Of a stretch of DNA of 64,000 nucleotides, positions 1 to 64,000 are shown one piece after another. The position numbers and the translations under genes are program-made. How positions within the stretch are numbered: position 1 is the stretch's first letter; each line of letters opens with the position of its first letter. A model generated the notes under the pieces. That model was not told the origin of the DNA, ran no database searches, and saw only the letters and a list, made by a program, of their open reading frames with translations. This DNA comes from Phyllobacteriaceae bacterium (GTDB taxonomy: Bacteria > Pseudomonadota > Alphaproteobacteria > Rhizobiales > Rhizobiaceae). The DNA lies in the NCBI GenBank assembly GCA_016711085.1, contig JADJTR010000005.1, forward strand, positions 230,727 through 294,726. The letters run 5' to 3'.

Positions 1-148
1 CGCGCGCCGCGACATCGAGAATGCGGCGGATAGTCTCTTCGTCGACCGGGTCGGCCAGGAAGGCGCGCACGGATTTGCGGCCGCCGATCGCCTCTTCGAC
101 AATCGCGCGATATTTCGCCGAACCGGGCCGGTTGGAGTCGTCGAGCAT
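1..148 (-). CDS. nitroreductase-family protein, N-terminal fragment (gene runs off window start)
   Basis: Reverse-strand ATG at 148..146 translates MLDDSNRPGSAKYRAIVEEAIGGRKSVRAFLADPVDEETIRRILDVAAR. The R-x-S-V-R-x-F ... E.I..IL pattern is typical of nitroreductase N-termini. Not in the ORF track because the window edge truncates it. Confidence 0.4.
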   Translation of the reverse strand, partial: MLDDSNRPGSAKYRAIVEEAIGGRKSVRAFLADPVDEETIRRILDVAAR

Positions 149-327
149 GAAGATAGTGCTTTTCCCCGCCTTACAATCGGTTTGGCACGGGCTGCTTTCC
201 CCGGCAAGCGCTAATGCTGCGCGCCCGAATGGCGCAGGGCAAGCGCTCCTGCCGTCCTTCCGCGTCGTTTTCGCGCTGGCGCATCCCGGTTTTTTCTCCT
301 CAAATGACCAAATTCGAGGAGGAATTC

Positions 328-2778
328 ATGTCGGACCTGCCAACCCATGCCCGCGTCGTCATCATCGGCGGCGGCGCCGTCGGCGTCTCCGCGCTCTATC
401 ATCTGGCCAAGGCCGGCTGGACCGATTGCGTGCTGCTCGAAAAGAACGAGCTGACGGCCGGCTCCACCTGGCATGCCGCCGGCAACGTGCCGACCTTTTC
501 CACCTCGTGGTCGCTGATGAACATGCAGCGCTATTCGGCCGAGCTTTATCGCGGCCTCGGCAAGGCCGTCGGCTACCCGATGAATTACCATGTCACCGGG
601 TCGCTCCGGCTGGCCCATTCGAAGGAGCGCATGCGCGAATTCGAGCGGGCCAAGGGCATGGGCCGCTATCAGGGCATGGCGATCGAAGTGATTTCGCCGG
701 AAAATATCCGCGACCGCTATCCCTTCATCGAGACCCATGATCTCGTCGGCGCGCTCTATGATCCCAACGATGGTGACATCGACCCGGCCCAGCTGACCCA
801 GGCGCTGGCCAAGGGGGCGCGCGACCTCGGCGCGAAAATCATCCGTTTCTGCGCCGTCACCGGCGCGCGCCGGGCGGGCGACGAGTGGGTCTTGTCGACC
901 ACCAAGGGCGACATGCGCTGCGACATCGTCGTCAACGCCGCCGGTTACCGCGCCAAGGAGGTCGGCGCGCTTTTCGGCCGCGATATTCCTCTCGTCGCCA
1001 TGAGCCATCAATACATCCTTTTCGACGAAATCCCCGAACTGAAAGCCTGGTCGCAGAAGGAGGGCCGCAAGCTGCCGCTGCTGCGCGACGTCGACACGTC
1101 GTACTACCTGCGCCAGGAGAAGAACGGCATGAATCTCGGCCCCTACGAGCGCGATTGCCGCGCCCACTGGGTCACCGCCGACGATCCGATGCCCGAAGAT
1201 TTCTCCTTCCAGCTCTATCCCGACGATCTCGACCGTCTCGGCCCCTACATGGAGGATGCGCTGGCCCGCGTGCCGATCCTGGCGAAAGCCGGCCTGTCGA
1301 AGGTCATCAACGGACCGATCCCCTATGCGCCCGACGGCAACCCGCTGATCGGCCCGATGCCGGGCGTGCCGAACGCCTTCGAAGCTTGCGTTTTCACCTT
1401 CGGCATCGCCCAGGCGGGCGGCGCCGGCAAGGTGCTGGCCGAATGGGTGACCGAGGGCAAGACCGAATGGGACATGTGGTCCTGCGATCCGCGCCGTTTT
1501 ACCCCTTTCGCCTCCGCGCCCGACTATGCGCTGGCCAAGGCGAAGGAAATCTACGGCCACGAATACGCCATCCATTTCCCCCGCCACGCCTGGCCGGCGG
1601 GGCGCGACCGCAAGCTTTCCGCCATCCATGACCGCACCAGGGCGCTCGGAGGCGTCTTCGGACCCTACAATGGCTGGGAACGGGCGCTGTGGTATGCGCA
1701 GCCGGGAGACGACGTCTCGGAGGAATCGACGCTCACTTTCGATCGCGACGGTCCGTGGCGGCAACGCATCCGCGAGGAATGCCTCGCCGTGCGCGACGCC
1801 GCCGGCATTCTCGATCTGCCCGGTTTCTCGCGGTACCGCCTGCAGGGACCGGGCGCGCGCGATTGGCTCAGCCGCCAGATCACCGGAAAAGTGCCCAATC
1901 CCGGACGAATCGGGCTGGCCTATTTCGCCGACGATCGCGGTCGCGTCGTCACCGAGATGAGCATCATGGCCATCGCCGAGGATTTTTTCTTCCTCATCAC
2001 CGCCGCAACCGCCGAACTCCACGATTTCGAATGGCTGATGAACCACCGTCCGAAAGACGCCGGGTGGACTTTGCAAAACGTCACCGAGGCGTTCTCCTGC
2101 CAGATCCTCTCCGGACCGAATTCGCGGGCGATCCTCGGCGATGTCAGCGACGCCGACTTGGCCAAACCGTGGCTGACCCACCAATCGGCCAAGGTCGGCG
2201 GCGTCTGGTGCCAACTTGTCCGCGTTTCGTTCGCCGGTGAACTCGGCTGGGAAATCCACTCGAAGGTCGAGGATACGGCGGCGATCTTCGACGCGGTCTG
2301 GGCTTCCGGCCAAACCCGCGGCCTGAAGCCGTTCGGCATGGCGGCGCTCGATTCGTTGCGCATCGAAAAGGGCTACAAGGCCTGGAAACAGGATCTGTCG
2401 ACCGATTACACGGCGCTCGAACTCGGACTCGAACGCTTTATCGATTGGGACAAAGGCGATTTTCGCGGCCGCAAGCCGCTCTGGGACGCCATGCATGGCA
2501 AGTGGGCCAAACGTTTCGTCACCCTTGTCGTCGACGCCGGCGAATGCGACGCGCCCTACATGTCGACGGTGTGGAAAAACGGCCGCATCGTCGGCGAGAC
2601 GACATCGGGCGGCTGGGGTCATCGCGTCGATCAATCGATCGCACTCGCCATGGTCAAGGCGCACATGGCGCGGCCGGGAACCGAGCTGGAGGTCGAAATT
2701 TTCGGCGACAAGCGCCGCGCCGTGGTGCACGGCCATGCGTCGTTGTGGGACCCGGAGAACGCACGCCTGAGGGGCTGA
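328..2778 (+). CDS. FAD-dependent oxidoreductase fused to a GcvT-like aminomethyltransferase domain (dimethylglycine/sarcosine dehydrogenase family)
   Basis: ORF 214..2778. Rossmann motif VVIIGGGAVGVSALYHLAKAG at the N-terminus and a GcvT-type C-terminal half (FAGELGWEIH, LRIEKGY). Start moved to ATG 328, which follows GAGGAGG at 316-322. Confidence 0.85.
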   Translation: MSDLPTHARVVIIGGGAVGVSALYHLAKAGWTDCVLLEKNELTAGSTWHAAGNVPTFSTSWSLMNMQRYSAELYRGLGKAVGYPMNYHVTGSLRLAHSKERMREFERAKGMGRYQGMAIEVISPENIRDRYPFIETHDLVGALYDPNDGDIDPAQLTQALAKGARDLGAKIIRFCAVTGARRAGDEWVLSTTKGDMRCDIVVNAAGYRAKEVGALFGRDIPLVAMSHQYILFDEIPELKAWSQKEGRKLPLLRDVDTSYYLRQEKNGMNLGPYERDCRAHWVTADDPMPEDFSFQLYPDDLDRLGPYMEDALARVPILAKAGLSKVINGPIPYAPDGNPLIGPMPGVPNAFEACVFTFGIAQAGGAGKVLAEWVTEGKTEWDMWSCDPRRFTPFASAPDYALAKAKEIYGHEYAIHFPRHAWPAGRDRKLSAIHDRTRALGGVFGPYNGWERALWYAQPGDDVSEESTLTFDRDGPWRQRIREECLAVRDAAGILDLPGFSRYRLQGPGARDWLSRQITGKVPNPGRIGLAYFADDRGRVVTEMSIMAIAEDFFFLITAATAELHDFEWLMNHRPKDAGWTLQNVTEAFSCQILSGPNSRAILGDVSDADLAKPWLTHQSAKVGGVWCQLVRVSFAGELGWEIHSKVEDTAAIFDAVWASGQTRGLKPFGMAALDSLRIEKGYKAWKQDLSTDYTALELGLERFIDWDKGDFRGRKPLWDAMHGKWAKRFVTLVVDAGECDAPYMSTVWKNGRIVGETTSGGWGHRVDQSIALAMVKAHMARPGTELEVEIFGDKRRAVVHGHASLWDPENARLRG

Positions 2779-2781
2779 CCG

Positions 2782-3792
<1,011 letters not shown>

Positions 3793-3793
3793 G

Positions 3794-4642
3794 TCATTTC
3801 TCCGTTTCGACCAGACCGCGCACGAAAAGGCCTTGCATGAAAACGATGACCAGCACCGGCGGCAGCGCCGCCAGGATCACAGCCGCCATCACCAGGTTCC
3901 ACTGCGGGTCGGCGTCCGCCACCGCGGCCATGCGTTTGATGCCCATGACAATGGTATAGTATTTCGTTTCGGTCGTGATCAGAAGCGGCCACAAATACTG
4001 GTTCCAGCCATAGATGAAGAGAATGACGAACAGTGCGGCCGTGTTGGTGCGGCTCAATGGCAGCAATATATCGATGAAAAAGCGGATCGGCCCCGCGCCG
4101 TCGACGCGAGCCGCTTCGACCAGTTCATCGGGAATCGTCAGGAAAAACTGCCTGAACAGGAATGTCGCCGTCGCCGAGGCGATCAGCGGGATGGAGAGGC
4201 CGGCATAGGAATTCAAAAGGCCGAGATCGGCCACCACCTTGAAAGTCGGAATGATGCGCACTTCCACTGGCAACATCAACGTCAGGAAAATCGCCCAGAA
4301 CGCGGTGAGCCGAAACGGAAAGCGGAAGAATACAATCGCATAGGCAGAAAGGATAGAAATGACGATCTTGCCGATGGCGATCATCAGCGCCATCGCCAGC
4401 GAATTGAGCAGCATCGGCGCCAAAGGCGGGGAGCCTGAGGTGGAAATGCCCTCGTCGAGCAACAGCGCATAGTTCTCCGCCATGTGGGAGCCCGGCCAAA
4501 GCGGCGCCACGCCGGACAAGAACGCCGAGGATTCGTGAGTTGACGCGACGAAGGCGAGGTAAACCGGAAAGACGATGACGGCCACGCCCGCCATCAGGAT
4601 GGCGTGGGACAGGATCGACCGCCAGCGCCCGGCCCCGATCAT
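3794..4642 (-). CDS. ugpE: sn-glycerol-3-phosphate ABC transporter permease
   Basis: 282-aa polytopic membrane ORF with the EAA loop ([15 protein letters not shown]), sitting between ugpA and ugpC. Confidence 0.8.
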
Positions 4643-4652
4643 CGCGGCGCGC

Positions 4653-5536
4653 TCAATATTGCACCCGCCGTTCGATCCACCGGAACTGGATCACGGTAAG
4701 CAACGCGACGAAGGCCATCAGCACGACTGACTGCGCCGCGGACGACCCAAGGTTGAGGCCGATGACCCCGTCGAGATAAACCTTGTAAACGAGAATGTTG
4801 GTCGCCGCCGCCGGTCCGCCTTCCGTGGTCGAATGGATGATGCCGAAAGTGTCGAACATCGCATAGATGACATTGACGACCAGAAGGAAGAACGTCGTCG
4901 GCGACAGCAATGGCAGGACAATGGTGGCAAAGCGCTTCACCGGCCCCGCCCCGTCGATCGCCGCGGCTTCGATCAGCGAATGCGGGATCGCCTGGAGGCC
5001 GGCAAGGAAAACAGGAAATTGTAGGAGAGCTGCTTCCAGCTCGCCGCCAGCACGATGAGGATCATCGCCTGGGTCGAGGATACCCGATGATTCCAGTCAA
5101 CGCCGAGAAGCGACAGGCCATAGGTCAGGATGCCGATGGTCGGGTTGAACATGAACCACCACAGGATGCCGGCGATGGCCGGCGCGATGGCGAAGGGCCA
5201 AACCATCGCCGTCGTGTAGATATTGCGTCCGCGCAACAGCGCATCGGCGTTGGCCGCCAGCAACAGCGCCATTCCCATCGACAGGGCGGCGACGGCGGCG
5301 GCGAACAGCAGCGAAACGCCGAAAGATTCCAGGTATGCGCCGTCGGCAAACAAGCGCCGGTAGTTTTCGAACCAGACGAAGGTCGATTTCATTCCGAACG
5401 GGTCTTCGCGAAGGAACGACGTGCTGATCGCCTGGGCCGCCGGCCACAGGAAAAACACCGCCGTTATCGCCAGTTGCGGCGCCAACAAGGCGTACGGCAA
5501 AAAGCGGTTCGGAAAGGTCGTGCGCTTGGATTGCAT
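4653..5536 (-). pseudogene. ugpA: sn-glycerol-3-phosphate ABC transporter permease, frame broken once
   Basis: N-terminal part is in ORF 4973..5701 (real start MQSKRTTFPN at 5536). C-terminal part is ORF 4653..4940 ([13 protein letters not shown]...). The frames join if one T is restored in the T-run at 5008-5011 (reverse strand), giving ...[32 protein letters not shown]... Confidence 0.8.
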
Positions 5537-5594
5537 GGGAAAGGCGGTTTGACCGGGCGGCAACACAGCCGCCGCCCGGTCATGACCCTGGTGA

Positions 5595-6919
5595 TCAGTT
5601 GGCTGCCTGGAAGTCGCGCAGAATCTGGTTGCCGCGCTGAACCGCCGAATCGAGCGCCTGCTTGCCGGATTTCTTGCCGGCGAGCATCGCCTCGAATTCA
5701 TTGTCGATCACGTCGCGCACTTGCACCAGATTGCCGAAACGCAGACCCTTGGTGTTTTCGTTCGGCGCGGTTCGGGTGATCTGCTTGATGGCGATGTCGG
5801 CGCCGGGCGTTTTGTCGTAAAAGCCCTGGGTCTTCGACAGTTCGTACGCCGCGTTGGTGATGGGCAGGTAGCCGGTGAACTGATGCCAATCGGCCTGGAT
5901 TTCCGGTTGCGACAAGAAAGTGAAGAATTTCGCCACACCCTTGTATTCCTCGGCCGGTCGGCCGTTCAGCGTCCACAAAGTGGCGCCGCCAATGATGGAG
6001 TTCATCGGTTCCTTGGTCGCGTCGTCATAGTAGGGTAGCGGCGCGAAGCCGACCTCGAACCCTTGGCGTTGTTGATGACGCCGGCGCGCGATGCCGACGA
6101 ATTCATGTAAATGGCGCATTCCTGGGAATAGAATTTCGGCGGAGCGTCGTTGCCGCCGACCGGGCCGCCATACTGGTAGAGGCCGGCGTCGTGCCACTTT
6201 TTCATGTTGTCCCAGTGGCGGGCCTGCAGTTCGCCGTTGAACGAGAATTCGGCATCCGTACCGCCGAAACCGTTGGCCTTCGTGCCATAGGGCAGGTTGT
6301 GAAGGGCCGAGAAGTTTTCAAGCTGGACCCAGGACACCCAACCGGTGGTGAATCCGCATTTGGCGGCGCCGGCCTCCATGATCTTTTTGGAGAAGGATTC
6401 CACTTCCGCCCAGGTCTTCGGCGCGACTTCCGGATCGAGACCGGCCTTTTTGAACGCATTCTTGTTGTAATACATGATCGGCGTCGACGAGTTGAACGGC
6501 AACGACAGGATATTGCCGTCGACATCCGAATAGTAGCCGACGACCGGAGCGAGGAAACCGGCCTTGTCGAACGCCTCGCCATTGTCAGCCATCAATTTGT
6601 AGACCGGATACACCGCTCCCTTGGCGGCCATCATTGTTCCCGTGCCGACTTCGAAAACCTGCACAATGGCCGGCTGTTCTTTGGCGCGGAACGCGGCGAT
6701 CGCCGCCGTCAGCGTCTCGGGATAGGTGCCCTTGTAGACCGGCACGATTTTATACTCGCCTTGCGACGCGTTGAACTTGGCGGCGATTTCCTCGAGCTTC
6801 TTGCCCAGTTCGCCGCCCATGGCGTGCCACAGCGAAAATTCGGTGGCGGCAAAGGCGGAAGTGGATGAAAGCAGTAAAACGGCAATGGCGGCAATAGCCG
6901 GGCGGCGGAGGTTTTTCAT
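5595..6919 (-). pseudogene. ugpB: sn-glycerol-3-phosphate-binding periplasmic protein, frame broken once
   Basis: ORF 6002..6919 (signal peptide MKNLRRPAIAAIAVLLLSSTSAFA, WHAMGGELGK, PFNSSTPIMYYNKNAFKKAGLDP) continues in ORF 5595..6197 (FEVGFAPLPYYD...GYLPIT...). Both halves read like E. coli UgpB. A 1-nt slip lies near 6058-6063. Confidence 0.8.
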
Positions 6920-7069
6920 GGCGGCGATCCTGTGAAAGGGAATGCGCGGGGGTGCGCAATCCCACTAGCGTCGCCATGTGACAGGCGGGCGAAAATTGCG
7001 TGAAAGTCGGATGACGCGATTTGATCGGCGTCATCGGCGCGTCGTCGAACAGGGGTTATCCAGGAGACG

Positions 7070-9624
<2,555 letters not shown>

Positions 9625-9735
9625 GGCCTGTCGCGCGCTCCCCGGGGCGTTGTCCGGGGCCGCGGCCTTCCGCCCACCGCAATGGCGGCCCATAATTCCT
9701 GGCGCCGCCGGAATCTACGACGAAAGGAACATGCA

Positions 9736-10887
9736 ATGGCAAAAACCCAGGCCGAAGCGGCGAATGCGCAATGGCGCGGCTGGACCGCGCTTTTGGTCGA
9801 CGGTCCCGTTGGCGCGACCGATGCGGTCGAGCAAATGCACATGGCCGTACTCGGCGCCATGGGTCCGTTCTCGCCTGTGGCGAAGCTCGCCACCGGCGGC
9901 GTCGCGAAAGCGGTCTATCGCGGCGTGCGAGGCGGCATGCGCGGCGTTGGCGCGCTTGCCGACATGACCCTTCGCGTCGCCGGCCATCCCTCGCCCCTCG
10001 GCGAGGGCGCCGAGAAGGCGCGCGCCATCGTCAACGGCGTGCTCGGCGATCATCTTGTCGCCACCGCCAACCCGCTGGCGCTGCCGATGACATTGCGCCG
10101 GACCGACAATCCGCCGACCGGCCGGCTGCTCGTTTTGGTGCATGGACTGTGCATGAGCGATCGCGGCTGGACGCGGCGCGGCCACGACCATGGCGAGCGA
10201 CTCGCCCGCGAACAAGGCTGGTCGCCGCATTACCTCTCCTACAACAGCGGCGAACACATCTCGACCAACGGCCGCGCCCTCGCAACAATGCTGGAAGACC
10301 TCCTTGCAACCTGGCCGCTTCCCGTCGAGCGCCTGGCCATCGTCGGTCATTCGATGGGCGGCCTGGTGGCGCGCAGCGCCTGCCACTACGGCGAATTGGC
10401 GGGCAATTCCTGGGTGAAGAGACTGGATTCTCTCGTCTTTCTCGGCACGCCGCACAATGGCGCGCCGCTCGAACGCATCGGTCACTGGACCGACGGAGTC
10501 GTCGGCCGCTTTTCGTTCCTTGCGCCCTTTGTCCGGCTCGGGCGCGCCCGAAGCGCCGGCATCGTCGATCTCCGCTACGGCCATTTGCGCGATGAGGACC
10601 ACCTTGCCGGCGCCGATCGCCAGCCTGTCCCCTTGCCTCCCGGGGTCAATTGCTTCGCCATCGCCGCGACCACCGCCGAAAAGGTCGGCGGCCTGAAAGC
10701 GCGCCTCATCGGCGACGGATTGGTGCCAATCGACAGCGCCCTCGGCCGTCACCCCGATCCGCGTTACGATCTGGGGATTCCGCCGGCCAACATCTGGGTC
10801 GGGACCGGCATGGGACATTTCGATCTGCTTGATCGCCGCGCGGTCTATGAGCGGATCGCCGAATGGCTCAGCAAGGGCGCACGCTGA
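9736..10887 (+). CDS. alpha/beta-fold hydrolase (PGAP1/lipase-like)
   Basis: ORF 9682..10887. Nucleophile elbow VGHSMGG and LVLVHGL upstream. Start placed at ATG 9736 after GAAAGGA. Confidence 0.6.
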   Translation: MAKTQAEAANAQWRGWTALLVDGPVGATDAVEQMHMAVLGAMGPFSPVAKLATGGVAKAVYRGVRGGMRGVGALADMTLRVAGHPSPLGEGAEKARAIVNGVLGDHLVATANPLALPMTLRRTDNPPTGRLLVLVHGLCMSDRGWTRRGHDHGERLAREQGWSPHYLSYNSGEHISTNGRALATMLEDLLATWPLPVERLAIVGHSMGGLVARSACHYGELAGNSWVKRLDSLVFLGTPHNGAPLERIGHWTDGVVGRFSFLAPFVRLGRARSAGIVDLRYGHLRDEDHLAGADRQPVPLPPGVNCFAIAATTAEKVGGLKARLIGDGLVPIDSALGRHPDPRYDLGIPPANIWVGTGMGHFDLLDRRAVYERIAEWLSKGAR

Positions 10888-10921
10888 CCGACGTCCATCG
10901 GTCGGTCCCCGGAACAAGCTC

Positions 10922-12898
10922 TCATTCGGCCTTGCGCGCCGCGTCCAATGCCGCGATGCGCCGCGCCGTCGCCGGTTCGTCCAGCAATTCGGCCAGCGGC
11001 CGGTCGAGCCGGCGTCGCCAGTTCGGATGCTCGTGAACCGTGCCCGGCAGATTGGGCTGCTCGTCGAGCGCCAGCAGGTCCTCCAGCGGGGCCAGCGCCA
11101 GCAGCGAGGCCGAACGGCCGATATGGCTCAGCGCCGCCTCCACCGCCGGTCCCGGATTGTCCGGCGCCGGCCGCGGTCCGGCCTCGCCGAAGGTCGACCA
11201 CAACAGGCCGCGATCCCAGGCGCGGCGGGACTCTTCGCTCTCCCGACTGGCGTCGGCGGGCAACCGCCCCAATTGTTCGGCCCAGTCGAGATCGCGGCCG
11301 CTCCACCAGCCGGCGACTGTGGCGGTGTCGTGGGTGCCGGTCATGGCGACGGTTTCCGGCGGATAGTCCTGCGGCCCGATGAAGCCGTGATCCTCGGCCC
11401 GCTCGAACCACATCACCCGCATACCTGCCATGTGTTTTTCGGCGATGGCCGGCGTGAAACCATAGGGCGCGACACCCAGGTCCTCCGCCACGATCAGGGC
11501 GTTGGCGCGCTGCGATTCGAGCGCGACAAGACGGACGAGGTCGTTGAACGGATAGGCGAGATACGTCCCTTCGCGCGCGCCTTCCGGAATGACCCACAAG
11601 CGCGCCAGGCCGAAGGCGTGATCGATGCGCAGGCCGCCGGCCCGCGCCAGCGCGGCGCGCAGCATGGCGATGAACGGCTTGTAGCCGCTGGCCGCCAATC
11701 CGCCGGGCGAAAAACTCGTCAACGTCCAGTTTTGCCCGAGCGGGCCCAGCGGATCGGGCGGCGCGCCGATCGACAGGCCGTCGAGCATCAGGTCGCGCAT
11801 CGCCCAGCTGTCGCTGCCGCTCTTGTGCACGCCGACGGCGAGATCGGCGATCAGGCCGATCGCCATGCCGGCCGACATTGCGTTTTTCTGCACGGCGGCA
11901 AGGCTTTCGCCGCTCAGCCATTGCACGAAAGCGTGGAACGCCACGTCTTCCGCCCGCTCCGCCGAAAAGCGCGCCACCGCCGCGCCGGCCGGATCGTGAA
12001 ACGCCGAAGGCCATTCCCGCCAGCCCGCCAGGCCTTGCGCCCTGAAGCGCATGTCGAGCGCATCGAACACGGCGTGGCGAACGAGCGCATCGCCGCCGGC
12101 GCGGCAGTCCGCGTCGATGCGGGCGCGCGTCGCTCCGTCAAGGTTGTCGAACAGGGCGCGCAAATCGGCGAGCCGCCGCGGCAGCGCCGCGGCCCAATCG
12201 ATGAATTCGCCGCTTCTTGCCGCCGGCAGCGCCGGCAGGCCGACAAGCGCCGTATCGGCCAGCGCGCCGTTGAGGAATTGCCGGCTCGACGGCGAATAGG
12301 GGCTGTAGCCGACGCCATGGCCGGGAAACAGCGCATGCACCGGATTGATCATCGCGGCGTCGGCGCCGCGTTCGGCGAACCGGCGAACCGCGTCGTCGAG
12401 ATGGCCGAAATGGCCGAAGGGCTGCGCCGCGCCGCGCAGCGCCGGGATCTGGATCGCCGGTCCCCACATGCGCCGGGCGCCGAAATCGGCGAGCCCCCGG
12501 CAGGCGGGCGGAGCGACCGCCAGCGCCATTTCGCCCCCCGCACGGACAAGCGTGTAATAGCCCGGCTCGGCAATGGCGGGGATCACGCCGTCGATCGCCA
12601 GAGTTCGCGTCGCGCCATCCTCGCCAACCAGTTCGGCCCGCGCCAATCCGCCGGAAAGCGGCGTCGGCCGGCCCGCCTCGGCGACGATCAGCGCCGGCGG
12701 CCGGTCATGTTCGCCGGCGAGCCGGTCGAGACTGCGCGCGAGGGCCGGCGCGCTGTCGGCGTCATAGCCGAGCGCGCCGAGAACGCTTGCTAGGGTTTCG
12801 TCGGCGACGATGCGCTCGACCCCGGCCACATCGCGCCAGACGCGGGCCACGCCGACGGCGGCGGCAAGGGCATGGAGGGGTTCAAGTTCATCGATCAT
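10922..12898 (-). CDS. malQ: 4-alpha-glucanotransferase (amylomaltase, GH77)
   Basis: 658-aa ORF with GH77-type segments (INPVHALFPG...YSPYSPSSR, RIDHAFGLARLWVIPEG, GTHDT). Confidence 0.8.
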   Translation of the reverse strand: MIDELEPLHALAAAVGVARVWRDVAGVERIVADETLASVLGALGYDADSAPALARSLDRLAGEHDRPPALIVAEAGRPTPLSGGLARAELVGEDGATRTLAIDGVIPAIAEPGYYTLVRAGGEMALAVAPPACRGLADFGARRMWGPAIQIPALRGAAQPFGHFGHLDDAVRRFAERGADAAMINPVHALFPGHGVGYSPYSPSSRQFLNGALADTALVGLPALPAARSGEFIDWAAALPRRLADLRALFDNLDGATRARIDADCRAGGDALVRHAVFDALDMRFRAQGLAGWREWPSAFHDPAGAAVARFSAERAEDVAFHAFVQWLSGESLAAVQKNAMSAGMAIGLIADLAVGVHKSGSDSWAMRDLMLDGLSIGAPPDPLGPLGQNWTLTSFSPGGLAASGYKPFIAMLRAALARAGGLRIDHAFGLARLWVIPEGAREGTYLAYPFNDLVRLVALESQRANALIVAEDLGVAPYGFTPAIAEKHMAGMRVMWFERAEDHGFIGPQDYPPETVAMTGTHDTATVAGWWSGRDLDWAEQLGRLPADASRESEESRRAWDRGLLWSTFGEAGPRPAPDNPGPAVEAALSHIGRSASLLALAPLEDLLALDEQPNLPGTVHEHPNWRRRLDRPLAELLDEPATARRIAALDAARKAE

Positions 12899-13106
12899 GT
12901 CGGCCGGCTAGCACGATTCCGCGTCATCGTCCCGGTTCGAATGGACGCGCTTTCGCCGGGCGCCGCCGCATCGCCGAATTCGCGTGTGCGCCGCCGACTG
13001 CCCCGACCAAAAAGAACCGTGCGTCGTACGACACGATGTTTGTCGCAAAATAGTCGAACGTTCCGCTATTCTTCTGCGGATATTCCGCTTGACACTTTGA
13101 AAAGAG

Positions 13107-13182
<76 letters not shown>

Positions 13183-13268
13183 GCGCCGGAGGGTCATTGC
13201 CCGGCGATTGGCCGGCGATATAGCGGCGGAGGCGCGGCATGTCCAGCGTCCACGCGCCGGTTTTTCAT

Positions 13269-13990
13269 TCAGACCAGCAGCCGGCCTTCGGCGACCTTGA
13301 CGGCATGGCCGCCGACGCGCGCGGCGACGAGGCGGTGATCGGCGATTTCGACCTCGAGGCGGATCGCCGACGGCCGCCCGAATTCGACGCCCTGCTCGAT
13401 CGCAATGCGTTGCACGCCGGAGGTCGGGGAATCATGGCGGCAAATCTGGCCGGCGAAGGCGGCGCGGCCGAACCGGTCGCCGGATCCTCGCCGATGCCGT
13501 CCCACGGCGCGAACATGCGGGCATGAAAATCGGAACCCGAAAACACCGTTTCGCGGCAATAGATGTAAGGACACGGTATTTTTCCGTCGACCCGGCCCAC
13601 AAGGTCGATCCACGCGTCGGCATTGACCCGGGCCTTGGCCGCCGGCAGCAGGCCGGAGACCGGAACCATCACGAAAGGCACGCCGGCCGACCAGCCGGCG
13701 ACGCGGTGGTTTTCAAAGCCGATATCCTGCGGATCGAGGCCGAGCGCCGCGGCGAGCGCCGCGGGTTCGACGGCGATATTGATCGGACGTGGAAGTTTCG
13801 GAAGGTCGAATTCCGCAAACCCGCCATTCACCGCGCAGCGCACCGGGCCGACTTTTTCCTCCAGCACGATGATCGACGGTCCAGTTACGCCGGCGCGCGC
13901 CTGCAGCGCCACCGCGGCGCCGACGGTCGGATGGCCGGCGAAGGGCAATTCGCCCGCCGGCAACGCATTTGCGGGCCGATATCCAGCCTG
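13269..13990 (-). pseudogene. PhzF-family isomerase remnant (frame break; N-terminus not recoverable)
   Basis: ORF 13265..14167 carries ELPFAGHPTVGAA ... HARMFAPWDGIGEDPATGSAA. The true C-terminus (AFAGQICRH...GRLLV) is in ORF 13269..13613 after a 1-nt slip near 13468. The expected ~60 N-terminal residues would overlap the efflux-adaptor start at 14011 and do not read as PhzF in any frame. Confidence 0.55.
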
Positions 13991-14010
13991 AACGATGCGG
14001 GGTTGAGGCG

Positions 14011-15297
14011 ATGAACAAGAATGCCGGCGATCTGAATGCCGCCCTTGGCGGCGGCATCGAGGCGGCGCTCGAACTCGACAAGTCCGGGCGCAAGAAACGC
14101 GGCCGCCGCTGGGTTTGGTGGATCGCGGCCCTGTTCGCCCTCGGCGGGCTTGGCGCGTGGGGCGCAACGGCGCTTTTCGCCGGCAAGACCGAAACCACCT
14201 GGCGCACGGCGGACGCCGTCCGCGGCGATCTCGTCATCGAAATCAACGCCACCGGCGCGCTCAACCCGCTGACCACCGTCGACATCTCCTCGGAAATGTC
14301 GGGCGTCGTCCGCGAGGTCAACGCCGTCGAGAACCAGCGCGTCAAGACCGGCGAAGTCATCGCCCGCCTCGATACGGTCAGCCTGGCCGCGCAGGTCGAG
14401 CGGGCCAGCGCCCAGGTCAAGTCGGCCGAAGCCCAGGTCGAGAACGCCAGGGTCACCCTGCGCGACGCCGACGACGGCGTGGCCCGCGCCGAGACGCTGT
14501 TGAAACGCGCGCTGGTGTCGACGCAGGAGGCGCAGAAGGCCCGATCCGACCGCGACCGCGCCACTGCCGCCCGGTCAATCGCCGAAGCCGCGCTCGCCGT
14601 CGCCCGCGCCGATCTCGACATCAAGCAGGCCGATCTCGACAAGGCGGTCATCCGCGCGCCGATCGACGGCGTCGTGCTGACGCGCTCCATCGACCCCGGC
14701 CAGACCGTCGCCGCATCGCTTTCGGCCCCGGTGCTGTTCGTCATCGCCGAGGATCTCGCCCGCATGCAGCTTGAAGCCGCCATCGACGAGGCCGACATCG
14801 GCCAGGTGGCGATCGGCCAAAAGGCCCGTTTCACCGTCGACGCCTGGCCTGAGCGCACATTCGAGGCGAAAGTGCGCGATATCGCCTACGCCTCGACCAA
14901 AACAGACAACGTCGTTTCCTACAAGGCGACGCTCGATGTCGACAACGCCGAATTGCTGCTGCGTCCCGGCATGACCGCGACCGTCGCGGTCGTGGTGCGC
15001 GAGGCGCGCGATATCGTCACCGTCGCCAATGAGGCCTTCCGTTTCACCCCGCCGAAAGAAGAGGCGAGCGGCGGCTTTTCGCTGATGCGCCTGTTCATGC
15101 CGCGTTTTCCCCGCGGCGGCGCCCGCAAGACCATCGCCAACGCCGATGGCACCCGCACCATCTATGTGCTTGAAAACGGCCAGCCCTCAGCGGTGAAGGT
15201 GAAAGCGGGCTCTTCCGACGGCGAACGCACCGAAATCGTTTCGGGTCTGGAGGCCGGCGCCGCCGTCGTGCTCGCAGCCGTGAGCGCCGCCAAATGA
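14011..15297 (+). CDS. efflux transporter periplasmic adaptor (HlyD/MacA family)
   Basis: ORF 13969..15297, with the start taken at MNKNAGDL (14011). N-terminal TM segment WVWWIAALFALGGLGAWGATALFA, a long coiled-coil (AQVERASAQVKSAEAQVENA...), then beta-barrel/lipoyl-like segments. ATGA overlap with the downstream ATPase. Confidence 0.75.
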   Translation: MNKNAGDLNAALGGGIEAALELDKSGRKKRGRRWVWWIAALFALGGLGAWGATALFAGKTETTWRTADAVRGDLVIEINATGALNPLTTVDISSEMSGVVREVNAVENQRVKTGEVIARLDTVSLAAQVERASAQVKSAEAQVENARVTLRDADDGVARAETLLKRALVSTQEAQKARSDRDRATAARSIAEAALAVARADLDIKQADLDKAVIRAPIDGVVLTRSIDPGQTVAASLSAPVLFVIAEDLARMQLEAAIDEADIGQVAIGQKARFTVDAWPERTFEAKVRDIAYASTKTDNVVSYKATLDVDNAELLLRPGMTATVAVVVREARDIVTVANEAFRFTPPKEEASGGFSLMRLFMPRFPRGGARKTIANADGTRTIYVLENGQPSAVKVKAGSSDGERTEIVSGLEAGAAVVLAAVSAAK

Positions 15298-15994
15298 CCG
15301 CGCCGCTCATCGCCTTCGACAAGGTCTGGAAGACCTATGGCGAGGGCGAAGCCCGCGTCGACGCGCTTGCCGGCGTCGATTTTTCGATTTCGCCGGGCGA
15401 ATTCGTCGCCATCATGGGGCCGTCGGGATCGGGCAAATCGACGGCGATGAACATCATCGGCTGCCTCGACACGCCGACCGGCGGCGTTTACCGCTTTGCC
15501 GGCGTCGACGCCGGCCGCCTCGATCGGGGCCGCCGCGCCATCCTGCGCAATCTCTACATCGGCTTCGTTTTCCAGGGCTACAATTTGCTGCCGCGCACCA
15601 CGGCGATCGAGAATGTCGAACTGCCGCTGGTCTATCGCGGCGTACCGGCGCGAAAACGCCGCGAGCTCGCCTATGCGGCGTTGGCCCAGGTCGGCCTGCA
15701 AGGGCGCGAGGACCACACCCCGGCCGAACTCTCCGGCGGCCAGCAGCAGCGTGTCGCCATCGCCCGCGCCATTGTGTCGACGCCGATGCTCCTGCTCGCC
15801 GACGAACCGACCGGCAATCTCGACACCCAGCGCAGTCACGAAATCATGGAGCTGTTGCAGACGCTCAACCGCGAGCGCGGGCTGACCATCGCCATGGTCA
15901 CGCACGAGGCCGACATCGCCGGCTTCGCCTCGCGCACCGTGCGTTTCGTCGACGGCCATGTCGCCTCGGACTCCGCCCTGAGCGAGGCCGCCTG

Positions 15995-15995
<1 letters not shown>
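15294..15995 (+). CDS. ABC transporter ATP-binding protein (MacB/LolD type)
   Basis: Walker [10 protein letters not shown], signature [14 protein letters not shown], Walker [13 protein letters not shown]. Start and stop overlap both neighbours. Confidence 0.85.
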
Positions 15996-17203
<1,208 letters not shown>

Positions 17204-17260
17204 TTTCAACAGCTTGCCGGTGTTTCGCGACTCGGCCTTTCAGGGTGTTGAATCGAAATG

Positions 17261-17974
17261 TCAGCCGCCGGCGAAATGCCGCAGCACCAACCGCATGTGG
17301 CGCGTCGTCGGTTCGGGGATCGTTCCCGGCTCGATGACGACCGGGCCGTCGATCTCCGGATCGGGATCGGCGGCGACATGGGCGCGAATTCGCGCCGCAA
17401 TCGTCGCCGCTTCTTCGTCGAGCCAGTAGCGCCGCGCGACGACCAACGCGTCGCCGGCGCGCGCCAGCAGGAAGCCCTGTTCCGTTCGCACGCCGCCGAG
17501 ATCGATCCCGGTTTCCTCGCGCACTTCGCGGTGGGCGTTGGCGGCAAACTCCATGCGGCCACCGGGAAAATCGCCGGGCTCGAACGAACCGGCGGCGAAG
17601 TAGGTGAGGCCAGGATTGGCGGTGTGCGCCGCCATTTTCACCGCGATGAGCCGGCCGTCGGCGGCAACCGGCAAGGCGTAGGCGAACACATGCGCCGCGC
17701 CGGCCTTGTCCGCCGCCTTGCGCCAGTAAAGAAAGGTGGAAAAATCGATGGCGTGCGCCGTTCCGGTCAGCGTTGCGCCGTCCAGCGCCAGCGCCGAAAT
17801 CATGGTCATGCGCCCGTTGAACAGGCGCGGATTGGCCGCCTGCTCGACGCGCCAGTTCGCGGCGATGGCGACGCCACGGCGCACCTCCCAGGGATGGGGG
17901 TCATCGACAAGGGCGATATCGATGGCGTCGATCGCGCGGATTGCACCGTCTTCGATCTGGTCGAACAGGCGCAT
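17261..17974 (-). CDS. NUDIX hydrolase
   Basis: C-terminal 237 codons of ORF 17261..18586, starting MRLFDQIEDG (ATG at 17974). Nudix box GGRMEFAANAHREVREETGI. Start is 5 nt after the stop of the upstream EEP gene. Confidence 0.7.
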   Translation of the reverse strand: MRLFDQIEDGAIRAIDAIDIALVDDPHPWEVRRGVAIAANWRVEQAANPRLFNGRMTMISALALDGATLTGTAHAIDFSTFLYWRKAADKAGAAHVFAYALPVAADGRLIAVKMAAHTANPGLTYFAAGSFEPGDFPGGRMEFAANAHREVREETGIDLGGVRTEQGFLLARAGDALVVARRYWLDEEAATIAARIRAHVAADPDPEIDGPVVIEPGTIPEPTTRHMRLVLRHFAGG

Positions 17975-17979
17975 GCCGG

Positions 17980-19092
17980 TCAGATCACGTCGATGGTCAT
18001 TGCAACCGGGCAATGGTCCGACGCTTTCGGCCGGTCCCAACCGACGCGCGGAAACCGTTCGGGCGTCTGCCCGACCGGAAAGATCGTGCGGAAAGGCTGG
18101 CCGTTGCGCACGATGGCCGGCTTCGCCTTCTCGTTCTTTTCCGCCAGCGCCGGCGACAGGAGAATGTAGTCGAGCTGGCAGAGGTGGCGCTCCTCCGGGC
18201 CGCGCGTGTGGTAGAGCGTCCAGCGCTCCAACTCGGGCAGGCGTTCCACGACATTGACCGCAAAACCGTCGGCGAGCAGCGGATCGATGCCCGACTTCTC
18301 CTCTTTGACCACCTCGAAACGAAAGCCGTCGAACTCGTCGCCGGTGACCACGATGCGCTCGCGATAATCGTTGAGATCGCCGCAGATGACCCAATTGCGG
18401 TTCGCCGCGCGATCGCGCCCGAACTTGTCCTCGATGATGCCGCGCACCGCCTTCGATTCGGCCAGCCTGACCGGCATCGTGGCGTCGCGGCCATTCATGC
18501 CATTGCGCGGGCTGCCCATCGATTTCAGATGGCAGACGAATACCGAAAGCGGCCGGCCGCCGATCTCCAGATCGATCTCGAGGCAATCGCGCTTGAACAC
18601 CCGTTCATGCGCCTCGGCGCCGAGGGCTTTGAGTTCCGGCGTCAGCAGGTCGAGTTCGCCATAGGTCAAATGGGCATGGCTGGTCATGCCCTTGAAATCG
18701 ATCGGCTGGCCGTGCCTTGTTTCCTCGCGGAACATCGCGGCGACGTCGATGCCGCGCGAATCATTGCCGGTTGTCAGGTATTTCTGCCGGTAGCCCTGCC
18801 CGACCATACGGTAGAGATAGCCGAATTCGAAGGCGCGCAGCGCATCGAGATTGTCGACCTCCTGCAGGCAGACCAGATCGGCCCGCGTGGCGGCGATGGC
18901 GAGCGCCGACAATTGCCGCGTATCGTCGGAGAGCGCCATCATGCGGGCGCGCTCCAACTCCTTGTATTCGCGCTCGTCGGCGATCTGGTACAGCGCCAGC
19001 GCCCGGTCCTGCAGCAATTCGTTGCGATAGCCGCCGAAATCGAAGCGGCTCATCAGGTTTTCGATGTTGAACGTGGCGAGGCGGATCGACAT
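17980..19092 (-). CDS. endonuclease/exonuclease/phosphatase (EEP) family protein
   Basis: ORF 17980..19104. N-terminal LATFNIENL, GDLND, and catalytic-His region SDHCPV near the C-terminus. Start is probably MSIRLATF (19092). Confidence 0.7.
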   Translation of the reverse strand: MSIRLATFNIENLMSRFDFGGYRNELLQDRALALYQIADEREYKELERARMMALSDDTRQLSALAIAATRADLVCLQEVDNLDALRAFEFGYLYRMVGQGYRQKYLTTGNDSRGIDVAAMFREETRHGQPIDFKGMTSHAHLTYGELDLLTPELKALGAEAHERVFKRDCLEIDLEIGGRPLSVFVCHLKSMGSPRNGMNGRDATMPVRLAESKAVRGIIEDKFGRDRAANRNWVICGDLNDYRERIVVTGDEFDGFRFEVVKEEKSGIDPLLADGFAVNVVERLPELERWTLYHTRGPEERHLCQLDYILLSPALAEKNEKAKPAIVRNGQPFRTIFPVGQTPERFPRVGWDRPKASDHCPVAMTIDVI

Positions 19093-19162
19093 GGGCGCGA
19101 GCATGCACCCGCGGAGCGAAAACGCAAGGCGACTTGCCGCGCTCCCGCTGAGCGGACTGCCC

Positions 19163-19447
19163 TCAGCCGATCGCCACGCCGACCATGCCGCGATTGCGCC
19201 AGACCAGACGCGCCGGCCGTGATTTTCCCTCGCCGCGTATCGTCAGGGCGAATTCGTGCGGCACTGCCGCCATGTCGCCGAAGGAGAGCCGCGCGCCATG
19301 CGCCGACACATCCTTGACCACGCATTCATAGGCCGAATAGCCGCCATTGAAGGCGATGTGGCCGCCCTTGAGCGATTTGCGCCGCTGTTCCCCGCGCCGT
19401 TCGGCGGCGGTTTTCGTTTCCATGAATTCGGTTGCGAAATCGGACAT
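19163..19447 (-). CDS. PilZ-domain protein (c-di-GMP receptor type)
   Basis: Last 94 codons of ORF 19163..20032, starting MSDFATEF (ATG 19447, RBS GGAGGG). PilZ motifs RGEQR (RxxxR) and DVSAHGA (DxSxxG). Confidence 0.7.
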   Translation of the reverse strand: MSDFATEFMETKTAAERRGEQRRKSLKGGHIAFNGGYSAYECVVKDVSAHGARLSFGDMAAVPHEFALTIRGEGKSRPARLVWRNRGMVGVAIG

Positions 19448-19536
19448 CTGGCCCTCCTGGGGTTCGGTTCGGCAACCGCGATGCAAACGGCGGGCCACGC
19501 CACCCGTTCCAAAAGGGCACAGAAGCAGCCGGCGTC

Positions 19537-20781
19537 TCAGCCGGCCTTGCGTTTCACCACCCGTCCGAGCCGGGCAATGCCTTCCGCGATGTCCTTTTCC
19601 GCCATGCGCGAGAAGGAAAGGCGAATGGTGTTCGCCCCCGAACCGTCGGCGAAGAACGCCTTGCCGGGCACGAAGGCGACGCGTTCGCTTTTCAGGCATT
19701 CGGCCAGCAGATCCGCCCCGTCGAATTTTTCCGGCAGCGTGATCCAGACGAACATGCCGCCGTCGGGATGCGTCCAGCTCACGCCGTCCGGCATGTGGGC
19801 GTCGAGCGCCTTGAGCATCGTGTCGCGGCGCGACTGGTAGGCCTGCTTGATGCGCGCCACCTGGCCGGCGAAATCGGCCGACGCGACCTTGTGGATGGCC
19901 ATCTGGTTGAGGGTCGAGGAATGCAGGTCGGCCGCCTGCTTGGTCAGCACCAGTTTGCCGATCACCGGCGTCGCGCCGCACACCCAGCCGACGCGCAAGC
20001 CCGGCGCCAGCGTCTTGGAGAACGAGCCGCAATAAAGGGTCCGAGTCTTCTCGATGTCGCCGCCGTGGCGCATCAGGTCCAGCGCCAGGATCGGCGGCAC
20101 TTCCTCGCCCTCATAGCGCAGCGACTGGTAGGCGGCGTCCTCGATGACGGGAATGTCGAGCGCCTCGGCGAGGTCGAGCACGCGCTCGCGCGCCTCGCGC
20201 GTCACCGTCTCGCCGGTCGGGTTGGCGAAATCGCCGGACAGATAGGCGAACTTGACGCGGCCGCCAGCCGCCTCGGCCTGCGCCTTGAAATCGGCAGGCA
20301 GCCGGTTGCCCATCGGATTGAGCCTGTCGTAGCGCGGCTCGTAGGCGTTGAACGCCTGCAGAGCGCCGAGATAGGTCGGCCAGCCGACCAGCGCCGTGTC
20401 GCCCGGCGACAGGAACAGTTTGCCGAGGAAATCGAGCGCCTGCTGCGAGCCGGTGGTGATCACGATGTTGTCGGCCGTGCACTTCACCCCGAGCGAACCC
20501 ATGCGCGCGGCGATCCACTGCCTGAGCGGAAGATAGCCCTCGCTCACCGAATATTGCAGCGCCTGCCCCGCCTGGTCGCCGGTGAGCGATTGGGCGAGCG
20601 CGTCGGAAAACGCCTGCGCCGGAAACAGCGCCGGATCGGGAATGCCGCCGGCGAACGAGATCACGTCCGGCTGGTCGAGCAGCTTCAGCAGTTCGCGGAT
20701 TTCCGAGGCCTTCATGCGCTCGGCGCGGGTGGCGAACAGCTTCGGCCAATCGAGGCCGTCGCCCCGGCTTTGAGATGTCAT
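19537..20781 (-). CDS. PLP-dependent aminotransferase (class I/II fold)
   Basis: ORF 19537..20817, with the start at MTSQSRGD (20781) after GGAGGA. Lys-containing motif SFSKTLAPGLRVGW, and NPTG upstream. Confidence 0.8.
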   Translation of the reverse strand: MTSQSRGDGLDWPKLFATRAERMKASEIRELLKLLDQPDVISFAGGIPDPALFPAQAFSDALAQSLTGDQAGQALQYSVSEGYLPLRQWIAARMGSLGVKCTADNIVITTGSQQALDFLGKLFLSPGDTALVGWPTYLGALQAFNAYEPRYDRLNPMGNRLPADFKAQAEAAGGRVKFAYLSGDFANPTGETVTREARERVLDLAEALDIPVIEDAAYQSLRYEGEEVPPILALDLMRHGGDIEKTRTLYCGSFSKTLAPGLRVGWVCGATPVIGKLVLTKQAADLHSSTLNQMAIHKVASADFAGQVARIKQAYQSRRDTMLKALDAHMPDGVSWTHPDGGMFVWITLPEKFDGADLLAECLKSERVAFVPGKAFFADGSGANTIRLSFSRMAEKDIAEGIARLGRVVKRKAG

Positions 20782-20934
20782 CGCTTTTCCTCCCGGATAT
20801 TGCCGGCAGAACACCACACGGGCGAATTTATGTCAATGATGCTGACGTATTCGGGCGGTGTATTCGATTTCTTTAAGACGGGAGAAAGCGTGATTCCCAT
20901 GATATTCTCGAACGCATCTGCTTGGAACTTGGCC

Positions 20935-21159
20935 ATGGCTATTCTGACGATCCGTCTCCCCGACGAACAGCACGAGCGCATGAAGGCGCTCGCCGCGCGC
21001 CGCGGCGTCAGCCTCAACAAGCTGTTTGAGGAATTCTCGGCTCGCGCCATCGCCGAGTTTGATGTCGAAACCCGATTCAAGGTTCGCGCCGCACGCGGCG
21101 ACAAGGCACGGGGATTCGAGATTCTGAACGCTCTTGACAGGAAATCTAAGGGTAGTTGA
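20935..21159 (+). CDS. ribbon-helix-helix (CopG/Arc-type) protein, antitoxin-like
   Basis: C-terminal 74 codons of the long shadow ORF 19432..21159. MAILTIRLPDEQHERMKALAARRGVSLNKLFEEF is a classic RHH beta-strand plus two helices. Lies in a low-GC islet. Confidence 0.6.
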   Translation: MAILTIRLPDEQHERMKALAARRGVSLNKLFEEFSARAIAEFDVETRFKVRAARGDKARGFEILNALDRKSKGS

Positions 21160-21269
21160 CACATTGCAACTATAAGTCAGCTACGGGACTTACGAAATCC
21201 ATAAAAGCGTTCGTCCCTTGGTCATAACCACTAGTGACCGAAGATTGCAGCCTACAGTCAGAGGAAATA

Positions 21270-21551
21270 ATGCTTAAGAAAGATGAATGTGAAAAGGCAA
21301 TACGATACCTCTGCCATCAATGGGCAAACGAAATTAGTTTCCACGCCTCAAGCGGCGATCACCCTAGTTTCACTTCTTTCAAGGACTGGCTTCAGACCAA
21401 AGGATACTCAAAGTATCTTAATTTTCGTTCGAAGATGGGTGCCGATTTCGATTCAGAACTTTGGTTAGACCAAGAGCTGAAGCAAGATTGGAGTAGATAT
21501 CTGATTGATGCTCGAGATTTTGATATGTACGCGTCACCCCAATTAACTTAG
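21270..21551 (+). CDS. hypothetical protein (orphan, low-GC)
   Basis: ORF 21234..21551. The ATG at 21270 is preceded by GAGGAA. Roughly 40-45% G+C by eye against ~2/3 in the flanks. No motif I recognise. Confidence 0.45.
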   Translation: MLKKDECEKAIRYLCHQWANEISFHASSGDHPSFTSFKDWLQTKGYSKYLNFRSKMGADFDSELWLDQELKQDWSRYLIDARDFDMYASPQLT

Positions 21552-21560
21552 GGGTGACGC
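21531..21560. terminator. perfect 10-bp stem / 10-nt loop hairpin between convergent genes
   Basis: GCGTCACCCC-aattaactta-GGGGTGACGC. The loop contains the TAG stop of the orphan ORF, and the hairpin lies 22 nt beyond the ilvC stop. No U-tract on either strand, so it is not a canonical intrinsic terminator. Confidence 0.3.
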
Positions 21561-21582
21561 AGAAAGCCAAGATTCGGCAAAA

Positions 21583-22668
<1,086 letters not shown>

Positions 22669-22721
22669 CTAGCGATTGACGCCGCATTGTGCAACGGCGG
22701 CGATAGGCGCGAATGCGGCGA

Positions 22722-22982
22722 TCACGGGCGCATTGTTGAACTGGCGGCAGGGCTCCCGCCAGCCATGCCGGCTTCCGATTTTTCCCCGGCGACGCCGATG
22801 ACGCCTGCATCGCGCAATTTCGCTACCGCCCGATCGAAGGCGGAGCCGACCCCAAATCCGGTCGCTTGCGCGGCGAAAGCGGCGAGAAGGGCGATCGCGG
22901 CAGCCGCCGCGGCATATTCGATGGTTGTCGCGCCGTCGCGATCGGCGAAAAACCGCCGCCAGGCTCCCCATCGCTTTTCCAT
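22722..22982 (-). CDS. Flp/Fap-family type IVb pilin (atypically long C-terminus)
   Basis: Last 86 codons of ORF 22722..24293. MEKRWGAWRRFFADRDGATTIEYAAAAAAIALLAAFA carries the Flp prepilin G/ATTIEY processing motif and a hydrophobic helix. Confidence 0.55.
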   Translation of the reverse strand: MEKRWGAWRRFFADRDGATTIEYAAAAAAIALLAAFAAQATGFGVGSAFDRAVAKLRDAGVIGVAGEKSEAGMAGGSPAASSTMRP

Positions 22983-23180
22983 GCCACCCCGCCGTTTGCA
23001 ACGAAGCGCCCGCCCTTTCGCGGGGCAAAGCGGCGCGACCATGGCCGATTCGGGGCACGGCGCGAAGCTTGCAACCGTCGATGCACGAGCGATAGCCCGG
23101 AAACACGATTGGCGCGGGTCGAGATTGAATGGAAGGCGACGCCGTGCAACTTTCTCCCATTCAAATCGGGAGGTTTGGCC

Positions 23181-24263
23181 ATGTCCTTCGACCGTATCGC
23201 CATACTGGGTTTGGGCAAGGTCGGCCGGCTCGCGGCCGAATTGCTGCATGAATCGGGACTGGAGGTGACCGGAGTCGACGCCCACCCGGTTTCCGGCCTG
23301 CCCTTTGCCTTCAAGACCGCCGATCTCACCGGCGAATCCGGCCTGCGCCAGGCGCTGACCGGCCAGCAGGCGGTCCTGTCCTGCTTGCCCTGGCATTTGA
23401 ACAAAGGGGTCTCGTCCGCCGCCCACGGGCTCGGCCTGCACTATTTCGACCTGACCGAGGATGTCGGAACCACCAACCACATCCGCGCCCTGGCCGAAAC
23501 CTCGAAAGGCCTGATGGCGCCGCAATGCGGCCTGGCGCCGGGCTTCGTCGGCATCGTCGCCGCCGATCTTGCCCGCCATTTCGGCAAGGTGCGCTCCATC
23601 CGCATGCGCGTCGGGGCCCTGCCCCGCCATCCGACCGGACTGCTCGGCTACGCCTTCAACTGGTCGCCGGAAGGCGTCGTCAACGAATATCTCAACGATT
23701 GCGAGGTCATCGAGCACGGGGTCAGGAAAACCGTCACCGCGATGGAATGGACCGAGAAGCTGTTCATCGACGGCAACGAGCTGGAAGCCTTCACCACTTC
23801 GGGCGGTCTCGGCACCATGTGCGAGACCTACGAAGGCGTCATCGAGAACCTCGACTACAAGACCATTCGCTATCCCGGCCACGTCAAGCTGATGAATTTC
23901 TTTTTCCATGAATTGCTGATGCGCGAACGCCGCGCCGACGCCGGGCAAATCCTCACCCACGCCAAGCCGCCGGTCGACGACGATGTCGTCTACATCCATG
24001 TTTCCGCCGAGGGCTGGATCGACGGCAATCTGCGCCGCAAGGAATTCGTGCGCGCCTATCACACGCGCGAAATCGCCGGCAAGGAACGCACCGCGATTGC
24101 GTGGACGACGTCGGCCTCCGCCGCCGCCGTCATCGAGATGACGCGCAAGGGCGCGCTGCCCGCCCAGGGATTCCTCAAGCAGGAAACCGTGCCTCTCGAC
24201 GCCTTCTTCGCCACGCGCACCGGCTCGTTTTTCCTCGCCGGCCGTGGCGGCCACACCGCGTGA
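23181..24263 (+). CDS. saccharopine dehydrogenase-family NAD(P)-binding protein
   Basis: ORF 22866..24263, with the start at MSFDRIAILGLGKVGRLAAELL (ATG 23181, RBS GGGAGG at 23168-23173). Rossmann N-terminus and a saccharopine-DH-like C-terminal half. Confidence 0.7.
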   Translation: MSFDRIAILGLGKVGRLAAELLHESGLEVTGVDAHPVSGLPFAFKTADLTGESGLRQALTGQQAVLSCLPWHLNKGVSSAAHGLGLHYFDLTEDVGTTNHIRALAETSKGLMAPQCGLAPGFVGIVAADLARHFGKVRSIRMRVGALPRHPTGLLGYAFNWSPEGVVNEYLNDCEVIEHGVRKTVTAMEWTEKLFIDGNELEAFTTSGGLGTMCETYEGVIENLDYKTIRYPGHVKLMNFFFHELLMRERRADAGQILTHAKPPVDDDVVYIHVSAEGWIDGNLRRKEFVRAYHTREIAGKERTAIAWTTSASAAAVIEMTRKGALPAQGFLKQETVPLDAFFATRTGSFFLAGRGGHTA

Positions 24264-24388
24264 AAGATCGTTGGTCGGCAGCCGGCGCACCATGCCGCCT
24301 TGACGCGGGCGCTTGTGACAGCAATGGCTGAACCATGCGCTGGCGACGAAGGTCTCGCCGGGGCGCGAAGGGACGGCGGGGCGATCGC

Positions 24389-26614
24389 ATGACCGGAATC
24401 GGCTTCGGCCTGGAAAGGGTCGGGCTTTGGGCGCTGCGCTGGCCGCGCTTCGCCGCCGCGATCCTGTTCCTCCTGACGGCGCTTTCCGCCGTCGGCCTTG
24501 CCCGCGTCGAGTTCGACGACGACGTGGTCCGAGCCTTCCGCTCGGACAGCGAATCCTACACCGATTTCCTTGCCTTGGAGAAGGCGCGCGGCGGCGCGCT
24601 CAACCCCGTCAGCCTGTTGGTCGCCAGCGATCATCCCTGGACGGCAGGCGAACTGAAAACGCTGCGCGAACTGCATCTCGACCTCGAATTCATCGACGGC
24701 GTCGAGACGGTGCAATCGCTTTTTTCGCTACGTGCAATGGGGCCGGGCCTCGAAGCCGGCGCACCGGTCGTGCCCGACGAATTCGCCGACTCCGATGTTC
24801 CGGCCCTGCTGGTCCGCGCCGCCGCCGATCCGCTGACCGCCGGGCGGACTGTTTCCGCCGACGGAAGTTCGTTGTTTTTCGCCGTGTTTGACGATTCCAG
24901 CCATTCGTCGCGCGACGACCGCCGCGCCTATGTCGCCGAGATCGAAGCCATGGTCGCAGCCCGCCCGCTTGCCGGCGTCGCGATCAATGTGCTCGGCTAC
25001 GACAAGTCGCGTTTCGAGATCGCCGACGCCATCAAGCGCGACATTGCGATCTATTCGGTCGGCGGTTTCGCCTTATCGTTTTTTCTTGCGGCGTTGTGGT
25101 TCGCCAATTGGCGCTTCACCCTTCTCGCGTTCCTGCCGAACGCCATCGCCGTGCTCTGGGCGCTCGGCCTGGCCGGCTTCGCCGGCGTTCCGTTGACGGT
25201 CACGACCGACGTCGTGCCGGTTCTCGTTCTCGTCATCGCGTTTACCGATTCCATGCATCTCGCCCATGCGCTGCGTTTCGAAAGGGCTGGCGACCGGGCC
25301 GGGCTCGTCGCGGCGCTCGATCGCGTCCTCCGGCGCATCGGTCCGGCCTGTGTGCTGACGTCGCTGACTACCGCGGTCGCCATCCTGTCGCTTGCCACCG
25401 CGCGATACGGGGCCTTGGTCGACATGGCCGTGTTCGGCGGTTTCGGCGTGTTGTCGGCCTTTGTCGCCGTGCTTTTGTCGTTCGCCGTCATCGCGCCCTT
25501 TTTGGTCCGGCCGGTCGACATCGGCGGCAAATCGGCCGAATCGCTGCCCGGTCACAGCCTGTTCGCGTGGATGGCCGGCATCGTTCCCCGCCGGCGGAAA
25601 TCCATTCTCGCAGTCGCCTTCGCCCTCCTCGCCATCGGCGCCATCGGTCAGGCGACGACGCGTCCGCATTTTTCCACCTACGACAATCTGCCGGAGGACA
25701 GCACCACGCGCACCGCCAGCATCGCCGCCGAAGACCGCTTCGCCGGCGTGTTCACCCTGTGGACCGGCATCGCCGCCGATGCGCCGGACGCCGGCTGGAC
25801 CCGCCTTGTCGCCATCCACAAGGCGGCCGAGAATATCGTCGGGCGCGAGGCCGTAACCTCTCTTGTCAGCGCCGCCCGCGCCGCCGGCCATGGCGAACGG
25901 CCATTGGACGCGGCCGAGCGCGAGAGGCTCCCGGACTGGCTGCTTTCCCGCTACGGCGACTTTTCGCGCGGCGCCTACGCGATCGCCATCCAGTTCGGCG
26001 ATGCGGGACGCTCGGCCGAAAGCATCGCCCGTTTCGACGCAGTCGAACAGGCGGTGCTTGCCGCCGGCGCTTTCCGTCCGGCCGGTTCGCCGGCGCTTGC
26101 CCGCCATGACGGGCCGCGCCTGGTCACCCAGTTGCTGTGGTCGTTGTTGGCGTCCGCCGTTCTTTCGGTTGGCCTGATCGCCGTGGCGATGCGCAACGCG
26201 CGTCTCGTGCCGGCCGTCGCCCTTGCCAATGTCGTACCCGTGCTGTTGACCGGCGCCGTGCTGCACCTGACCGCCGACGGACGCATGTCGGTTTCGGCGG
26301 GGCTTGCCACAACCATCGCCTTCGGCATCGCCGTCGACGACACGATCCATTTTCTCAACCGTGCGCTGGAACGGATGCGCGCCGGCGAAAGCCTCGATGG
26401 CGCGATCGCGGGATCCCTGGTGCCGCTGGCGCCGATCCTGACCGCGACAACGTTCATTTTGGTGGCCGGCGTCGCGCTGACGCTGTCTTCCGACTTCGTC
26501 ACCGTGCGCGATTTCGGTTATCTGGTCGTCGTCATCCTTGTTTTCGCCCTGATTTCCGATCTCGTGATCCTGCCCGCCGCGCTTTTGACCTGGACGAAAT
26601 GGTTTCGCCGATGA
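24389..26614 (+). CDS. MMPL/RND-superfamily transporter
   Basis: ORF 24335..26614, with the start at MTGIGFGLERVG (24389). Two blocks of TM helices, each following a soluble loop, which is typical MMPL topology. Confidence 0.7.
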   Translation: MTGIGFGLERVGLWALRWPRFAAAILFLLTALSAVGLARVEFDDDVVRAFRSDSESYTDFLALEKARGGALNPVSLLVASDHPWTAGELKTLRELHLDLEFIDGVETVQSLFSLRAMGPGLEAGAPVVPDEFADSDVPALLVRAAADPLTAGRTVSADGSSLFFAVFDDSSHSSRDDRRAYVAEIEAMVAARPLAGVAINVLGYDKSRFEIADAIKRDIAIYSVGGFALSFFLAALWFANWRFTLLAFLPNAIAVLWALGLAGFAGVPLTVTTDVVPVLVLVIAFTDSMHLAHALRFERAGDRAGLVAALDRVLRRIGPACVLTSLTTAVAILSLATARYGALVDMAVFGGFGVLSAFVAVLLSFAVIAPFLVRPVDIGGKSAESLPGHSLFAWMAGIVPRRRKSILAVAFALLAIGAIGQATTRPHFSTYDNLPEDSTTRTASIAAEDRFAGVFTLWTGIAADAPDAGWTRLVAIHKAAENIVGREAVTSLVSAARAAGHGERPLDAAERERLPDWLLSRYGDFSRGAYAIAIQFGDAGRSAESIARFDAVEQAVLAAGAFRPAGSPALARHDGPRLVTQLLWSLLASAVLSVGLIAVAMRNARLVPAVALANVVPVLLTGAVLHLTADGRMSVSAGLATTIAFGIAVDDTIHFLNRALERMRAGESLDGAIAGSLVPLAPILTATTFILVAGVALTLSSDFVTVRDFGYLVVVILVFALISDLVILPAALLTWTKWFRR

Positions 26615-27096
26615 TTTCCCGCCTTGCCCTGCTCGCCAGCCTGATCCTGACCACGCCAACCGTCGCCGGTTCGCTCGAACCCTTCGCCGGAACCTTCAAG
26701 GGAACCGGTACAGCGCGCATCCGCCCGACGGAACCGGCCGAGGCGACGCGCTGCCGCCTCACCGCGACGTTGTCCGACGATGGGCGTGTCTTGAAGCAGT
26801 CCGGGCAATGCGCCGTTCCCGGCCACAAGGTCGGCATCGGCGGCACCGTTCGTTTCGACCCGAAATCCGGCGTATTGACCGGCAGCTGGCGCGATGTCGC
26901 CACCGGTCGCAACGGCGCGCTCTCCGGCCGATTCGACGGCGCGGCGATGCGCCTCACCATGATCGTCGACAACCCTGCCGAGGGCGAACCGCCGAGCTAC
27001 ACGATGTCTGTGACGCCCGTCGGCGACGGCTACCGGTTCGTCACGCGCGCGCCCGGCGTCGCCGAACCAATGGCCAATCTCACCTTCGGAAAATAA
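26611..27096 (+). CDS. hypothetical secreted protein
   Basis: Last 161 codons of ORF 26137..27096. Signal-peptide-like MISRLALLASLILTTPTVAGS. ATGA overlap with the MMPL gene stop. Confidence 0.5.
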   Translation: MISRLALLASLILTTPTVAGSLEPFAGTFKGTGTARIRPTEPAEATRCRLTATLSDDGRVLKQSGQCAVPGHKVGIGGTVRFDPKSGVLTGSWRDVATGRNGALSGRFDGAAMRLTMIVDNPAEGEPPSYTMSVTPVGDGYRFVTRAPGVAEPMANLTFGK

Positions 27097-29040
27097 TCAG
27101 ACCACGACCTGCGTGCCGATCTCGACCACGCGCCCGGTCGGGATCTGGAAATACTCCGTCGCGTCCGATGCGTTGCGCGCCAGGGCGATGAACAGCTTGT
27201 CCTGCCACAGCGGCATGCCGGAATTGACCGAGGCTTTGAGCGAACGGCGGGACAGGAAGAACGAGGTCGACATGATGTCGAACTTCCAGCCGAGCTTGCG
27301 GCAGATCGCCAGGGCCTTCGGAATGTTCGGCTCTTCCATGAAGCCGAACCGCAAGATGATGCGCGTGAACAATTGCCCCTCGCGCTCCATCGACACGCGC
27401 TCGGAAATCGGCACGCGCGGCTGCGGCAGGATCTTTACCGACAGGATGACGTTTTCTTCGTGCAGCACCTTGTAATGCTTGAGGCTGTGAAGCAGCGCGG
27501 TAGGCGCGCTGTCCGGATCGGCAGACAGGAAAACCGCTGTTCCTGGCACCTTGTGCGGCGGCTTGCGTTCCAGTTGTCCGGTGAGAAGCGACAGGGGCAC
27601 CTCGGCCTTGCGGGTTTTCTCAAACAGGATGCCGCTGCCGCGCGTCCACGTCCACATGATGATGAACATCATCAGCGCCACGGCGATCGAGACGAAGCCG
27701 CCATCGATGAATTTGGTGGCGTTGGCGGCGAAAAACAGCGATTCGAGCGCCGCGAACGGCGCGGCGATCAGGAACGCCACCCACACCGAACGCTTCCATA
27801 CCCGCCAGATGACGACGAACAGCAACAGCGCCGTCATCACCATTTCGCCGGTGACCGAAATGCCGTAGGCCGAGGCGAGTCGTTCCGACGAACCGAATCC
27901 GAGCACCAGCATCAGCACGCCGATCAGCAGCAGCGTGTTGACGCGCGGCATGAAAATCTGCCCCGACTGCGTTTCCGACGTGTGCTTGACCTGGAAGCGC
28001 GGCAGCAATTGCAGCTGGATCGCCTGACGGGTCAGCGAATACGCCCCCGAAATCACCGCCTGGCTGGCGATGATGGTGGCGAGCGTGGCGAGGATCACCA
28101 TCGGCAGCGTCGCCCAGTCCGGCACCATCTCGAACAGCGGCTGGCCGATCGGCTGGTTGTGCGCGATCACATAGGCGCCCTGACCGAAATAATTGAGCAG
28201 CAGGCAGGGAAACACCAGCGCGAACCAGGCGAGCGTGATCGGCTTGCGGCCGAAATGGCCGAGATCGACGTAGAGCGCCTCGGCCCCGGTGACGGCGAGA
28301 AAGGCCGCGCCGATGACCGCGAAGGCGACGCCTGGATGTCCGTAAAGGAACGATACGGCCTCCAGCGGATTGATCGCCGCGAAGATCGCCGGATAGTCGA
28401 ACACATGCACCGCGCCGGTGACGCCGAGCACGACGAACCACAGTGCGGTGAGCGGCCCGAACACGATGGCGACCTTGGCCGTGCCGAACGACTGGACGGC
28501 GAACAGGCCGACGATGATCAGCACCGTCAGCGGCACGACGAACTCGCCGAAACGCGGCGACACGATTTCGAGGCCTTCGACGGCGGACAGCACCGAAATC
28601 GCTGGCGTGATGATGGCGTCGCCGAAAAACAGCGATGCCCCGACCATGCCGACAATCAGCACGATCCATTTGTACTGGCCGTCGACCGCCTCGCGCGCCA
28701 GCGTCATGATCGACAGCGTACCGCCCTCGCCGCGGTTGTCGGCGCGCAGCACGAAGCCGACATATTTGACCGTGACGATGAGGGTGAGCGCCCACAGGAT
28801 GATCGAGAGGACGCCGATCACCTGATCCGCCGTCGGCGCGGCGTCGTGGCTGACGGCGCGCAGCGCCTCGCGCAGCGCATAGAGCGGGCTGGTGCCGATG
28901 TCGCCATAGACAACGCCGATGGCGCCGAGCGCCAACGCCGCCACACCCTTGGAATCGCCGTGACCATGGCTGTCGCCAGAGCCGTTGACCGGCGCGCCGG
29001 CATTTTCAGCCATTGGCGCGCCACCGCTTGTTTCAGCCAC
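27097..29040 (-). CDS. kup: KUP-family potassium uptake protein
   Basis: 647-aa polytopic ORF with the KUP signature YGDIGTSPLYAL. GTG start at 29040, with an alternative ATG at 29013. Confidence 0.9.
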   Translation of the reverse strand: MAETSGGAPMAENAGAPVNGSGDSHGHGDSKGVAALALGAIGVVYGDIGTSPLYALREALRAVSHDAAPTADQVIGVLSIILWALTLIVTVKYVGFVLRADNRGEGGTLSIMTLAREAVDGQYKWIVLIVGMVGASLFFGDAIITPAISVLSAVEGLEIVSPRFGEFVVPLTVLIIVGLFAVQSFGTAKVAIVFGPLTALWFVVLGVTGAVHVFDYPAIFAAINPLEAVSFLYGHPGVAFAVIGAAFLAVTGAEALYVDLGHFGRKPITLAWFALVFPCLLLNYFGQGAYVIAHNQPIGQPLFEMVPDWATLPMVILATLATIIASQAVISGAYSLTRQAIQLQLLPRFQVKHTSETQSGQIFMPRVNTLLLIGVLMLVLGFGSSERLASAYGISVTGEMVMTALLLFVVIWRVWKRSVWVAFLIAAPFAALESLFFAANATKFIDGGFVSIAVALMMFIIMWTWTRGSGILFEKTRKAEVPLSLLTGQLERKPPHKVPGTAVFLSADPDSAPTALLHSLKHYKVLHEENVILSVKILPQPRVPISERVSMEREGQLFTRIILRFGFMEEPNIPKALAICRKLGWKFDIMSTSFFLSRRSLKASVNSGMPLWQDKLFIALARNASDATEYFQIPTGRVVEIGTQVVV

Positions 29041-29127
29041 GATCGGCTCTCCGTGCAGGACGGCGGCGTTTACGCCCCGCGCGCCATGAAATCAAGACGG
29101 GCGAAAGGTTATGCCCCGATTGCGGCA

Positions 29128-29871
29128 TCAGCCACAGGCCGAAACGAAGCGCCGCACTGTTTGCGCCATGCCGAATTCGAGCGCGTCCGCCGTCAGGCCG
29201 TGGCCGATCGAGACCTCGAGCAAATGCGGGATCGCCTGCGCCAGCGCCGGCAGGTTGGCGACCGTCAGATCGTGCCCGGCGTTGACGCCCAACCCGGCTT
29301 CCTTTGCCAGCGCTGCGGTTTTGGCGAGCTTTTGCAAAGACTTGGCGCTCCGGACTGAATCGTCGTGGCAGGAACCGTAAGGACCGGTGTAGAGCTCGAT
29401 ACGGTCCGCCCCGGTCGCCTTCGCCGCCGTGATCGCGCGCTCGTCGAGATCCGGTTCGGAAAACAGCGACACGCGCAGGCCCTTGAATTTGAGCCGCGTC
29501 ACCGTTTCGCGCAGGTAGCGTTGGTCGGCGATGAAATCCCAGCCATGGTCCGATGTCGGCTGCGCCGGATCGTCCGGCACCAGCGTCACCTGCTCGGGCT
29601 CGTGGCGTTCGACGAGCGCCAGGAAATCCTCGCTCGGATAGCCCTCGATGTTGAATTCGGCGCCGGGGAATTCGTCGTCGATCAGGGCGCGGATGTCCGG
29701 CAGGTCGCTGAAACGGATGTGGCGCTCGTCCGGCCGCGGATGCACGGTCAGGCCGTGCGCGCCGGCGGCAAGCGCGATGCGGCCGAGATGCGTCAGGCTT
29801 GGCCAGGGCAGGTCACGGCGATTGCGCAAATAGGCGATGGCGTTGATGTTGACCGAAAGGCGGGCGGACAT
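29128..29871 (-). CDS. pdxJ: pyridoxine 5'-phosphate synthase
   Basis: 247-aa [22 protein letters not shown]...HPRPDERHI...EFNIEGYP... matches PdxJ length and motifs. Confidence 0.9.
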
Positions 29872-29973
29872 GGAGCGATTCCGGTTGATCGGGGCGGACC
29901 ATAACGAATTTTTCCCGCCATTCCAGACAATCGGCTGGCAGTTGCAATTGCCCGTGGCTCGGGCACACTTTGT

Positions 29974-30852
29974 TTGGAAGCGACATGCGGGGCCGAAGTG
30001 ATCTCAATCGTTGACTCGATTTCCTTGCCTGGTTTCGACGACCGCGCCAACGAAGACCGTTTCGGCTTCACCGACGACGCCGCCTTCGTCATCGACGGGG
30101 CGACGGGTCTCGGCAATCCGCTATTGACCGGTCCGGGTGGTTCGGACGCTGCATGGATCGCCGATTTCGCCGCGCTCGGCTTCGAGGCCATGTTGGCGAA
30201 AGGCGGCTCGGTCGTCGATGCGGTGCGCGCCGTCAACACCGACGTGCTGCGCCTCGTCGGGCTCTGCGCGCCCGACGCGCCCGACTGGGCCCTGCCGATC
30301 GCCGGCTTCCAGGCGGTGACCTGGCGCAACGGCCTGCTGGAAACCTGGGGCCTTGGCGATTGTTCGTTGATCGTCATCGACGCGGCCGGCGCGACATGGC
30401 GCGCGTCGGGCCTTCCCGGCGCGGCCGAACGCGAACGCGCCGAAACCCGAGCCCGCAGCGACGAAACAGGCCCCCTCAATGGTCGCCAACTTTACGAAAT
30501 GCCGGACGTATTGGCCGGACTGCGCGAGGCCCGCGCCCGTTTCAACAAGCCCGGCCAGCCGGTCTGGACGCTCGGCGCCTCGCCCTCGGCCGCGAATCAC
30601 GTCAGCCGCATGGCCATCCACGCCGCGCTGCCGGCCGTCGGGCTGCTTGCCACCGATGGCTTCATGGCGCTTGTCGAAACCTATGGTCAGTTCGATCCCG
30701 CCGGCCTTGTCGCGGCGGCGGAAAACGACGGGCTGGAGATGCTCGGCAGCCTGCTGCGCCAGACCGAGCGCGTCGCCGATCCCGAATGCATCACCTGGCC
30801 GCGTTACAAGATCAGCGACGACGCGACCGCGATCCTGTTCGAGATCGGGTGA
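29974..30852 (+). CDS. hypothetical protein, possibly PP2C-like phosphatase fold
   Basis: 292-aa ORF (TTG at 29974, alternative GTG at 29998). NEDRFGF...FVIDGATG and GDCSL segments resemble PP2C_2-type proteins. This is a weak, motif-only call. Confidence 0.4.
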
Positions 30853-32171
30853 AGCCGGTGCGCGTTCTCGTTCTCGGCGGCTATGGCTTCATCGGCGAGG
30901 CCGTCTGCCGCGCCTTGGACGCGGCCGGGCGCGATGTCGCCGGGCTTGGGCGCGATACGACGCGCGCCGCTCGGCGCATGCCTTTCGTCCGCTGGATCAA
31001 GGCCGATTTGCGCGAACTTCAAACCGCCGAGGCGTGGTCGCGATTGCTGATCGGCGTCGACGCAATCGTCAATGCCGCTGGTGCGTTGCAGGATGGCGGC
31101 GGCGACAATCTCGACGCAACGCAGCACCGCGCCATGCTGGCGCTTTACCAAGCCGCCGCCGCGTCCCCGCCGATGATCGTGCAGATTTCCGCCAACACCG
31201 CCGGCGCCGGCGCGCAAACCGCCTTCATGGCCACCAAGCGAATGGCCGACGCCGCATTGGCGAAATCCGGCCTTCCCTTCGTCATCTTGCGCCCCGCTCT
31301 GGTCATCGGCCGCAACGCCCATGGCGGCACGGCCCTCGTTCGTGCCTTGGCGGCTTTTCCTTTCGGCGCGCCGCTGATCCATGGATCGGCCGAAGTGGCG
31401 ACAGTCGCGCTCGACGACGTCGCCACGGCCGTGGTCTCGGCGCTGGACGGGCGCATCCCGCCCCGGACCGACATGGCGCTTGCCCACCCGCGCAGGACGA
31501 CGCTCGCCGAACTCGTCGCCGCGCACCGCGCCTGGCTCGGTCTGCCGGCCGCGCCGTCCCGCCATGCGCCGGGTTGGCTGGCCCGCCTCGCCGGCGCGGC
31601 GGCGGACGCGGCCGGTCGTCTCGGCTGGCGCCCGCCGCTGCGCTCCACCGCGCTGGCCGTCATGGCGGGCGGCATTGAAGCGGCTGAATCGAAACATGAA
31701 CCGCCGGATTCCCTCCGCCCGGTTTCGGGCGTGATCCCCTTGAAATCACTGGCGGAAACGCTGGCTTCCAATCCCGCCGGCGTACAGGATTTGTGGTTCG
31801 CCCGCCTTTATCTGCTGAAACCGGCGCTCATTGTCGGCCTTGCCTTGTTCTGGATTTTCTCGGGATCGATCGCCCTGTTCCGTTTCGATCAATCGGCCGC
31901 CTATCTGGCGGCGACCGGTCTCGACGAAGGACTTTCCGGCGCGATGACCTGGGCGACCAGCCTCGCCGATATCGGTCTCGGCCTCGCCGTGATGTGGCGG
32001 TCATTCGCCGCGCGCGCGCTGATCGCCATGGTCGGCCTGTCGCTCGCCTATCTGGCGGCGGCGACGATCCTGTCGCCCGGTCTGTGGCTCGATCCGCTCG
32101 GCCCGTTGCTCAAGGTCGTCCCGTCGATCCTTCTGGCGCTGACGGCGCGCGCCATACTGGACGAACGCTGA
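30849..32171 (+). CDS. NAD(P)-binding SDR/epimerase-like domain fused to a DoxX-like membrane domain
   Basis: In-frame part of ORF 30153..32171. GTG at 30849 overlaps the upstream stop (GTGA). VLVLGGYGFIGEAV Rossmann motif, and a C-terminal ~130 aa with four hydrophobic helices. Confidence 0.6.
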   Translation: MKPVRVLVLGGYGFIGEAVCRALDAAGRDVAGLGRDTTRAARRMPFVRWIKADLRELQTAEAWSRLLIGVDAIVNAAGALQDGGGDNLDATQHRAMLALYQAAAASPPMIVQISANTAGAGAQTAFMATKRMADAALAKSGLPFVILRPALVIGRNAHGGTALVRALAAFPFGAPLIHGSAEVATVALDDVATAVVSALDGRIPPRTDMALAHPRRTTLAELVAAHRAWLGLPAAPSRHAPGWLARLAGAAADAAGRLGWRPPLRSTALAVMAGGIEAAESKHEPPDSLRPVSGVIPLKSLAETLASNPAGVQDLWFARLYLLKPALIVGLALFWIFSGSIALFRFDQSAAYLAATGLDEGLSGAMTWATSLADIGLGLAVMWRSFAARALIAMVGLSLAYLAAATILSPGLWLDPLGPLLKVVPSILLALTARAILDER

Positions 32172-32635
32172 TGGAAGAGGTCCTGCGCTTCCTCCATCTC
32201 GTCGGCGCGACAATCCTGCTCGGAACCGGCGCCGGCATCGCCTTTTTCATGGTCATGGCCAACCGCACCCGCGATCCGGCAACCATCGCCCATGTCGCGG
32301 CGACCGTGGTTGTCGCCGATCTGCTGTTCACCGCCACGGCCGTGGTCGCCCAGCCGGTCACCGGAATCCTGCTGGCCATGCAGGCGGGCTGGCCGCTGAC
32401 GACACCGTGGATCATGCTCGCGCTGGCGCTTTATGTCTTCACCGGCCTGTGCTGGTTGCCGGTCGTCTGGCTGCAAATGCGAATGCGCGACCTTGCCCGC
32501 GGTGCGGCCGCGAAGGGCGAAGCGCTTCCCGCGATCTATTTCCGCTTCTTTCGGATCTGGTTCGCGCTCGGCGTCCTGGCTTTCGCCGCCGTGCTCGCCA
32601 TCCTCTGGCTGATGCTGGCGCGGCCGGGGATGTGA
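32171..32635 (+). CDS. small integral membrane protein (DUF2269-like)
   Basis: Last 154 codons of ORF 31793..32635. ATG overlaps the upstream TGA (TGATG). Four predicted TM helices. Confidence 0.5.
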   Translation: MEEVLRFLHLVGATILLGTGAGIAFFMVMANRTRDPATIAHVAATVVVADLLFTATAVVAQPVTGILLAMQAGWPLTTPWIMLALALYVFTGLCWLPVVWLQMRMRDLARGAAAKGEALPAIYFRFFRIWFALGVLAFAAVLAILWLMLARPGM

Positions 32636-32638
32636 GGG

Positions 32639-33766
32639 CTACCGCACCACCGTCAAGCGCTCCGCCGCCCTTGTCACCGCCGTGTAGAGCCAGCGCTGGC
32701 GCATGTCCTTGAAGGCGAAGCTCTCGTCGAACAGCACGACGTTGTTCCACTGCGACCCTTGAGCCTTGTGCACGGTCAGCGCGTAGCCATAGTCGAAATC
32801 GTCGTAACGCTTCTTCGTCGCCCACGGGATGTCGGCGTCGGGTGTCTCGAACTGGGCCTTCAGCAGCTTGATCTTGGCGACGCCGCGATCCGGCTCGTCT
32901 TCCTCCGGCGTCACCAGCAGGTTGATGCCGGGCTTCACCGTCTCTTTCGACGAACTCATCGTCGTCCACAGCGAGCCGTTGAGCAGGCCCTTGGCCGGAT
33001 CGTTCCTGAGGCACACCAGCTTGTCGCCGGCCTGCGGATAAACCGCTGAAAAGCCTTTCAATTCGCGCAGACGCATGTTGTAGCGCCGCCGCGTCCGGTT
33101 GGTGCCGACGAGCACCTGGTCGGCGTCGAGCACGAGCTCCTGCGTCACCTCGTCCCGGCCGATCACCTGCGCCGCGCCATAGTCGCCGCGCATGAATTCG
33201 CGGCCTTCGCGCACGTCGAGGGCGAGGCGGATGATCGGGTTGTCGCGCGCCTGCCGGTGGATTTCGGTCAACAGGAAATCCGGTTCCGCCTCGGTGAAAT
33301 AGCCGGCGCCGGAAATCGGCGGCAATTGGCCGGGATCGCCGAGCACCAGCACCGGCGCGCCGAAGCTCAGCAGATCCTTCGCCAGCGGCTCGTCGACCAT
33401 CGAGCATTCGTCGACGATGACGAGCTTGGCCTTGGAAATCGGGCTTTGCCGGTTAAGCGCGAAGGTCGGCGTCATCGAGGTCTTGCCGGTCACCTCGTCG
33501 ACGGCTTCCTCCTCGCCCTTCGGCCGGTAGATCAGCGAATGGATGGTGCGCGCGTTCACCGCGCCGCGGTAGCGCATCACCTGCGCCGCCTTGCCGGTGA
33601 AGGCGGCGAACTGCACGTCGCCGTCGACATGCTCGGCGAAATGCTTCGCCAGCGTCGTCTTGCCGGTGCCGGCGTAGCCGAACAGGCGGAAAATCTGCGG
33701 CCGGCCGGTTTTCAGCCAGCGCGCGACCGCTTTCAACGCCTCGTCCTGTTGCGGGGAGAATTGCAT
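32639..33766 (-). CDS. RecD/Dda-like SF1 DNA helicase (compact, 375 aa)
   Basis: Walker A GYAGTGKTT, Walker B VIVDECSMV, LVLGDPGQLPP, and C-terminal ALTVHKAQGSQW. Confidence 0.75.
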   Translation of the reverse strand: MQFSPQQDEALKAVARWLKTGRPQIFRLFGYAGTGKTTLAKHFAEHVDGDVQFAAFTGKAAQVMRYRGAVNARTIHSLIYRPKGEEEAVDEVTGKTSMTPTFALNRQSPISKAKLVIVDECSMVDEPLAKDLLSFGAPVLVLGDPGQLPPISGAGYFTEAEPDFLLTEIHRQARDNPIIRLALDVREGREFMRGDYGAAQVIGRDEVTQELVLDADQVLVGTNRTRRRYNMRLRELKGFSAVYPQAGDKLVCLRNDPAKGLLNGSLWTTMSSSKETVKPGINLLVTPEEDEPDRGVAKIKLLKAQFETPDADIPWATKKRYDDFDYGYALTVHKAQGSQWNNVVLFDESFAFKDMRQRWLYTAVTRAAERLTVVR

Positions 33767-33877
33767 ATCGCGTCAGAGCAGATTCTTGCCGGATGGGAAA
33801 TGGAGCGCCAGCCGGTTGCGGGGATTGTTTACGCTTTTGCGTTACTCCTGCGCAATGGTCCGAAAGCAACTCATGCG

Positions 33878-35112
33878 ATGCCCAACGCCATGAAAGACAC
33901 CGAATCGCCCGGCGTCGTCATCCTCGGCGGCGCTCATGGCTCGTTGGCGCTGGCTCGCTCGCTCGGCGCCAAGGGCGTTCCCGCCTGGCTCGTCTCCAAC
34001 GATAATCCGCTGCCGGGCTGGTCGCGCCATTTCCGGAAGGTATTCGCCGGCCCGGTCCGGACGCGGACGAAGCGGCGTCCTTTATCACCGGTCTGGCGGT
34101 TCGCGAGGGCTTTTACGGCGCGCTTTTGGTGCCGGCTGGCGATGCCGAGGTCAGTTTCGCATCCCGGGCGAAAGCCGCGCTCGCGCCCGCGCTCGACGTC
34201 GTCCTGACACCGTGGGAGCGACTGGAGCGCGTCGTCGAAAAACCGCTCCTCTACAGGCTTTGCGCCGAACTCGAACTCGGTTGCCCGACAACATGGCCTT
34301 CGCGCAACCTGGTCGCCGGAGACCTTTCCGCATTGCGTTTTCCCGTCATCCTCAAGCCGAACATGGGCGGCGGCAAGGGCGCGCTGGCCCGGGCCAAGGT
34401 GATGCGCATCAACGAGCCACAGGCATTTGCCGCCGCCTTCAACGAAGCCTGCGCCGAGATCGGTGTCGACAATGTCGTTGTCCAGGAATTGGTTCCCGGC
34501 GGCGGCGAATGCCAGTTTTCCTATGCCGCGCTTTGGTTCGAAGGCGCGCCAATCGCCGAATATACGGCCCGACGCACCCGCCAGTACCCCGTCGACTTCG
34601 GCTATACGTCCACTTTTGTCGAAGTCGTCGACGAACCGGAGGTGGCTATCGCGTCCCGACGCCTGCTCACTTCCATCGGCCATCACGGACTGGTCGAGAT
34701 CGAGTTCAAGCGCGATCCGCGAGACGGCTCGTTGCGCGTGCTCGATGTCAATCCGCGTCCGTGGTCCTGGTTTGGCCTGTCGGCCGCCGCGGGCGTCGAT
34801 CTGGGGGCCATGTTGTGGGACAAGGCCAATGGGGCAACGCCGGCGCCGGCCATCGCCGAAACCGGCGTATCCTGGATGTACCTTGTTCGCGATTTCGTTT
34901 CCGCAGCGGTTCTTGCGCGGCGTGGGCCATCCTCCCTTCCCGACTGGTTCGCCAGCTTTGGCAAGGTACGCGCCTGGGCATGTTTTTCCGTCGGCGATCC
35001 GGTTCCCGGGTTGATCGACATCCCTCTGACGCTCTGGCGGGTCGTCAGTCGTCGCTTGCTGGCGCCCTTGCTGGCCGGCCTTGGCGGACGAAAAGTGGAA
35101 GAAAACGCGTGA
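33878..35112 (+). pseudogene. ATP-grasp family ligase, frame broken once
   Basis: N-terminus MPNAMKDTESPGVVILGGAHGSLALARSLG is in the tail of ORF 33257..34207. The rest is in ORF 34126..35112 (FPVILKPNMGGG, VVQELVPGGGECQFS, LVEIEFKRDPRDGSLRVLDVNPRPW). A 1-nt slip lies near 34050-34056. Confidence 0.7.
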
Positions 35113-36155
35113 CTGCGCTCGATTCCCTCAAGAACACAATGAAATACGCCGCCATTCGCGCCGGATTGGAATTGGTCGCGCTAACCGGCGCTGGCCGGCT
35201 GTTTCCTGCGGCCGCCGGCCGCGGCGTGGTTTTCACGCTCCACCACGTTCGGCCGCGAAGGGAGCAGGGATTCGCGCCCAACGGCCATCTTTCGGTCACC
35301 CCGGAGTTCCTCGCCGATGCGGCCGAGACTGCTCTGGCCGAAGGCCTCGTCCCCGTCGTGCTTGAGGATCTTCCGGTCGTTCTTGCCGACAGGACCGACT
35401 CGCGCCGTTTCGTCTGCTTCACCTTCGATGACGGGTACCGAAACAATGCCGAACACGCATTGCCGGTGCTGCGAAGATACGGCATTCCGGCGACCATATT
35501 CATCACCGCGGGCTTCGTGGAGCGCACCCGTTCCATGTGGTGGGAAACGGCCGAGGCGCTGTCCCTGCTGCCGACGCCATTGTCGATCGATCTCGGCGAC
35601 GGACCGATGAACCTGCCTTTGCAGTCAAAGGCCGACCGCATAAACGCCTTTGTGCGCATCGCGCGTTTTGTTGCAACCGCCGAGGAAGACCACGCCGTGG
35701 ACGTCATCGACGCGGCGGCGCGTGCGCGCGGCGTCGATCCGCTTGCCATCGTCGACCGCCTTGTCATGTCGGCGACGGAACTCCGCACCCTCGCGGCCGA
35801 TCCGTTGGTCCGTTTCGGCGCGCATACGCTGAGCCATGTCAATCTGCGTCGCATCGGCGAGGAGCGGCTCGTCCGCGAACTCAAGTGCTCCGCCGACGCG
35901 GTCGAGCGCTATGTCGGCTACCGGCCGCGCGCATTCGCCTATCCCTACGGTTTCCCGGGCGCGGTCGGCGAACGGGAGGAACGGGCCGCCGCCAACGCCG
36001 GTTTCGAAGTCGCCGTCACCACCCAGCCCGGCATGCTTTGCCCGGCCGCGCTGAAAAACGTCACGGCGCTGAAGCGCGTCTCGCTCAACGGCTACTACCA
36101 GAAGCCGCGTTATGTCCGGTCGTTGATCTCCGGCCTGCCGTTCAAATTCGCCTGA
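35109..36155 (+). CDS. polysaccharide deacetylase (NodB homology) family protein
   Basis: In-frame tail of ORF 33936..36155. GTG 35109 overlaps the ATP-grasp stop (alternative ATG at 35139). NodB motifs FTFDDGYRNN and HTLSH. Confidence 0.75.
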   Translation: MTALDSLKNTMKYAAIRAGLELVALTGAGRLFPAAAGRGVVFTLHHVRPRREQGFAPNGHLSVTPEFLADAAETALAEGLVPVVLEDLPVVLADRTDSRRFVCFTFDDGYRNNAEHALPVLRRYGIPATIFITAGFVERTRSMWWETAEALSLLPTPLSIDLGDGPMNLPLQSKADRINAFVRIARFVATAEEDHAVDVIDAAARARGVDPLAIVDRLVMSATELRTLAADPLVRFGAHTLSHVNLRRIGEERLVRELKCSADAVERYVGYRPRAFAYPYGFPGAVGEREERAAANAGFEVAVTTQPGMLCPAALKNVTALKRVSLNGYYQKPRYVRSLISGLPFKFA

Positions 36156-36163
36156 CGACACGC

Positions 36164-37009
36164 TCAGCGATTGGCGAACATCGCGTAGTCGATGATGCGC
36201 ACCGCATCGAGGAAACCCGGCATCGGCTGCGACGGCGTTTCGGAAAACAAGCCGCTCTTGAGGATCGCCGGACGCGCCCAGCCGATGGCGTTGTGGCTCG
36301 ACGAACCATAAACGAGAATGCAATCGCGCGGGTTTGCCCGCAGCGATGCTTCCAGATTGGCGATCACGACCTGGAACAGGTCCTTGGAAAACGGATTGTA
36401 GAAATAGACGAAAAGCGGTCCGCCCGGGAATTCATAGGTGGTCGCATCCGCTTCGATGACATCAATGGCGCGGCATTTCTGCGCCGGATCGATGAAATCA
36501 GCCACGTTTCGCCGTGCAATGGCGCAAAGCTCTCGCGCGAATTCCACGCCGATGACACGCGTGAACGGAAACCGCGAGGCGAGAAGCAGCGTCCGCCCCT
36601 TGCCGCAGCCGATATCGATGAAGGTATGTCGCGAAAGATCGCGGCCGACTTGGTCGAGGATGAAATCCATCGACTTGGGCGAAGTGCAAACGCATTCGTT
36701 CCCCTTGGACGCGTTGGGGCCGATGACGTCGAGCGCATCGAGCTGGATCGACCCTGCGGTGTCGACGTTGAAGCGCGCATCCCATCGACGCGCCAGTCGA
36801 TCGGCGACCAGATGGCGGACATTGCGCCGTAGGAAATCCCAGGCGCCGGACAGGCCGTGCTTTCTCAGCAGCGCCACAACCCCGCCAGGCCCCAGATCCC
36901 GCAGCGCATTGAGCGCTCTTGTGAACCGCCCGCTGGACCGGTCGGCCACATTCGCCCGATCGGGGCGGGTCTCCGAAATGGACATCGGCGCGTTCCTCCG
37001 TTGCAGCAC
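36164..37009 (-). CDS. class I SAM-dependent methyltransferase
   Basis: 281-aa ORF with SAM motif I FIDIGCGKGRTLLLAS. Alternative start MSISE at 36985. Confidence 0.7.
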   Translation of the reverse strand: MLQRRNAPMSISETRPDRANVADRSSGRFTRALNALRDLGPGGVVALLRKHGLSGAWDFLRRNVRHLVADRLARRWDARFNVDTAGSIQLDALDVIGPNASKGNECVCTSPKSMDFILDQVGRDLSRHTFIDIGCGKGRTLLLASRFPFTRVIGVEFARELCAIARRNVADFIDPAQKCRAIDVIEADATTYEFPGGPLFVYFYNPFSKDLFQVVIANLEASLRANPRDCILVYGSSSHNAIGWARPAILKSGLFSETPSQPMPGFLDAVRIIDYAMFANR

Positions 37010-37211
37010 TGCGCAAACCAGAAGCTTATAGGCCGTGTTCCTTTCTTCGCCGTAAATCGCAAACGCGACGGAGAACCCACGAGCATGGCCTTTCCCGAAA
37101 GCGGCGAATCCCGGGCCCCGGAGAGGTCAGAGCACCGCGCGGCGATGCCTTCGGGCCGCACGCATGACGCCGGCGGGCCTACGCCCGACGCCTTACCGTC
37201 TCGTAAAACAA

Positions 37212-37809
37212 TCACGCCAGCATCGGCCACAACGTCGCGGCGAGCGCCACACCCATGGCGATGTTGAACCATTTGAGCCGCGCCGGATCGGCAAGGAAGC
37301 CGCGCAGGCCTTGCCCGAAAGCCGCCCAAAGCGAAACGCAAGGCAAATTGACCAAAGTGAAGACGCCGGCGATGATCGCCACCGAGAAGAATGGCCGGGC
37401 CGGATCGGTGTAGAGCGCCATCGCCGTCACCGCCATCACCCAAGGCTTTCACATTGACCCATTGAAACGCCGCCGCGCCGAGAAAGGTCATCGGTTTGGC
37501 TTCCGCGCCCTTGCCATTCGACAGCGACCGGGCCGAGGCGATTTTCCACGACAGCCACAGCAGATAGGCGCCGCCGGCGATCTTGAGGCCGAGATGCAGC
37601 GCCGGAACCGCGGTCATCAGCGCGCCGAGGCCGAGGCCGACCGCGCAAAGCAGCACGCCGAAGCCGAGCGAGATGCCGAGCATGTGCGGGATCGTGAGGC
37701 GAAAGCCGAAATTCACGCCCGAGGCGAGAAGCATCAGGTTGTTCGGCCCCGGCGTGATCGAGGATACGATGCCGTAGACGGTCAGGGCGAGGATGGTGTC
37801 GAAGCTCAT
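37212..37809 (-). pseudogene. LysE/RhtB-family amino-acid exporter, frame broken once
   Basis: ORF 36865..37809 starts MSFDTILALTVYGIVSSITPGPNNLMLLASG and loses sense after FQWVNVKA. The true C-terminus (WVMAVTAMALYTDPARP...LWPMLA) is ORF 37212..37439. One extra nt lies near 37441-37443. Confidence 0.75.
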
Positions 37810-37949
37810 GCCTGCGATATTAGGTCAATACTATTGACCTATCAAGGGCGACACCGATCACTCCAGGCGGACCTCGAGATCGAGCAGGCGCCCGACGAAG
37901 GAGCGCAAGAGGGTGTCCGTCCCTGTCCGGAACACGCCCGGTACGCCGG

Positions 37950-38111
37950 TCAATCGCCGGCCTGGCCCCCCTTGGCCTGCGCCGCCCTGGCGTCGTCGAC
38001 CAGCATCTTTTCGGCCGCCTGCTTGATCGCCTCGATCGTCGTGACGCCGCGCCGGCGCGCCAGTTCGCGCACCACGGCTTCGGTCAGGGCGTCGTCGATC
38101 TGGATCGGCAT
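37950..38111 (-). CDS. VapB-like (Rv0623/PSK-type) antitoxin, 53 aa, not in the ORF track
   Basis: Reverse-strand ATG at 38111 with GGGAGG 6-7 nt upstream. Translates MPIQIDDALTEAVVRELARRRGVTTIEAIKQAAEKMLVDDARAAQAKGGQAGD, then TGA. The ...RELA..RG.T..EAI pattern is typical of this antitoxin family. Confidence 0.5.
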   Translation of the reverse strand: MPIQIDDALTEAVVRELARRRGVTTIEAIKQAAEKMLVDDARAAQAKGGQAGD

Positions 38112-38157
38112 GTCCGGCCTCCCTATTTTGGGAGACCATAGCAGCCTGAAGGGCGCT

Positions 38158-38730
38158 TTACATCGCCTCGGCGCCCCGGTTCATCGCCGCCACGCCGGTG
38201 CGGCACACCTCGACCAGGCCGAGCGGCGCCATGATAGCGAGGAACTGGTCGATCTTCGACGGCTTCCCGGTGATCTCGAAAATGAAATGGCCGACATTGG
38301 CGTCGATGACGTTGGCGCGGAAGGCGTCGGCGAGGCGCAGCGCCTCGACGCGGGAATCGCCCTTTCCCGCGACCTTGACCATGGCGAGTTCGCGCTCGAC
38401 CGGCTTGCCGTGGCCGGCGTCCAGCGCCGCCACGGTCAAGTCGGTGACGCGATGCACCGGCACGATGCGCTCGAGCTGGTTCTTGATCTGATCCAGCACA
38501 TGCGGCGTGCCGGTCGTCACGATGGTGATGCGCGACAGATGCGCCGCGTGCTCGGTCTCCGACACCGTCAGGCTCTCGATGTTGTAGCCGCGGCCGGAAA
38601 ACAGCCCGATGACGCGGGCGAGCACGCCGGGCTCGTTGTCGACAAGCACGGAAAGCGTGTGCCGCTCCGGCGTCGCCGTTTCCTTGGCGATGAAGTAGGC
38701 CGAACCGGTCGGCTGCAGTTGCGCGTTCAT
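38158..38730 (-). CDS. ilvH: acetolactate synthase small (regulatory) subunit
   Basis: Last 190 codons of ORF 38158..39309 from MNAQLQPTGS (38730). ACT domain HTLSVLVDNEPGVLARVIGLFSGRGYNIESLTV. Confidence 0.9.
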   Translation of the reverse strand: MNAQLQPTGSAYFIAKETATPERHTLSVLVDNEPGVLARVIGLFSGRGYNIESLTVSETEHAAHLSRITIVTTGTPHVLDQIKNQLERIVPVHRVTDLTVAALDAGHGKPVERELAMVKVAGKGDSRVEALRLADAFRANVIDANVGHFIFEITGKPSKIDQFLAIMAPLGLVEVCRTGVAAMNRGAEAM

Positions 38731-38747
38731 GGGGAATGTCCTTCCGG

Positions 38748-40535
38748 TTAAACCAATTGCCGGCCCTTGGCGTCGATGGCGTTGGCCACCGCCTCGTCGG
38801 TCGCCTCGTCCGGCAGCAGCATCTCGTTGTGCGCCTTGCCCGACGGGATCATCGGGAAGCAGTTGGCGAGATTGGCCACCTCGCAGTCGAAGATCACCGG
38901 CTTCTTCACCGCGATCATCTCGTCGATCGCCGCGTCGAGATCGCCCGGCTTGGCGCAACGGATGCCGTGCCCGCCATAGGCTTTCGCCAGCATGACGAAA
39001 TCCGGCATCGCCTCGGTGTACGAGTTCGACAGGCGGTTGCCGTGCAGCAATTGCTGCCATTGGCGCACCATGCCCATGTAATGGTTGTTCATGATGAAGA
39101 TCTTGATCGGCGCGCCGAATTGCACCGCCGTCGCCATTTCCTGGATCGTCATCTGCACCGAGGCGTCGCCGGCGATGTCGATGACGAGGGCTTCCGGGTG
39201 CGCGATCTGCACGCCGAGCGCCGCCGGCAGGCCGTAGCCCATGGTGCCGAGCCCGCCCGAGGTCATCCAGCGGTTCGGCTTCTCGAAGCCGTAGAACTGC
39301 GCCGCCCACATCTGGTGCTGGCCCACTTCCGTGGTGATGTAGGTGTCCTTGTCCTTGGTCTTTTCATACAGCCGCTGCAGCGCGTATTGCGGCATGATGA
39401 TGTCCTTGTTCGCCTTGTAGGCGAGGCAGTTGCGCGCCCGCCATTTGGCGATCTGCTCCCACCACGGCTCGAGCTTCTTCTTGTCCGGCTTGGCGGTGGC
39501 CCGCCACAGCCGGACCATGTCCTCCAGCACGCGGCCGACATCGCCGAGGATCGGCACGTCGACATGCACGTTTTTGTTCAGCGACGACGGGTCGATGTCG
39601 ATGTGGATCTTTTTCGAGTGCGGCGAGAACGCGTTGAGCCGTCCGGTGATGCGGTCGTCAAAGCGCGCGCCGATGGCGACCATCACGTCGCAATCGTGCA
39701 TCGCCATGTTGGCCTCGTAGGTGCCGTGCATGCCGAGCATGCCGAGCCAGTGCTTGCCGCTCGCCGGATAGGCGCCGAGACCCATCAGCGTCGAGGTCAC
39801 CGGAAAGCCGGTCAGTTCGGCCAGTTCGCGTAAGAGATGGCTCGCCTCCGTGCCCGAATTGATGACGCCGCCGCCCGAATAGATCACCGGGCGCCTGGCC
39901 TCCGCCATCATCGCCACGGCGCGCTTGATTTGATCGAGATCGCCGGTCAGCTTCGGCTGGTAGGAGGCGCGCGGCGCGCCGTTCGGCGGCGTGTAGACGC
40001 CCTTGGCGAACTGCACATCCTTCGGGATGTCGACCACCACCGGTCCGGGCCGGCCGGTTGTCGCCACGCGGAACGCCTCGTGGATGGTTGCGGCGAGCTG
40101 ATTGACGTCCTTCACCAGCCAATTGTGCTTGGTGCAGGGCCGCGTGATGCCGACCGTGTCGCATTCCTGGAAGGCGTCGGAGCCGATCAGCGGAGTCGGC
40201 ACCTGGCCGGTCAGGCAGACGAGCGGGATCGAATCCATCAGCGCGTCCTGCAGCGGCGTGACCATGTTGGTCGCGCCGGGACCGGAGGTCACCAGCGCCA
40301 CGCCCGGCTTGCCGGTGGAGCGGGCGTAACCCTCGGCCGCGTGGCCGGCGCCCTGCTCGTGGCGCACCAGGATGTGCTGCAATTCCTCCTGCTGGAAGAT
40401 TTCGTCGTAGATCGGCAGCACTGCCCCGCCCGGATAACCGAAGACATGCTTGACGCCATTGTCGATCAGCGCCTGCACCACCATTTCCGCGCCGGTCATC
40501 TCGCGCGGGCCCGTTTCTTTCGTCTGCCGTGCCAT
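38748..40535 (-). CDS. ilvI: acetolactate synthase large (catalytic) subunit
   Basis: 595-aa ORF with TPP-enzyme motifs (GYPGGAVLPIYD, GLGTMGYGLPAALG, GDASVQM). Confidence 0.95.
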   Translation of the reverse strand: MARQTKETGPREMTGAEMVVQALIDNGVKHVFGYPGGAVLPIYDEIFQQEELQHILVRHEQGAGHAAEGYARSTGKPGVALVTSGPGATNMVTPLQDALMDSIPLVCLTGQVPTPLIGSDAFQECDTVGITRPCTKHNWLVKDVNQLAATIHEAFRVATTGRPGPVVVDIPKDVQFAKGVYTPPNGAPRASYQPKLTGDLDQIKRAVAMMAEARRPVIYSGGGVINSGTEASHLLRELAELTGFPVTSTLMGLGAYPASGKHWLGMLGMHGTYEANMAMHDCDVMVAIGARFDDRITGRLNAFSPHSKKIHIDIDPSSLNKNVHVDVPILGDVGRVLEDMVRLWRATAKPDKKKLEPWWEQIAKWRARNCLAYKANKDIIMPQYALQRLYEKTKDKDTYITTEVGQHQMWAAQFYGFEKPNRWMTSGGLGTMGYGLPAALGVQIAHPEALVIDIAGDASVQMTIQEMATAVQFGAPIKIFIMNNHYMGMVRQWQQLLHGNRLSNSYTEAMPDFVMLAKAYGGHGIRCAKPGDLDAAIDEMIAVKKPVIFDCEVANLANCFPMIPSGKAHNEMLLPDEATDEAVANAIDAKGRQLV

Positions 40536-40591
40536 CTGTTCAGGTCCGTTCTCTTCGCATTCGAGGGTCGTCTAACGCTTTCGCGGCCAAT

Positions 40592-40613
40592 AAAAAAGGC
40601 CCCCGGAGGAGCC
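40592..40613 (-). terminator. intrinsic terminator/attenuator in the ilvIH leader
   Basis: On the reverse strand: GGCUCC-uccg-GGGGCC followed by UUUUUUAUU. Lies ~55 nt upstream of the ilvI ATG and ~35 nt downstream of the candidate leader peptide. Confidence 0.5.
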
Positions 40614-40647
40614 TGCGTGTCGCGCATGGGAGGCTTTCGCCGGAGGG

Positions 40648-40701
40648 CTACGCCCCCCTGCCCACGCGCGATCCTACGACGAGAATGGCCTGATGTGTCA
40701 T
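40648..40701 (-). promoter_or_regulatory. candidate ilvIH leader peptide (17 codons, Ile-Leu-Val-Val run)
   Basis: Reverse-strand ATG at 40701 gives MTHQAILVVGSRVGRGA-stop. Branched-chain residues are clustered and it lies upstream of the terminator hairpin. No good Shine-Dalgarno sequence seen. Confidence 0.35.
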
Positions 40702-40897
40702 GGGCGCGGATAAAAGGCCCTTCCCCGGCCTGAGTCAAGTGCGCCGAACGGCGCAGGGCGCCGGCTATCCTCTCCCCGCCGGGGGTCCGGAGGACGGGTC
40801 GAGGCAAGCGACTCGACCCCGGAACGGACGAGAGCGCCCGGAACGGGCGCGATCGGGTGAGGGGGCAAACCAGGGTTTGGTTTGTATTGCTTCAATC

Positions 40898-40918
40898 TGT
40901 ATATGATGGCAATATACA
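40898..40918. promoter_or_regulatory. inverted repeat, candidate BrnA operator in the AT-rich brnT promoter region
   Basis: TGTATAT-gatggca-ATATACA ends 3 nt before the brnT ATG (40922). The surrounding ~45 nt are the most AT-rich stretch in this intergenic region. Confidence 0.4.
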
Positions 40919-40921
40919 ATT

Positions 40922-41221
40922 ATGATCGACTGGAGCCTTATCGTTGGGTTCGACTGGGACATCGGCAACGCCCGGAAAAGTGTCGACAAACACGATGTCG
41001 CCCAGGCGGAAGCCGAGCAGGTCTTCTTCAATGAACCTCTGCTCGTGCTGCCGGACGAAAGGCACAGCAGGGATGAGGTGCGCATCCACGCGTTGGGACA
41101 AACCGACGATGGCCGCCTACTGCATTTGACCTTCACGCTGAGGCGGGACGCAACACTGATCCGGGTGATCTCGGCCCGGGACATGAGCCGCAAGGAGCGG
41201 ACGCATTATGAAAAAGCCTGA
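40922..41221 (+). CDS. brnT: BrnT-family toxin (DUF497 ribonuclease type)
   Basis: 99-aa ORF ...FDWDIGNARKSVDKHDVAQAEAEQVF...RIHALGQTDDGRLLHLTFTLRRDATLIRVISARDMSRKERTHYE matches the BrnT pattern (F.WD..K...N..KHGV.F.EA..VF...R.ISAR.A...E...Y). Confidence 0.8.
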   Translation: MIDWSLIVGFDWDIGNARKSVDKHDVAQAEAEQVFFNEPLLVLPDERHSRDEVRIHALGQTDDGRLLHLTFTLRRDATLIRVISARDMSRKERTHYEKA

Positions 41222-41603
41222 ACCCGCCTTCGCCTCGGAAGCCGAGGAACGCGCCTTCTGGGAAAGCCACGATTCGGCCGACCGGCTCGACTGGTCGAAG
41301 GCGGGAAAGCTGCGCCTGCCGAATCTGAAGCCCTCGTCCGTCTCGATTTCGCTGCGCCTGCCGCAATCCCTGCTTGAGCGCATCAAGATCGCCGCCGCCA
41401 AACGCGACGTGCCTTACCAGTCGCTGATCAAGGTCTGGCTGAACGAAAAGGCGGACGGGGAAGGTAAAAGACTACCTCGCCCGAACCGCGCCGACGCCTA
41501 CCGCGACGAAGAGCGGCACGTCCTGCCTCTTCCCTTCCCTGCTTGCGGGGAGGGTGTCGCCCGCAGGGCGACGGGTAGGGGTGGCCGCGAAGCGGCGGCG
41601 TGA
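41208..41603 (+). CDS. brnA: BrnA-family antitoxin with a ~50-aa C-terminal extension
   Basis: Overlaps the brnT end by 14 nt. ...EERAFWESHDS...SVSISLRLPQSLLERIKIAAAKRDVPYQSLIKVWLNEK is the BrnA/CopG-like core. The ORF then reads through a REP-like hairpin pair to the stop at 41603. Confidence 0.75.
   Translation: MKKPEPAFASEAEERAFWESHDSADRLDWSKAGKLRLPNLKPSSVSISLRLPQSLLERIKIAAAKRDVPYQSLIKVWLNEKADGEGKRLPRPNRADAYRDEERHVLPLPFPACGEGVARRATGRGGREAAA
41532..41580. repeat. REP-like double hairpin (solo copy)
   Basis: CTTCCCTGC-tt-GCGGGGAGG followed by TCGCCC-gca-GGGCGA and ACGGGTAGGGG. The same arm-plus-tail architecture recurs at 46265-46300, and related stems recur at 45061-45129. Confidence 0.45.
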
Positions 41604-41652
41604 ACTGCGCATAAGCGCCTTCCTACGGCCCAGTCGACCAAAGAGGACAACC

Positions 41653-43859
41653 TCAGAGCACCAGCGCCAACAATTTCTCGATGGCGTCGCGCAGCGCCAA
41701 CAATGCCGCCTGCCCTTGCGGCGTCGTGGCAATCGATGCCGTCGCACCGATGAAGGCGTAGACCCTTTCGAGAAAGCCGATGGTCCCGAGCACGAACCGG
41801 CGCTTCGGCGTCACGATGGTGGAAGGTTTCCCCGAATCCGCCTGCGTCGGAACGACACTCGACAGATCGGCGGCTTCCTCCCGGATTTGCTGAACAACCC
41901 TGTCGAACGCCGGCGTCGTCATGTCGCTGTCCGAAAGCTCGTTCAGCGCATCCACCACTTTTTCGATCGGTTCCGTCAGTCCCTTGCCGACAGCCTTCTC
42001 CTCGTCGATCGGCGCCTCCGCCATCGCCCGCTCGCGCGCCTCTGGCAGCGGGAAATGGGTAATGAGGAGAAAATGCTTGGCGAAGAACCGGCGGATCAGG
42101 TCGTCGAGTCCTGCCCCCCACATCTCGAAGTCGGCGTGATCGAATTCCTTCTGAAGCGGCCCGAAGAACGACCGCAGGAAATCGGTGTACGGTCGCGTGC
42201 CGCGTTCGCCAAGATGGGTTCGGTAATGAACCAGACAAGACCGAAATACCTTCGGCGCATTTCCGGGCAGGACTTCAATGATAGCATCGGCGAGCGCGCA
42301 TTGCAGACCGGGCATTTCTTTCAGATCGTCAGAGGAAAGCGGCGTATCGAGGTCGGGATTGGCCGTGACGTCAATGCGCGTCTTGCCACCTTCCGCCTTG
42401 CCGATGGGGATCGGCGTTGTCGCGTGTTTGAGGATGCCCTTGAGTTCTTCGCTCGACCTCCGGCCTGGCCGGTAGTCGAGCGCGCGCAGCACCGCGGCGC
42501 GCCGGTCCTCGGCGCTCAATCCGACGAGGTTGGTGTAGACAATTTGCCGGGCCAATGGATTGAGTTCGGTCGGCTTCAACAGGAACGGAAACAATCGGTG
42601 GCGCTCGCCACCGGGATCGGCGGCGTAGGCCGCCGCCCACTCCGCCTGGCAATGATCGGACGCTTCATAGTCCGGCGAATACAAGGCGATCACCCTTCCC
42701 GCTCCGGCCAACCTCGCTGAATCTCGCGCACGAAGTTTGCGCCAGGCTGGAAATCGCGAAACTGGACGCGTGTCGTATATCCGGCGGAACGAACGATCTC
42801 GTCGATCTCGCGCGCGGCGCTTTCGTCCTTGTGCGAATAGCTGATGAAGAAATCCCATTGCGGTCCCCCGCCGGCTTCGGCCACGCCATCGCCGCCCATG
42901 ACAATGGCGCCGGCATCTTGCGCGGGGCGGACTTCGGGGGGATCGGAAGGCGGATCGGCCGGATCGGTCTCGGCTAGTTTGCGCCGGGCTTCCTCGACCC
43001 AGGAGGCGATTTCGCCATTGATCGCCTCCGCCGGCCGATCCCAGAAATCCTTTCGCCCGTCGCCGAGCGCGATGCGGCGGTCGAGTTCCTCGGCCATTTC
43101 GCGCGGCAGGCCGAAAGACGGCGCGGCGGCGACGCGGGCGCGAAACCATTCGCTCCAGATCGGCCAGTTTGTTTTGGGAAAGCGGTCCGGATCGGACGAC
43201 GGCGCGGTCGCCAGAGCCGTATCGAGGTGCCGGTGCTCCTTTTCCCACCAGTCCGGAGCCGCGCCCGGCCACAGCGGCCGGTCGGCCAGTTCGGCCGGCG
43301 GAACGCCGCTTTCTAGCGCTCGCGCATCGGCCGTCACGGCGGCCCAAACGGCGGCGGCGGCTCTGGCGGCGGCGGCGGCGTAGGCGGCGGCTCTGGCGGC
43401 GGCGTAGGCGTAGGCGGCGGCGTAGGCGTAGGCGGCGGCGTAGGCGTCGGCGGCGGCTCTGGCGGCGGCGACGGCTCTGGCGGCGGCTCTGGCGGCGGCG
43501 GCGGCGTAGGCGTAGGCGGCGGCGTAGGCGTAGGCGGCGACGGCGTCGGCGGCGGCTCTGGCGGCGGCGTAGGCGTAGGCGGCGGCTCTGGCGGCGGCTC
43601 GTTCGATTTCGCGGGTCGGATATGTGGCGGCGACCCGCGAAATCGCGTTCGCCCGAAAAACCGCTTCTGTCAAGCGCGGAGCAATCGCCGGATCCGCGAA
43701 TCCGGCGCGCCAGGCGCGACCGGCAAAGGGCAGTGCGCGCATGGCCGCGCGCAGCGCGACGACTTTCGAAAACGCGATGCCATTGCTTTCCGGTCGCGCC
43801 TTCAGCCACGCCTCGACCTGATTGGCGTTCCTAAATCCCCCCTTCGGTATCCCCGCCAT
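41653..43859 (-). pseudogene. TIR-domain protein (~735 codons) with unassigned N- and C-terminal regions; reading frame interrupted once near 42710
   Basis: N-terminal part is in ORF 42690..44075 from MAGIPKGGF (ATG 43859). C-terminal part is in ORF 41653..43809. TIR core is WDFFISYSHKDESAAREIDEIVRSAGYTTRVQFRDFQPGANFVREIQRG / LAGAGRVIALYSPDYEASDHCQAEWAAAYA (about 42470-42854). The halves join if 1 nt is restored at 42708-42713. Confidence 0.75.
43348..43600 (-). repeat. in-frame triplet/hexamer microsatellite encoding an Ala/Tyr/Arg tract inside the TIR gene
   Basis: Plus strand is built only from GGC, TCT, GTA, GTC and GAC triplets. On the coding strand this reads RAAARAAAYAYAAARAAADAVAAYAYAAAYAYAAAAARAAARAVAAARAAADAYAAAYAYAAAYAYAAARAAAYAAAAARAAAA. 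All six frames are open across it. Confidence 0.9.
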
Positions 43860-43941
43860 GATGGGTCCCTTTCCCGCACGCAGAAGTGGCGGGATTGTCG
43901 GGGAAATCAAGGGGCGAGGAGGAATCGTTCCCCTCTCCGGC

Positions 43942-44133
43942 TCGCTTCGCTCGCCACCTTGTAACTCTTCATGTGCCGAATCCGGTATGGTGCCGGTTGC
44001 GGTGGCGGACGGGAGACCGACCCACCTCTGGGCGTGCGAGCCCGTGGGAGGCCGGGTCGCCGTCCGCCGTTCCATCGAACCCGAACAGTCGCATGGGCCG
44101 CAAGCGAAGCCCGTTTAGGCAAGGATGGGAAAG
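43942..44133 (+). ncRNA. candidate IS110 bridge (guide) RNA region, copy A
   Basis: ~190-nt non-coding stretch 5' of the recombinase ORF, GC-rich with several short stem-loops (e.g. GGTGCCGGTTGCGGTGGC...). This is where IS110-subgroup elements encode their bridge RNA. No covariance model was run. Confidence 0.3.
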
Positions 44134-45046
44134 ATGGACGCCATTGTTGTGGGGATCGACGTTTCGAAGGATCGTCTTGACGTATGTGTGACGCCGTCCG
44201 GGAGGCGATGGCTGAAGCCAATGACGCGGCCGGGGTCGAGAAGCTCGCGTTGCCGGGGGCTGACGCCGGCGGTGGCGCTGGGGCGACCGGGGGCTACGAG
44301 ACGCTGGCGGCGGCGCTTTTCGGCTGGGCTTGGCCGTGGTCGTGGTCAACCGGCGCAGGTGCGTTCGTTCGCCGTGCGCTCGGCAAGCGGGCCAAGACCG
44401 ACCCGATCGATGCGGAAGTGATTGCCCGTTTCGCCGCGGCGAGCGGCGTCAGGCCCAAGCCGCTGCCCGATGAACAAAGCCGCTTGCTGGCCGATCTGGT
44501 GACCCGCCGGCGGCAGATCATAGCCATGATCGTGGCCGAGAAGCCCGGCTGAAGCGGGCCGCCAACCGCCAACTCAAAGGCATTGGCCGCCTGCTCGCGG
44601 CGCTTCGGCGCGAACTCAGGACCCTCGACGCCGATCTGGACAAGCAGATACGCAGCTCGCCGGCGTGGCGCATCAAGGAGCAACTGCTGTCGTCCGTGCC
44701 CGGCGTCGGCAAGGCATATCGCGCACCCTGATTGCCGAGCTGCCGGAGATCAGCAGCCTCGACCGCCGCCAGATCGCTTCGCTGGCCGGCCTCGCTCCGT
44801 TCCCCGGCAGTCCGGCAAATGGCGAGGCAAGAGCTTCATCAGCGGCGGCAGGGCGAGCGTGCGCGCCGCCCTCTTCTGGGCGCTTTGGTCGCTTCGCGAC
44901 ACAATCCGTCCTCAAGGCCTTCCGCGACAAACTCGTCGCGCAGGAAAACCAGGATCGTCGCCATCGTCGCGACAGCCCGCAAACTGCTCACCATCCTCAA
45001 CGCCATCATTCGGGAAAACCAACCATGGCGCCAACAAAACGCTTGA
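44134..45046 (+). pseudogene. IS110-family transposase, copy A, multiple frame breaks
   Basis: Pieces are in ORFs 44125..44421, 44184..44552, 44583.., 44665.. and 44732..45046. ATG 44134 is taken as the start because the upstream ATG is out of frame in copy B. Confidence 0.8.
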
Positions 45047-45060
45047 CCGCCAAGACAGTC

Positions 45061-45129
45061 GCTCTCCCCGTGAACGGGGCGAGGTTGAACCAGCGCCTCC
45101 TTTAACCTCGCCCCGCTTGCGGGGAGAGC
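45061..45129. repeat. centre of the IS110 palindrome: two inverted REP-like hairpins around a 17-nt unique spacer
   Basis: GCTCTCCCCG-tgaa-CGGGGCGAGG tt [gaaccagcgcctccttt, 45087-45103] aa CCTCGCCCCG-cttg-CGGGGAGAGC. Confidence 0.7.
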
Positions 45130-45143
45130 GACTGTCTTGGCGG

Positions 45144-46073
45144 TCAAGCGTTTTGTTGGCGCCATGGTTGGTTTTCCCGAATGATGGCGTTGAGGATGGT
45201 GAGCAGTTTGCGGGCTGTCGCGACGATGGCGACGATCCTGGCTTCCCTGCGCGACGAGTTTGTCGCGGAAGGCCTTGAGGGACTGGATTGTGTCGCGAAG
45301 CGACCAAAGCGCCCATGAAGAGGGCGGCGCGCACGCTCGCCCTGCCGCCGCTGATGGGCTTTCGCCTGCCATTTGCCGGACTGGGTGAACGGGAGCGAGG
45401 CCGGCCAGCGAAGCGATCTGGCGGCGGTCGAGGCTGCCGATCTCCGGCAGCCCGGCAATCAGGTGCGCGATATGCCCTTGCCGACGCCGGGCACGGACGA
45501 CAGCAGTTGCTCCTTGATGCGCCACGCCGGCGAGCTGCGTATCTGCTTGTCCAGATCGGCGTCGAGGGTCTCGAGTTCGCGCCGAAGCGCCGCGAGCAGG
45601 CGGCCAATGCTCTTCTTGAGTTGGCGGTTGGCGGCCCGCTTCAGCCGGGCTTCCTCGGCCACGATCATGGCCGATGATCTGCCGCCGGCGGGTCACCAGA
45701 TCGGCCAGCAAGCGGCTTTGTTCATCGGGCAGCGGCTTGGGCCTGACGCCGCTCGCCGCGGCGAAACGGGCAATCACTTCCGCATCGATCGGGTCGGTCT
45801 TGGCCCGCTTGCCGAGCGCATCGGCGAACGAACGCACCTGCGCCGGGTTGACCACGACCACGGCCAAGCCCGCAGCCGAAAGCGCCGCCGCCGCCAGCGT
45901 CTCGTAGCCCCCGGTCGCCTCCAGCGCCACAAGCGCCGGCGTCAGCCCGGCCGCGCAACGCGAGCTTCTCGACCCCGGCCGCGTCATTGGCTTCAGCCAT
46001 CGCCTCCCCGGACGGCGTCACATACGTCAAGACGATCCTTCGAAACGTCGATCCCCACAACAATGGCGTCCAT
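45144..46073 (-). pseudogene. IS110-family transposase, copy B, multiple frame breaks
   Basis: Pieces are in ORFs 45144..45458, 45459..45668, 44912..45607, 44839..45987 and 45993..46223. Start MDAIVVGIDVSKD at 46073. Confidence 0.8.
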
Positions 46074-46264
46074 CTTCTCCCATCCTTGCCTAAACGGGCT
46101 TCGCTTGCGGCCCAGGCGACTGTTCGGGTTCGATGGAACGGCGGACGGCGACCCAGGCTCTCCCACGGGCTCGCACGCCCAGAGGTGGGTCGGTCTCCCG
46201 TCCGCCACCGCAACCGGCACCATACCGGATTCGGCACATGAAGAGTTACAAGGTGGCCCGAAGG
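46074..46264 (-). ncRNA. candidate IS110 bridge (guide) RNA region, copy B
   Basis: Mirror image of 43942-44133 with a few substitutions and indels. Same reasoning as for copy A. Confidence 0.3.
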
Positions 46265-46310
46265 GCCGGAGAGGGGTCGCCCGAAGCCGACGGGTTGGGG
46301 AAAAGCCGCC

Positions 46311-47273
46311 CTACTCCGCCAGATGGCAGGCCACCTCCGCCGCGCCGAGACGGCGCAAGCCCGGCCGCTCGCTCGCGCAGCGCGCGACCGCGATCGGGCA
46401 GCGCGGATGAAAGGCGCAGCCCGACGGCGGGTCGATGGGCGACGGCAATTCGCCGGTCAGCACGATGCGCTCCTTTTTGCGCCGCGGGTCGGCCACTGGC
46501 GTCGCCGACAGCAGCGCGCGTGTGTAGGGGTGGCGAGGTCGGGCGAAGATTTCGTCGCGCGGGCCGGCCTCCACGGCGCGACCGAGATACATCACCATCA
46601 CCTCGTCGGCGACATGGCGCACCACGGAGAGATCGTGGGAAATGAACAGATAGGCAAGGCTCAACCGCTCTTGCAATTCGCCGATCAGGTTCAGCACCTG
46701 CGCCTGGATCGAGATGTCGAGCGCCGAGACCGGCTCGTCGAGCACGAGGATGTCGGGCGACAGCATCAGCGAGCGGGCAATCGCGATGCGCTGGCGCTGG
46801 CCGCCGGAAAACATGTGCGGGTAGCGCTCGCCGAATTCCGGACGCAGGCCGACCGCCTCCATCATCTCGGCGACGGCGTTGCGCCGCTCGTCCGCCCCGC
46901 CGCGATTGTTGACGATCAGCGGCTCCTCCAGCGCGTCGCGCACCCGCTGGCGCGGATTGAGCGAGCCATAGGGATTCTGGAAGACGATCTGCACCTTCGG
47001 CCGCAACACCGCCCGTTCGGCGGCGGTCGCCCTGGCGATATCGATGTCGTCGATGACCAGCGAGCCTTCCGACGGCGGCTCGATCATGGCGACGAGGCGG
47101 GCGAGCGTCGATTTCCCGCAGCCGGATTCGCCGACCACGGCGAGCGTCCTTTTGCGCCGCAGCGTGAACGAGGCGTCGGCGAGCGCGTTGACGGTCGCCA
47201 GTTCGCGGAATGCGCCCCTCGACACGGCATAGCGCCGCGCCAGGTTTTTCGCGGTGAGCACGATGTCGCTCAT
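46311..47273 (-). CDS. dppF: dipeptide ABC transporter ATP-binding protein
   Basis: In-frame tail of ORF 46311..48092 from [11 protein letters not shown] (47273). [25 protein letters not shown], and the oligopeptide C-terminal domain (HPYTRALL...CAFHPRCP). Confidence 0.85.
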   Translation of the reverse strand: MSDIVLTAKNLARRYAVSRGAFRELATVNALADASFTLRRKRTLAVVGESGCGKSTLARLVAMIEPPSEGSLVIDDIDIARATAAERAVLRPKVQIVFQNPYGSLNPRQRVRDALEEPLIVNNRGGADERRNAVAEMMEAVGLRPEFGERYPHMFSGGQRQRIAIARSLMLSPDILVLDEPVSALDISIQAQVLNLIGELQERLSLAYLFISHDLSVVRHVADEVMVMYLGRAVEAGPRDEIFARPRHPYTRALLSATPVADPRRKKERIVLTGELPSPIDPPSGCAFHPRCPIAVARCASERPGLRRLGAAEVACHLAE

Positions 47274-48265
47274 GCCGCCCTCCCCGCCATGCCCGGATGG
47301 CCGGAGGGCGCGCCATGAACGAGAGGATAGTGGCAGAGCGCCTTGCCTTGTTCCGCGCGCGGCGGCGGCGTGGCGCGGCACAAATCGGTGGCGAAGCCGC
47401 AGCGCGGCGAAAACAGGCATCCGGTCGGCCGGTCGAACTGGCCGGGCACCACGCCGGAGATCGACGGCAGCCGCTTCTGCGTGGCGCGGGCCGGCAGGGC
47501 CGAGAGCAGCGCCGCGGTGTAAGGGTGACGCGGATCGTCGAACAGGCCGAGAACCGGCTGTTCCTCCACCTTCTGGCCGGCGTATTGCACCGAAACGCGC
47601 TCGGCCGTCTCCGCCACCACGCCCATGTCGTGGGTGATCAGCACCAGGCCCATGCCGGTCTCCGACTGGATTTTCACCAGCAGGTCGAGGATCTGCGCCT
47701 GGATGGTGACGTCGAGCGCCGTCGTCGGCTCGTCGGCGATCAGCAGTTTCGGATTGCAGGCGAGCGCCATGGCGATCATGACGCGCTGGTTCATGCCGCC
47801 GGAGAGTTGATGCGGAAACGTGCCGAGCCGCTTTTCCGGCGCTGGTATGCCGACCAGCGACAGCAATTCGATGACGCGGGTGCGCCGCGCCGACGCGTCC
47901 ATGGCGAGATGCGTCTTCAGCGCCTCGTCGAGCTGGAAGCCGATGGTGAAGCACGGATTGAGGCTCGACATCGGCTCCTGGAAGATCATGGCGATGTCCT
48001 TGCCGGTGATCGAGCGGCGCTCGGCCGCGCCGATCCTCAGCATGTCGCGGCCGTCGAACGCCATGCGGTCGGCCGTCACTTTCGCCGTCCACGGCAGCAG
48101 CCCCATCAGCGCCAGCATGGCGACCGACTTGCCGGAGCCGGATTCGCCGACGATCGCCACCACCTCGCGCGCATCGACGGCGAGCGTGACGGAATCCACC
48201 GCCCGGAACATGCCGTTGGCGGTCTGGAACTCGACGGTGAGGTTTTCGATCTCGAGCAAGGCCAT
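47270..48265 (-). CDS. dppD: dipeptide ABC transporter ATP-binding protein
   Basis: 331-aa [16 protein letters not shown]...GESGSGKSV...[14 protein letters not shown]...[12 protein letters not shown] overlap with dppF. Confidence 0.85.
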
Positions 48266-48269
48266 GCTT

Positions 48270-49049
48270 TCATTTTCCCTTGCGAACGCCTATATTGCGC
48301 TTGGAACGGAGATTGCGGCCTTGCGTGGACCCATTCGCCCCATCGTCTGACAGGCTGTTCGGCGCCGAAGCGGTAGCGTCGGCTATGGCCTTGGCCGATT
48401 CCTCAAGCGCCGCGCGCGCGCCTCTTTCAACGCTCTCGATGCCCTGCCGGAAATCGATCCCCGCATCCGCGGCGTAGGATTCCAGCGCCTTGCGGGCGTT
48501 TTCGCCGCGTCGGCGAAGAACCCAGACCATGGCGATGAAATTCGCATTGTATTTGGCCTTCTCGGCGGCTGCTTGGCCGAGGAAAAGCGGATCGCGCATG
48601 TCGTGGATCATCAGGTTGGTCTGCTTGGCGGCCCGATAATAGGCAACGACATCGTGAATGATCTCGGACGGCAGGATCGACAGGTCGTCCACCAGGCTTT
48701 CGAACACGAAATCCGTTTCGTCCGGCGTGGCGAACGGGGTCGCCTGGCCAATGGCGTAAGCGATCTCCTCCGGGCGCAATTGATCGTCGGTGAGCACAAT
48801 CGCGCTGAGGATTTCCGCGTGGAGCGCTCGCACCATGTCGCCGACGCGTTCGTTGCGGGCTTTTTCTGCGCGCGCGATTTCGGCCCGGCGTTCTTCTCTT
48901 TCCCGGTTTCGCTCGCCCCTTTGGGTCAACACGTAGGTCAGGACGCCCGTAAATGTCGCCAGAACCGCCGCCACGATTGTCGCCGCGCCACCGATCAGCG
49001 CGTCGAACACGTCCGGATTGGCGAGGACGGATGACCACCGATTGTCCAT
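48270..49049 (-). CDS. hypothetical membrane-anchored protein embedded in the dpp operon
   Basis: 259-aa ORF. One N-terminal TM (ALIGGAATIVAAVLATFTGVLTYVL), a charged helix (RGERNREREERRAEIARAEKARNER), then an unassigned ~190-aa region. 7-nt gap after the dppC stop (containing GAGGGG) and 4-nt gap before the dppD ATG. Visibly lower G+C than its neighbours. Confidence 0.6.
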   Translation of the reverse strand: MDNRWSSVLANPDVFDALIGGAATIVAAVLATFTGVLTYVLTQRGERNREREERRAEIARAEKARNERVGDMVRALHAEILSAIVLTDDQLRPEEIAYAIGQATPFATPDETDFVFESLVDDLSILPSEIIHDVVAYYRAAKQTNLMIHDMRDPLFLGQAAAEKAKYNANFIAMVWVLRRRGENARKALESYAADAGIDFRQGIESVERGARAALEESAKAIADATASAPNSLSDDGANGSTQGRNLRSKRNIGVRKGK

Positions 49050-49056
49050 CCGCCCC

Positions 49057-49947
49057 TCAGCTCCGCTTCAGCTTCGGGTCGAGCGCGTCGCGCAGGCCGT
49101 CGCCCATCAGATTGATGGCGACGACGGTGATCAGGATGGCGAGGCCGGGAAACGCCATGACATGCGGGTGCGAGACGATCAGGTCGCGCGAATCGGCCAG
49201 CATCGAGCCCCATTCCGGCGTCGGCGGCTGCGCGCCGAGGCCGAGAAAGCCGAGGCCGGCGGCTTCGAGGATGGCGTCGGATACGCCGAGCGCCGCCTGC
49301 ACGATCAGCGGCGCCATGCAGTTCGGCAGCACGGTGCGCATCATCAGCCGGAACGGCCCGACGCCGGCGACTTTCGCCGCCGTCACGTAATCCTTCGACA
49401 GTTCCGCCAGTGCCGAGGCGCGCACGAGACGCACATAGCGCGGCAGATAGACGACGGTAACGGCGATGATGGTGTTGGTCAGGCTTGGCGACAGGATCGC
49501 CATGATCAGGATTGCCAGCACCAGGCTGGGAATCGACATGATCAAATCCATCACCCGCAGCACCGCCACGTCATAGAGGCCGCCGAACCACGCCGCCGAA
49601 AGTCCGAGCGCCACGCCGACGACGATGGAGACAAGCATCACCATCAGGCCGATGAACAGCGACACACGCGCGCCGTGGATCAGGCGCGAGAGCATGTCGC
49701 GGCCGAGCGCATCAGTGCCGAGCAGGAATTGCCAATCGCCCTTTTCCGTCCATGCCGGCGGCCGTTTGGTGAAGTCGCGGAACTGCTCGATCGGATCGTG
49801 CGGCGCGATGAAATCGGCGAAGATGGCGACCAGCGCGATGAAGACGACGATCGACAGGCCGATGACCGCGCCGCGATTTTCGCGAAATGCGCGCCAGAAC
49901 GCCAGCAATTCCGAGGGCGGCGGCGCCGCGACCGATTCAACCGCCAT
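49057..49947 (-). CDS. dppC: dipeptide ABC transporter permease
   Basis: 296-aa ORF with a DppC-like N-terminus (FWRAFRENRGAVIGL...) and an ABC type-1 TM domain. Overlaps the dppB end. Confidence 0.85.
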   Translation of the reverse strand: MAVESVAAPPPSELLAFWRAFRENRGAVIGLSIVVFIALVAIFADFIAPHDPIEQFRDFTKRPPAWTEKGDWQFLLGTDALGRDMLSRLIHGARVSLFIGLMVMLVSIVVGVALGLSAAWFGGLYDVAVLRVMDLIMSIPSLVLAILIMAILSPSLTNTIIAVTVVYLPRYVRLVRASALAELSKDYVTAAKVAGVGPFRLMMRTVLPNCMAPLIVQAALGVSDAILEAAGLGFLGLGAQPPTPEWGSMLADSRDLIVSHPHVMAFPGLAILITVVAINLMGDGLRDALDPKLKRS

Positions 49948-50950
49948 GGCAGATCCTCGGATTGATGAGGCCGTAGAGCAGGTCGACGGCGAGATTGACC
50001 AGAATGACCATGGTCGAGATAAGCATGATGCCGCCCTGCAGCGCCGGATAGTCGCGTCTGCCGATCGATTCGATCAGCCATTTGCCGACGCCCGGCCACG
50101 AAAAGATCGTCTCGGTCAGCACCGCGCCGGCAAGCAGGGTGCCGGTCTGCAGGCCGATGACGGTGACGACCGGAATGAGCGCGTTGCGCAGCGCATGCAC
50201 GCCGACCACCCGCGCCGCCGACAGTCCTTTGGCGCGCGCCGTGCGCACATAGTCCTCGCCGAGGATTTCCAGCATCGAGGACCGCGTCATGCGCGCGATG
50301 ACCGCGAGCGGGACGGTGCCGAGCACGATCATCGGCAGGATCAGATGACGCACGGCATCGAGGAAGGCCCCTTTTTGACCGGACAGCACGGAATCGATCA
50401 GCATGAAGCCGGTGACCGGCTGGAAGTAGTATTTGATGAGGTCGATGCGGCCCGAAACCGGCGTCAGCCCGAGCGTATTGGACATCACCAGGATGAGCAG
50501 CAGTCCCCACCAGAAGATCGGCATCGAATAGCCGGTGAGCGCCAACCCCATCAATGTCTGGTCGGCGACGCCGCCCCGCCGCGTCGCGGCATAGACGCCG
50601 GCGGGGATGCCGAGCGCGATGGCGAACGTCATGGCGCAGATGGTCAATTCGAGCGTGGCGGGAAAAAGCTTGATGAATTCGTCGAGGATTGGCGTTCGCG
50701 AAACGATCGATACGCCGAAATCGCCGTTCAGGATTCCCCACACATAGTCGAGAAACTGCTTGAGAACCGGTTGGTCGAGGCCCATTTCGTGGCGCAGCTG
50801 TTCCAGCCGTTCGGGCGTGATGCCGCGCTCCCCGCGCCGCACCTCGATCGGATCGCCCGGAACCAGGCGGATCATCAGGAAAGTGACGAGCATCAAGGCG
50901 AGAAAAGTCGGGAGCGTCAGCGCCAAGCGCTTGAGCAGGAACCGGAACAT
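49937..50950 (-). CDS. dppB: dipeptide ABC transporter permease
   Basis: 337-aa ORF. MFRFLLKRLALTLPTFLALMLVTFLMIRLVPGDP...YVRTARAKGL...RDYPALQGG reads nearly collinear with E. coli DppB. Confidence 0.9.
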   Translation of the reverse strand: MFRFLLKRLALTLPTFLALMLVTFLMIRLVPGDPIEVRRGERGITPERLEQLRHEMGLDQPVLKQFLDYVWGILNGDFGVSIVSRTPILDEFIKLFPATLELTICAMTFAIALGIPAGVYAATRRGGVADQTLMGLALTGYSMPIFWWGLLLILVMSNTLGLTPVSGRIDLIKYYFQPVTGFMLIDSVLSGQKGAFLDAVRHLILPMIVLGTVPLAVIARMTRSSMLEILGEDYVRTARAKGLSAARVVGVHALRNALIPVVTVIGLQTGTLLAGAVLTETIFSWPGVGKWLIESIGRRDYPALQGGIMLISTMVILVNLAVDLLYGLINPRICHGG

Positions 50951-51000
50951 CGCGCGGAAGCAAGTCGGGGGCAGCTAACGGCCGCCCCCGACTCTGGACC

Positions 51001-52593
51001 TTATTCGGCCACGTCCACGTTCTGGAACTCATGAGCGCCGAACGGGCTGATCTTGTAGCCCGAGACCGATTTGCGCGTCGGTTCGAACACCGTCGAATGG
51101 GCGATGTTCAGCCACGCCACGCCATCATGGTGCAGCTTCTGCATCTCCTGATAGATCTTGGTGCGCTCCGCCATGTCGGTCGAAGAACGCGCCTTGAGCA
51201 TCAGCTCGTTGAATTTGGGATCGCACCATTTGGAGATGTTCTGGCCCGCCGGCTTTCCGTCCTTGTCGCAACCGGCAAGGAAGAAGAAATTATCCGGATC
51301 GCCATTGTCGCCCGTCCAGCCGAGGAGGCCGAGCTGGTGTTCGCCCGCCTGCAGGCGCTTGCGATACTCGCCCCACTCGAAGGATACGAGCGTCGCGGTT
51401 AGGCCAACCTTGGCCAGGTCCGACTGCATCATCTCGGCGATGCGCTTGGCGTTCGGGTTGTAGGGACGCTGGACCGGCATCCACCAGATATCGGTGGCGA
51501 GGCCTTCGGCGACCCCGGCCGCCTTCAGAATTTCCTTGGCCTTCTCGGGATTATACTCGTAGTCGACCGTCGCCTCGTCATAGGACCACATGGTCGGCGG
51601 GATCGGATTCTTGGCCTTCTGACCAGCGCCCTGATAGACCTCCTTCAGGATCGCGTCGCGGTCGATCGCCATGGCGATGGCCTGGCGCACTTCCGGCTTG
51701 TCGAAGGGAGGCTTCTGGGCGTTCATCGACAGATAGCCGATGTTGAGGCCGGCCTGGCTCATCAGATTGACGTCCGGATCCTTGCCCATCGCCTCCAGAT
51801 CCGCCGGGTTCGGCGCGATCATCACCTGGCACTCATTCGCCTTGAGCTTGGCATAACGCGCCGTCGGATCGGGCGTTATGGCGTAAATCAGGTCATCGAC
51901 TTTCGGCTTGCCCGCCCAGCCTTCAAAAGCCTTGTAGCGTATCACCGCGTCCTTCTGGTAGTCGACGAACTGGAAGGAACCGGTGCCGACCGGCATTTGG
52001 TCGAATTGCTCCGGCGTGCCCTTGTCCATCAGAAACTTGGCATACTCTGCCGAATGGATTGTGGCGAAATCCATCGCCAGATTGGCGATGATCGGCGCGT
52101 TCGGAGCCTTGAGTTTCATCACCACCGTCAGATCGTCGGTTTTGGTGATCGAGTCGAGCGAATCGGGCATCCCCATGTCATTGAAATAGTCGTAGGCGCC
52201 GCCGGAAACCTTGGCGTAGGGATGGTCAGCCTTCCACTGGCGCTCGAATGACCAGATCACGTCGTCGGCCGTCAGATCGCGCGACGGGGTGAAGCCGTTG
52301 ACTCCGGAATGGAATTTCACGCCGGCGCGCAGCTTGAAGGTGATGGTCAGTCCGTCTTCGGAAATCGTGAACGATTCGGCGAGAGCCGGTTTGGGCGTGG
52401 TGCTGCCCGGTTCGAACTGCACAAGCTTGTTGTAGACGGGGCGCGCGGCGTCGAGCGACGTTCCGGTCGTGTTCATCGACGGACTGAAGTTCTCCGGCGA
52501 ACCTTCCGAGCAGTATGCCAGTGACTTGGCGCTGGCGGCGCCGCTCAATGCCGTTGCGGCGAGCAGGGCGGCGGCGAACATCGTTTTCTTCAT
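51001..52593 (-). CDS. dppA: dipeptide/peptide ABC transporter substrate-binding protein (family 5)
   Basis: ORF 51001..52647, with the start at MKKTMFAAALLAATALSGAASA (52593, signal peptide). Family-5 SBP length and segments. Confidence 0.8.
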   Translation of the reverse strand: MKKTMFAAALLAATALSGAASAKSLAYCSEGSPENFSPSMNTTGTSLDAARPVYNKLVQFEPGSTTPKPALAESFTISEDGLTITFKLRAGVKFHSGVNGFTPSRDLTADDVIWSFERQWKADHPYAKVSGGAYDYFNDMGMPDSLDSITKTDDLTVVMKLKAPNAPIIANLAMDFATIHSAEYAKFLMDKGTPEQFDQMPVGTGSFQFVDYQKDAVIRYKAFEGWAGKPKVDDLIYAITPDPTARYAKLKANECQVMIAPNPADLEAMGKDPDVNLMSQAGLNIGYLSMNAQKPPFDKPEVRQAIAMAIDRDAILKEVYQGAGQKAKNPIPPTMWSYDEATVDYEYNPEKAKEILKAAGVAEGLATDIWWMPVQRPYNPNAKRIAEMMQSDLAKVGLTATLVSFEWGEYRKRLQAGEHQLGLLGWTGDNGDPDNFFFLAGCDKDGKPAGQNISKWCDPKFNELMLKARSSTDMAERTKIYQEMQKLHHDGVAWLNIAHSTVFEPTRKSVSGYKISPFGAHEFQNVDVAE

Positions 52594-52805
52594 GGTGGAA
52601 ACACTCCCTGAAAATGGCGGCCCGCTTCGTTTGGACCGTCTGGTCAAATCTAATCACCGATTCTCGCGCTTGGGAATGGGGGGCGAAAAAACTCATCGGC
52701 TTCCGTTCGGTCAGTGTTCGGAGCCAGTTGCGTCCTCGATGACGGACTCGTAGTCTTTGGTCACATTTCGCCAAAAAATGGCGACTGAACGGGCGGGAGG
52801 ATGCC

Positions 52806-54662
52806 ATGGCCAAGGAAACCACGAAAACACCGGCAAAAGGATCGACAGCGAAGGCGCCGGCCGCCAAGCCGGTGAAAGCTGCGACCAAGGTCGCGCCGTC
52901 CAAGGCGGCCGCGCCAGCCAAGTCCGCGAATGCGGCCCCGGCCGCGGCGCCGTCCAAAGCGCCGGCAAAGCCGGCTCCGGCCGCCCGCCCGACTGCCACT
53001 TCAAAGCCCTGGCTCGCCTCCTATCCCAAAGGAATGCCCGCCGATCTCCCCAAGCCGGAATTCGCCTCGATCGGCGACATGATGATCGCCGCCTGCCGAA
53101 AATATTCGAGCCGCACCGCCTTCACCATGATGGGGCACGGCATGAGTTTCGCCGAACTCGATCGTCACTCCGCGGCGCTTGCCGGCTATTTCCAGTCGCG
53201 CGGCATCGCCAAGGGCGCGCGCGTCGCGGTGATGATGCCGAATGTCCTGCAGTATCCGATCACCGTCATGGCGATCTTGCGCGCCGGTTATTCGGTGGTC
53301 AACGTCAACCCGCTCTACACGCCGCGCGAACTTGAACACCAATTGAAGGATTCCGGCGCCGAAGCCATCGTCATTCTTGAAAATTTCGCCACCACATTGC
53401 AGGCTGTTCTCGCCAAAACGGCGGTCAAGCATGTCGTCGTCGCCGCGATGGGCGACATGCTCGGCTTGAAGGGCCTGATCGTCAATCTCGTCGTTCGCCG
53501 CGTCAAGAAGATGGTGCCGGCTTGGTCATTGCCCGGCCATGTCGGATTCAAGGCGGCGCTCGGCGAAGGCGCGAAGCACGGCGCAAAAGACGTGAAGAGC
53601 GGCCCCGACGATGTCGCCTTCCTGCAGTATACCGGCGGCACCACCGGCGTGTCGAAAGGCGCAACGCTGCTCCATCGCAACATTCTTGCCAATGTCGCCC
53701 AGAACGCCCTGTGGATCGAGGAAGCCTATACCGTCAAGAAGCGGCCCGATATCCAGACCTTTGTTTGTTGCCTGCCGCTCTACCACATCTTCGCGTTGAC
53801 CGTGAACATGATGATGGGCATGCAGCAGGGGGCGAACAACATCCTCATCCCCAATCCGCGCGACATTCCCGGCTTCGTCGCCGAGTTGCAGAAATACAAG
53901 ATCCACATCTTCCCCGGCCTGAACACGCTGTTCAACGCGCTCCTCAACAATGACGACTTCCGCAAACTTGATTTCGCCGAACTGGTGCTGACGCTCGGCG
54001 GCGGCATGGCCGTTCAGCGTCCTGTGGCCGAGCGTTGGAAAGAAATCACCGGTTGCAACATCGCCGAGGGCTACGGTCTGTCGGAAACGTCGCCGGTCGC
54101 CACCGCCAATGTGTTTTCCTCGAATTATTTCACCGGCACCATTGGCTTGCCGGTCCCCGGCACAGAGATCGCCATTCGCGATGACGACGGCAATGATTTG
54201 GCGCTGGGCGAAGTCGGCGAAATCTGCATCCGCGGCCCGCAGGTCATGGCCGGTTATTGGAACCGGCCGGACGAGTCGGCCAAGGTTTTCGCGCCGGACG
54301 GCTATTTCAAATCCGGCGACATGGGTTTCATGGACGACAAGGGCTTCACCAAGATCGTCGACCGCAAGAAGGACATGATCCTCGTCTCCGGTTTCAACGT
54401 CTATCCGAACGAACTCGAGGAAGTCCTGGCCAAGCACCCGGGCGTAATGGAGGCTGCCGCCATCGGCGTGCCGGACGAAAAATCGGGCGAGGTGCCGAAG
54501 CTGTTCATCGTGCGCAAGGACCCGAATCTCACTACCGCCGATGTGATGGAATACTGCAAGCAGAACCTCACCGGCTACAAATGCCCGAAATATATCGAAT
54601 TCCGCAATGATTTGCCGAAATCGAACGTCGGCAAGATCCTGCGGCGCGAACTGCGCGGGTAG
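52806..54662 (+). CDS. fadD: long-chain-fatty-acid--CoA ligase with an Ala/Lys/Pro-rich N-terminal tail
   Basis: AMP-binding motif LQYTGGTTGVSKGA, plus GYGLSETSP and PKSNVGKILRREL. RBS GGGAGG lies before ATG 52806. The first ~65 residues are KAPAAKPVKAATKVAPSKAAAPAK-type low complexity, ahead of the conserved WLASYP start. Confidence 0.85.
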   Translation: MAKETTKTPAKGSTAKAPAAKPVKAATKVAPSKAAAPAKSANAAPAAAPSKAPAKPAPAARPTATSKPWLASYPKGMPADLPKPEFASIGDMMIAACRKYSSRTAFTMMGHGMSFAELDRHSAALAGYFQSRGIAKGARVAVMMPNVLQYPITVMAILRAGYSVVNVNPLYTPRELEHQLKDSGAEAIVILENFATTLQAVLAKTAVKHVVVAAMGDMLGLKGLIVNLVVRRVKKMVPAWSLPGHVGFKAALGEGAKHGAKDVKSGPDDVAFLQYTGGTTGVSKGATLLHRNILANVAQNALWIEEAYTVKKRPDIQTFVCCLPLYHIFALTVNMMMGMQQGANNILIPNPRDIPGFVAELQKYKIHIFPGLNTLFNALLNNDDFRKLDFAELVLTLGGGMAVQRPVAERWKEITGCNIAEGYGLSETSPVATANVFSSNYFTGTIGLPVPGTEIAIRDDDGNDLALGEVGEICIRGPQVMAGYWNRPDESAKVFAPDGYFKSGDMGFMDDKGFTKIVDRKKDMILVSGFNVYPNELEEVLAKHPGVMEAAAIGVPDEKSGEVPKLFIVRKDPNLTTADVMEYCKQNLTGYKCPKYIEFRNDLPKSNVGKILRRELRG

Positions 54663-54665
54663 AAA

Positions 54666-55379
54666 TCAGCGCCTGTCGGCAAGCCACGCCGGCAGGTCGC
54701 CGACCGAATCGAGCACGACATCGGCGAGCGGCGCGAGATTTTCACGCGTGCCGTTGCCGGACAGTACACCCACCGAAAGTCCGGCGCCTGCGGCGCGAGC
54801 CATTTCGAGATCATGGGCGTTGTCGCCGACGACCGCGACTTCCTTCGGCGTCACCCCTGCCCGCTTGGCGAAAAGTATGCACGGATCGGCGGCCGGCTTG
54901 GGATTGTCCACCGCATCGTAGCCGAGCGCGGCGACGAACAGGTCGGCGACGCCGAACGCTTCGAGCGTGCGTTTGGCTCCGGCGGTGGAATCGTTGGTGG
55001 CAAGCCCGATGGCGAATCCGGCCGCGTGCAGCGCCCTCACCGCATCGACCGCGCCCGGCAGCGCCACGGCGCGCTCGGCGACCCCGGCAGTCTTGCGGTC
55101 GGTCTCCGCCACCAGAGAGCGCAGCGGTTCGCCGTCGAGATGGGGATGGAAGTGCTTGACCACCTCGGCATTGGTGCCGGCGGCGAAGACCGAACCGGAA
55201 CGAAACCGGTTTTCGTCCTCGTCATAGCCCCCCTCGCGCAACAACAGATCGGCCCGGCCCATGTCGCCGTCCGCGGCCGACAGCGCCAGATCGCGGGCGA
55301 ATCCGAGCCAGGTCGCGTTGAAATCGAGCAGCGTGCCGTCCTTGTCGAAAAGGATCGCCCTGATGCGGTGACCGCTCAT
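54666..55379 (-). CDS. HAD-superfamily hydrolase (phosphoglycolate-phosphatase-like)
   Basis: 237-aa ORF with motif [12 protein letters not shown] and motif III/IV GDNAHD. ATGA overlap with the pgi stop. Confidence 0.75.
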
Positions 55380-57021
55380 GCCTGCCGCCTCAAATCGTGG
55401 ATATGCGCGATCAACCCGACGGTTGACCCGTCATGCGCCGACGCCGCCTCGCAGCCCTCGACGGCCGCCTGCAGGCCTGTCGCCAATTCCTTGCCGAGTT
55501 CGACGCCCCACTGATCGAAGGCGTTGATATCGAACAGCGTCGCCTCGACGAAAACACGGTGCTCGTAGAGCGCGATCAGCCGGCCGAGCGCGAAGGGATC
55601 GAGCTTGCGATGGACAATGGCGATCGATGGCCGGCTGCCGGGAAAGACCCGGTGCGGCGCCAGCGCCTCGGCCTCGCTCGCGGCCATGCCTTTCGCCGTC
55701 AATTGCGCCAGCGCCTCGGCGCGCGTGCGCCCGCGCATCAACGCTTCGGCTTGCGCCAGGCAATTGGCGAGCAGCAGATCGTGCTGGTGCTTGAGCGCCG
55801 GCTCGTGGCCTTCGGCCGCGACGATGAATTCGACCGGAATGACGTCCGTGCCCTGGTGCAGGAATTGAAAGAAGGCGTGCTGGCCGTTGGTGCCGGGCCG
55901 CCCCAGACCAGCGGGCCGGTCGGCGTCGCCGTCGGCAACCCGTCGACGGTGACGCCCTTGCCGTTCGATTCCATGTCGAGCTGCTGTAAATAGGCCGGCA
56001 ATCTTGCCAGCCTTTGGTCGTAGGGAATGACGGCGCGCGCACCGTGGCCGCAGACGGCGCGATGCCAGAATCCGACCAGGCCGAGCAGCATCGGCAGATT
56101 GTCGCCAATCGGCGCGGAGCGGAAATGCCCGTCCATCGCTCGCCCGCCCGCCAGCATCGCTGCGAAATGATCGGGCCCGATCGCGATCATCACCGGCAGA
56201 CCGATGGCCGACCAGAGCGAATAGCGCCCGCCGACCCAATCCCAGAAGCCGAAGACGCGGTCGGCGGCGATGCCGAAGGCGGCGACCTTGTCGAGCGCCG
56301 TCGACACGGCGGCGAAATGAGCGCCGACCGCCGCTTCGCCGAGCGCGCCGGCGATCCAGCGCCGCGCCGTCGCCGCATTGGTCATCGTTTCAATGGTGGT
56401 GAAGGTCTTGGATGCAACGATGAACAGCGTCGTCGCCGGATCGAGCCATTTCAGCGTGTCGGCAATATGGGCGCCGTCGACATTGGAGACGAAATGCAGG
56501 CGCGGACCGTCGTGGTACGGCGCCAACGCCAATGTCGCCATCGCCGGCCCGAGATCGGAACCGCCGATGCCGATATTGACGACGTCGGTGATGGCAAGCC
56601 CGGTCGCGCCGCGCGCCGCGCCGGAACGCAACTTTTCGGAAAAGTCGCTCATGCGCCCGAGCACATGGCGCACGGCCGGCATCACATCCTCGCCTTCGAC
56701 CATGACCGCCGCGTCCGGGCCGGCGCGCAGCGCCGTGTGCAGCACGGCGCGGTTCTCGGTCACGTTGATTTTTTCGCCAGCGAACATGGCGTCGCGTTTC
56801 GTCTCGACCTCGGCTGCGACAGCCAGATCGACCAGCAGCGCCAGCGTTTCGCCACTCACCGCGCATTTGGAGACATCGAGCAACAAATCGTCGAAACGAC
56901 GCGAAAGGTCGGCGAAGCGGCCCGGATCCGAGGCGAAGGCTTCGCGCATGTCTTTCGGCGCGGTCGTGGCCCGATGCTCCCAAAGGCGGGACAGGGCGGC
57001 GGAAAAGGCGCTTCGGTTCAT
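55376..57021 (-). pseudogene. pgi: glucose-6-phosphate isomerase, frame broken once
   Basis: ORF 55738..57408 from [10 protein letters not shown] (57021) carries [14 protein letters not shown] and ...DMESNGKGV...GPLVWG. The rest ([24 protein letters not shown]...[11 protein letters not shown]) is in ORF 55376..56239. A 1-nt slip lies near 55893-55903. Confidence 0.85.
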
Positions 57022-57137
57022 CGTCGCTCCGGTCGGTTTTCCCTGTCGCTTTCGCGCACTTGCCAGCCATTCGGTCCGGGTATTGTCTCTACGGCAACAG
57101 CCCGGATGGGCAAGCAAAAATTGCCGCGGAGGGGCGC

Positions 57138-58727
57138 ATGGTCGACAATGCAAATGGTGGGGAAACAGCGGCGTCATCCGGCCCGTCGCGCCGTTCCGGC
57201 GGCCGCGAGGCGCGCCGCGCAGCCCGTTCGGCGCCGCTTTCCGACGAATTGAAGCCGGTGCGCCCAGGTCTGGAAGGCGGGCGCTACAGGCCGTTGTCAG
57301 ACGCCGATGTCGGCCGCATCCATGAGGCGGCCCTCGATCTGCTTGAGCGGTTGGGCTTCGGCGCCGCCCCGGCCTCGACGATCGCCGCCTGCGCCAAGGT
57401 CGGCGCACTCCACGGCGACGACGGGCGGCTGCGCTTTCCCCGCGCCGTCGTCGAAAACGCCATCGCTAACGCCGGCCGCGACATCACGCTTTACGGCCAG
57501 GACCCGCGTCACGATATGCAGATATCCGGCGCGCGCGTTCACTACGGCACCGCTGGCGCCGCGGTGCATGTCGTCGACGTGGAAAAACGCGAATACCGCG
57601 AATCGCAGCTTCAGGACCTCTATGACGCCGCCCGCATCGTCGACGTCATGGACAACATCCATTTCTTCCAGCGCACCATGGTGCCGCGCGACATACCCGA
57701 TCCTTTCGACATGGATTTGAACACGCTCTATGCGGCGGTATCCGGCACCACCAAGCATGTCGGCACCTCGTTCACCCATCGCGATCATGTCGGCCCGGCG
57801 CTGGACATGCTCTACGCCATCGCTGGCGGCGAGGACGCGTTTCGCGCCCGCCCCTTCGTCTCCAATTCCAACTGCTTCGTCGTGCCGCCGATGAAATACG
57901 CCGAGGACGCCTGCGGCGTGCTCGAAGCCTGCGTCGAGGGCGGCATTCCGATCCTGCTGCTGTCGGCCGGCCAGGCGGGCGCGACCGCCCCGGCCTCGAT
58001 CGCCGGCGCCGTGGTGCAGGCCGTCGCCGAGGTTCTGGCCGGCTTCGTCTATGTCAATGCGCTGAAACCCGGCCATCCGGCGATATTCGGAACCTGGCCG
58101 TTCGTGTCCGACCTGCGCACCGGCGCCATGTCGGGCGGTTCGGGCGAACAGGCTTTGCTCACCGCCGCCTGCGCCCAGATGGCGCTGTTTTACAATCTGC
58201 CCGGCGGGTCCGCCGCCGGCATGGCCGATGCGAAACTGCCCGATGTCCAGTCCGGCTATGAAAAGGGCATTACCGACGTGATGGCCGGGCTTTCCGGCCT
58301 CAACCTCGTCTACGAGGCGGCGGGCATGCATGCTTCGCTGCTCGGGTTTTCGCTCGAAAGCCTGATCATCGACAACGACATGCTCGGCCAGTGCCTGCGC
58401 TGCGTGCGCGGCATCGACATGTCGGAGGAAGCGCTGTCGGTCGACACGATCATCGATGTCTGCGTCAACGGTCCCGGCCACTATCTCGGCCACGAGCAGA
58501 CATTGGCGCGCATGCAGCGGGATTATTTCTATCCCGCGCTCGGCGACCGTTCGAGCCCGAAGGAATGGGTGGAAAAAGGCCGGCCCGATATCGTGGCCCG
58601 CGCTGTCGCCGAAAAGCGCCGAATCCTGACGACGCATTTCCCCGTCCATGTGACCGAAGCGCTCGACCGCGAACTGCGCTCCCGCTTCCCGGCAATCAGG
58701 CTGCCGCGCGCCGCCATGACGGCATAA
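57138..58727 (+). CDS. MttB-family methyltransferase (no in-frame amber; non-pyrrolysine type)
   Basis: ORF 57060..58727, with the start at MVDNANGG (57138) after GGAGGGG. The family call rests on overall MttB-like length and segments ([35 protein letters not shown]). Confidence 0.7.
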
Positions 58728-58822
58728 GCCGCCTTCGCCTTTCGCAGGGGGCACTTTTTGGCAATGGACACCCGGGCGAGCCGGCACTACCCATCGTGCG
58801 ACCAAGCGTGGAGGAGGAAGCC

Positions 58823-59266
58823 ATGGCCGTGGCAATGGATGGCGAGGAACGGATCGAGGCGTCGCTGATGCGCGTCTGGGAAGCGCTGAACGATCCCGAT
58901 ATCCTGAAAGCCTGCATACCGGGTTGCGAGACCCTGTCGATGTCGTCGCCGACCGTAATGGAAGCGACGGTCGTCCTGAAAATCGGCCCGATCAAGGCCA
59001 AGTTCAATGGCGCGGTCAATCTCACCAATCTGAACGCGCCGCATTCCTACACGATCATCGGCGAAGGCAAGGGCGGCGTCGCTGGCTTCGCCAAGGGCGG
59101 CGCCGACGTCACGCTGACGGCGGAAACCGAGGCGGTCACCGTGTTGCGCTACACGGCCAGGGCCGATGTCGGCGGCAAGATGGCCCAGCTCGGCAGCCGC
59201 CTGATCCAGTCGACCTCGAAGAAACTCGCCGGACAATTCTTCTCGGATTTCGCCAAGAAGGTCTGA
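58823..59266 (+). CDS. CoxG/SRPBCC-family protein
   Basis: Last 147 codons of ORF 58391..59266. ATG 58823 follows GGAGGAGG. ...VWEALNDPDILKACIPGCE...KIGPIKAKFNG...MAQLGSRLI is CoxG-like. Confidence 0.65.
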   Translation: MAVAMDGEERIEASLMRVWEALNDPDILKACIPGCETLSMSSPTVMEATVVLKIGPIKAKFNGAVNLTNLNAPHSYTIIGEGKGGVAGFAKGGADVTLTAETEAVTVLRYTARADVGGKMAQLGSRLIQSTSKKLAGQFFSDFAKKV

Positions 59267-59271
59267 CCTCG

Positions 59272-60060
59272 TCACGTCCGGCGGAAATCCGCCGGCCGCT
59301 TGGCCAGAAAGGCGCTCACACCCTCGACGAAATCGGGGCCAAAGCCGGCTTCGCGCTGCAGGTCGCGCTCGACCCGCACCTGCGTCTCCAGCGCGTTGCG
59401 CGAGGCCTCATGGATGGCGCGTTTGGTCAACGCCAGCGCCATCGCGGAAGACGCGGCGAGGCGCTCCGCCAGACGGGCGGTCTCCCCTTCCAGATCGGCG
59501 TCGTCGACGACCCTGTGAATTAACCCCCACGATTCGGCGGTCGCGGCCGGCAGCGGCTCGGCCAGCATGGCAAGCGCCTTGGCCCGCGCCTCGCCCAGAT
59601 GCCGCGTCAGCCACCAGGTGCCGCCGGCGTCGGGTATGAGGCCGATGCGGGCGAACGCCTGCAGGAAGGAAGCGGAACGTCCCGCGATGACGAAATCGGC
59701 GGCGAGGGCGAAATTCGCGCCCGCTCCGGCGGCAATGCCGTTGACCGACGCGATGATCGGTTTCGCCATGTCGCGCATCATCAAAATCAAAGGGTTGTAA
59801 GTCGTTTCCAGCGACGCGCCGAGATCGGGTCGACCGCCCGCGTCATCGAGTTCCCGCGCCGTCAGATCCTGGCCGGCGCAGAAACCGCGTCCCGCGCCGG
59901 TGACGACAATGGCGCGGCAGGAATCATCGTCGCGGCATTGCACCATGGCGGCGGCAATTCCGGCCAGCATGTCGGCGTTGAAGGCGTTCAGCCGTTCGGG
60001 ACGGTTCAGCGTGATGACGTGATAACCGTCGCGACGGTCGACAAGAACCGGATCGGTCAT
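59272..60060 (-). CDS. enoyl-CoA hydratase/isomerase family protein
   Basis: ORF 59272..60093, with the start at MTDPVLV (60060) after GGAGAG. Crotonase motifs ITLNRPERLNAF and VVTGAGRGFCAGQDL. Confidence 0.85.
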   Translation of the reverse strand: MTDPVLVDRRDGYHVITLNRPERLNAFNADMLAGIAAAMVQCRDDDSCRAIVVTGAGRGFCAGQDLTARELDDAGGRPDLGASLETTYNPLILMMRDMAKPIIASVNGIAAGAGANFALAADFVIAGRSASFLQAFARIGLIPDAGGTWWLTRHLGEARAKALAMLAEPLPAATAESWGLIHRVVDDADLEGETARLAERLAASSAMALALTKRAIHEASRNALETQVRVERDLQREAGFGPDFVEGVSAFLAKRPADFRRT

Positions 60061-60118
60061 GAAAAGCTCTCCGACGCGCTGCGACCATGCCACGCGCCGG
60101 AAGCCGGCGCAAACCGGG

Positions 60119-63100
60119 TCAGAACTTGCCGACGAGATTGAAGAACACGCCTTGGTCGTCGAGCGTCAGGTCGCGCAGATCGTCGGAGAAGCGGCCGAAA
60201 TTGTAGCCGAGCCCGACCTTGAAATTGTCGCCGACGTGGCGATAGACGGCGGCGAGCGCCCCGTAGTCGACCGTGCCCGAAACCGGCGACCACAAGGCGC
60301 GGCCCTCCAGCGTTGCGTCCCAAACCTTCACGATGTGGAAATCGGCGCGTAAAATACCGAGATGCACGTCCGAGCGGGTCCATGTCGTGGAGGCTCGCGC
60401 GCGCTGGTCGCCGATGCGGAAGCCGTATTTGGCTCCGACCGACAGCCACGGCGTCACATCGTAGATCATGTCAGCCGACAGGATATGGCTGCGTTGCGCC
60501 GGCCCGTTGAGTTCGCCATTGGCGTTGACCTGTTCGGCGCCCGGCAAATCGTGCAGGAAAGTGTATTTGAACAGCGCGTTGAAACGATCATGCGCGACGG
60601 GGCGGTAGGCGTAGCCGATCGACGCCTCGATGTAAGTGCCATCGAGCATCGACGTGGTCAGCCTGTCGGAAATGGCGGCTTCGGCGCTGGCGATCAGCCG
60701 CCAGTCGCTTGATTGCTGCCAGGTCATTTGTCCGGCGACGAGGTAGGCGTTGAGATCGCGCGTATGATCGTCCGAGCGCTCCATGCGGAATTCGCCGCGC
60801 AGGCGCGCCGTCAATTTGCGTTCCTCGTCATTGTAGCCGATCGACGCGGAGAACGCCTTGCGGTCGAAGTCGGAGCGCTCAAGCCCGGTGACCGGATCGC
60901 GCGAATTGTCGACAATCCGGCCGATTTCGATATTGCCGTCAACCGACCACAGCGCGCTCGGCGTATAGACGACGCCGTAAGCCTGGGTCAGCGAACGCTT
61001 GTTGGAGAAAATGTCGAACTGGTTTTCGACAAACATCGACAGCGTGTCGCCAAACTTGCGCCGAGCGCCAGCGACGATGACGCCATTGTCGCGACCGATC
61101 CCGGAGAAATCCGCCGCCGGATCGTAAATGCGGTCGGGATCGAGCCGGTAGCCGAGATAATAGCGGTCGTCGGCGTTCGGTTCGTAGGTGAGCGCCGCCA
61201 ACGCGCCGACGCCAGTTGTGCCGTAAGATACCTCCCCCGTCGCCCCGATCTTTTCGGTGAGCTTGACATCGGCGCCGACGCCGAAACGGTCGTTGCGGCG
61301 GATGTCGCCCGACCGGGCGACCGTCGCCTGCCCGAAGGCGTAGTAAAGGTGATCGTCGTCCTGGCGGTATTCGACGCGTGCGCCGATGTCGGTGCGCCGT
61401 CCGTTGTATCCCGGCTTGGTCGCCAAAGGATCGGCCAGCCGGGTGTGGTCGAGGCCGAGAATGACGGCCCAATGCTCGCCGTACTCGAAGGAGACGCTGG
61501 CCTCGCCCGATTGCTTGATCTTGCCGTCGGCGTCGGAATAATCGTCATAGCTCAGCGCCAGCTTGACGTTCTCGGAGATCATCGCATCGACATTGGCGCC
61601 CCAGATGCGCGCATCAACGGTGACGTTTTCGGCGAGCGTCGAAAAGCCTTTCTTGCGCTCGGTGTAGTAGGCGCCGATGGAGCCTTGGACTTTTCCGTTG
61701 GTGATGTCTTCGAGGCCGACCTGGCCGCGCACCCGCCAGACATCGGCGGTCACGCCGACGACGCCGGAACTTCCGGTCGGTGTCGTCGAAATGCCCCCGT
61801 CGGCGGGAAAATTCGAACCGAACCCGGGCCGCTCGAGCGCGCCCATTCCGCTTCGACATAGGTTTTGTCGGTATGACGGATCTGAACATCCACGCCATAG
61901 GCGGTCTGGTTTGCCGCTCCCGTGGTCTCGCTCATGCCGGTTGCGCCGACGCGAACATGGTCGCCCAGCCAGCCCTGGACACGCCCGCCGAACACATAGC
62001 CATCCACATCGCCGGCAGCCGGCGTGTATTCATATTGCACGATGAGGTTGACCTGATGGCCGCCAAGCGAGCCGTCGACCACCGGCTCGGAACCGCCGGT
62101 GACCGAGGACAGCGGCCGTTTCAGCAACACCACGCCCTGGATGCTGTCGATCTCGTAGTCGACGCCCAGCGCCATCTGCCGCCGCTCGACCACAAGCCCG
62201 GTGATCGGATCGATGATCTCGACGCTGATGCGCGCCGAACCCTGCGTGATGTCCTGATGCTTGAGGAAATATACCGATCCGCCGGTTCCGCGGAAGATGT
62301 CGCGTTGGGGCAATGTGCCGGGCTGCGCGGCGTAGGCGCGCGCCTCGATGCGGCGTTCTCCAAAGGGCGTCGTCGCCTGCGATTTGTAGACCGCTTCGGC
62401 TCCGTAGAGCGCGCGTTCCTGGCGCATGAATTCGGTGCCGGTAATCGAGGTGTTGTAGTTGCCCCACATCACGTGGCTGTCGCCGCGTTCGAGCCGGACA
62501 TAGAACTTGCCGCGCGTCGGCGCATCCTCGACGGACGAGGAATCGTCACCATAGACCGCGTAATAATCGTCCGGATCGAGACGGCGCAGCAGGCTTTTGG
62601 AATCCTTGCCGTCAAACCCGCGGAACAGTGTCGCCAGATCGCCCTCGCCCGTGTCGGCGGCGGCTTTCAATAGGTATTTTCCCTTGATCTTGCCCTTCAG
62701 GTAGAAGGCGAAGCGACCTTTCTTGTAAAGCCCGGGAAATTCGCCGGGACGCACCGCCTCGAATCCGGCCGATCCCCAGCGTTGGCCGATCGTCACGTCG
62801 GCAAGCGCCACATAGAACCAGTCGTTTTCCGGGATGTTGATTTGCCGCGTGAATTCGATGCCGCCGCTTTTGCCCCCGGTCAGCGCGACATGCACTTCCT
62901 GGTCGCCGGCCGGGAGAATTTTCTGGATGACGAAGGACTGATCGGCGTCGACGGGAACAGTCTCGCCGAGCACTTCGACATTGTAGCCGGGCGGCACATT
63001 GCGACCGAAAACCGTCACGGCCCCGCCGGCGAGTGCGATGTTGCGCTTCGCCGTGTAATCCTCGCCGTATCCCGGCGCTGGCGCCTTGTCTTTTTCCGAA

Positions 63101-63755
63101 GGCTCTCGGTCGGTACGCGACAGCCCGCGAGCATGGGTTTCGTCGAAGCGGCCCTTCGAATCGTAGACCCGCAGGACATAGAGATATTTGCCGTCACCGT
63201 CCTCCGGCATCGTCCATTCGGCTTCGCCGTTGGCCGGCGCCTCGATCACGGCGACAGGGCGTTGGTCGGATTTCTTGTCCGCCGGAATGACGCGGATCTC
63301 GGCGTGGTCCACCCAGGCCGCATAGTTGGACGACGCGCGAAAAGTGATCGTCTCGCCGGCCTTGTAGGCGCTTCGCACCGGGTTGGTGGCGACGTTGAGG
63401 AACGGTTTCAGCTCCAGACCGTCGAACTTGACCTGGACATCGACCGAATCGGCCCCTTGTCGGCGATACGGTCCGCGTCTGCCGGCGCGTTGGTGCCGGC
63501 GACATGCTCGCCGTCGACGCTGATCGAGAACATTGCGCCTTCGGCCGAGCCGCGGCTGACTTCGGTGTTCGGCTGCGTCGCCACTCGTCCGGTTGCCGAC
63601 ACATTGGCGACCTTGCCGCCCTTCGCCGTCTCGCAATCTTCCGCCGGGCAATTGCTTGCCGCTTGCACCGGCCCGGCAAACGCCATGAGGCACGCCGAGG
63701 CAAGCGCCTTTGCACGGATGCGTTGCAGGATGAGATGACGGTACGCTACAGCCAC
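60119..63755 (-). pseudogene. very large (~1210 codons) secreted/outer-membrane protein with a C-terminal beta-barrel; at least two frame breaks
   Basis: Signal peptide MAVAYRHLILQRIRAKALASACLMAFAGPVQA is in ORF 63408..63755, the middle in ORF 61750..63693, and the barrel half in ORF 60119..61846, ending ...GVFFNLVGKF (terminal Phe). One slip is in a C/G run at 63453-63456 and another near 61840-61870. Confidence 0.65.
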
Positions 63756-63846
63756 GACGGCGAATTCCCTTCGGTTAATAAACCGCTGCTCCGTCCGACC
63801 TTCTGGCCGGCATGGTTAACTCAGGGTTAACAAAACGCAGGGAACG

Positions 63847-64000
63847 CTACTTGCGGACGACTATTTCCGTTTCGATTTCAAGCCGATAGCGGCCGGACAC
63901 ATCGCGCCAGCGCTCGCGCACCAGCTTGACAATGGCTGCTATCCGCTTCTCCGCGACGGGCTTTTCATCCGCCTCGGCCCGATAGGCGATACGCAGTTTG
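63847..64000 (-). CDS. hypothetical protein, C-terminal fragment (gene starts beyond window end)
   Basis: The reverse strand is open from the window edge to TAG at 63849..63847: ...KLRIAYRAEADEKPVAEKRIAAIVKLVRERWRDVSGRYRLEIETEIVVRK. No family recognised. Confidence 0.3.
   Translation of the reverse strand, partial: KLRIAYRAEADEKPVAEKRIAAIVKLVRERWRDVSGRYRLEIETEIVVRK

Follow-up and report, generated by a model that had tools for sequence, protein, structure and literature searches.

Organization of the ilvIH-dppF interval

In the stretch of 64,000 nucleotides that we analysed (the window), the interval from the ilvIH leader to the dppF 3' end contains a brnT-brnA pair, a TIR gene and two IS110-family copies, set among REP sequences. 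The leader (40581..40701, minus strand) comprises an Atu_C8-type RNA, a leader peptide and an attenuator terminator. The RNA was found by Rfam search (RF02502, 40581-40699(-), 101.5 bits, E 1e-21). Translation of 40648-40701(-) gave the leader peptide MTHQAILVVGSRVGRGA, and a terminator-like hairpin at 40597-40614(-) was followed by the T-run TTTTTTATT. Next to the leader lay a REP-rich spacer (40702..40900, no strand), also present in the sister species G001, whose alignment was continuous across it. Positions 40769-40868 of the spacer formed a repeated element of ~100 nt, which matched C11:64952-65050 at 94% and C9:3119-3215 at 87%.

The plus-strand genes brnT (40922..41221) and brnA (41208..41603) faced the minus-strand TIR gene (41653..43859, stop codon 41653-41655). 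Beyond the TIR gene lay a palindromic compound REP, itself strandless, and the two IS copies within it. Its left outer part (43913..43959) ended in the target CCAC-CT and was followed by IS copy 1 (43960..45063(+), transposase start near 44131). The central hairpin (45064..45126) lay between the right ends of both IS, and beyond it were the inverted IS copy 2 (45127..46250(-)) and the right outer part of the REP (46251..46276), which stops ~35 nt short of the dppF stop codon (46311). All parts named in the preliminary description were located, and their order (REP spacer, brnT-brnA, convergent TIR gene, two IS110 copies) was correct. The distance of ~50 nt that it gave between the stop codons of brnA and the TIR gene holds for the assembly (50 nt), but the true gap is probably ~185 nt, with brnA ending at ~41468. 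The IS pair had been placed ~70 nt upstream of the TIR start codon; the distance from the ATG (43859) to the IS boundary is ~100 nt.

The BrnT-BrnA pair

The 99-residue product of brnT contained a complete BrnT domain (PF04365, 79.5 bits with a cut-off of 34.5, profile positions 1-77 of 77) and is a predicted type II toxin of an RNase family. The BrnA domain (PF12441, 104 bits) covered residues 4-81 of the second protein. As in the Brucella abortus BrnT/BrnA prototype, BrnT_toxin and CopG/RHH BrnA-type antitoxin domains are encoded by a toxin-first overlapping bicistron (14 nt, 41208-41221), immediately preceded by an inverted repeat (TGTATAT-N7-ATATACA). Unlike in the prototype, the antitoxin scored 51.7 bits against the NCBIfam BrnA equivalog, under the cut-off of 60, and carried a 45-aa tail as assembled.

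The sister species encodes a BrnT of 99 aa and a BrnA of 86 aa ending in ...EKADAGR*, whereas brnA of the window reads ...GACGGGGAAGGTAA, extends 45 codons into REP sequence and reaches 131 aa. Judging from this comparison, brnA probably also encodes 86 aa here and ends near 41468, its stop having been lost by a one-base shortfall in the G-run 41457-41460. The tail is probably an artefact.

The TIR gene and its protein

As assembled, the TIR gene was split across two frames at 42711/42712, one frame matching positions 1-47 of the TIR_2 profile and the other positions 47-115. On read-through, it encodes 735 aa on the minus strand, arranged in three domains. A helical N-domain (aa 1-295, 42975-43859) is followed by a disordered linker (aa 296-333), the TIR domain (aa 334-463, Pfam TIR_2) and a helical C-domain (aa 464-735, 41656-42471). 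AF2 models of parts of the protein had pLDDT values of 80 and 91. In a phmmer comparison with the PDB, the TIR domain matched BtTir (E 2.7e-5), and the best Foldseek matches of the modelled TIR half-domain were bacterial TIR domains (BtTir, PdTIR, BtpA, AbTir). With BtTir, AbTir, PdTIR, ThsB of Thoeris and Cat1, the protein shares the TIR_2 domain, the D-F-F-I-S start and the S..C..EW motif. The longer form S..Y..S..C..EW is nearly invariant across the TIR family and aligns to BtTir and Cat1. Moreover, the Glu of CQAEW (C..EW) is aligned to a Glu in both proteins, in a column conserved at 90% or more in the family alignment; this position we take to be the catalytic residue of TIR NADases.

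The protein differs from stand-alone TIR NADases in the 295-aa helical N-domain and 272-aa helical C-domain that flank its TIR domain. Neither domain had a Pfam match at E ≤ 1. Foldseek searches against the PDB (N-part and C-domain) and BFVD (C-domain) returned nothing at E ≤ 0.001 beyond half of the TIR domain. That these domains sense or gate the TIR domain is a guess, because neither has a relative in Pfam, in the PDB or among viral structures.

Homologues aligned from residue 1 of the TIR protein, with 33-47% identity and 99-100% coverage; those of ~700 aa at 99% coverage were from Ciceribacter, Affinirhizobium and Agrobacterium vitis. A scan of the collection with the TIR protein alone returned only four distant loci, and the family is uncharacterised. 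The homologues stand alone in core-gene surroundings, after rpoD or amid unrelated genes; at their loci, we found no conserved neighbouring gene and no ThsA-type (SIR2/SLOG or Macro) partner. In comparison with the C11 paralogue, the protein was ~75-80% identical in the N-domain, ~40% in the TIR domain and ~25% in the C-domain. At the DNA level, the N-domain with 60 nt upstream was 81% identical, and the similarity was confined to 42982-43919 of the window. By this pattern of identity, the TIR gene is a mosaic.

The interval had been likened to a defence island; it is not one in the usual sense, being flanked by the ilvIH and dppBCDF core operons and showing no clustering with recognised defence systems. 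PADLOC models, proposed with that suggestion, gave only weak TIR-domain-level matches; a single weak match aside, they recognised no system in brnT, brnA or orf259. All matches of PADLOC and NCBIfam defence models to the TIR protein were weak and below threshold. The ThsB model of Thoeris reached E 1.2e-3 with 16 bits only, and the neighbours of the TIR gene are brnA and an IS, not a ThsA partner. No SAVED or CRISPR partner was present beside the gene, and no genomic-context support was found for a link of the TIR family to phage defence. We infer NADase activity and a role in defence: the product would consume NAD and work on its own, as one polypeptide, in immunity or abortive infection.

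The IS110-family pair in a palindromic REP

The two IS copies (PF01548; 68 bits for copy 2) lie tail-to-tail and belong to a set of five in the genome. An intact transposase frame was present in none of the five, all of which carried private indels. A composite reading from several copies matched NF033542 (transpos_IS110) with 236.9 bits (cut-off 140) over profile positions 1-343; both the N-terminal DEDD (RuvC-like) transposase domain and the C-terminal Tnp domain of the IS110 family are thus represented. All five copies were flanked by CCAC-CT ... CT-CTCCCC, with a CT core at both junctions, and unoccupied REPs read CCACCTCTCCCC. Joining the flanks of the pair restored a complete palindromic REP, 86% identical to C1:406944-407067 and 81% to C11:65097-65228, both unoccupied. 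Each arm of this REP is occupied by one insertion at CCAC-CT-CTCCCC. There is a precedent for reconstructing a REP by joining IS flanks (PMC1525189). An exact 32-mer over the rebuilt empty site had no match in metagenome contigs, so that no IS-free allele was found there.

The left end of copy 1 comprises ~175 nt and carries a putative bridge RNA. In the IS left end, a 9-bp stem closes a loop that has CCACCUCU on one side and GGGAGAG on the other; ACAGUCGC, also present there, matched the right end. These guide-like 7-8-mers occur in the expected layout; no Rfam family matched the left end. The symmetric CT-core insertions and the matching guide sequences suggest that one symmetric target received two insertions of the bridge-RNA type.

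REP targets, a CT core and guide loops have been described for IS621 (PMC11208160). The elements of the window share a DEDD transposase and the lack of terminal inverted repeats with IS621, ISPa11, ISPpu9, ISPpu10 and ISRm19. As in IS621 and other REP-targeting IS110 elements, insertion is at one specific site within REP hairpins, with the CT core on both sides. Another likeness to IS621-type elements is the long left non-coding end with its putative guides: some of its sequences repeat the left target and core exactly, and others are complementary to the core and right target. The differences are the target CCAC-CT-CTCCCC in an alphaproteobacterial compound REP, the tail-to-tail filling of both arms and the absence of an intact frame here. 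Moreover, the closest annotated relatives, IS110-family elements on Sinorhizobium, Shinella and Rhizobium plasmids, have just 69-73% nucleotide identity to copy 2.

The preliminary description proposed that the IS pair may have removed an upstream partner of the TIR gene. No such loss occurred: the joined flanks restore an intact REP, the TIR protein matches its homologues from residue 1, and the homologues have no conserved neighbour. No sigma-70-like sites were found in 40500-46400, and the promoter scan is therefore silent on the displacement of a promoter, which had also been considered.

Frame breaks and assembly quality

Within the islet, frame breaks affect the TIR gene (one base), brnA (overrun stop) and all five IS copies. 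The breaks in the TIR gene (42710-42712) and brnA (41457-41460) both require one extra base in or beside a short homopolymer run (TT at 42710-42711 in the former, the G-run in the latter), and adding it recovers sequence conserved in relatives. Elsewhere in the window, pgi is split within the conserved WGEPGTNGQH motif (Pfam PGI profile 1-333 and 326-486), a P-type ATPase gene is split as well (Pfam E1-E2 ATPase profile 2-123 and 125-179), and LysE is truncated. Contig-end overlaps were 86-92% identical with ~2% gaps, and the genome was 87.6% complete on only 13 contigs. The IS copies differ chiefly by private indels, with few substitutions; copy 1, with ~18 private indel events, has the most among the copies in the genome. 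Most likely, an error-rich assembly of the long-read type miscalled single bases in the TIR gene, in brnA and in the IS copies, and the breaks there do not reflect decay.

The opposite view is that the locus is decaying, in that the TIR gene became a true pseudogene by a 1-nt deletion, brnA truly lost its stop and the IS copies have been reduced to dead relics. We consider this distinctly improbable. It would account for the TIR domain being split at profile position 47, for the overrun of brnA into the REP and for the lack of an intact IS frame; TIR NADases are also costly, which makes inactivation plausible. Nevertheless, similar breaks affect pgi, the P-type ATPase and LysE within the same 64 kb, and at least one verified break per 16 kb means that at least 0.14 breaks would be expected by error in a 2.2-kb gene. 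The TIR frame is also open and conserved over all 735 codons save one base, and private indels with few substitutions are the pattern of miscalls. The low overall quality of the assembly might equally be invoked to explain the inverted IS doublet as a fold-back chimera, or as the product of merging two single-IS alleles with insertions in opposite arms, especially since no part of the contig is noisier than the palindrome (18-22 indel events relative to the other copies). However, the outer flanks, one upstream of the TIR gene and one at the dppF 3' end, are unique and different and not mirror images, which excludes a simple fold-back. Both junctions and the central hairpin also fit one REP unit exactly, and we regard an artefactual doublet as very improbable. 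In consequence of the miscall reading preferred here, frame breaks in assembly GCA_016711085.1 should not be taken as pseudogenes.

Comparison with the sister species and proposed origin of the islet

The synteny comparison rests on one same-genus genome, that of the sister species G001. Aligning the ilvIH-dpp interval with that of a relative, as had been advised, yielded a version with brnTA and without the TIR gene or IS: the order in G001 is ilvI, leader, brnT-brnA, a REP spacer of ~460 nt and dppF. Homology between the window and G001 ends at 41452 and picks up again at 46306, so that the extra segment of 4.85 kb contains the TIR gene and the IS pair. IlvI and BrnT were 87% and 84% identical to their syntenic counterparts. 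The GC3 of brnT, brnA and the TIR gene was 0.69-0.79, compared to 0.86-0.90 for ilvI and the dpp genes. The proposal of a small variable locus is therefore upheld for the TIR gene and the IS pair, missing in G001, and by the atypical GC3 and the patchy distribution of the N-domain family, but not for brnTA, which is syntenic in G001. The locus is an ordinary variable locus, and brnTA, placed by synteny outside the variable segment, appears older than the TIR gene and IS layers. Elsewhere in the family, the region upstream of the ilvI leader contains different genes (fabH, among others), so that the other genera offer no empty-site comparison.

We propose that this REP-filled gap, from the ilvIH leader to the dppF 3' end, is a tolerated landing site that would have been filled layer by layer, a reading to which we assign a probability of about 0.68. 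The oldest layer would be the brnT-brnA type II toxin-antitoxin pair common to the sister species, and the second the stand-alone 735-aa TIR gene, missing there. The two IS110-family copies would be the newest, having arrived by bridge-RNA-guided, CT-core site-specific recombination. Their insertion into both symmetric arms of one palindromic REP would have produced the tail-to-tail doublet while keeping the flanking DNA.

The direction of change, a gain of the TIR gene here or its loss in the sister lineage, is inferred: with a single same-synteny genome in the collection, the two cannot be distinguished, and no outgroup with ilvIH-dpp adjacency was found. Had brnTA and the TIR gene been ancestral in the genus, the locus would be variable by loss, the sister species having lost the TIR gene by an inter-REP deletion. 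REPs are able to mediate deletions, G001 retains the 460-nt REP spacer, including a REP near dppF that resembles the IS target, and sequences like the N-domain occur elsewhere in its genome. Such a loss nevertheless seems unlikely to us, given the atypical GC3 of the TIR gene, the occurrence of the family in only about 5% of genomes in the order, and the 81% identity of the N-domain DNA to the paralogue, which indicates a recent intragenomic or lateral origin. We give even less credence, very little indeed, to the idea that BrnTA and the TIR protein cooperate in a composite defence system, in which the toxin-antitoxin pair might be the trigger or a safeguard. The genes are adjacent and convergent here, a brnTA pair in Ciceribacter lies 4.8 kb from the TIR homologue, and a PIN/MazE pair adjoins a TIR homologue on one metagenome contig. 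However, toxin-antitoxin pairs are abundant in the order, making chance proximity likely, and G001 carries brnTA at the same site without the TIR gene. In addition, no gene of a toxin-antitoxin family (Pfam) was called in the 14-kb locus of the Affinirhizobium homologue, and no such pair adjoins the C11 paralogue.

According to the layered reading, inter-operon REP clusters may serve as safe landing sites, in this case for a toxin-antitoxin pair, then an immunity-type gene and then an RNA-guided IS. The doublet is a clean natural case of an IS110-type element filling both symmetric targets of one palindromic REP, with target-matching guide sequences readable straight from the element.

The N-domain as a putative shuffled module

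The three-domain TIR family with its shuffled N-domain is the sole part of the islet with real discovery potential. The N-domain had 941 cluster representatives and was patchily distributed: in a sample of 300 other genomes of the order, 16 contained it. Each of these 16 genomes had one copy, and this genome alone had three. It is possible, though doubtful, that the proteins form a new single-gene immunity family, in which the N-domain would be an exchangeable sensor or gating module placed on TIR, KAP NTPase or unknown effectors and swapped between paralogues by recombination exactly at the domain border, the pattern that the copies in the window and on C11 display. Effector-associated adaptor domains (Kaur et al., PMC7159879, PMC8195603) offer a parallel, in that the N-module is joined alternately to TIR, a KAP P-loop NTPase or unknown C-terminal parts. 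It differs from them in its size of ~300 aa, in being single per genome in 16/16 others, and in showing no neighbourhood link. We also considered the N-domain as a homotypic adaptor through which the KAP NTPase paralogue would be linked with the TIR paralogues and rejected it as a general rule: a single copy in all 16 other genomes makes obligatory same-domain pairing of two proteins unlikely. We must also note that the N-domain coding sequence contains Ala-rich 9/18-nt repeats (43284-43664) that are prone to slippage.

Gene order of the islet

The window corresponds to contig C5, 230727-294726. Beyond ilvH and ilvI (38748-40535, - strand) and their preceding leader RNA (40581-40699, - strand; Rfam Atu_C8, 101.5 bits), the islet began with a REP-rich spacer. 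This was followed by brnT (40922-41221, + strand; PF04365), brnA (41208-41603, + strand; PF12441), the TIR gene (41653-43859, - strand), and an imperfect 2.3 kb palindrome of two IS110-family copies. The doublet separated the TIR gene from dppF (stop codon at 46311), beyond which lay dppD, an ORF of unknown kind, dppC and dppB. On re-inspection with Rfam, Pfam and repeat analysis, the part order, strands and approximate coordinates of the preliminary description proved correct.

The ilvIH leader encodes a 17-codon peptide, MTHQAILVVGSRVGRGA, and contains a hairpin followed by a T-run. An inverted repeat, TGTATAT-N7-ATATACA, was located directly 5' of the brnT start codon (40885-40920) and is a plausible candidate for the BrnA operator. 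Nested hairpins further make up a ~100-nt element 5' of brnT (40769-40868), which recurred with 94% identity on contig C11 (64952-65050), there adjoining the palindromic REP upstream of a TIR paralogue; a partial copy flanked an IS copy on contig C4 (120941-120979).

Comparison with the sister species and other genera

The match to the sister species, G001, the one genome of the genus available for comparison, was unbroken over 40500-41452 at 76% identity, covering the start of ilvI, the leader, the spacer, brnT and brnA, and picked up again at 46306. Between the two matched stretches G001 held ~460 nt of REP hairpins, with no TIR gene or IS between brnA and dppF. Judged from this alignment, the variable segment is 4.85 kb long (41453-46305), and the proposal of a small accessory locus is borne out by an interval that in G001 is REP spacer only. 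Contrary to the preliminary description, BrnTA does not belong to the variable part. The syntenic BrnT shows 84% identity and BrnA 74%, vs 87% for IlvI, so the pair was already in place here in the last ancestor shared by both species.

The suggested comparison of the ilvIH-dpp interval among relatives yielded the IS- and TIR-free version in G001, but in other genera of the family the genes preceding this leader were unrelated, so they do not polarise gain against loss. Because GC3 is low in the accessory genes (brnT 0.76, brnA 0.79, TIR gene 0.69-0.78, vs 0.86-0.90 for ilvI and dppCDF) and the TIR family is patchily distributed, we favour gain of the variable segment in the lineage of the source genome. 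The small accessory locus would then have been assembled layer by layer within the REP-rich spacer; such a layered islet is ordinary in kind.

The IS110-family doublet

Both copies of the doublet, like the three others in the genome, have CCAC-CT at their left boundary and CT-CTCCCC at their right one, and unoccupied REPs (C1:406944-407067 and C11:65097-65228) read CCACCTCTCCCC. When both IS bodies were removed in silico, leaving one CT per site, the joined flanks formed a compound palindromic REP, 86% identical to the C1 copy. Since a whole palindromic REP is restored, the insertions deleted no flanking DNA, which leaves the suggested removal of an upstream partner gene unsupported. Joined flanks that reconstruct the REP are described for REP-targeting IS elements, among which IS110 is the most represented family (PMC1525189). 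The two insertions occupied the two symmetric targets within one palindrome, which forces their tail-to-tail arrangement.

The IS left end (~175 nt) holds CCACCUCU, equal to left target plus core, and GGGAGAG, the complement of core plus right target. The two lie on opposite sides of an internal loop whose closing stem is GGCGGACGG/CCGUCCGCC, and the left end further holds ACAGUCGC, matching the right end of the element. This putative guide-like layout is as in the bridge RNA of IS621, which has REP targets and a CT core (PMC11208160). Relatives with 69-73% nucleotide identity, annotated as IS110 family, were found on rhizobial plasmids. The IS boundary lies 100 nt 5' of the TIR ATG, outside the 60-nt upstream block that the gene has in common with the C11 paralogue. 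As dppF and the TIR gene are transcribed in the same direction, the IS pair may cut off dpp read-through transcription into the latter.

The TIR protein and its family

Read through its one break, the TIR gene encodes 735 aa from a start at 43859. Homologues of ~660-730 aa (33-47% identity, 99-100% coverage), annotated merely as TIR-domain proteins, occur in Ciceribacter, Affinirhizobium, Agrobacterium vitis and many metagenomes. The TIR motif S..Y..S..C..EW is nearly invariant across the family, and its Glu aligns with that of BtTir and Cat1. Structure prediction gave an N-domain (aa 1-295) built of helices alone, with pLDDT ~90 except over the Ala-rich repeats; the C-domain (aa 464-735; pLDDT 91) was modelled as a bundle of helices plus a beta-hairpin. 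Neither matched Pfam, PDB or BFVD, and both flanking domains are uncharacterised.

The reading as a defence island found no support. For the TIR protein, PADLOC and NCBIfam gave weak, sub-threshold matches at the TIR level alone, and the homologue loci inspected shared no partner gene. In two genomes the homologue followed dnaG-rpoD, and in one contig it adjoined a PIN/MazE pair.

The N-domain forms a family of its own, with 941 cluster representatives (E <= 0.001); among 73 scanned, 16 were TIR fusions, 5 were KAP NTPase fusions, and the other 52 joined it to regions with no Pfam match. It was found, always in single copy, in 16 of 300 other genomes sampled from the order. The source genome carries three copies: the window TIR gene, a TIR paralogue adjoining hemB (C11:62164-64188, - strand; frame break near its start), and a fusion to a KAP P-loop NTPase that contains membrane-helix inserts (C4:193501-196398, - strand). 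DNA identity between the window and C11 genes (81%) was confined to 42982-43919, which coincides exactly with the N-domain and the 60 nt preceding it, and protein identity was ~40% in the TIR domain and ~25% in the C-domain. By this alignment, the two genes form a recombination mosaic with its breakpoint at the domain border.

Within the TIR gene, 43284-43664 (- strand) codes for Ala-rich repeats (AAYAYAAAR-like) whose periods are 9 and 18 nt. Their residue pattern varies by paralogue (Y/R in the window, S/D on C11, S-rich on C4), and the AF2 model has low confidence over them.

Frame breaks and assembly quality

Single-gene splits were confirmed in the window for pgi, the P-type ATPase and LysE genes, and the TIR gene. 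In pgi (55741-57465 and 55379-56239, - strand) the PGI profile of Pfam runs 1-333 and 326-486 over two frames, the break falling within the conserved WGEPGTNGQH motif. The E1-E2 ATPase profile of the P-type cation ATPase gene (7025-9621, + strand) runs 2-123 and 125-179 in two frames, and that of the LysE-family gene (37215-37809, - strand) stops at position 110 with the frame split. The abutting Pfam coordinates of these single-base splits point to window-wide, assembly-level indel error.

Both islet breaks are one base short, in or beside a short homopolymer run. At 42711/42712 in the TIR gene (GG|TTGG), one added base gives ...EIQRGLAGAGRVIALYSPDY, the sequence of the intact paralogue and of the family consensus. 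In the G4 run of brnA (41457-41460), one added G gives a BrnA of 86 aa ending in ...EKADGGR*; BrnA of G001, likewise 86 aa, ends in ...EKADAGR*. Differences among the five genomic IS copies are mainly private indels of 1-3 nt, and all five lack an open frame. Considering the split genes, the private IS indels and the one-base repairs that restore the sequence of relatives, we regard the TIR and brnA breaks as probable assembly errors (about 80%).

The assembly comprises 3.57 Mb in 13 contigs, yet its completeness is 87.6%, and contig ends mutually overlap at 86-92% identity with ~2% gap openings. It probably mixes strains or keeps unpolished duplicates. Contig C9 (25 kb) duplicates parts of C11 (61818-79277) and C12 (1-3901) at 89-95% identity, ridden with gaps; similar overlaps were seen at several other contig ends.

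An additional ORF in the dpp operon

The dpp operon holds a 259-aa ORF (48270-49049, - strand) between dppC and dppD, with gaps of 4-8 nt. It has one predicted N-terminal membrane helix region, no Pfam match, a weak match to the PADLOC '1TM effector' (E 1.3e-4), and GC3 of 0.74 vs 0.86-0.89 for the dpp genes. The ORF occupied the same place in G001 (69% identity), and among 40 relatives just one other had it there. Between the window and the G001 stretch C28:1-3121, the products of the genes flanking this inserted ORF diverged unevenly within one operon, DppD being 90% identical but DppC just 60%.

What the first reader, a model, noticed from the sequence alone, without database searches (positions are those of the whole stretch)
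41653..43859. Large TIR-domain protein with two unassignable flanking regions: candidate single-gene NAD-targeting defence module
Seen in sequence:
- A reverse-strand reading frame of about 735 codons emerges once one slip near 42710 is bridged.
- It has a central TIR domain (about 42470-42854), with the FISYSHKD start and the C-Q-A-E-W glutamate position that is catalytic in bacterial TIR NADases.
- Upstream of the TIR domain lie ~400 residues: a helical start, the Ala/Tyr/Arg tract, and a Trp-rich segment (PLWPGAAPDWWEKEH...TNWPIWSEWF).
- Downstream lie ~330 helical residues. I cannot place either flank in any family.

Comparison with established systems: characterised bacterial TIR systems pair TIR with ThsA (SIR2/SLOG), STING, SAVED, an APAZ/short pAgo, or a STAND NTPase. 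None of those partners or domains is visible here or in the neighbouring genes.

Inference: the protein is a self-contained sensor-TIR-unknown effector/regulator. Its position beside a BrnTA module and IS110 copies fits a defence islet.
Basis: partly seen in the sequence, partly recalled or inferred. Interest (0 to 1): 0.8.

Follow-up and report, generated by a model that had tools for sequence, protein, structure and literature searches.

The report
Frame-broken TIR gene, two novel flanks
A 735-codon gene places a TIR domain (the NAD-cleaving module of many immune proteins) between two helical domains that match no described family. This copy is split by a one-base frame error, but intact relatives define a large, unstudied alphaproteobacterial family that most likely acts in phage defence.

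Summary
On the minus strand, 43859..41653 reads as one 735-codon gene once a single missing base at 42711 is bridged. The repaired junction (..REIQRG|LAGAGRVIAL..) matches the consensus of intact homologues.

- **Domains.** Residues 337-452 are a TIR_2 domain (E=2e-24) with the catalytic Glu (E407) in place. The Trp of the WxxxE motif is His.
- **Flanks.** Neither flank matches Pfam, NCBIfam, PADLOC, PDB sequences or PDB/BFVD folds, although both give confident AlphaFold models (pLDDT 86 and 91).
- **N-module family.** The ~300-residue N-module occurs in about 6,000 protein clusters, sometimes in 2-3 tandem copies. It is joined to a TIR, to QatA/PifA-like KAP NTPases, or to diverse helical tails.
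- **Context.** Genes of the family are solitary. The window's copy sits in a strain-variable islet. A sister strain (flanks 96-98% identical) carries the same N-module with a different tail and no TIR. A third relative has the slot empty.

Best reading: a single-gene sensor-TIR defence protein of a new architecture. No function has been shown. This copy is either freshly inactivated or mis-assembled. A conserved LysE gene 5 kb away carries a similar one-base break, and the adjacent IS110 copies are full of indels. I rate it a new variant of a known kind, of moderate interest.

The parts
41653..43859 (-). Whole gene as repaired: 735 codons plus stop. As assembled it is split into two frames.
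   Evidence: The start MAGIPKGGF matches the starts of P0025, P0027 and the L028 orthologue.
43620..43859 (-). N-module, helical head (residues 1-80). Conserved W18, L19, A35, R37, R41, P44, R69.
43347..43619 (-). N-module, Ala/Tyr/Arg-rich helices (residues 81-171). This is the most variable part of the family. The DNA is a degenerate tandem repeat of period 18/30.
   Evidence: TRF. AF2 helices with pLDDT 63-79. No homology to the sister-strain allele over this stretch.
42960..43346 (-). N-module, Trp-rich conserved sub-domain (residues 172-300). D178, L196, W197, P202, W235, W238, G245, W273.
   Evidence: pLDDT 93-98. 78% identical to the sister-strain allele.
42855..42959 (-). Pro/Asp/Gly-rich linker (residues 301-335). 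Homology with the sister-strain allele ends at ..AQDAGAIVMGG (about residue 324), which is the cassette junction.
42466..42854 (-). TIR domain (residues 336-465), interrupted at 42711.
   Evidence: Pfam TIR_2 E=2.3e-24. PDB 7uxr E=3e-5 and 9mud E=1e-4.
42709..42713 (-). Frame break. The Gly383 codon (42711-42713) and the Leu384 codon (42709-42711) share base 42711, so one base is missing (GGTTGG where GGTTTGG or similar is expected). The frame-A stop lies at 42690-42692.
42640..42642 (-). Codon of Glu407, the putative catalytic glutamate. His403 occupies the position of the WxxxE Trp.
41656..42465 (-). C-module or 'tail' (residues 466-735): a beta-hairpin plus a bundle of about 10 helices, ending in a moderately hydrophobic helical hairpin.
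   Evidence: AF2 pLDDT 91, pTM 0.86. No PDB fold match. hmmsearch. Hydropathy.
40922..41603 (+). Neighbouring BrnT toxin (40922-41221) and BrnA/CopG-type antitoxin (41208-41603), convergent with the TIR gene. Part of the same strain-specific insert.
   Evidence: Absent from L028 and L040.
43953..46257 (.). Two inverted IS110 copies (arms 43953-45089 and 45101-46257). They replace the ~730-bp region that lies upstream of the gene in the sister strain.
40781..46308 (.). Strain-variable islet between ilvI and dppF. It is 5.5 kb here, 3.0 kb in L028 and 270 bp in L040.

Best explanation
The gene belongs to an undescribed family of solitary, cytoplasmic proteins of Alphaproteobacteria.

**Architecture.** The family core is a ~270-300-residue all-alpha N-module followed by a ~250-300-residue helical tail. 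The N-module has a helical head, hypervariable Ala-rich helices and a conserved Trp-rich sub-domain. In a subset, including this gene, a TIR domain is inserted between N-module and tail.

**Most likely mechanism (inferred, not shown).** The protein is a one-gene abortive-infection type immune sensor.
1. The variable N-module and/or the tail keep the TIR domain monomeric and inactive.
2. They respond to an invader-derived cue.
3. Activation drives self-association.
4. Self-association completes the composite TIR active site around Glu407.
5. The active TIR cleaves NAD+, either depleting it or producing a signalling nucleotide.
6. In TIR-less relatives the tail, or an alternative fused module (QatA/PifA-like KAP NTPase, alpha/beta hydrolase, hydrophobic tails), would do the killing.

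**State of this copy.** In this assembly the gene cannot make that protein. One base is missing at 42711 inside the TIR domain. Two IS110 copies have replaced the DNA from about 60-95 bp upstream of the start codon onward. Whether the missing base is a real, very recent mutation or a consensus error of the assembly is about even odds.
For: **Shown**
- TIR_2 domain with invariant C404, E407 and W408. E407 aligns to the catalytic Glu of AbTir and Cat1.
- Intact full-length homologues exist.
- The N-module is a discrete domain in 103 of 112 hits, with 2-3 tandem copies in eight proteins. It is found in 5,994 clusters at E<=1e-3 and 4,411 at E<=1e-10.
- TIR is the only recurrent Pfam partner, in 16 of 67 representatives.
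- Alternative partners are KAP NTPases that match QatA and PifA anti-phage models, and PF05990 or EVE plus KAP.
- The tail classes are mutually related by profile comparison at 82-98% probability. The N-versus-C control gives 4.7%.
- TIR occurs with three different tail classes. The C-module also occurs without a TIR.
- No conserved neighbour appears in about 10 loci. TA modules are often adjacent.
- Plasmid relatives lie beside an Ssp-like phosphorothioation cluster, and beside VapBC, an integrase and IS110.
- The dppF|ilvI slot has three states in relatives.
- The sister-strain allele is 78% identical over residues 172-324 and unrelated over the Ala-rich part. It is replaced by another tail exactly after ..AIVMGG, while the flanks are 96-98% identical.
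- Only one lesion is present in 735 otherwise conserved codons.

**Inferred**
- The sensing role of the N-module and tail.
- Oligomerisation-driven NADase activation, drawn from established knowledge of SARM1, AbTir, TIR-SAVED, TIR-STING and Cat1.
Against: - There is no experimental or statistical (defence-island enrichment) test of a defence role.
- Many homologues sit between housekeeping genes rather than in recognisable defence islands.
- His403 replaces the Trp of the WxxxE motif that contacts substrate in characterised TIR NADases, so catalysis is not assured.
- No relatives were found on viral contigs or phage genomes, and none of the modules is in PADLOC.
- Most members of the wider N-module family have no recognisable effector at all.
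- This copy is broken and its promoter region is displaced. Remnants exist in Bosea genomes.
Confidence: 0.5

Rival explanations
1. The break is real and the locus is a decaying relic. On this reading the TIR gene was inactivated by a one-base deletion, and by IS110 insertion upstream, and it has no present function in this organism.
For: - The frame-A stop lies 7 codons after the slip.
- IS110 copies replace the upstream intergenic DNA.
- Neither half-ORF is in the protein collection, which fits annotation as a pseudogene.
- Decayed relatives exist: a 116-aa remnant in Bosea sp. LjRoot9 and a frameshifted fragment in B. psychrotolerans.
- The housekeeping genes aligned to L028 are, apart from one LysE gene, intact.
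Against: - Only one lesion is present in 2.2 kb, and both halves remain fully conserved.
- A conserved LysE gene 5 kb away carries a similar isolated one-base indel that is absent from two relatives.
- The two IS110 arms differ by about 30 short indels but only about 14 substitutions. That ratio is typical of consensus errors rather than of evolution.
- A Nanopore-derived MAG homologue (L017) shows frameshifts at homopolymers.
Confidence: 0.45
2. The N-module plus tail family has a cellular, non-immune role, for example membrane or envelope stress or regulation. The TIR would then be an accessory NAD-linked regulatory or scaffolding domain rather than an immune effector.
For: - Most family members lack any known effector.
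- Many tails carry a moderately hydrophobic Gly/Ala-rich segment near the C-terminus.
- The genes are often wedged between core genes such as rpoD, rpoBC, rpsL-fusA-tuf, typA and mgsA.
- The Rhizobiaceae copies are syntenic across three genera.
Against: - Presence varies among close relatives, and alleles are swapped.
- The Ala-rich region is hypervariable.
- Fusions to QatA/PifA-like NTPases and to TIR occur.
- The gene decays frequently.
- The distribution is patchy: 23 loci among one genome for each of 185,579 species with the TIR-pattern scan.
Confidence: 0.2
3. The protein is an exported TIR effector aimed at a eukaryotic host or at competing bacteria. This would resemble Brucella BtpA/BtpB, E. 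coli TcpC or polymorphic toxins, with the neighbouring DNA supplying immunity.
For: - The TIR_2 family includes such effectors (established knowledge).
- C-terminal cassette replacement at a fixed junction resembles polymorphic toxins (PMC3482391).
- The lineage (Hyphomicrobiales) contains host-associated bacteria.
Against: - No signal peptide or known trafficking domain was found by Pfam or NCBIfam.
- No secretion-system or immunity gene is conserved next to it in any locus examined.
- The TIR is internal, not C-terminal.
- The source MAG and most hits come from environmental metagenomes.
Confidence: 0.06
4. The slip is a programmed -1 ribosomal frameshift that regulates production of the full-length protein.
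For: - Re-reading one base (GGU then UUG) yields exactly the consensus ..QRG-L...
- L017 has a frameshift within about 5 codons of the same place.
Against: - There is no X XXY YYZ slippery heptamer at the site.
- All other full-length homologues are single ORFs.
- The L017 shifts lie at GGGG and TTTTT runs in a long-read MAG, and a second shift is needed to restore its frame.
Confidence: 0.02

Closest known systems
Bacterial TIR NADases (AbTir, PDB 7uxr) and Cat1, the CRISPR-associated TIR (PDB 9mud)
   Same: - Closest solved TIR domains by sequence (E=3e-5 and 1e-4).
- The catalytic Glu aligns.
- The expected activation is by self-association into an assembly that forms the active site (plus established knowledge).
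   Different: - Only the 130-residue TIR is shared.
- The Trp of WxxxE is His403.
- AbTir has a coiled-coil N-terminus and Cat1 has a CARF sensor. Here the flanks are two unrelated, undescribed helical domains.
Single-protein or effector TIR fusions of defence systems (TIR-SAVED and TIR-STING of CBASS, CAP12/Pycsar TIR, TIR-APAZ of SPARTA, TIR-NLR/Avs-like STAND proteins)
   Same: A TIR domain is coupled to a sensor or regulatory domain within one polypeptide. Weak TIR-only matches occur to SAVED_TIR, Aga_TIR and ThsB models.
   Different: - No SAVED, STING, cNMP-binding, APAZ or P-loop NTPase domain is present.
- No cyclase or pAgo lies next door.
- All of these matches fall below the family cut-offs.
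Thoeris ThsB
   Same: Stand-alone-looking bacterial TIR protein of the TIR_2/ThsB type.
   Different: - The ThsB_TIR HMM scores 12.6 bits against a cut-off of 21.2.
- No ThsA (SIR2/SLOG or Macro) gene was seen in any locus examined.
- This protein is three times larger.
QatA and PifA KAP-family anti-phage NTPases
   Same: Paralogues of the N-module family (P0076, P0106) carry a KAP NTPase matching QatA (E=6e-23) and PifA (E=1e-12) in the position where this gene has a TIR.
   Different: The window gene has no NTPase. The QatA scores are far below the equivalog cut-off, and no QatBCD genes were examined or seen.
Polymorphic toxin / immunity cassette exchange (Zhang et al. 2012, PMC3482391)
   Same: A constant N-terminal part has its C-terminal part replaced at a fixed junction between near-identical strains.
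   Different: - There is no trafficking domain and no adjacent immunity gene.
- Imm5_like, the one family hinted at by a weak fold hit, is not related by profile comparison (probability 1%).

Membership tests
TIR domain (Pfam TIR_2, PF13676) | Profile match above the curated cut-off | tested here: met
   86.7 bits against a cut-off of 28, E=2.3e-24, residues 337-452 of the repaired protein.
Catalytic TIR NADases | Conserved catalytic glutamate in the alpha-C region | tested here: met
   E407 aligns with the catalytic Glu of AbTir (WTEYE) and of Cat1. It is invariant in 13 homologues.
Catalytic TIR NADases | Trp four residues before the Glu (WxxxE) | tested here: not met
   His403 aligns with AbTir W204. 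The position is mostly His in the family.
Catalytic TIR NADases | NAD+ cleavage activity | not testable with these tools
   Needs a biochemical assay of the repaired protein or of an intact homologue.
Thoeris (ThsB + ThsA) | ThsA partner gene (SIR2/SLOG or Macro/TM) adjacent, and a ThsB-type TIR | tested here: not met
   ThsB_TIR is below its cut-off. No such neighbour is present in the window or in about 10 homologous loci.
CBASS / Pycsar TIR effectors | SAVED, STING or cNMP-binding sensor domain, and an adjacent cyclase | tested here: not met
   Only the TIR part of SAVED_TIR matches (E=3e-7, residues 336-428). No such domains appear in Pfam. No cyclase neighbour is present.
STAND / NLR-like TIR proteins (Avs, bNACHT, TIR-NB-ARC) | Central P-loop NTPase (NACHT or NB-ARC) domain | tested here: not met
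   There is no NTPase hit in Pfam, NCBIfam or PADLOC. Both flanks are all-alpha bundles in the AF2 models.
SPARTA (TIR-APAZ + short pAgo) | APAZ domain and an adjacent short pAgo | tested here: not met
   Only weak TIR-only matches to Aga_TIR models. No pAgo is present in the neighbourhood.
Imm5 / Imm5_like immunity domains | Profile-level similarity of the N-module to PF21805 or PF14423 | tested here: not met
   No Pfam hit in 38 N-modules. hhalign against 120 real PF21805 proteins gives a probability of 1%. The Imm5 profile was narrow, so very remote kinship is not excluded.
New N-module family (this report) | ~270-residue profile with W18, L19, R41, P44, R69, D178, L196, W197, W235, W238, W273 | tested here: met
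   hmmsearch E=1e-89 on the window translation. The model has pLDDT 86.
BrnTA toxin-antitoxin (neighbour) | BrnT_toxin and CopG/BrnA antitoxin profiles in an overlapping gene pair | tested here: met
   PF04365 E=2e-22 and PF12441 E=7e-30. The genes overlap by 14 nt.

The most novel reading that the evidence does not exclude
The N-module plus tail proteins are a widespread but so far unrecognised alphaproteobacterial immune-receptor scaffold.
- A hypervariable Ala-rich helical surface would serve as the recognition element. It diversifies through repeat-mediated recombination.
- Output modules would be exchangeable (TIR, QatA/PifA-like NTPase, hydrolase, membrane-active tails) and swapped as cassettes at a fixed linker.
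- The genes would preferentially lodge beside transcription and translation operons.

The TIR version would be a new one-gene NADase defence system with two new folds.
Probability: 0.3. Interest if true: 0.7.

Novelty: new variant of a known kind. Interest (0 to 1): 0.45.

Why it matters
If the family is immune, it adds a new sensor architecture to TIR-based bacterial immunity. Two confidently predicted folds have no PDB counterpart. The architecture would also give a handle on roughly 4,000-6,000 'hypothetical protein' clusters in Alphaproteobacteria, including rhizobia and agrobacteria of agricultural interest.

The three-state locus (empty, N-tail, N-TIR-tail) in near-identical strains is a clean natural example of effector-cassette exchange.

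For this particular window the practical message is more modest. The gene is interrupted as assembled, and the assembly shows signs of residual indel errors. The frame break should not be interpreted biologically until reads are checked.

Tried and rejected
1. **Known-family searches for the flanks.**
   - Pfam, NCBIfam and PADLOC on the whole protein gave only TIR hits.
   - Pfam on 38 N-modules gave nothing.
   - Profile searches of both flanks against PDB sequences gave only noise.
   - Foldseek against PDB gave a best E of 0.35 for the C-module and 1.5 for the N-module.
   - The N-module against BFVD gave a best E of 0.33.

2. **Imm5_like lead.** The lead came from a weak BFVD hit and from my own recollection of Ala-rich Imm5 proteins.
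   - I wrote a consensus-like bait from memory and confirmed that it hits PF21805.
   - I used it only to fetch 120 real PF21805 proteins.
   - hhalign of these against the N-module gave a probability of 1%, so the lead was rejected.

3. **N- and C-modules as diverged copies of each other.** hhalign gave 4.7%, so this was rejected.

4. **BrnTA as a conserved partner.** There were no tblastn hits for the window's BrnT or BrnA in the fetched loci. A Pfam-annotated BrnTA lies 5 kb away, across dnaG-rpoD, in Ciceribacter. BrnTA is not a partner.

5. **Viral or prophage origin.** No relatives were found in IMG/VR with the TIR patterns. There was no phage tblastn hit for the N-module. Scans with the A2 and A3 alignments could not be run because they have no conserved word.

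6. **Source genome or an identical locus elsewhere, to settle the frame.** The GTDB representative scan found nothing closer than 48% identity. Exact-protein look-up identified only the source MAG contig.

7. **Promoter and terminator scan of 41400-44300.** Nothing above the shuffled background.

8. **Literature searches.** Two searches found no description of this architecture.

9. **Look-up of P0035.** Not on record.
Full report
**1. What is in the sequence**

On the minus strand an ORF starts at ATG 43859 (MAGIPKGGF...). It runs 390 codons to a TGA at 42690-42692 and ends ..FVREIQRGWPEREG*. A second frame is open through the same region and continues ..LAGAGRVIALYSPDYEASDHCQAEW... to the stop at 41653-41655.

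The two frames meet at base 42711. Reading Gly383 (GGT) and then re-using the T as the first base of Leu384 (TTG) gives a 735-residue product. In an alignment with 12 intact full-length homologues the repaired junction fits the consensus REMQxGLAxxGRxIALYSP, and G383 and L384 are nearly invariant. The lesion is therefore the loss of one base, most simply GGTTTGG to GGTTGG. There is no other stop or shift in 2.2 kb.

**2. The TIR domain**

- Pfam TIR_2 matches residues 337-452 at E=2.3e-24, across the break.
- The nearest solved TIR domains by sequence are AbTir (7uxr, E=3e-5) and the CRISPR-associated Cat1 (9mud, E=1e-4).
- In both alignments Glu407 falls on the catalytic glutamate.
- C404, E407 and W408 are invariant in the family.
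- One caveat applies. The Trp four residues upstream of the Glu (AbTir W204) is His403 here and in most relatives.

**3. The flanks**

Pfam, NCBIfam and PADLOC give only TIR-region hits.

*Defining the modules.* From 112 database relatives I built profiles of residues 1-335 and 466-735.
- The N profile finds a discrete ~270-residue domain in 103 of the 112 proteins. Eight proteins carry two or three tandem copies.
- The C profile finds 44 proteins.

*Comparison with known families.* Neither module has a PDB relative by profile search, and 38 N-modules give no Pfam hit.

*Structure models.*
- The AlphaFold2 model of the C-module has pLDDT 91 and pTM 0.86. It shows a beta-hairpin followed by about ten helices.
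- The model of the N-module has pLDDT 86 and pTM 0.86. It shows twelve helices. The Ala/Tyr/Arg tract forms long, less confident helices (pLDDT 63-79), and the Trp-rich part scores 93-98.
- Foldseek finds no significant PDB match for either model. The best E-values are 0.35 and 1.5, with TM no higher than 0.3.
- The N-module also has no significant match in BFVD.
- A weak BFVD hit to an 'Imm-5-like' protein was followed up with real PF21805 sequences and rejected (hhalign 1%).

The flank sizes need correcting to 335 and about 270 residues.

**4. The family**

*Size.* A full HMMER scan of 1.84 billion representatives with the N-module profile finds 5,994 clusters at E<=1e-3, 4,411 at E<=1e-10 and 1,716 at E<=1e-30.

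*Partners.*
- Of 67 high-scoring representatives, 16 carry a TIR_2 domain and none carries any other Pfam domain.
- Among the closer relatives, the part after the N-module falls into more than ten BLAST classes.
- The window's C-module class has 36 members with a TIR and 5 without.
- TIR also occurs with two other tail classes.
- Several tail classes, including the window's, are linked by profile-profile comparison at 82-98% probability. The N-versus-C control gives 4.7%.
- Many tails carry a moderately hydrophobic Gly/Ala-rich segment near the C-terminus.
- A few relatives replace the TIR and tail by a KAP NTPase that matches the anti-phage proteins QatA (E=6e-23) and PifA. Others carry PF05990, or EVE plus KAP.

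*Conclusion.* The older unit is N-module plus tail, and the TIR is an optional insert between them.

*Taxonomy.* Named members are all Alphaproteobacteria. They include Rhizobiaceae, Phyllobacteriaceae, Bosea, Methylocystis, Stappia, Hoeflea, Rhodobacterales, Terasakiella and Allosphingosinicella.

**5. Genomic context**

*Source.* The window comes from a Phyllobacteriaceae MAG contig of 300 kb.

*Three states of one slot.*
- A sister strain (L028/L029) is 96-98% identical in the flanking dpp and ilv genes. In the same dppF|ilvI slot it has an intact 625-codon gene.
- The product of that gene is colinear with the window protein up to ..PAQDAGAIVMGG (residue ~324). It is 78% identical over residues 172-324 and unrelated over the Ala-rich helices. 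After the junction it continues into a completely different tail with no TIR.
- That strain has neither BrnTA nor IS110.
- A third, more distant relative (L040) has the slot empty, with 270 bp between dppF and ilvI.
- The window's islet (40781-46308) thus holds BrnT, BrnA, the TIR gene and two IS110 copies.

*Other loci.* Family genes are solitary and have no conserved neighbour. They lie at these sites:
- dnaG-rpoD | gene | DUF930, in three Rhizobiaceae genera.
- rpoBC | gene | uvrB.
- cobT | gene | rpsL-rpsG-fusA-tuf.
- rpmB... | gene | CNNM-aroB-aroK.
- MazE-ParE | gene | typA.
- TA modules | gene | mgsA.

On plasmids, C-module relatives lie beside an Ssp-like phosphorothioation cluster (cysteine desulfurase, DUF4007, ATPase), and beside VapBC, an integrase and IS110. 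No relatives were found on viral contigs or phage genomes.

**6. Is the break real?**

*For a real break.*
- The upstream intergenic DNA has been replaced by two inverted IS110 copies starting 60-95 bp from the ATG.
- Remnants of the family exist in two Bosea genomes.
- Neither half-ORF is in the protein collection.

*For an artefact.*
- The two IS110 arms differ by about 30 indels of 1-3 nt but only about 14 substitutions, and both transposase frames are broken. That pattern is typical of consensus errors.
- A LysE-family gene at 37212-37809 is about 95% identical at the DNA level to the orthologues of the sister strain. It carries an isolated one-base insertion at 37443 that splits it, although it is intact in L028 and L040.
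- The homologue in a long-read MAG (L017) has two frameshifts at GGGG and TTTTT runs.
- From memory only, the accession range of this MAG fits a Nanopore-based activated-sludge MAG project. I could not verify this.

I put the odds near even. A programmed -1 frameshift is very unlikely, because there is no slippery heptamer and the other homologues are single ORFs.

**7. Mechanism**

*Shown.* The domain architecture, the conserved catalytic Glu, modular exchange, strain-level presence/absence and the solitary gene organisation.

*Inferred from established TIR biology (SARM1, AbTir, TIR-SAVED, TIR-STING, Cat1).* The flanking domains hold the TIR inactive. On a cue they promote self-association, which builds the NADase site. 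NAD+ loss or a nucleotide signal then stops the infected cell.

*Which flank senses.* This is unknown. The hypervariable Ala-rich helices of the N-module and the highly diversified tails are both candidates.

*Rival readings.* A non-immune cellular role, or an exported effector. Both are less consistent with the variability, the fusion partners and the absence of trafficking signals.

**8. Verdict**

The thing is a new architectural variant of TIR-domain conflict proteins, built on a large, undescribed two-domain family. This particular copy is interrupted as assembled. Interest is moderate (0.45).

Noticed in passing
window 43953-45089 and 45101-46257: Two IS110 copies form a near-perfect 2.3-kb palindrome with an 11-nt centre. 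The arms differ by about 30 short indels against about 14 substitutions, and both transposase frames are broken. This looks like a mis-polished or collapsed repeat, or an assembly artefact, rather than two naturally diverged copies.
   Followed up: partly
window 37212-37809 (minus strand), indel at 37443: A LysE-family exporter gene is split by a single extra base (CCCAAGG against CCCAGG). It is intact (198 aa) in the two related contigs L028 and L040. This is a second isolated one-base frame break within 5 kb of the TIR gene.
   Followed up: yes
window 40781-46308; L028 8618-11605; L040 2710-2981: The dppF|ilvI intergenic slot exists in three states in related genomes: empty, N-module gene with another tail, and N-TIR-C plus BrnTA plus 2x IS110.
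   Followed up: yes
L001, L002, L004, L031, L035, L037, L038: In independent lineages, family genes lie directly beside transcription or translation genes (rpoD, rpoBC, rpsL-rpsG-fusA-tuf, rpmB, typA). This is unexplained. It could reflect insertion hot spots or something functional.
   Followed up: no
L017 10960-11400: The homologue in a long-read MAG has a frameshift within about 5 codons of the window's break (after ..REMQRG, at a GGGG run). A second, frame-restoring shift lies at a TTTTT run about 360 nt downstream.
   Followed up: partly
L025 9935-10285 (Bosea sp. LjRoot9) and L027 (B. psychrotolerans): A 116-aa remnant consists of the second half of the TIR fused to the last ~10 residues of the C-module. 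It lies beside mgsA, the same site as the fuller gene in L030. L027 holds a frameshifted TIR fragment. The family decays in place.
   Followed up: partly
L040 5075-5738; L028 14269-14890; L030; L035: Type II toxin-antitoxin pairs (MazE-PIN, MazE-PemK, MazE-ParE, Phd-PIN, HicB) are scattered through these neighbourhoods. One pair is inserted between ilvI and ilvH in L040.
   Followed up: no
window 41208-41603: The BrnA/CopG antitoxin ORF is 131 aa, but the profile covers only residues 4-81. The Arg/Gly-rich C-terminal extension runs into the 50-bp gap before the convergent TIR gene and may not be genuine coding sequence.
   Followed up: no

What the first reader, a model, noticed from the sequence alone, without database searches (positions are those of the whole stretch)
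43348..43600. Codon-homogeneous triplet microsatellite encodes an ~84-residue Ala/Tyr/Arg tract inside the TIR gene
Seen in sequence:
- On the coding strand every Ala in the tract is GCC, every internal Arg is AGA, every Tyr is TAC, Asp is GAC and Val is GTC.
- The DNA is effectively a concatenation of units such as GCC-GCC-GCC-AGA and GCC-GCC-GCC-TAC-GCC-TAC.
- Elsewhere in the same gene Arg is mostly CGN by eye.

Inference:
- Such codon uniformity points to recent slippage or unequal-recombination expansion rather than an old, selected sequence.
- All unit lengths are multiples of 3, so expansion or contraction keeps the frame.
- This would make it a length-variable (contingency-like) module in the putative sensor part of a defence-type protein.
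- The roughly 4-residue periodicity of the non-Ala positions would put Tyr and Arg on one face of a long helix.
Basis: partly seen in the sequence, partly recalled or inferred. Interest (0 to 1): 0.65.

Follow-up and report, generated by a model that had tools for sequence, protein, structure and literature searches.

The report
Codon-pure alanine repeat in TIR gene
A real 249-base in-frame DNA repeat encodes an alanine-rich helical insert in a frameshifted TIR-domain gene; the same codon-pure tract recurs across a large uncharacterised protein family and in many phage proteins, and it looks slippage-built but not like an on/off switch.

Summary
On the minus strand, 83 codons (43350-43598) read 60/60 Ala=GCC, 7/7 Arg=AGA, 12/12 Tyr=TAC. 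The rest of the gene uses GCC for 43/97 Ala and AGA for 0/57 Arg.

- The tract is not a one-off recent expansion. It fills a hypervariable, roughly 65-90-residue helical insert between two conserved halves of an uncharacterised module (about 7,000 clusters; no Pfam or NCBIfam model). Here that module is fused to a TIR_2 domain.
- Nine of 13 sampled relatives carry Ala-rich tracts with the same purity (Ala GCC 404/424). Four, including the syntenic orthologue, have a complex sequence there.
- Internal exact repeats up to 43 nt, indel alleles bounded by direct repeats, and lineage-specific codon choices all support slippage or unequal recombination.
- GCC-only coding also cuts predicted mRNA self-pairing about threefold, so selection probably helps maintain purity.
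- Length is invariant in most near-identical pairs, and every change stays in frame. It is not a classical contingency locus.
- The claim that Tyr and Arg lie on one helix face fails. AlphaFold predicts a low-confidence two-helix hairpin.
- The gene has a 1-nt frameshift in the TIR domain and an IS110 palindrome upstream.
- Similar GCC- or GCT-pure tracts are common in phage proteins.

The parts
41653..43859 (-). Whole gene. It gives a 735-aa product after repair of a 1-nt frameshift. Order of parts: conserved module with the hypervariable insert, Pro-rich linker, TIR_2 domain, C-terminal domain. Start ATG at 43859, stop codon at 41653-41655.
   Evidence: ORF list and reconstruction. Homologues align over the N-terminal 300 aa and over the TIR plus C-terminus.
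43599..43859 (-). N-terminal conserved half of the module (aa 1-87; motifs WL..P, RAA(L/M)R(V/A)LP, FRAN.IS).
   Evidence: Alignment A1 has invariant L19, R37 and P44. AlphaFold2 pLDDT is 72-89 here. No Pfam or NCBIfam match.
43350..43598 (-). The tract: 83 codons (aa 88-170), Ala60 Tyr12 Arg7 Asp2 Val2. It is an imperfect in-frame 12/18-nt minisatellite of (GCC)1-5 followed by one of AGA, TAC, GAC or GTC.
   Evidence: It contains exact internal repeats of 27-43 nt at offsets of 18-195 nt, all multiples of 3. It is predicted to be the two arms of a helical hairpin, H83-133 and H138-183, with pLDDT 57-72.
42960..43349 (-). Second conserved half of the module (aa 171-300; motifs W..V..D, PLWP, W.(V/I)W..W(Y/F), FWDR....N.EIA).
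   Evidence: Invariant D178, W197, W235 and W238. pLDDT about 90. 81% nt identity to the syntenic orthologue L003.
42852..42959 (-). Pro/Asp-rich linker (aa 301-336).
   Evidence: AlphaFold2 pLDDT below 60 and no secondary structure. Not conserved in alignment A1.
42505..42851 (-). TIR_2 domain (aa 337-452 of the repaired protein), including the conserved Glu in HCQAEW.
   Evidence: Pfam PF13676, E=2.3e-24, 86.7 bits against a cut-off of 28. It aligns without a gap to the TIR of P0008, including CQDEW.
42711..42713 (-). Frameshift site. One base is missing in GGT(T)TG, so the native frame ends at a TGA at 42690-42692. This is either a real pseudogenising mutation or a homopolymer sequencing error.
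   Evidence: The two frames join at base 42711. The Pfam TIR_2 match and the P0008 alignment both run straight across the junction.
41656..42504 (-). C-terminal domain of unknown function (aa 453-735) with a hydrophobic tail. It is shared with the TIR protein P0008.
   Evidence: BLASTP to P0008, E=5e-68 over TIR plus C-terminus. No Pfam match. A weak hhalign hint (probability 28%) of similarity to the C-terminal region of ordinary family members.

Best explanation
The tract is the low-complexity state of a hypervariable alpha-helical insert. The insert is predicted to be a two-helix hairpin or stalk, typically about 65-90 residues long. It lies between the two conserved halves of an uncharacterised Trp-rich helical module. 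In this gene the module is fused to a TIR (NADase-type) effector domain.

At the DNA level the tract is an imperfect in-frame minisatellite of (GCC)n-NNN units. It is built and continually remodelled by slipped-strand mispairing or unequal recombination between its own 27-43-nt direct repeats. That process copies codons and so homogenises them.

Purifying selection against G-ending codons probably helps keep it GCY-pure, because such codons would make the mRNA or single-stranded DNA massively self-complementary.

Length appears bounded rather than free-running. Changes happen on evolutionary timescales and never switch the reading frame. The tract therefore modulates the length and surface of a stalk rather than turning the gene on or off.

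What is shown: the tract, its repeat anatomy, the family-wide codon purity, the indel alleles in a relative, and the RNA-folding contrast. What is inferred: the mutational mechanism, the role of selection, the hairpin structure (low confidence), and any sensor role.
For: 1. Repeat anatomy. Exact internal repeats reach 43 nt and all offsets are multiples of 3. TRF reports periods of 12, 18 and 30.

2. Family-wide codon purity. In 9 of 13 sampled members Ala is GCC in 404/424 tract codons, against 30-56% in the rest of each gene (Fisher p from 1e-6 to 1e-19). Non-Ala codons within a tract end uniformly in C (window, L005, L006, L010, L015, L016) or in T (L001, L002, L008). This lineage-specific uniformity is what unit copying predicts.

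3. A synonymous variant copied along with its unit. GCC-GCA-GGT recurs 4-5 times in L019-L021.

4. Alleles differing only in the tract. L019, L020 and L021 have 100% identical flanks over about 4.9 kb. They differ by a 123-nt deletion between 37-nt direct repeats and by a 51-nt duplication carrying one substitution. P0058 and P0098 differ by a single Ala.

5. Rapid turnover at this locus. The syntenic orthologue L003 has flanks 94-98% identical in nucleotides. It nevertheless has a non-repetitive, lower-GC 94-aa sequence at this site and a different C-terminal effector.

6. Bounded length. The insert has a median of 68 aa and an interquartile range of 58-77 in 101 modules of the best-scoring family representatives. 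The Ala fraction runs continuously from 0.14 to 0.73.

7. RNA folding. The real tract has an MFE of -67.6 kcal/mol, against -194.5 +/- 11.7 for synonymous recodings using the gene's own codon usage. All-GCG gives -180, all-GCT -86 and all-GCA -62. Three other tracts give the same picture.

8. A codon-unbiased search. A search for (AAAY)3AAA in viral contigs found 54 loci. In 38 the Ala codons were pure: 21 GCC and 17 GCT, and none pure GCG or GCA.

9. Structure prediction. AlphaFold2 models two long antiparallel helices for the tract on a confident core (pTM 0.72; core pLDDT about 90, tract 57-72). A second family member also gives a helical, low-confidence insert.
Against: - Most near-identical sequences have identical tract lengths. 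Examples are the P0025 cluster (8 sequences, all 139 aa), the P0020 cluster (5 sequences, all 109 aa), and the pairs P0013/P0016, P0027/P0104 and P0007/P0103. L008 and L009 differ by 11 SNPs with no indel. Instability is therefore modest, or confined to the most perfect repeats.
- The one clear set of indel alleles comes from short-read marine metagenome assemblies that may sample a single population. Assembler collapse or expansion cannot be fully excluded.
- No read-level or strain-level data exist for this window's own tract. No close relative carrying it is in the databases.
- Codon purity alone could be maintained by selection without recent slippage.
- The near-absence of Glu, Lys, Gln and Leu (0-0.3% in tracts, against 3.6-9.7% elsewhere) is not explained by RNA-structure avoidance. 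It remains unaccounted for.
- The hairpin model has low confidence.
Confidence: 0.62

Rival explanations
1. The tract is a contingency-like, hypermutable module whose length changes at high frequency within populations. The changes would tune or diversify the sensor part of a defence protein.
For: - The window's tract has highly perfect internal repeats.
- Three alleles with 100% identical flanks differ only in tract length in a relative.
- One pair of sequences differs by a single-codon indel.
- The gene sits at a locus that differs sharply between genomes about 95% identical to each other.
- Fusion to variable effectors, either TIR or non-TIR C-termini, is typical of conflict systems.
Against: - All units are multiples of 3, so no expression switch is possible.
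- Tract length is invariant in most clusters at 90% identity or more, and across strains 0.2% divergent.
- Insert length is bounded across the family.
- There is no population data for this genome.
- In this genome the gene is frameshifted and may not be functional.
- Family members mostly sit among housekeeping genes, not in defence islands.
Confidence: 0.15
2. Codon purity is maintained purely by selection, not by recent repeat turnover. The selection could be against mRNA or ssDNA self-complementarity, or for reading by a single tRNA-Ala. The tract would then be an old, stable, selected Ala-rich helix.
For: - GCC-only coding lowers predicted folding energy about threefold relative to synonymous recodings. 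GCC or GCT is among the least structured homogeneous options in all five tracts tested, and GCG is always the worst.
- Phage (AAAY)n tracts are pure GCC or pure GCT and never pure GCG or GCA.
- Length is stable in most close pairs.
Against: - This does not explain why Tyr, Asp and Arg codons are also uniform within a tract yet differ between lineages (TAC/GAC/AGA against TAT/GAT/CGT).
- It does not explain the exact 27-43-nt higher-order repeats.
- It does not explain the unit-linked GCA variant.
- It does not explain indel alleles bounded by direct repeats.
- It does not explain the complete replacement of the region between close relatives: L013 against L015, and the window against L003.
Confidence: 0.14
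3. The tract is the variable region of a diversity-generating retroelement, or of a similar targeted mutator. AAY codons of a template would be mutated at adenines to give NNY codons on an invariant GCC scaffold.
For: - 229 of 244 non-Ala codons in ten family tracts are NNY.
- The invariant positions contain no adenine.
- The residue set (D, Y, N, S, T, R, H, V, G, F) is the set reachable from AAY.
Against: - There is no second, template-like copy of the tract anywhere in the 64-kb window.
- There is none within 3-4 kb of eight other family tracts.
- Neighbouring genes are housekeeping, and no reverse transcriptase appears among the called genes.
- AGA and CAA codons do not fit the model.
- The tract has tandem higher-order repeats that a DGR does not require.
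- The tract is internal, not at the 3' end of the gene.
Confidence: 0.03
4. The tract, or its length, is an artefact or a by-product of decay. One version is assembly collapse or expansion of a repeat. The other is unconstrained expansion in a gene that is already a pseudogene.
For: - The gene carries a 1-nt frameshift.
- The adjacent 2.3-kb IS110 palindrome, with many frameshifts, hints at assembly problems or local decay.
- Assemblies of a relative disagree on tract length.
Against: - The tract is perfectly in frame and codon-pure, with no indel noise.
- The same kind of tract occurs in intact genes from at least nine independent assemblies. It is reproduced identically in different samples: L006/L007 are 100% identical, L008/L009 are 99.8% identical with no gap, and L001 was seen in 6 samples.
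- The tract's length of 83 aa lies within the family norm.
Confidence: 0.05

Closest known systems
Coding microsatellites and minisatellites, and codon-homogeneous low-complexity regions produced by replication slippage. An example is the mycobacterial PE_PGRS 'polymorphic GC-rich repetitive sequences', which carry in-frame triplet SSR polymorphism (PMC1501019).
   Same: Both are GC-rich triplet-based repeats, and (GGC/GCC)n is the same duplex as in PGRS. Both have near-single-codon usage, in-frame indels between direct repeats and length differences among relatives.
   Different: This tract is read on the C-rich strand as Ala-rich helix, not Gly-rich. It has no PE domain. It occupies one defined insert site in a globular module, its length is bounded, and it is mostly stable among close strains.
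Simple-sequence contingency loci (phase-variable genes of Neisseria and Haemophilus; SSR dynamics, PMC4085013).
   Same: A repeat tract inside a gene of a conflict-type protein, with slippage as the likely mutational mechanism.
   Different: Unit lengths are multiples of 3, so nothing switches on or off. Units are imperfect. High-frequency within-strain variation is not shown, and several comparisons argue against it.
Repeats with high internal conservation in fungal and bacterial NLR-type immune receptors. These are reshuffled by unequal crossing-over (PMC4986451).
   Same: Near-identical repeat units sit in the non-effector part of a protein whose effector domain is swappable. Concerted evolution operates, and variation is concentrated at a few positions per unit.
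   Different: The units here are 2-6 residues of Ala plus one other residue, not 24-42-residue folded repeats. There is no NTPase domain. Diversifying selection was not tested.
Phage and bacterial small proteins with Ala-rich A/Y/D/W/R tracts, some matching Pfam Imm5_like (PF21805), DUF6931 or DUF7666.
   Same: Both have the same kind of tract, (GCC or GCT)2-5 plus an NNY codon, encoding AAAY, AAAD, AAAR, AAAN, AAAH or AAAW. It follows a helical globular domain and shows the same codon purity, even in AT-rich phage genomes.
   Different: The flanking domains show no detectable homology to the module here. There is no Pfam hit and no meaningful hhalign match. In those proteins the tract lies towards the C-terminus (some continue with a short tail), not between two halves of a domain.
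TIR-domain NADase effectors of bacterial defence systems (Thoeris ThsB, SAVED-TIR, TIR-only proteins).
   Same: A TIR_2 domain with the conserved Glu. It is fused to a variable non-catalytic module.
   Different: No partner genes are present (ThsA, CBASS, retron and so on). PADLOC matches are weak and limited to the TIR domain. The gene is frameshifted here. Neither defence function nor NADase activity has been tested.

Membership tests
TIR domain protein (Pfam TIR_2, PF13676) | Profile match above the curated gathering score | tested here: met
   E=2.3e-24, 86.7 bits against a cut-off of 28, covering aa 337-452 of the frameshift-repaired product.
TIR domain protein (Pfam TIR_2, PF13676) | Conserved catalytic-type Glu after the conserved Cys/Ser motif | tested here: met
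   HCQAEW in the window aligns with ICQDEW in P0008. P0005 has HCREEL. That this Glu is the NADase catalytic residue rests on established knowledge of TIR NADases and was not tested here.
TIR domain protein (Pfam TIR_2, PF13676) | Intact reading frame through the domain | tested here: not met
   One base is missing at 42711-42713, so the native frame stops at 42690. Whether this is a real mutation or a sequencing error cannot be told.
Simple-sequence contingency (phase-variation) locus | A change in repeat number shifts the frame or alters promoter spacing, switching expression | tested here: not met
   All units and all internal repeat offsets are multiples of 3. The tract is internal to the ORF.
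Simple-sequence contingency (phase-variation) locus | High-frequency length polymorphism within a strain or population | tested here: inconclusive
   One trio of relatives with identical flanks differs by -123 and +51 nt. Most near-identical pairs and clusters are length-invariant. No reads or strains are available for this genome.
Diversity-generating retroelement variable region | A nearby template repeat that differs from the variable region at adenines | tested here: not met
   No second copy was found in the 64-kb window or within 3-4 kb of eight other family tracts.
Diversity-generating retroelement variable region | An associated reverse transcriptase gene | tested here: inconclusive
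   None appears among the called genes around the family loci. The window's ORFs were not all scanned, and the rest of the genome is not available.
Imm5_like (PF21805), DUF6931 and DUF7666 proteins with Ala-rich tracts | Profile match of the flanking domain | tested here: not met
   No hit at E<=1 for the window protein or for 22 family members. hhalign of family alignment A1 against seven such viral proteins aligned only 20 columns at 5% identity.
PE_PGRS-type polymorphic GC-rich repeat proteins | An N-terminal PE domain and Gly-rich (GGA/GGN) reading of the repeat | tested here: not met
   The coding frame reads Ala (GCC). The Gly-reading frame is on the opposite strand and is not an ORF of 80 aa or more. 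There is no PE domain.
Uncharacterised module family defined here (N-half + variable insert + PLWP / W.VW.DWY / FWD half) | Conserved motifs on both sides of the insert, in the same order | tested here: met
   L19, R37, P44, D178, W197, W235 and W238 are invariant across 22 sequences. A profile search finds 6,972 cluster representatives at E<=1e-3 and 2,249 at E<=1e-30.

The most novel reading that the evidence does not exclude
GCY-pure Ala-rich tracts are a natural reduced-alphabet binding scaffold, made of Ala plus Tyr, Asp, Arg, Asn and Ser and nearly devoid of Glu, Lys, Gln and Leu. They would be diversified by repeat-unit shuffling rather than by a retroelement. Bacteria would deploy them in sensor-effector proteins such as this TIR fusion, and phages in Imm5-like and other small proteins. 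That would make them a slippage-based diversity generator for molecular recognition in microbial conflicts.
Probability: 0.15. Interest if true: 0.85.

Novelty: new variant of a known kind. Interest (0 to 1): 0.55.

Why it matters
If the explanation holds, this tract is one visible instance of a broader and apparently undescribed regularity.

- Ala-rich helical inserts are written in a single pyrimidine-ending Ala codon plus NNY codons.
- They recur at one site of a very large uncharacterised alphaproteobacterial family with swappable effectors (TIR or non-TIR).
- They also recur in many unrelated phage proteins.

This gives a concrete system for three questions:
- How do slippage and selection on nucleic-acid self-pairing jointly shape low-complexity coding sequence?
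- Do such tracts act as evolvable recognition or spacer elements in conflict proteins?
- What does the orphan module do?

For this particular genome the practical message is more modest. The tract is real, but the gene is frameshifted and flanked by IS debris. There is no evidence that it behaves as a switch.

Tried and rejected
- **DGR hypothesis.** It was prompted by the NNY pattern. It was rejected for action in cis because no template copy exists in the window or near eight other tracts.
- **Homology of the module to Imm5-like proteins.** No Pfam hit and no meaningful hhalign match.
- **Structural neighbours.** Foldseek of both AlphaFold2 models against the PDB, and of the first against BFVD, gave nothing at E<=0.001.
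- **The search for related loci with broad alignments A1 and A2.** With the narrower alignment A3, only 2 metagenome loci and 6 genome loci were found, and none in viral contigs.
- **tblastn against plasmids.** No match.
- **Look-ups of P0008 and P0011.** Neither is on record.
- **Homology of the post-TIR C-terminal domain to the usual family C-terminus.** hhalign probability 28%, inconclusive.
- **Literature searches.** Searches for this tract type, for Imm5-like, DUF6931 or DUF7666 repeats, and for Ala-rich hypervariable TIR proteins found no description.
- **One-face amphipathic helix.** Rejected by the helical-moment test.
- **Opposite-strand coding.** Rejected because the flanking conservation is in the minus-strand frame.
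Full report
**1. The observation**

The tract lies on the minus strand in the frame of the long ORF. It occupies codons 43598 down to 43350, which is 83 codons or 249 nt.
- Every Ala is GCC (60/60), every Arg AGA (7/7), every Tyr TAC (12/12). The two Asp are GAC and the two Val are GTC.
- Outside the tract the same gene uses GCC for 43 of 97 Ala, never uses AGA for its 57 Arg, and splits Tyr 6 TAC to 5 TAT.
- Across high-GC3 ORFs of the window, GCC is about half of Ala codons and AGA about 3% of Arg codons. Other Ala-rich stretches in the window use mixed codons.
- Under the gene's own usage, the chance of 60/60 GCC is about 6e-22.
- The peptide parses into AAAR, AAAY, AY, AAAD, AV and AAAAAR units. 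Tandem Repeats Finder reports periods of 12, 18 and 30.

The coordinates are off by two bases at each end, and the tract has 83 residues, not 84.

**2. The gene**

The gene starts at ATG 43859. The product has these parts:
- a conserved N-terminal segment (aa 1-87);
- the tract (aa 88-170);
- a second conserved segment (aa 171-300);
- a Pro-rich linker;
- a TIR_2 domain (PF13676, E=2.3e-24, aa 337-452);
- a further 280-aa domain.

The reading frame breaks inside the TIR domain. One base is missing at 42711-42713 (GGT(T)TG), and the native frame stops at 42690. The Pfam match runs straight across the junction. So does a BLASTP alignment to a Phyllobacteriaceae TIR protein, P0008 (E=5e-68), which includes the conserved CQAEW/CQDEW Glu. 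This is therefore either a real pseudogenising deletion or a homopolymer error.

PADLOC gives only weak matches at the level of the TIR domain.

Immediately upstream, at 43953-46257, two IS110-type transposase copies form a 2.3-kb near-perfect palindrome, and both carry frameshifts. Downstream is a BrnT/CopG-type toxin-antitoxin pair.

**3. The family**

The N-terminal 332 aa retrieve 59 homologues. None of them has a Pfam domain apart from TIR in two.
- They share WL..P, RAALRVLP and FRA..IS before the insert. After it they share W..V..D, PLWP, W.VW.DWY and FWD....N..IA. Seven positions are invariant.
- A profile search of 1.84 billion cluster representatives finds 6,972 members at E<=1e-3 and 2,249 at E<=1e-30. 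Many carry two or three tandem modules.
- No Pfam or NCBIfam model covers the module.
- Foldseek finds no structural neighbour in the PDB or BFVD.
- C-terminal parts vary. Most are a roughly 250-aa helical region with a hydrophobic tail. A few are TIR (this gene, P0005, P0008).
- Sampled members mostly sit singly among housekeeping genes.

**4. The tract is a family-wide feature with family-wide codon purity**

I fetched DNA for 13 members by methods blind to codon usage.
- In nine, the region between the two conserved halves is Ala-rich low complexity (57-74% Ala, 24-88 aa). In all nine, Ala is overwhelmingly GCC. The counts are window 60/60, L002 65/65, L008 59/59, L010 49/49, L001 17/17, L005 46/48, L006 42/45, L015 34/38 and L016 32/43, for a total of 404/424.
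- In the rest of each of those genes GCC is 30-56% of Ala codons (Fisher p from 1e-6 to 1e-19).
- Within a tract the non-Ala codons end uniformly in C (TAC, GAC, AAC, CGC...) or uniformly in T (TAT, GAT, CGT, AAT).
- AGA occurs only here (7 times) and in the closest full-length relative, L005 (2 times).
- Over ten tracts the third codon positions are C 600, T 90, A 22 and G 3. Of the non-Ala codons, 229 of 244 are NNY. Glu, Lys, Gln and Leu are almost absent (0-0.3%, against 3.6-9.7% elsewhere), and Tyr is enriched sevenfold.
- Four members have a complex, non-repetitive, lower-GC sequence of similar length (65-94 aa) with no codon bias.
- One of those four is the syntenic orthologue L003. Its flanks are 94-98% identical to the window, yet only the first 90 nt and a 390-nt mid segment of the gene align, and its C-terminus is not TIR.
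- L013 (complex) and L015 (Ala-rich) are otherwise close relatives.
- In 101 modules of the best-scoring representatives, the insert's Ala fraction forms a continuum from 0.14 to 0.73. Its length has a median of 68 and an interquartile range of 58-77.

**5. Evidence on mechanism**

The window's tract contains exact internal repeats of 27-43 nt at offsets of 18-195 nt, all multiples of three.

In one relative, three assemblies (L019, L020 and L021, from marine metagenomes) have 100% identical flanks over about 4.9 kb and differ only in the tract.
- One difference is a 123-nt deletion between 37-nt direct repeats.
- The other is a 51-nt duplication carrying one GCC-to-ACC substitution.
- In that tract a synonymous GCA always travels with the following GGT, as expected if units are copied.

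Another pair of sequences differs by one Ala codon.

These are the footprints of slipped-strand mispairing or unequal recombination. Stability is nevertheless the rule among near-identical sequences.
- Eight sequences of one 90% cluster all have 139 aa, five of another all have 109 aa, and three pairs are identical.
- Two strains differing by 11 SNPs over 4.9 kb share an identical 246-nt tract.
- Identical tracts are recovered from independent samples.

The metagenome trio could in principle reflect assembler behaviour. However, the repeats involved (37 nt) are shorter than typical final k-mers, and the duplication carries a private substitution.

**6. A second force: self-complementarity**

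The real tract folds to -67.6 kcal/mol as RNA. Recoding the same peptide with the gene's own codon usage gives -194.5 +/- 11.7, and none of 100 recodings was as weakly folded. Three other family tracts behave the same way.

Among homogeneous encodings, GCG is always by far the most structured, and GCC or GCT is among the least.

A codon-unbiased search for (AAAY)3AAA in viral contigs found 54 loci. In 38 of them all 11 Ala codons were identical: 21 GCC, 17 GCT, and never GCG or GCA.

Selection against G-ending codons therefore plausibly maintains purity. It does not explain the lineage-specific uniformity of Tyr, Asp and Arg codons, the higher-order repeats, or the indel alleles. I therefore take both forces to act together.

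**7. Alternatives tested**

A diversity-generating retroelement would predict the NNY pattern. However, no template-like copy exists in the window or within 3-4 kb of eight other tracts, and no reverse transcriptase is among their called neighbours.

Phage contigs contain at least 120 loci with (GCC)3NNN repeated four times.
- In a sample of 80 of these loci about half read as AAAx tracts in small proteins, and some of those match Imm5_like, DUF6931 or DUF7666.
- In the proteins examined closely the tract is GCC-pure even where the rest of the gene never uses GCC.
- These proteins are not detectably homologous to the module here.

**8. Structure and the helix-face claim**

AlphaFold2 (22-sequence alignment, pTM 0.72) gives a confident helical core with pLDDT about 90. 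It models the tract as two antiparallel helices, 83-133 and 138-183, at pLDDT 57-72. A second member with a more complex insert also gives helices at low confidence.

The non-Ala positions have no significant moment at 100 degrees per residue: 0.063, against 0.044 +/- 0.023 for shuffles. The dominant period is 2, because Y-A-Y places side chains on opposite faces. The claim that Tyr and Arg lie on one face of a long helix is not supported.

**9. Verdict**

The tract is real and far from chance. It is best explained as the low-complexity state of a bounded-length, fast-evolving helical insert. Slippage or unequal recombination builds and reshuffles it, and selection against nucleic-acid self-pairing keeps it GCY-pure.

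It is not a classical contingency locus. In this genome it sits in a frameshifted TIR gene next to IS debris.

The function of the module and of the insert is unknown. A sensor or spacer role controlling a swappable effector is inference only.

The family-wide and cross-family regularity (single pyrimidine-ending Ala codon, NNY-only partners, no Glu/Lys/Gln/Leu) appears undescribed in the literature I could search. It is the most interesting outcome of this analysis.

Noticed in passing
window 42711-42713 (minus strand): A 1-nt deletion (GGT(T)TG) breaks the TIR domain. The native frame stops at 42690, and the rest of the TIR plus a 280-aa C-terminal domain continue in another frame to 41653. 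It could be a real pseudogene or a homopolymer sequencing error.
   Followed up: yes
window 43953-46257: Two IS110-family (DEDD) transposase copies lie tail-to-tail as a 2.3-kb near-perfect palindrome. The arms are about 1.15 kb with an 11-nt spacer at 45090-45100. Both copies carry several frameshifts, and the arms differ by small indels. This is either an unusual real structure or an assembly or amplification chimera. It ends 94 nt upstream of the gene's start codon.
   Followed up: partly
window 40922-41603 (+): A BrnT toxin (PF04365, E=2e-22) and a CopG-type antitoxin (PF12441, E=7e-30) overlap by 14 nt and converge on the 3' end of the TIR gene. Relatives have other toxin-antitoxin pairs next to the gene: ParDE in L001, and MazEF near the L003 gene.
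   Followed up: partly
L003 4410-6287 compared with window 41653-43859: The interval between the opp ABC-transporter genes and ilvI is a variable spot. Genomes with 94-98% identical flanks carry versions of the gene with a different insert (complex against microsatellite), a different C-terminal effector (non-TIR against TIR), and different intergenic content.
   Followed up: yes
L018 589-4104 (Rubrimonas cliftonensis DSM 15345) and many representatives: Some family members contain two or three tandem copies of the whole module (N-half, insert, PLWP/W.VW half) in a single 800-1,170-aa protein.
   Followed up: no
L008 3240-3875, L009 1058-1693, L010 3278-3895: A PAP2-family phosphatase gene lies directly upstream of the family gene, in the same orientation, in three loci from two different subfamilies. 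This may be a conserved neighbour.
   Followed up: no
viral contigs L022-L101 and L142-L188, for example L062 342-920, L093 2677-3246, L100 1008-1559: Many phage-encoded small proteins have, towards the C-terminus, long AAAY, AAAD, AAAW, AAAH or AAAN tracts written in pure GCC or pure GCT. This holds even in AT-rich genomes where the rest of the gene never uses GCC. A few match Imm5_like, DUF6931 or DUF7666.
   Followed up: partly
ten family tracts: Glu, Lys, Gln and Leu are normally the best helix formers, yet they are almost absent from these predicted helical tracts. Tyr, Asp, Asn, Ser and Thr, all encoded by NNY codons, are used instead. Neither slippage nor RNA-structure avoidance explains this.
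   Followed up: partly
window 43169-43834 (+) and 41653-43809 (-): Long Arg-rich shadow ORFs, of 221 aa and 718 aa, run through the tract in other frames because GCC/GGC repeats contain no stop codons. They could mislead gene callers.
   Followed up: no

Follow-up and report, generated by a model that had tools for sequence, protein, structure and literature searches.

The window, the 64,000-nt stretch of DNA analyzed here, carries on its minus strand a dpp operon in which dppA, dppB, dppC, dppD, and dppF read collinearly, with an additional ORF wedged between dppC and dppD. This is the arrangement described in the original prediction, and both the gene order and the best NCBIfam matches support it. 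The operon begins with dppA (51001..52593), which encodes a periplasmic dipeptide-binding protein, and continues with the permease genes dppB (49937..50950; assigned by its best NCBIfam match) and dppC (49057..49947; OppC_N and BPD_transp_1, by Pfam and NCBIfam), the additional ORF (48270..49049), which we refer to as ORF X or X, and the ATPase genes dppD (47270..48265) and dppF (46311..47273), both assigned by Pfam and NCBIfam, with the start of dppF overlapping the dppD stop codon in an ATGA. The start of dppA was set at the ATG at 52593, which opens a signal peptide (MKKTMFAAALL); the listed ORF extends to a TTG at 52647. The flanking genes comprise an SBP_bac_5 gene, two BPD_transp_1 permease genes (one with OppC_N), and two ATPase genes with ABC_tran and oligo_HPY domains, and the top NCBIfam model for each is the matching DppA, DppB, DppC, DppD, or DppF subunit. 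Among these, only DppF passes its curated (subfamily) cut-off, and the rest, including DppA (DppA_dipep, 687 bits), fall under equivalog cut-offs; thus, the system is Dpp-type by sequence, with a putative dipeptide substrate.

ORF X comprises 259 codons and a TGA stop and encodes a predicted bitopic membrane protein. Its junctions, read directly, agree with the earlier account of a 7-nt upstream gap with a GAGGGG and a 4-nt downstream gap. The dppC stop codon (TGA, 49057-49059) is followed by the spacer GGGGCGG and then by the X start codon (ATG, 49047-49049), and the Shine-Dalgarno-like GAGGGG (49053-49058) straddles the dppC stop, so that the spacer and this site together span 49050..49058. 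At the other end, AAGC separates the X stop codon (TGA, 48270-48272) from the dppD start codon (ATG, 48263-48265), and the final codons of X, AAG GGA (48276-48281), provide dppD with a Shine-Dalgarno-like AAGGGA. No promoter-like or terminator-like sites were seen on the operon strand within the dpp operon, which is in keeping with the proposed reliance of X on operon transcription and translational coupling. Judged from these sequence features, X appears to lack a promoter of its own and is probably made together with the transporter through translational coupling at both junctions. The G+C content of X (0.617) is, as had been noted, below that of its neighbors dppC (0.655), dppD (0.677), and dppF (0.685), with dppA lower still (0.602); GC3 gives a sharper separation, at 0.74 for X versus 0.81 to 0.89 across the five dpp genes.

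Homologs and predicted structure of ORF X

ORF X is a genuine gene. It is conserved and subject to purifying selection, keeps a fixed position, and behaves like a cassette. Its earlier description as an orphan does not hold: a word-index search returned 14 homologs, and HMMER, run exhaustively against 1.84 billion cluster representatives, returned 134 at an E value of ≤1e-3, 49 at ≤1e-10, and 11 at ≤1e-30. Family members are 190 to 260 residues long (X has 259) and share the conserved motifs LHAEI, PFATPDETDFVF, and ILPxxVIHxVVxYYRxAxQxN. The dN/dS ratio (Nei-Gojobori) was 0.05 to 0.14 in nine close pairs of homologs. Neither X nor any of 56 family members matched Pfam, and searches with X of NCBIfam, PHROGs, and the PDB (by sequence profile) gave no usable match; the scores for DUF4381 (12.3 bits; cut-off, 27.2) and SepX-GlpR (14.1 bits; cut-off, 110) were below threshold. 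The family is undescribed and has no Pfam or PDB relative, and we found no description in the literature of a dppC-dppD junction gene or a Dpp accessory protein. The possibility, raised with the original prediction, that X would prove to be a known, conserved Dpp accessory protein of this clade is therefore right as to conservation and wrong as to the protein being known. We also tried to identify X with the PADLOC "1TM effector" (PDLC00666; E = 1.3e-4, 20 bits) and rejected this, as the match covers only residues 19 to 59, that is, the transmembrane (TM) helix and the adjoining charged stretch and not the full length; the dpp operon contains no defense partner gene for X. A phage origin was likewise rejected, as there was no PHROG or BFVD match and no relative among viral contigs (IMG/VR), and the neighbors of X are dpp genes.

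The AF2 model of full-length X (pLDDT, 76.7) comprises one long helix (residues 12 to 91) and a helical bundle and ends in a basic, disordered tail (residues 231 to 259; 48273..48365, minus strand) whose last codons double as the Shine-Dalgarno-like site of dppD. The long helix starts with the TM segment (about residues 17 to 41; 48927..49001, minus strand), predicted from the model and the charge bias to run N-out to C-in, and continues as an Arg/Glu-rich stalk (about residues 42 to 72; 48834..48926, minus strand) that varies in length among homologs, with 14 to 81 residues between the TM helix and the motif. The predicted cytoplasmic domain (residues 60 to 232; 48354..48872, minus strand), modeled alone from a 39-sequence alignment, reached a pLDDT of 92.5 and a pTM of 0.85. 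It is modeled as an up-down bundle of long helices, about 160 residues in size, with a conserved nonhelical segment that bears PFATPDETDF. This anatomy matches the one first read from the sequence, namely, one N-terminal TM helix, a highly charged helix, and about 190 residues with no recognized motif, the last of these being negative in Pfam and NCBIfam. Both the topology and the fold are predictions. In 51 of the 55 family members compared, the 15 residues after the TM helix contain more K plus R than the stretch before it (mean, 4.2 versus 1.4), and the N-terminal tail of X is short and acidic; by the positive-inside rule, the K plus R bias predicts that the domain is cytoplasmic, on the side of DppDF. 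Longer relatives have only extra TM helices, N-terminal to the domain, and no soluble partner domain.

Comparison of the full-length and domain models to the PDB using Foldseek recovered generic helical bundles only (best E values, 0.06 to 0.17); for the domain, the best E value was 0.16, and the matches (TM score, 0.35 to 0.45) were to FAT, talin rod, and chemoreceptor ligand-binding domains. The full-length model had no structural match in BFVD. H77, E79, and the DETD acids were considered as a metal or catalytic site. The histidine and DETD are absent from distant slot-resident members, however, and an enzyme active site is therefore unlikely. The domain is confidently predicted to be a nonenzymatic helical bundle of an adaptor-like type.

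The close X homologs that could be located come from about 50 operons, representing at least 18 Hyphomicrobiales genera, and all lie in the dppC-dppD junction; every placeable homolog with an E value of <1e-38, including those on metagenomic and NCBI contigs, has the order dppC, X, dppD. A one-genome-per-species scan yielded 36 X loci, all alphaproteobacterial, from Aestuariivirgaceae, Hyphomicrobiaceae, Xanthobacteraceae, Rhizobiaceae, Parvibaculaceae, and Methylobrevis. When the six proteins of the window were mapped onto these loci, the order dppA-B-C-X-D-F was found everywhere but in one Parvibaculaceae MAG, in which a methyltransferase gene comes after dppABC-X and the ATPase genes dppDF are absent downstream. 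Among 400 genomes sampled from the order, 22 had a match to X, and all 18 matches with an E value of <1e-21 lie in the junction. This fidelity persists to about 25% identity in X, with DppD meanwhile about 70% identical, and one slot-resident member, on a JGI contig, shares 24% identity with the X of the window. Cultured carriers include Methylobrevis pamukkalensis PK2 and Ancylobacter mangrovi GSK1Z-4-2.

More distant relatives are found elsewhere. The four weak matches in the order sample (E values of about 1e-14 to 1e-17) come from a single family, and the two of them that were placed are off the slot, beside LysE, EamA, and ATP12 genes or NYN and APH genes. In a class-level sample beyond the order, 5 of 400 genomes matched X, one of them strongly, and this strong match is a three-TM version adjoining propionyl-CoA carboxylase genes, not dpp. 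Two further relatives (27 to 29% identity) lie in an integrase/PRiA4 island, as tandem paralogs, and beside an MTase-Mrr gene and HicAB. These off-slot relatives show that the superfamily is wider than dpp, within which the close clade is confined to the dppC-dppD junction. Whether homologs are always inside dpp operons, a question raised with the original prediction, thus has a divided answer: close ones always are, in this same junction, and distant ones are elsewhere. By these sequence comparisons, X belongs to an old family and is not a recent one-off acquisition.

Cargo and allele exchange at the dppC-dppD junction

A DppD ortholog (E ≤ 1e-130) is present in 108 of the 400 genomes sampled from the order, and X accompanies it in 18 of the 108. 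We retrieved 40 orthologous operons without X, and in 33 of these, dppC and dppD simply abut (2 to 35 nt). The others include two operons with a 131- to 161-nt gap and no ORF, four with a signal-peptide-bearing YbjN-family gene in the slot, and one with genes for a ParE toxin and an HTH_3 antitoxin, both oriented like the operon. Within the family to which the window belongs, 9 of 10 orthologous operons have an empty junction. The statement that canonical dpp operons have no gene at this position is upheld by these relatives, whose junctions are mostly empty and sometimes hold other cargo. Such cargo includes a TOBE gene with an oppositely oriented molybdopterin-domain ORF in a Rhizobiaceae relative, and in Methylobrevis, the junction contains YbjN and X together.

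On a DppD tree of 97 operons, a set gathered largely via X searches, the cargo is X in 52 operons, YbjN in 5, a toxin-antitoxin pair in 1, and TOBE in 1. The presence of X on this tree needs at least 17 changes, at least 6 of them forced by well-supported branches, and presence and absence are both found inside one genus. An operon with X (G084) and one with the toxin-antitoxin pair (G126) are 95% identical in nucleotide sequence on either side of the junction, as far as the dppC stop and from the dppD start onward, and no alignment is possible across the stretch in the middle. Closely matching flanks around an unalignable middle indicate a clean cassette exchange. Taken at the sequence level, X appears to be the most frequent among several cargoes that replace one another by recombination in a single slot of one orthologous Hyphomicrobiales dpp operon. 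The proposal that X is a horizontally acquired passenger therefore stands in part: patchy presence, cassette swaps, mosaic alleles, and low GC3 fit it, and the age of the family does not fit a recent one-off acquisition.

Exchange also reaches inside the gene. The metagenomic contig L001 aligns with the window over 8.7 kb at 96.5% overall identity, diverged tract included, with about 1 to 3 mismatches per 100 nt outside X. Within X, a tract at 48390..48855 (minus strand) is about 28% divergent from the otherwise roughly 98% identical L001 (130 mismatches in 466 nt), with zero indels inside X. The dS of the tract, computed over codons 63 to 235 (a fine scan puts the edges at about codons 65 to 220), is 0.98, versus 0.06 to 0.09 in the remainder of X, and dN/dS is 0.19 even over this stretch. 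Substitutions of all classes occur in it. We considered a diversity-generating retroelement target, in which adenine-specific and mainly nonsynonymous substitutions in a short variable repeat would be expected, or hypermutation as the cause and rejected both on the basis of the substitution classes, the dS, and the dN/dS; the substitution classes and dN/dS instead point to a diverged functional allele segment imported by homologous recombination. Compared with a same-genus MAG, the tract has a dS of 1.21 in the window and 0.69 in L001. The window version is thus the farther from its own genus, and the window is probably the recipient.

Similar replacements are seen in other operons. L045 and L048 have DppC proteins that are 100% identical and DppD proteins that are 98% identical, yet their X proteins differ by a p-distance of 0.46, and L039 and L049, whose DppD sequences are sisters on the tree, have an X dN of 0.94. 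For L053 and L054, the p-distance is 0.06 in DppD and 0.21 in X. The other subunits take part as well. Between the same-genus MAG and the window, DppD is 90% and X 68% identical, with DppABC at only 56 to 66%; between an Aestuariivirga MAG and the window, DppA is 89% and X 50% identical; and between L021 and L025, DppD is 94% and DppC 62% identical. The whole operon is therefore mosaic, with DppC swapped as well, and recombination is not unique to X.

X has evolved about twice as fast as its neighbors, with a median p-distance of 0.62 versus 0.33 for DppC and 0.27 for DppD. Mirror-tree correlations for X-DppC, X-DppD, and DppC-DppD are all about 0.4, and given the operon-wide mosaicism, these distances single out no partner for X. 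In 11 to 12 sister pairs with and without X, no convincing covariation of X presence with DppC or DppD residues was found, a V versus I/T trend at DppC position 128 being weak and not convincing. None of the X matches proved to be fused to a Dpp subunit, and X stops before dppD in every case; frames of 500 to 614 amino acids around X matches were considered as fusions and rejected as out-of-frame reading over dppC in high-GC DNA.

Possible functions of ORF X

The original prediction offered an accessory or regulatory subunit, an immunity or exclusion factor, and a selfish or defense gene as possible roles; the present evidence restricts these options, and each of them is still compatible with it. 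Our preferred explanation, which we hold tentatively and at close to, though below, an even chance, is that X serves Dpp alone, as an accessory subunit that can be dispensed with and that works on DppBCDF from the cytoplasmic side. Our case for a role of X with or on the transporter combines strict slot fidelity over deep divergence, strong purifying selection, and predicted obligatory coexpression with DppBCDF; a membrane anchor that would place a protein-binding-type bundle on the ATPase side is a further pointer to such a role. In the mechanism that we propose, X would be a bitopic inner-membrane protein with its short acidic N terminus outside, followed by the single TM helix, the variable-length Arg/Glu-rich stalk, and the cytoplasmic up-down bundle. 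The TM helix would pack against DppBC, and the bundle would sit at the cytoplasmic face by the coupling helices and the DppDF ATPases, from where X may modulate transport, most plausibly via restraint or gating. Both the physical contact with Dpp and the effect on transport are what we infer from these arguments. The retention of X with dppABC in the Parvibaculaceae MAG that lacks downstream dppDF speaks for an accessory subunit. Several observations speak against one: close relatives manage without X, which only 18 of 108 orthologous operons carry; the slot also takes the ParE/HTH pair, YbjN, and TOBE genes; X evolves fast, has divergent alleles in near-identical operons, and has a low GC3; distant members are off dpp, some by integrase or restriction/HicAB genes; and there is neither an X-Dpp fusion nor convincing covariation with DppC or DppD.

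Some of these properties would also suit a gatekeeper or immunity factor that binds DppBC from inside and counters Dpp-exploiting phage DNA, an imported peptide toxin, or a bacteriocin, a function that we consider rather unlikely. An exchangeable, polymorphic cytoplasmic domain would then mirror an arms race. Consistent with this, X behaves as accessory genome, having been gained or lost at least 17 times across the DppD tree; its alleles have been replaced in at least three near-identical operon pairs (the window and L001, L045 and L048, and L039 and L049); it outpaces its neighbors in evolution and has a low GC3; the slot can instead carry a toxin-antitoxin pair; and distant homologs lie in integrase and MTase-Mrr/HicAB islands. 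There are also precedents for such proteins: PtsG is the target of HK97 gp15, and Man-PTS is that of immunity proteins built as four-helix bundles. DicB, similarly, blocks ManYZ-dependent phage entry (PMC6832061). X, however, lies outside defense islands and prophages and has no PHROG, BFVD, or viral-contig match, and its PADLOC "1TM effector" match (E = 1.3e-4) is limited to the TM stretch. Pairwise dN/dS is low, with positive selection not seen, and DppC is likewise swapped (L021 and L025), so recombination is not specific to X. To our knowledge, moreover, no phage or toxin uses Dpp in these bacteria. We regard it as unlikely that the junction is an operon-internal, recombination-driven slot whose dominant cargo, a polymorphic bitopic protein, guards the Dpp permease from the cytoplasm against hijacking phages or toxins; if true, this would be a transporter-embedded immunity module whose specificity domain is traded between strains by homologous recombination.

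It is also possible, though we doubt it, that X is a trapped passenger with a membrane-associated function unrelated to Dpp, itself immobile and spreading solely via homologous recombination through the highly conserved 3' end of dppC and 5' end of dppD, which would be the sole reason for its constant presence in this junction. The swap boundaries at the dppC stop and the dppD start fit this, as do the unrelated genes that the slot holds (YbjN, ParE/HTH, and TOBE with the molybdopterin-domain ORF), the different surroundings in which the family occurs beyond the order (in two cases next to propionyl-CoA carboxylase genes), and the lack of convincing covariation with DppC or DppD. A mere passenger is harder to reconcile with long retention under strong purifying selection, with expression apparently tied wholly to dpp regulation, and with residence at the slot over divergence to about 25% identity. 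X is also by far the commonest cargo, in 52 of the 97 tree operons, although this set was gathered largely via X searches. High-GC DNA bears long chance ORFs, and X could in principle be a spurious ORF in an unusually long dppC-dppD spacer. This is scarcely conceivable given the 134 homologous clusters, the dN/dS of 0.05 to 0.14, the conserved motifs, the AF2 domain pLDDT of 92.5, and the X-less relatives that have no spacer at all; the homologs, dN/dS, and motifs exclude the spurious ORF that the original prediction had named as its possible undoing.

Comparison with known systems

Operon-encoded and small-protein modulators of transporters have been reviewed, including KdpF in kdpFABC, AcrZ-AcrB, SgrT-PtsG, MgtS/MgtR/MgtU, and LucB (PMC10710835). 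As a putative accessory subunit, X resembles the KdpF/AcrZ/SgrT class in being a membrane-anchored, noncatalytic extra, coproduced with a transporter or directed to one, that is not needed for the core mechanism and occurs only in certain lineages. Members of this class are about 30 to 60 residues long and have no folded domain, whereas X and its relatives have 190 to 260 residues and a bundle of about 160 residues, so that X falls outside the size limit for small modulators (roughly 60 residues or fewer). X is also unrelated to them in sequence, and its binding to Dpp is putative. The review does not mention Dpp, and it reports no such modulator for Dpp/Opp importers (PMC10710835).

Cytoplasmic regulators of ABC importers include PhoU (pstSCAB-phoU) and EIIA-Glc, which acts on MalK. 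Like the predicted X domain, these are all-helical or small cytoplasmic proteins on the ATPase side of an ABC importer, and PhoU is operon encoded. Unlike PhoU, which is soluble (PF01895), X has a TM anchor, and neither X nor the 56 family members have a PhoU domain by Pfam; X also lies between permease and ATPase genes, whereas phoU is at the operon end, and X is patchy and cassette exchanged. T4 Imm is a superinfection-exclusion protein. P22 SieA is another (PMC10461980). X shares with DicB, HK97 gp15, SieA, and Imm an accessory, polymorphic, and apparently membrane-acting character, their target being an inner-membrane permease. These proteins are phage or prophage encoded, however, whereas X is in a chromosomal nutrient operon and has no phage homolog.

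Chromosomal hot spots of horizontal gene transfer hold accessory cargo flanked by core genes. The X slot is like them in its unrelated cargoes (including a toxin-antitoxin pair), turnover by homologous recombination, and atypical composition. It differs in lying within an operon, between two translationally coupled cistrons of one machine, and in usually holding a single gene, with no mobility genes and with one cargo family dominant. By analogy, then, X seems to resemble both transporter accessory proteins and core-flanked cargo hot spots, but with a new protein family.

The textbook picture of Dpp/Opp-type peptide ABC importers is one of machines with five components, and we know of no dedicated extra subunit described for them. 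Our analysis defines an unannotated family with a confidently modeled, unmatched helical domain, the close members of which occur only in one dpp operon lineage, where they lie between the permease genes and the ATPase genes. If X binds the transporter, it would be a subunit of a new type, regulatory or protective, on a major route of nutrient and antibiotic uptake. If it does not, conserved operon junctions may serve as recombination "sockets" that spread unrelated genes.

Separate histories within the dpp operon

Between the dpp loci L021 and L025, DppD shares 94% identity and DppC 62%; between the window and a MAG of the same genus (L006), DppD is 90% identical, whereas DppABC are only 56 to 66% identical. 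The halves of the dpp operon have separate histories.

The window is ~98% identical to a metagenomic contig (L001), and this similarity stops shortly past the dppF stop codon (window 46305 to 46415; L001 beyond 8744). Past this point, the window carries an IS110 doublet and a TIR islet, and L001 carries two unannotated genes. Seventeen clustered differences from L001, one gap among them, fall at window positions 52816 to 52900, in the Ala/Lys/Pro-rich N-terminal tail of an acyl-CoA synthetase gene; their clustering there suggests repeat-length variation.

Other cargoes of the dppC-dppD junction

A YbjN-family (PF10722) gene with a signal peptide was found repeatedly in the dppC-dppD junction (five operons, with at least two other families represented). 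In four loci (L085, L088, L113, and L115), the dppC-dppD gaps are 515 to 726 nt; the fifth gene is in Methylobrevis pamukkalensis (L003, 5358 to 5957). YbjN may be a second, periplasmic, Dpp-specific cargo of the junction. At 2921 to 4434 of the Methylobrevis record, an acetyltransferase gene is inserted between dppA and dppB, and dppB itself is broken into one ORF of 256 aa and another of 87 aa.

In genome G126, the junction holds a ParE toxin and HTH_3 antitoxin pair on the operon strand (L116, 1005 to 1737); the nearly identical operon of genome G084 has X, the predicted bitopic membrane protein, in its place. A relative within the window's own family (G410) carries a 69-aa TOBE-domain gene and, in the opposite orientation, a secreted ORF with a molybdopterin-oxidoreductase domain between dppC and dppD (L077, 2361 to 3180).

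X beyond the complete dpp operon

In two Parvibaculaceae MAGs (L004 and L005, 2323 to 6768), dppABC is followed by X and then by a methyltransferase gene. No dppDF genes were found within 6 kb, and X is retained in this operon although it is ATPase-less.

Distant X-like proteins occur outside dpp operons. A tandem pair of 208-aa paralogues has a phage-type integrase gene and PRiA4_ORF3 as neighbors (L065, 4155 to 5627), and another member is flanked by an MTase-Mrr gene and HicAB (L068). Two further members, with one or three TM helices and from two genomes of different families, adjoin propionyl-CoA carboxylase subunit genes (L063, 3641 to 4228; L122, 1303 to 2079). The propionyl-CoA carboxylase neighborhood is a second recurring context of the X superfamily.
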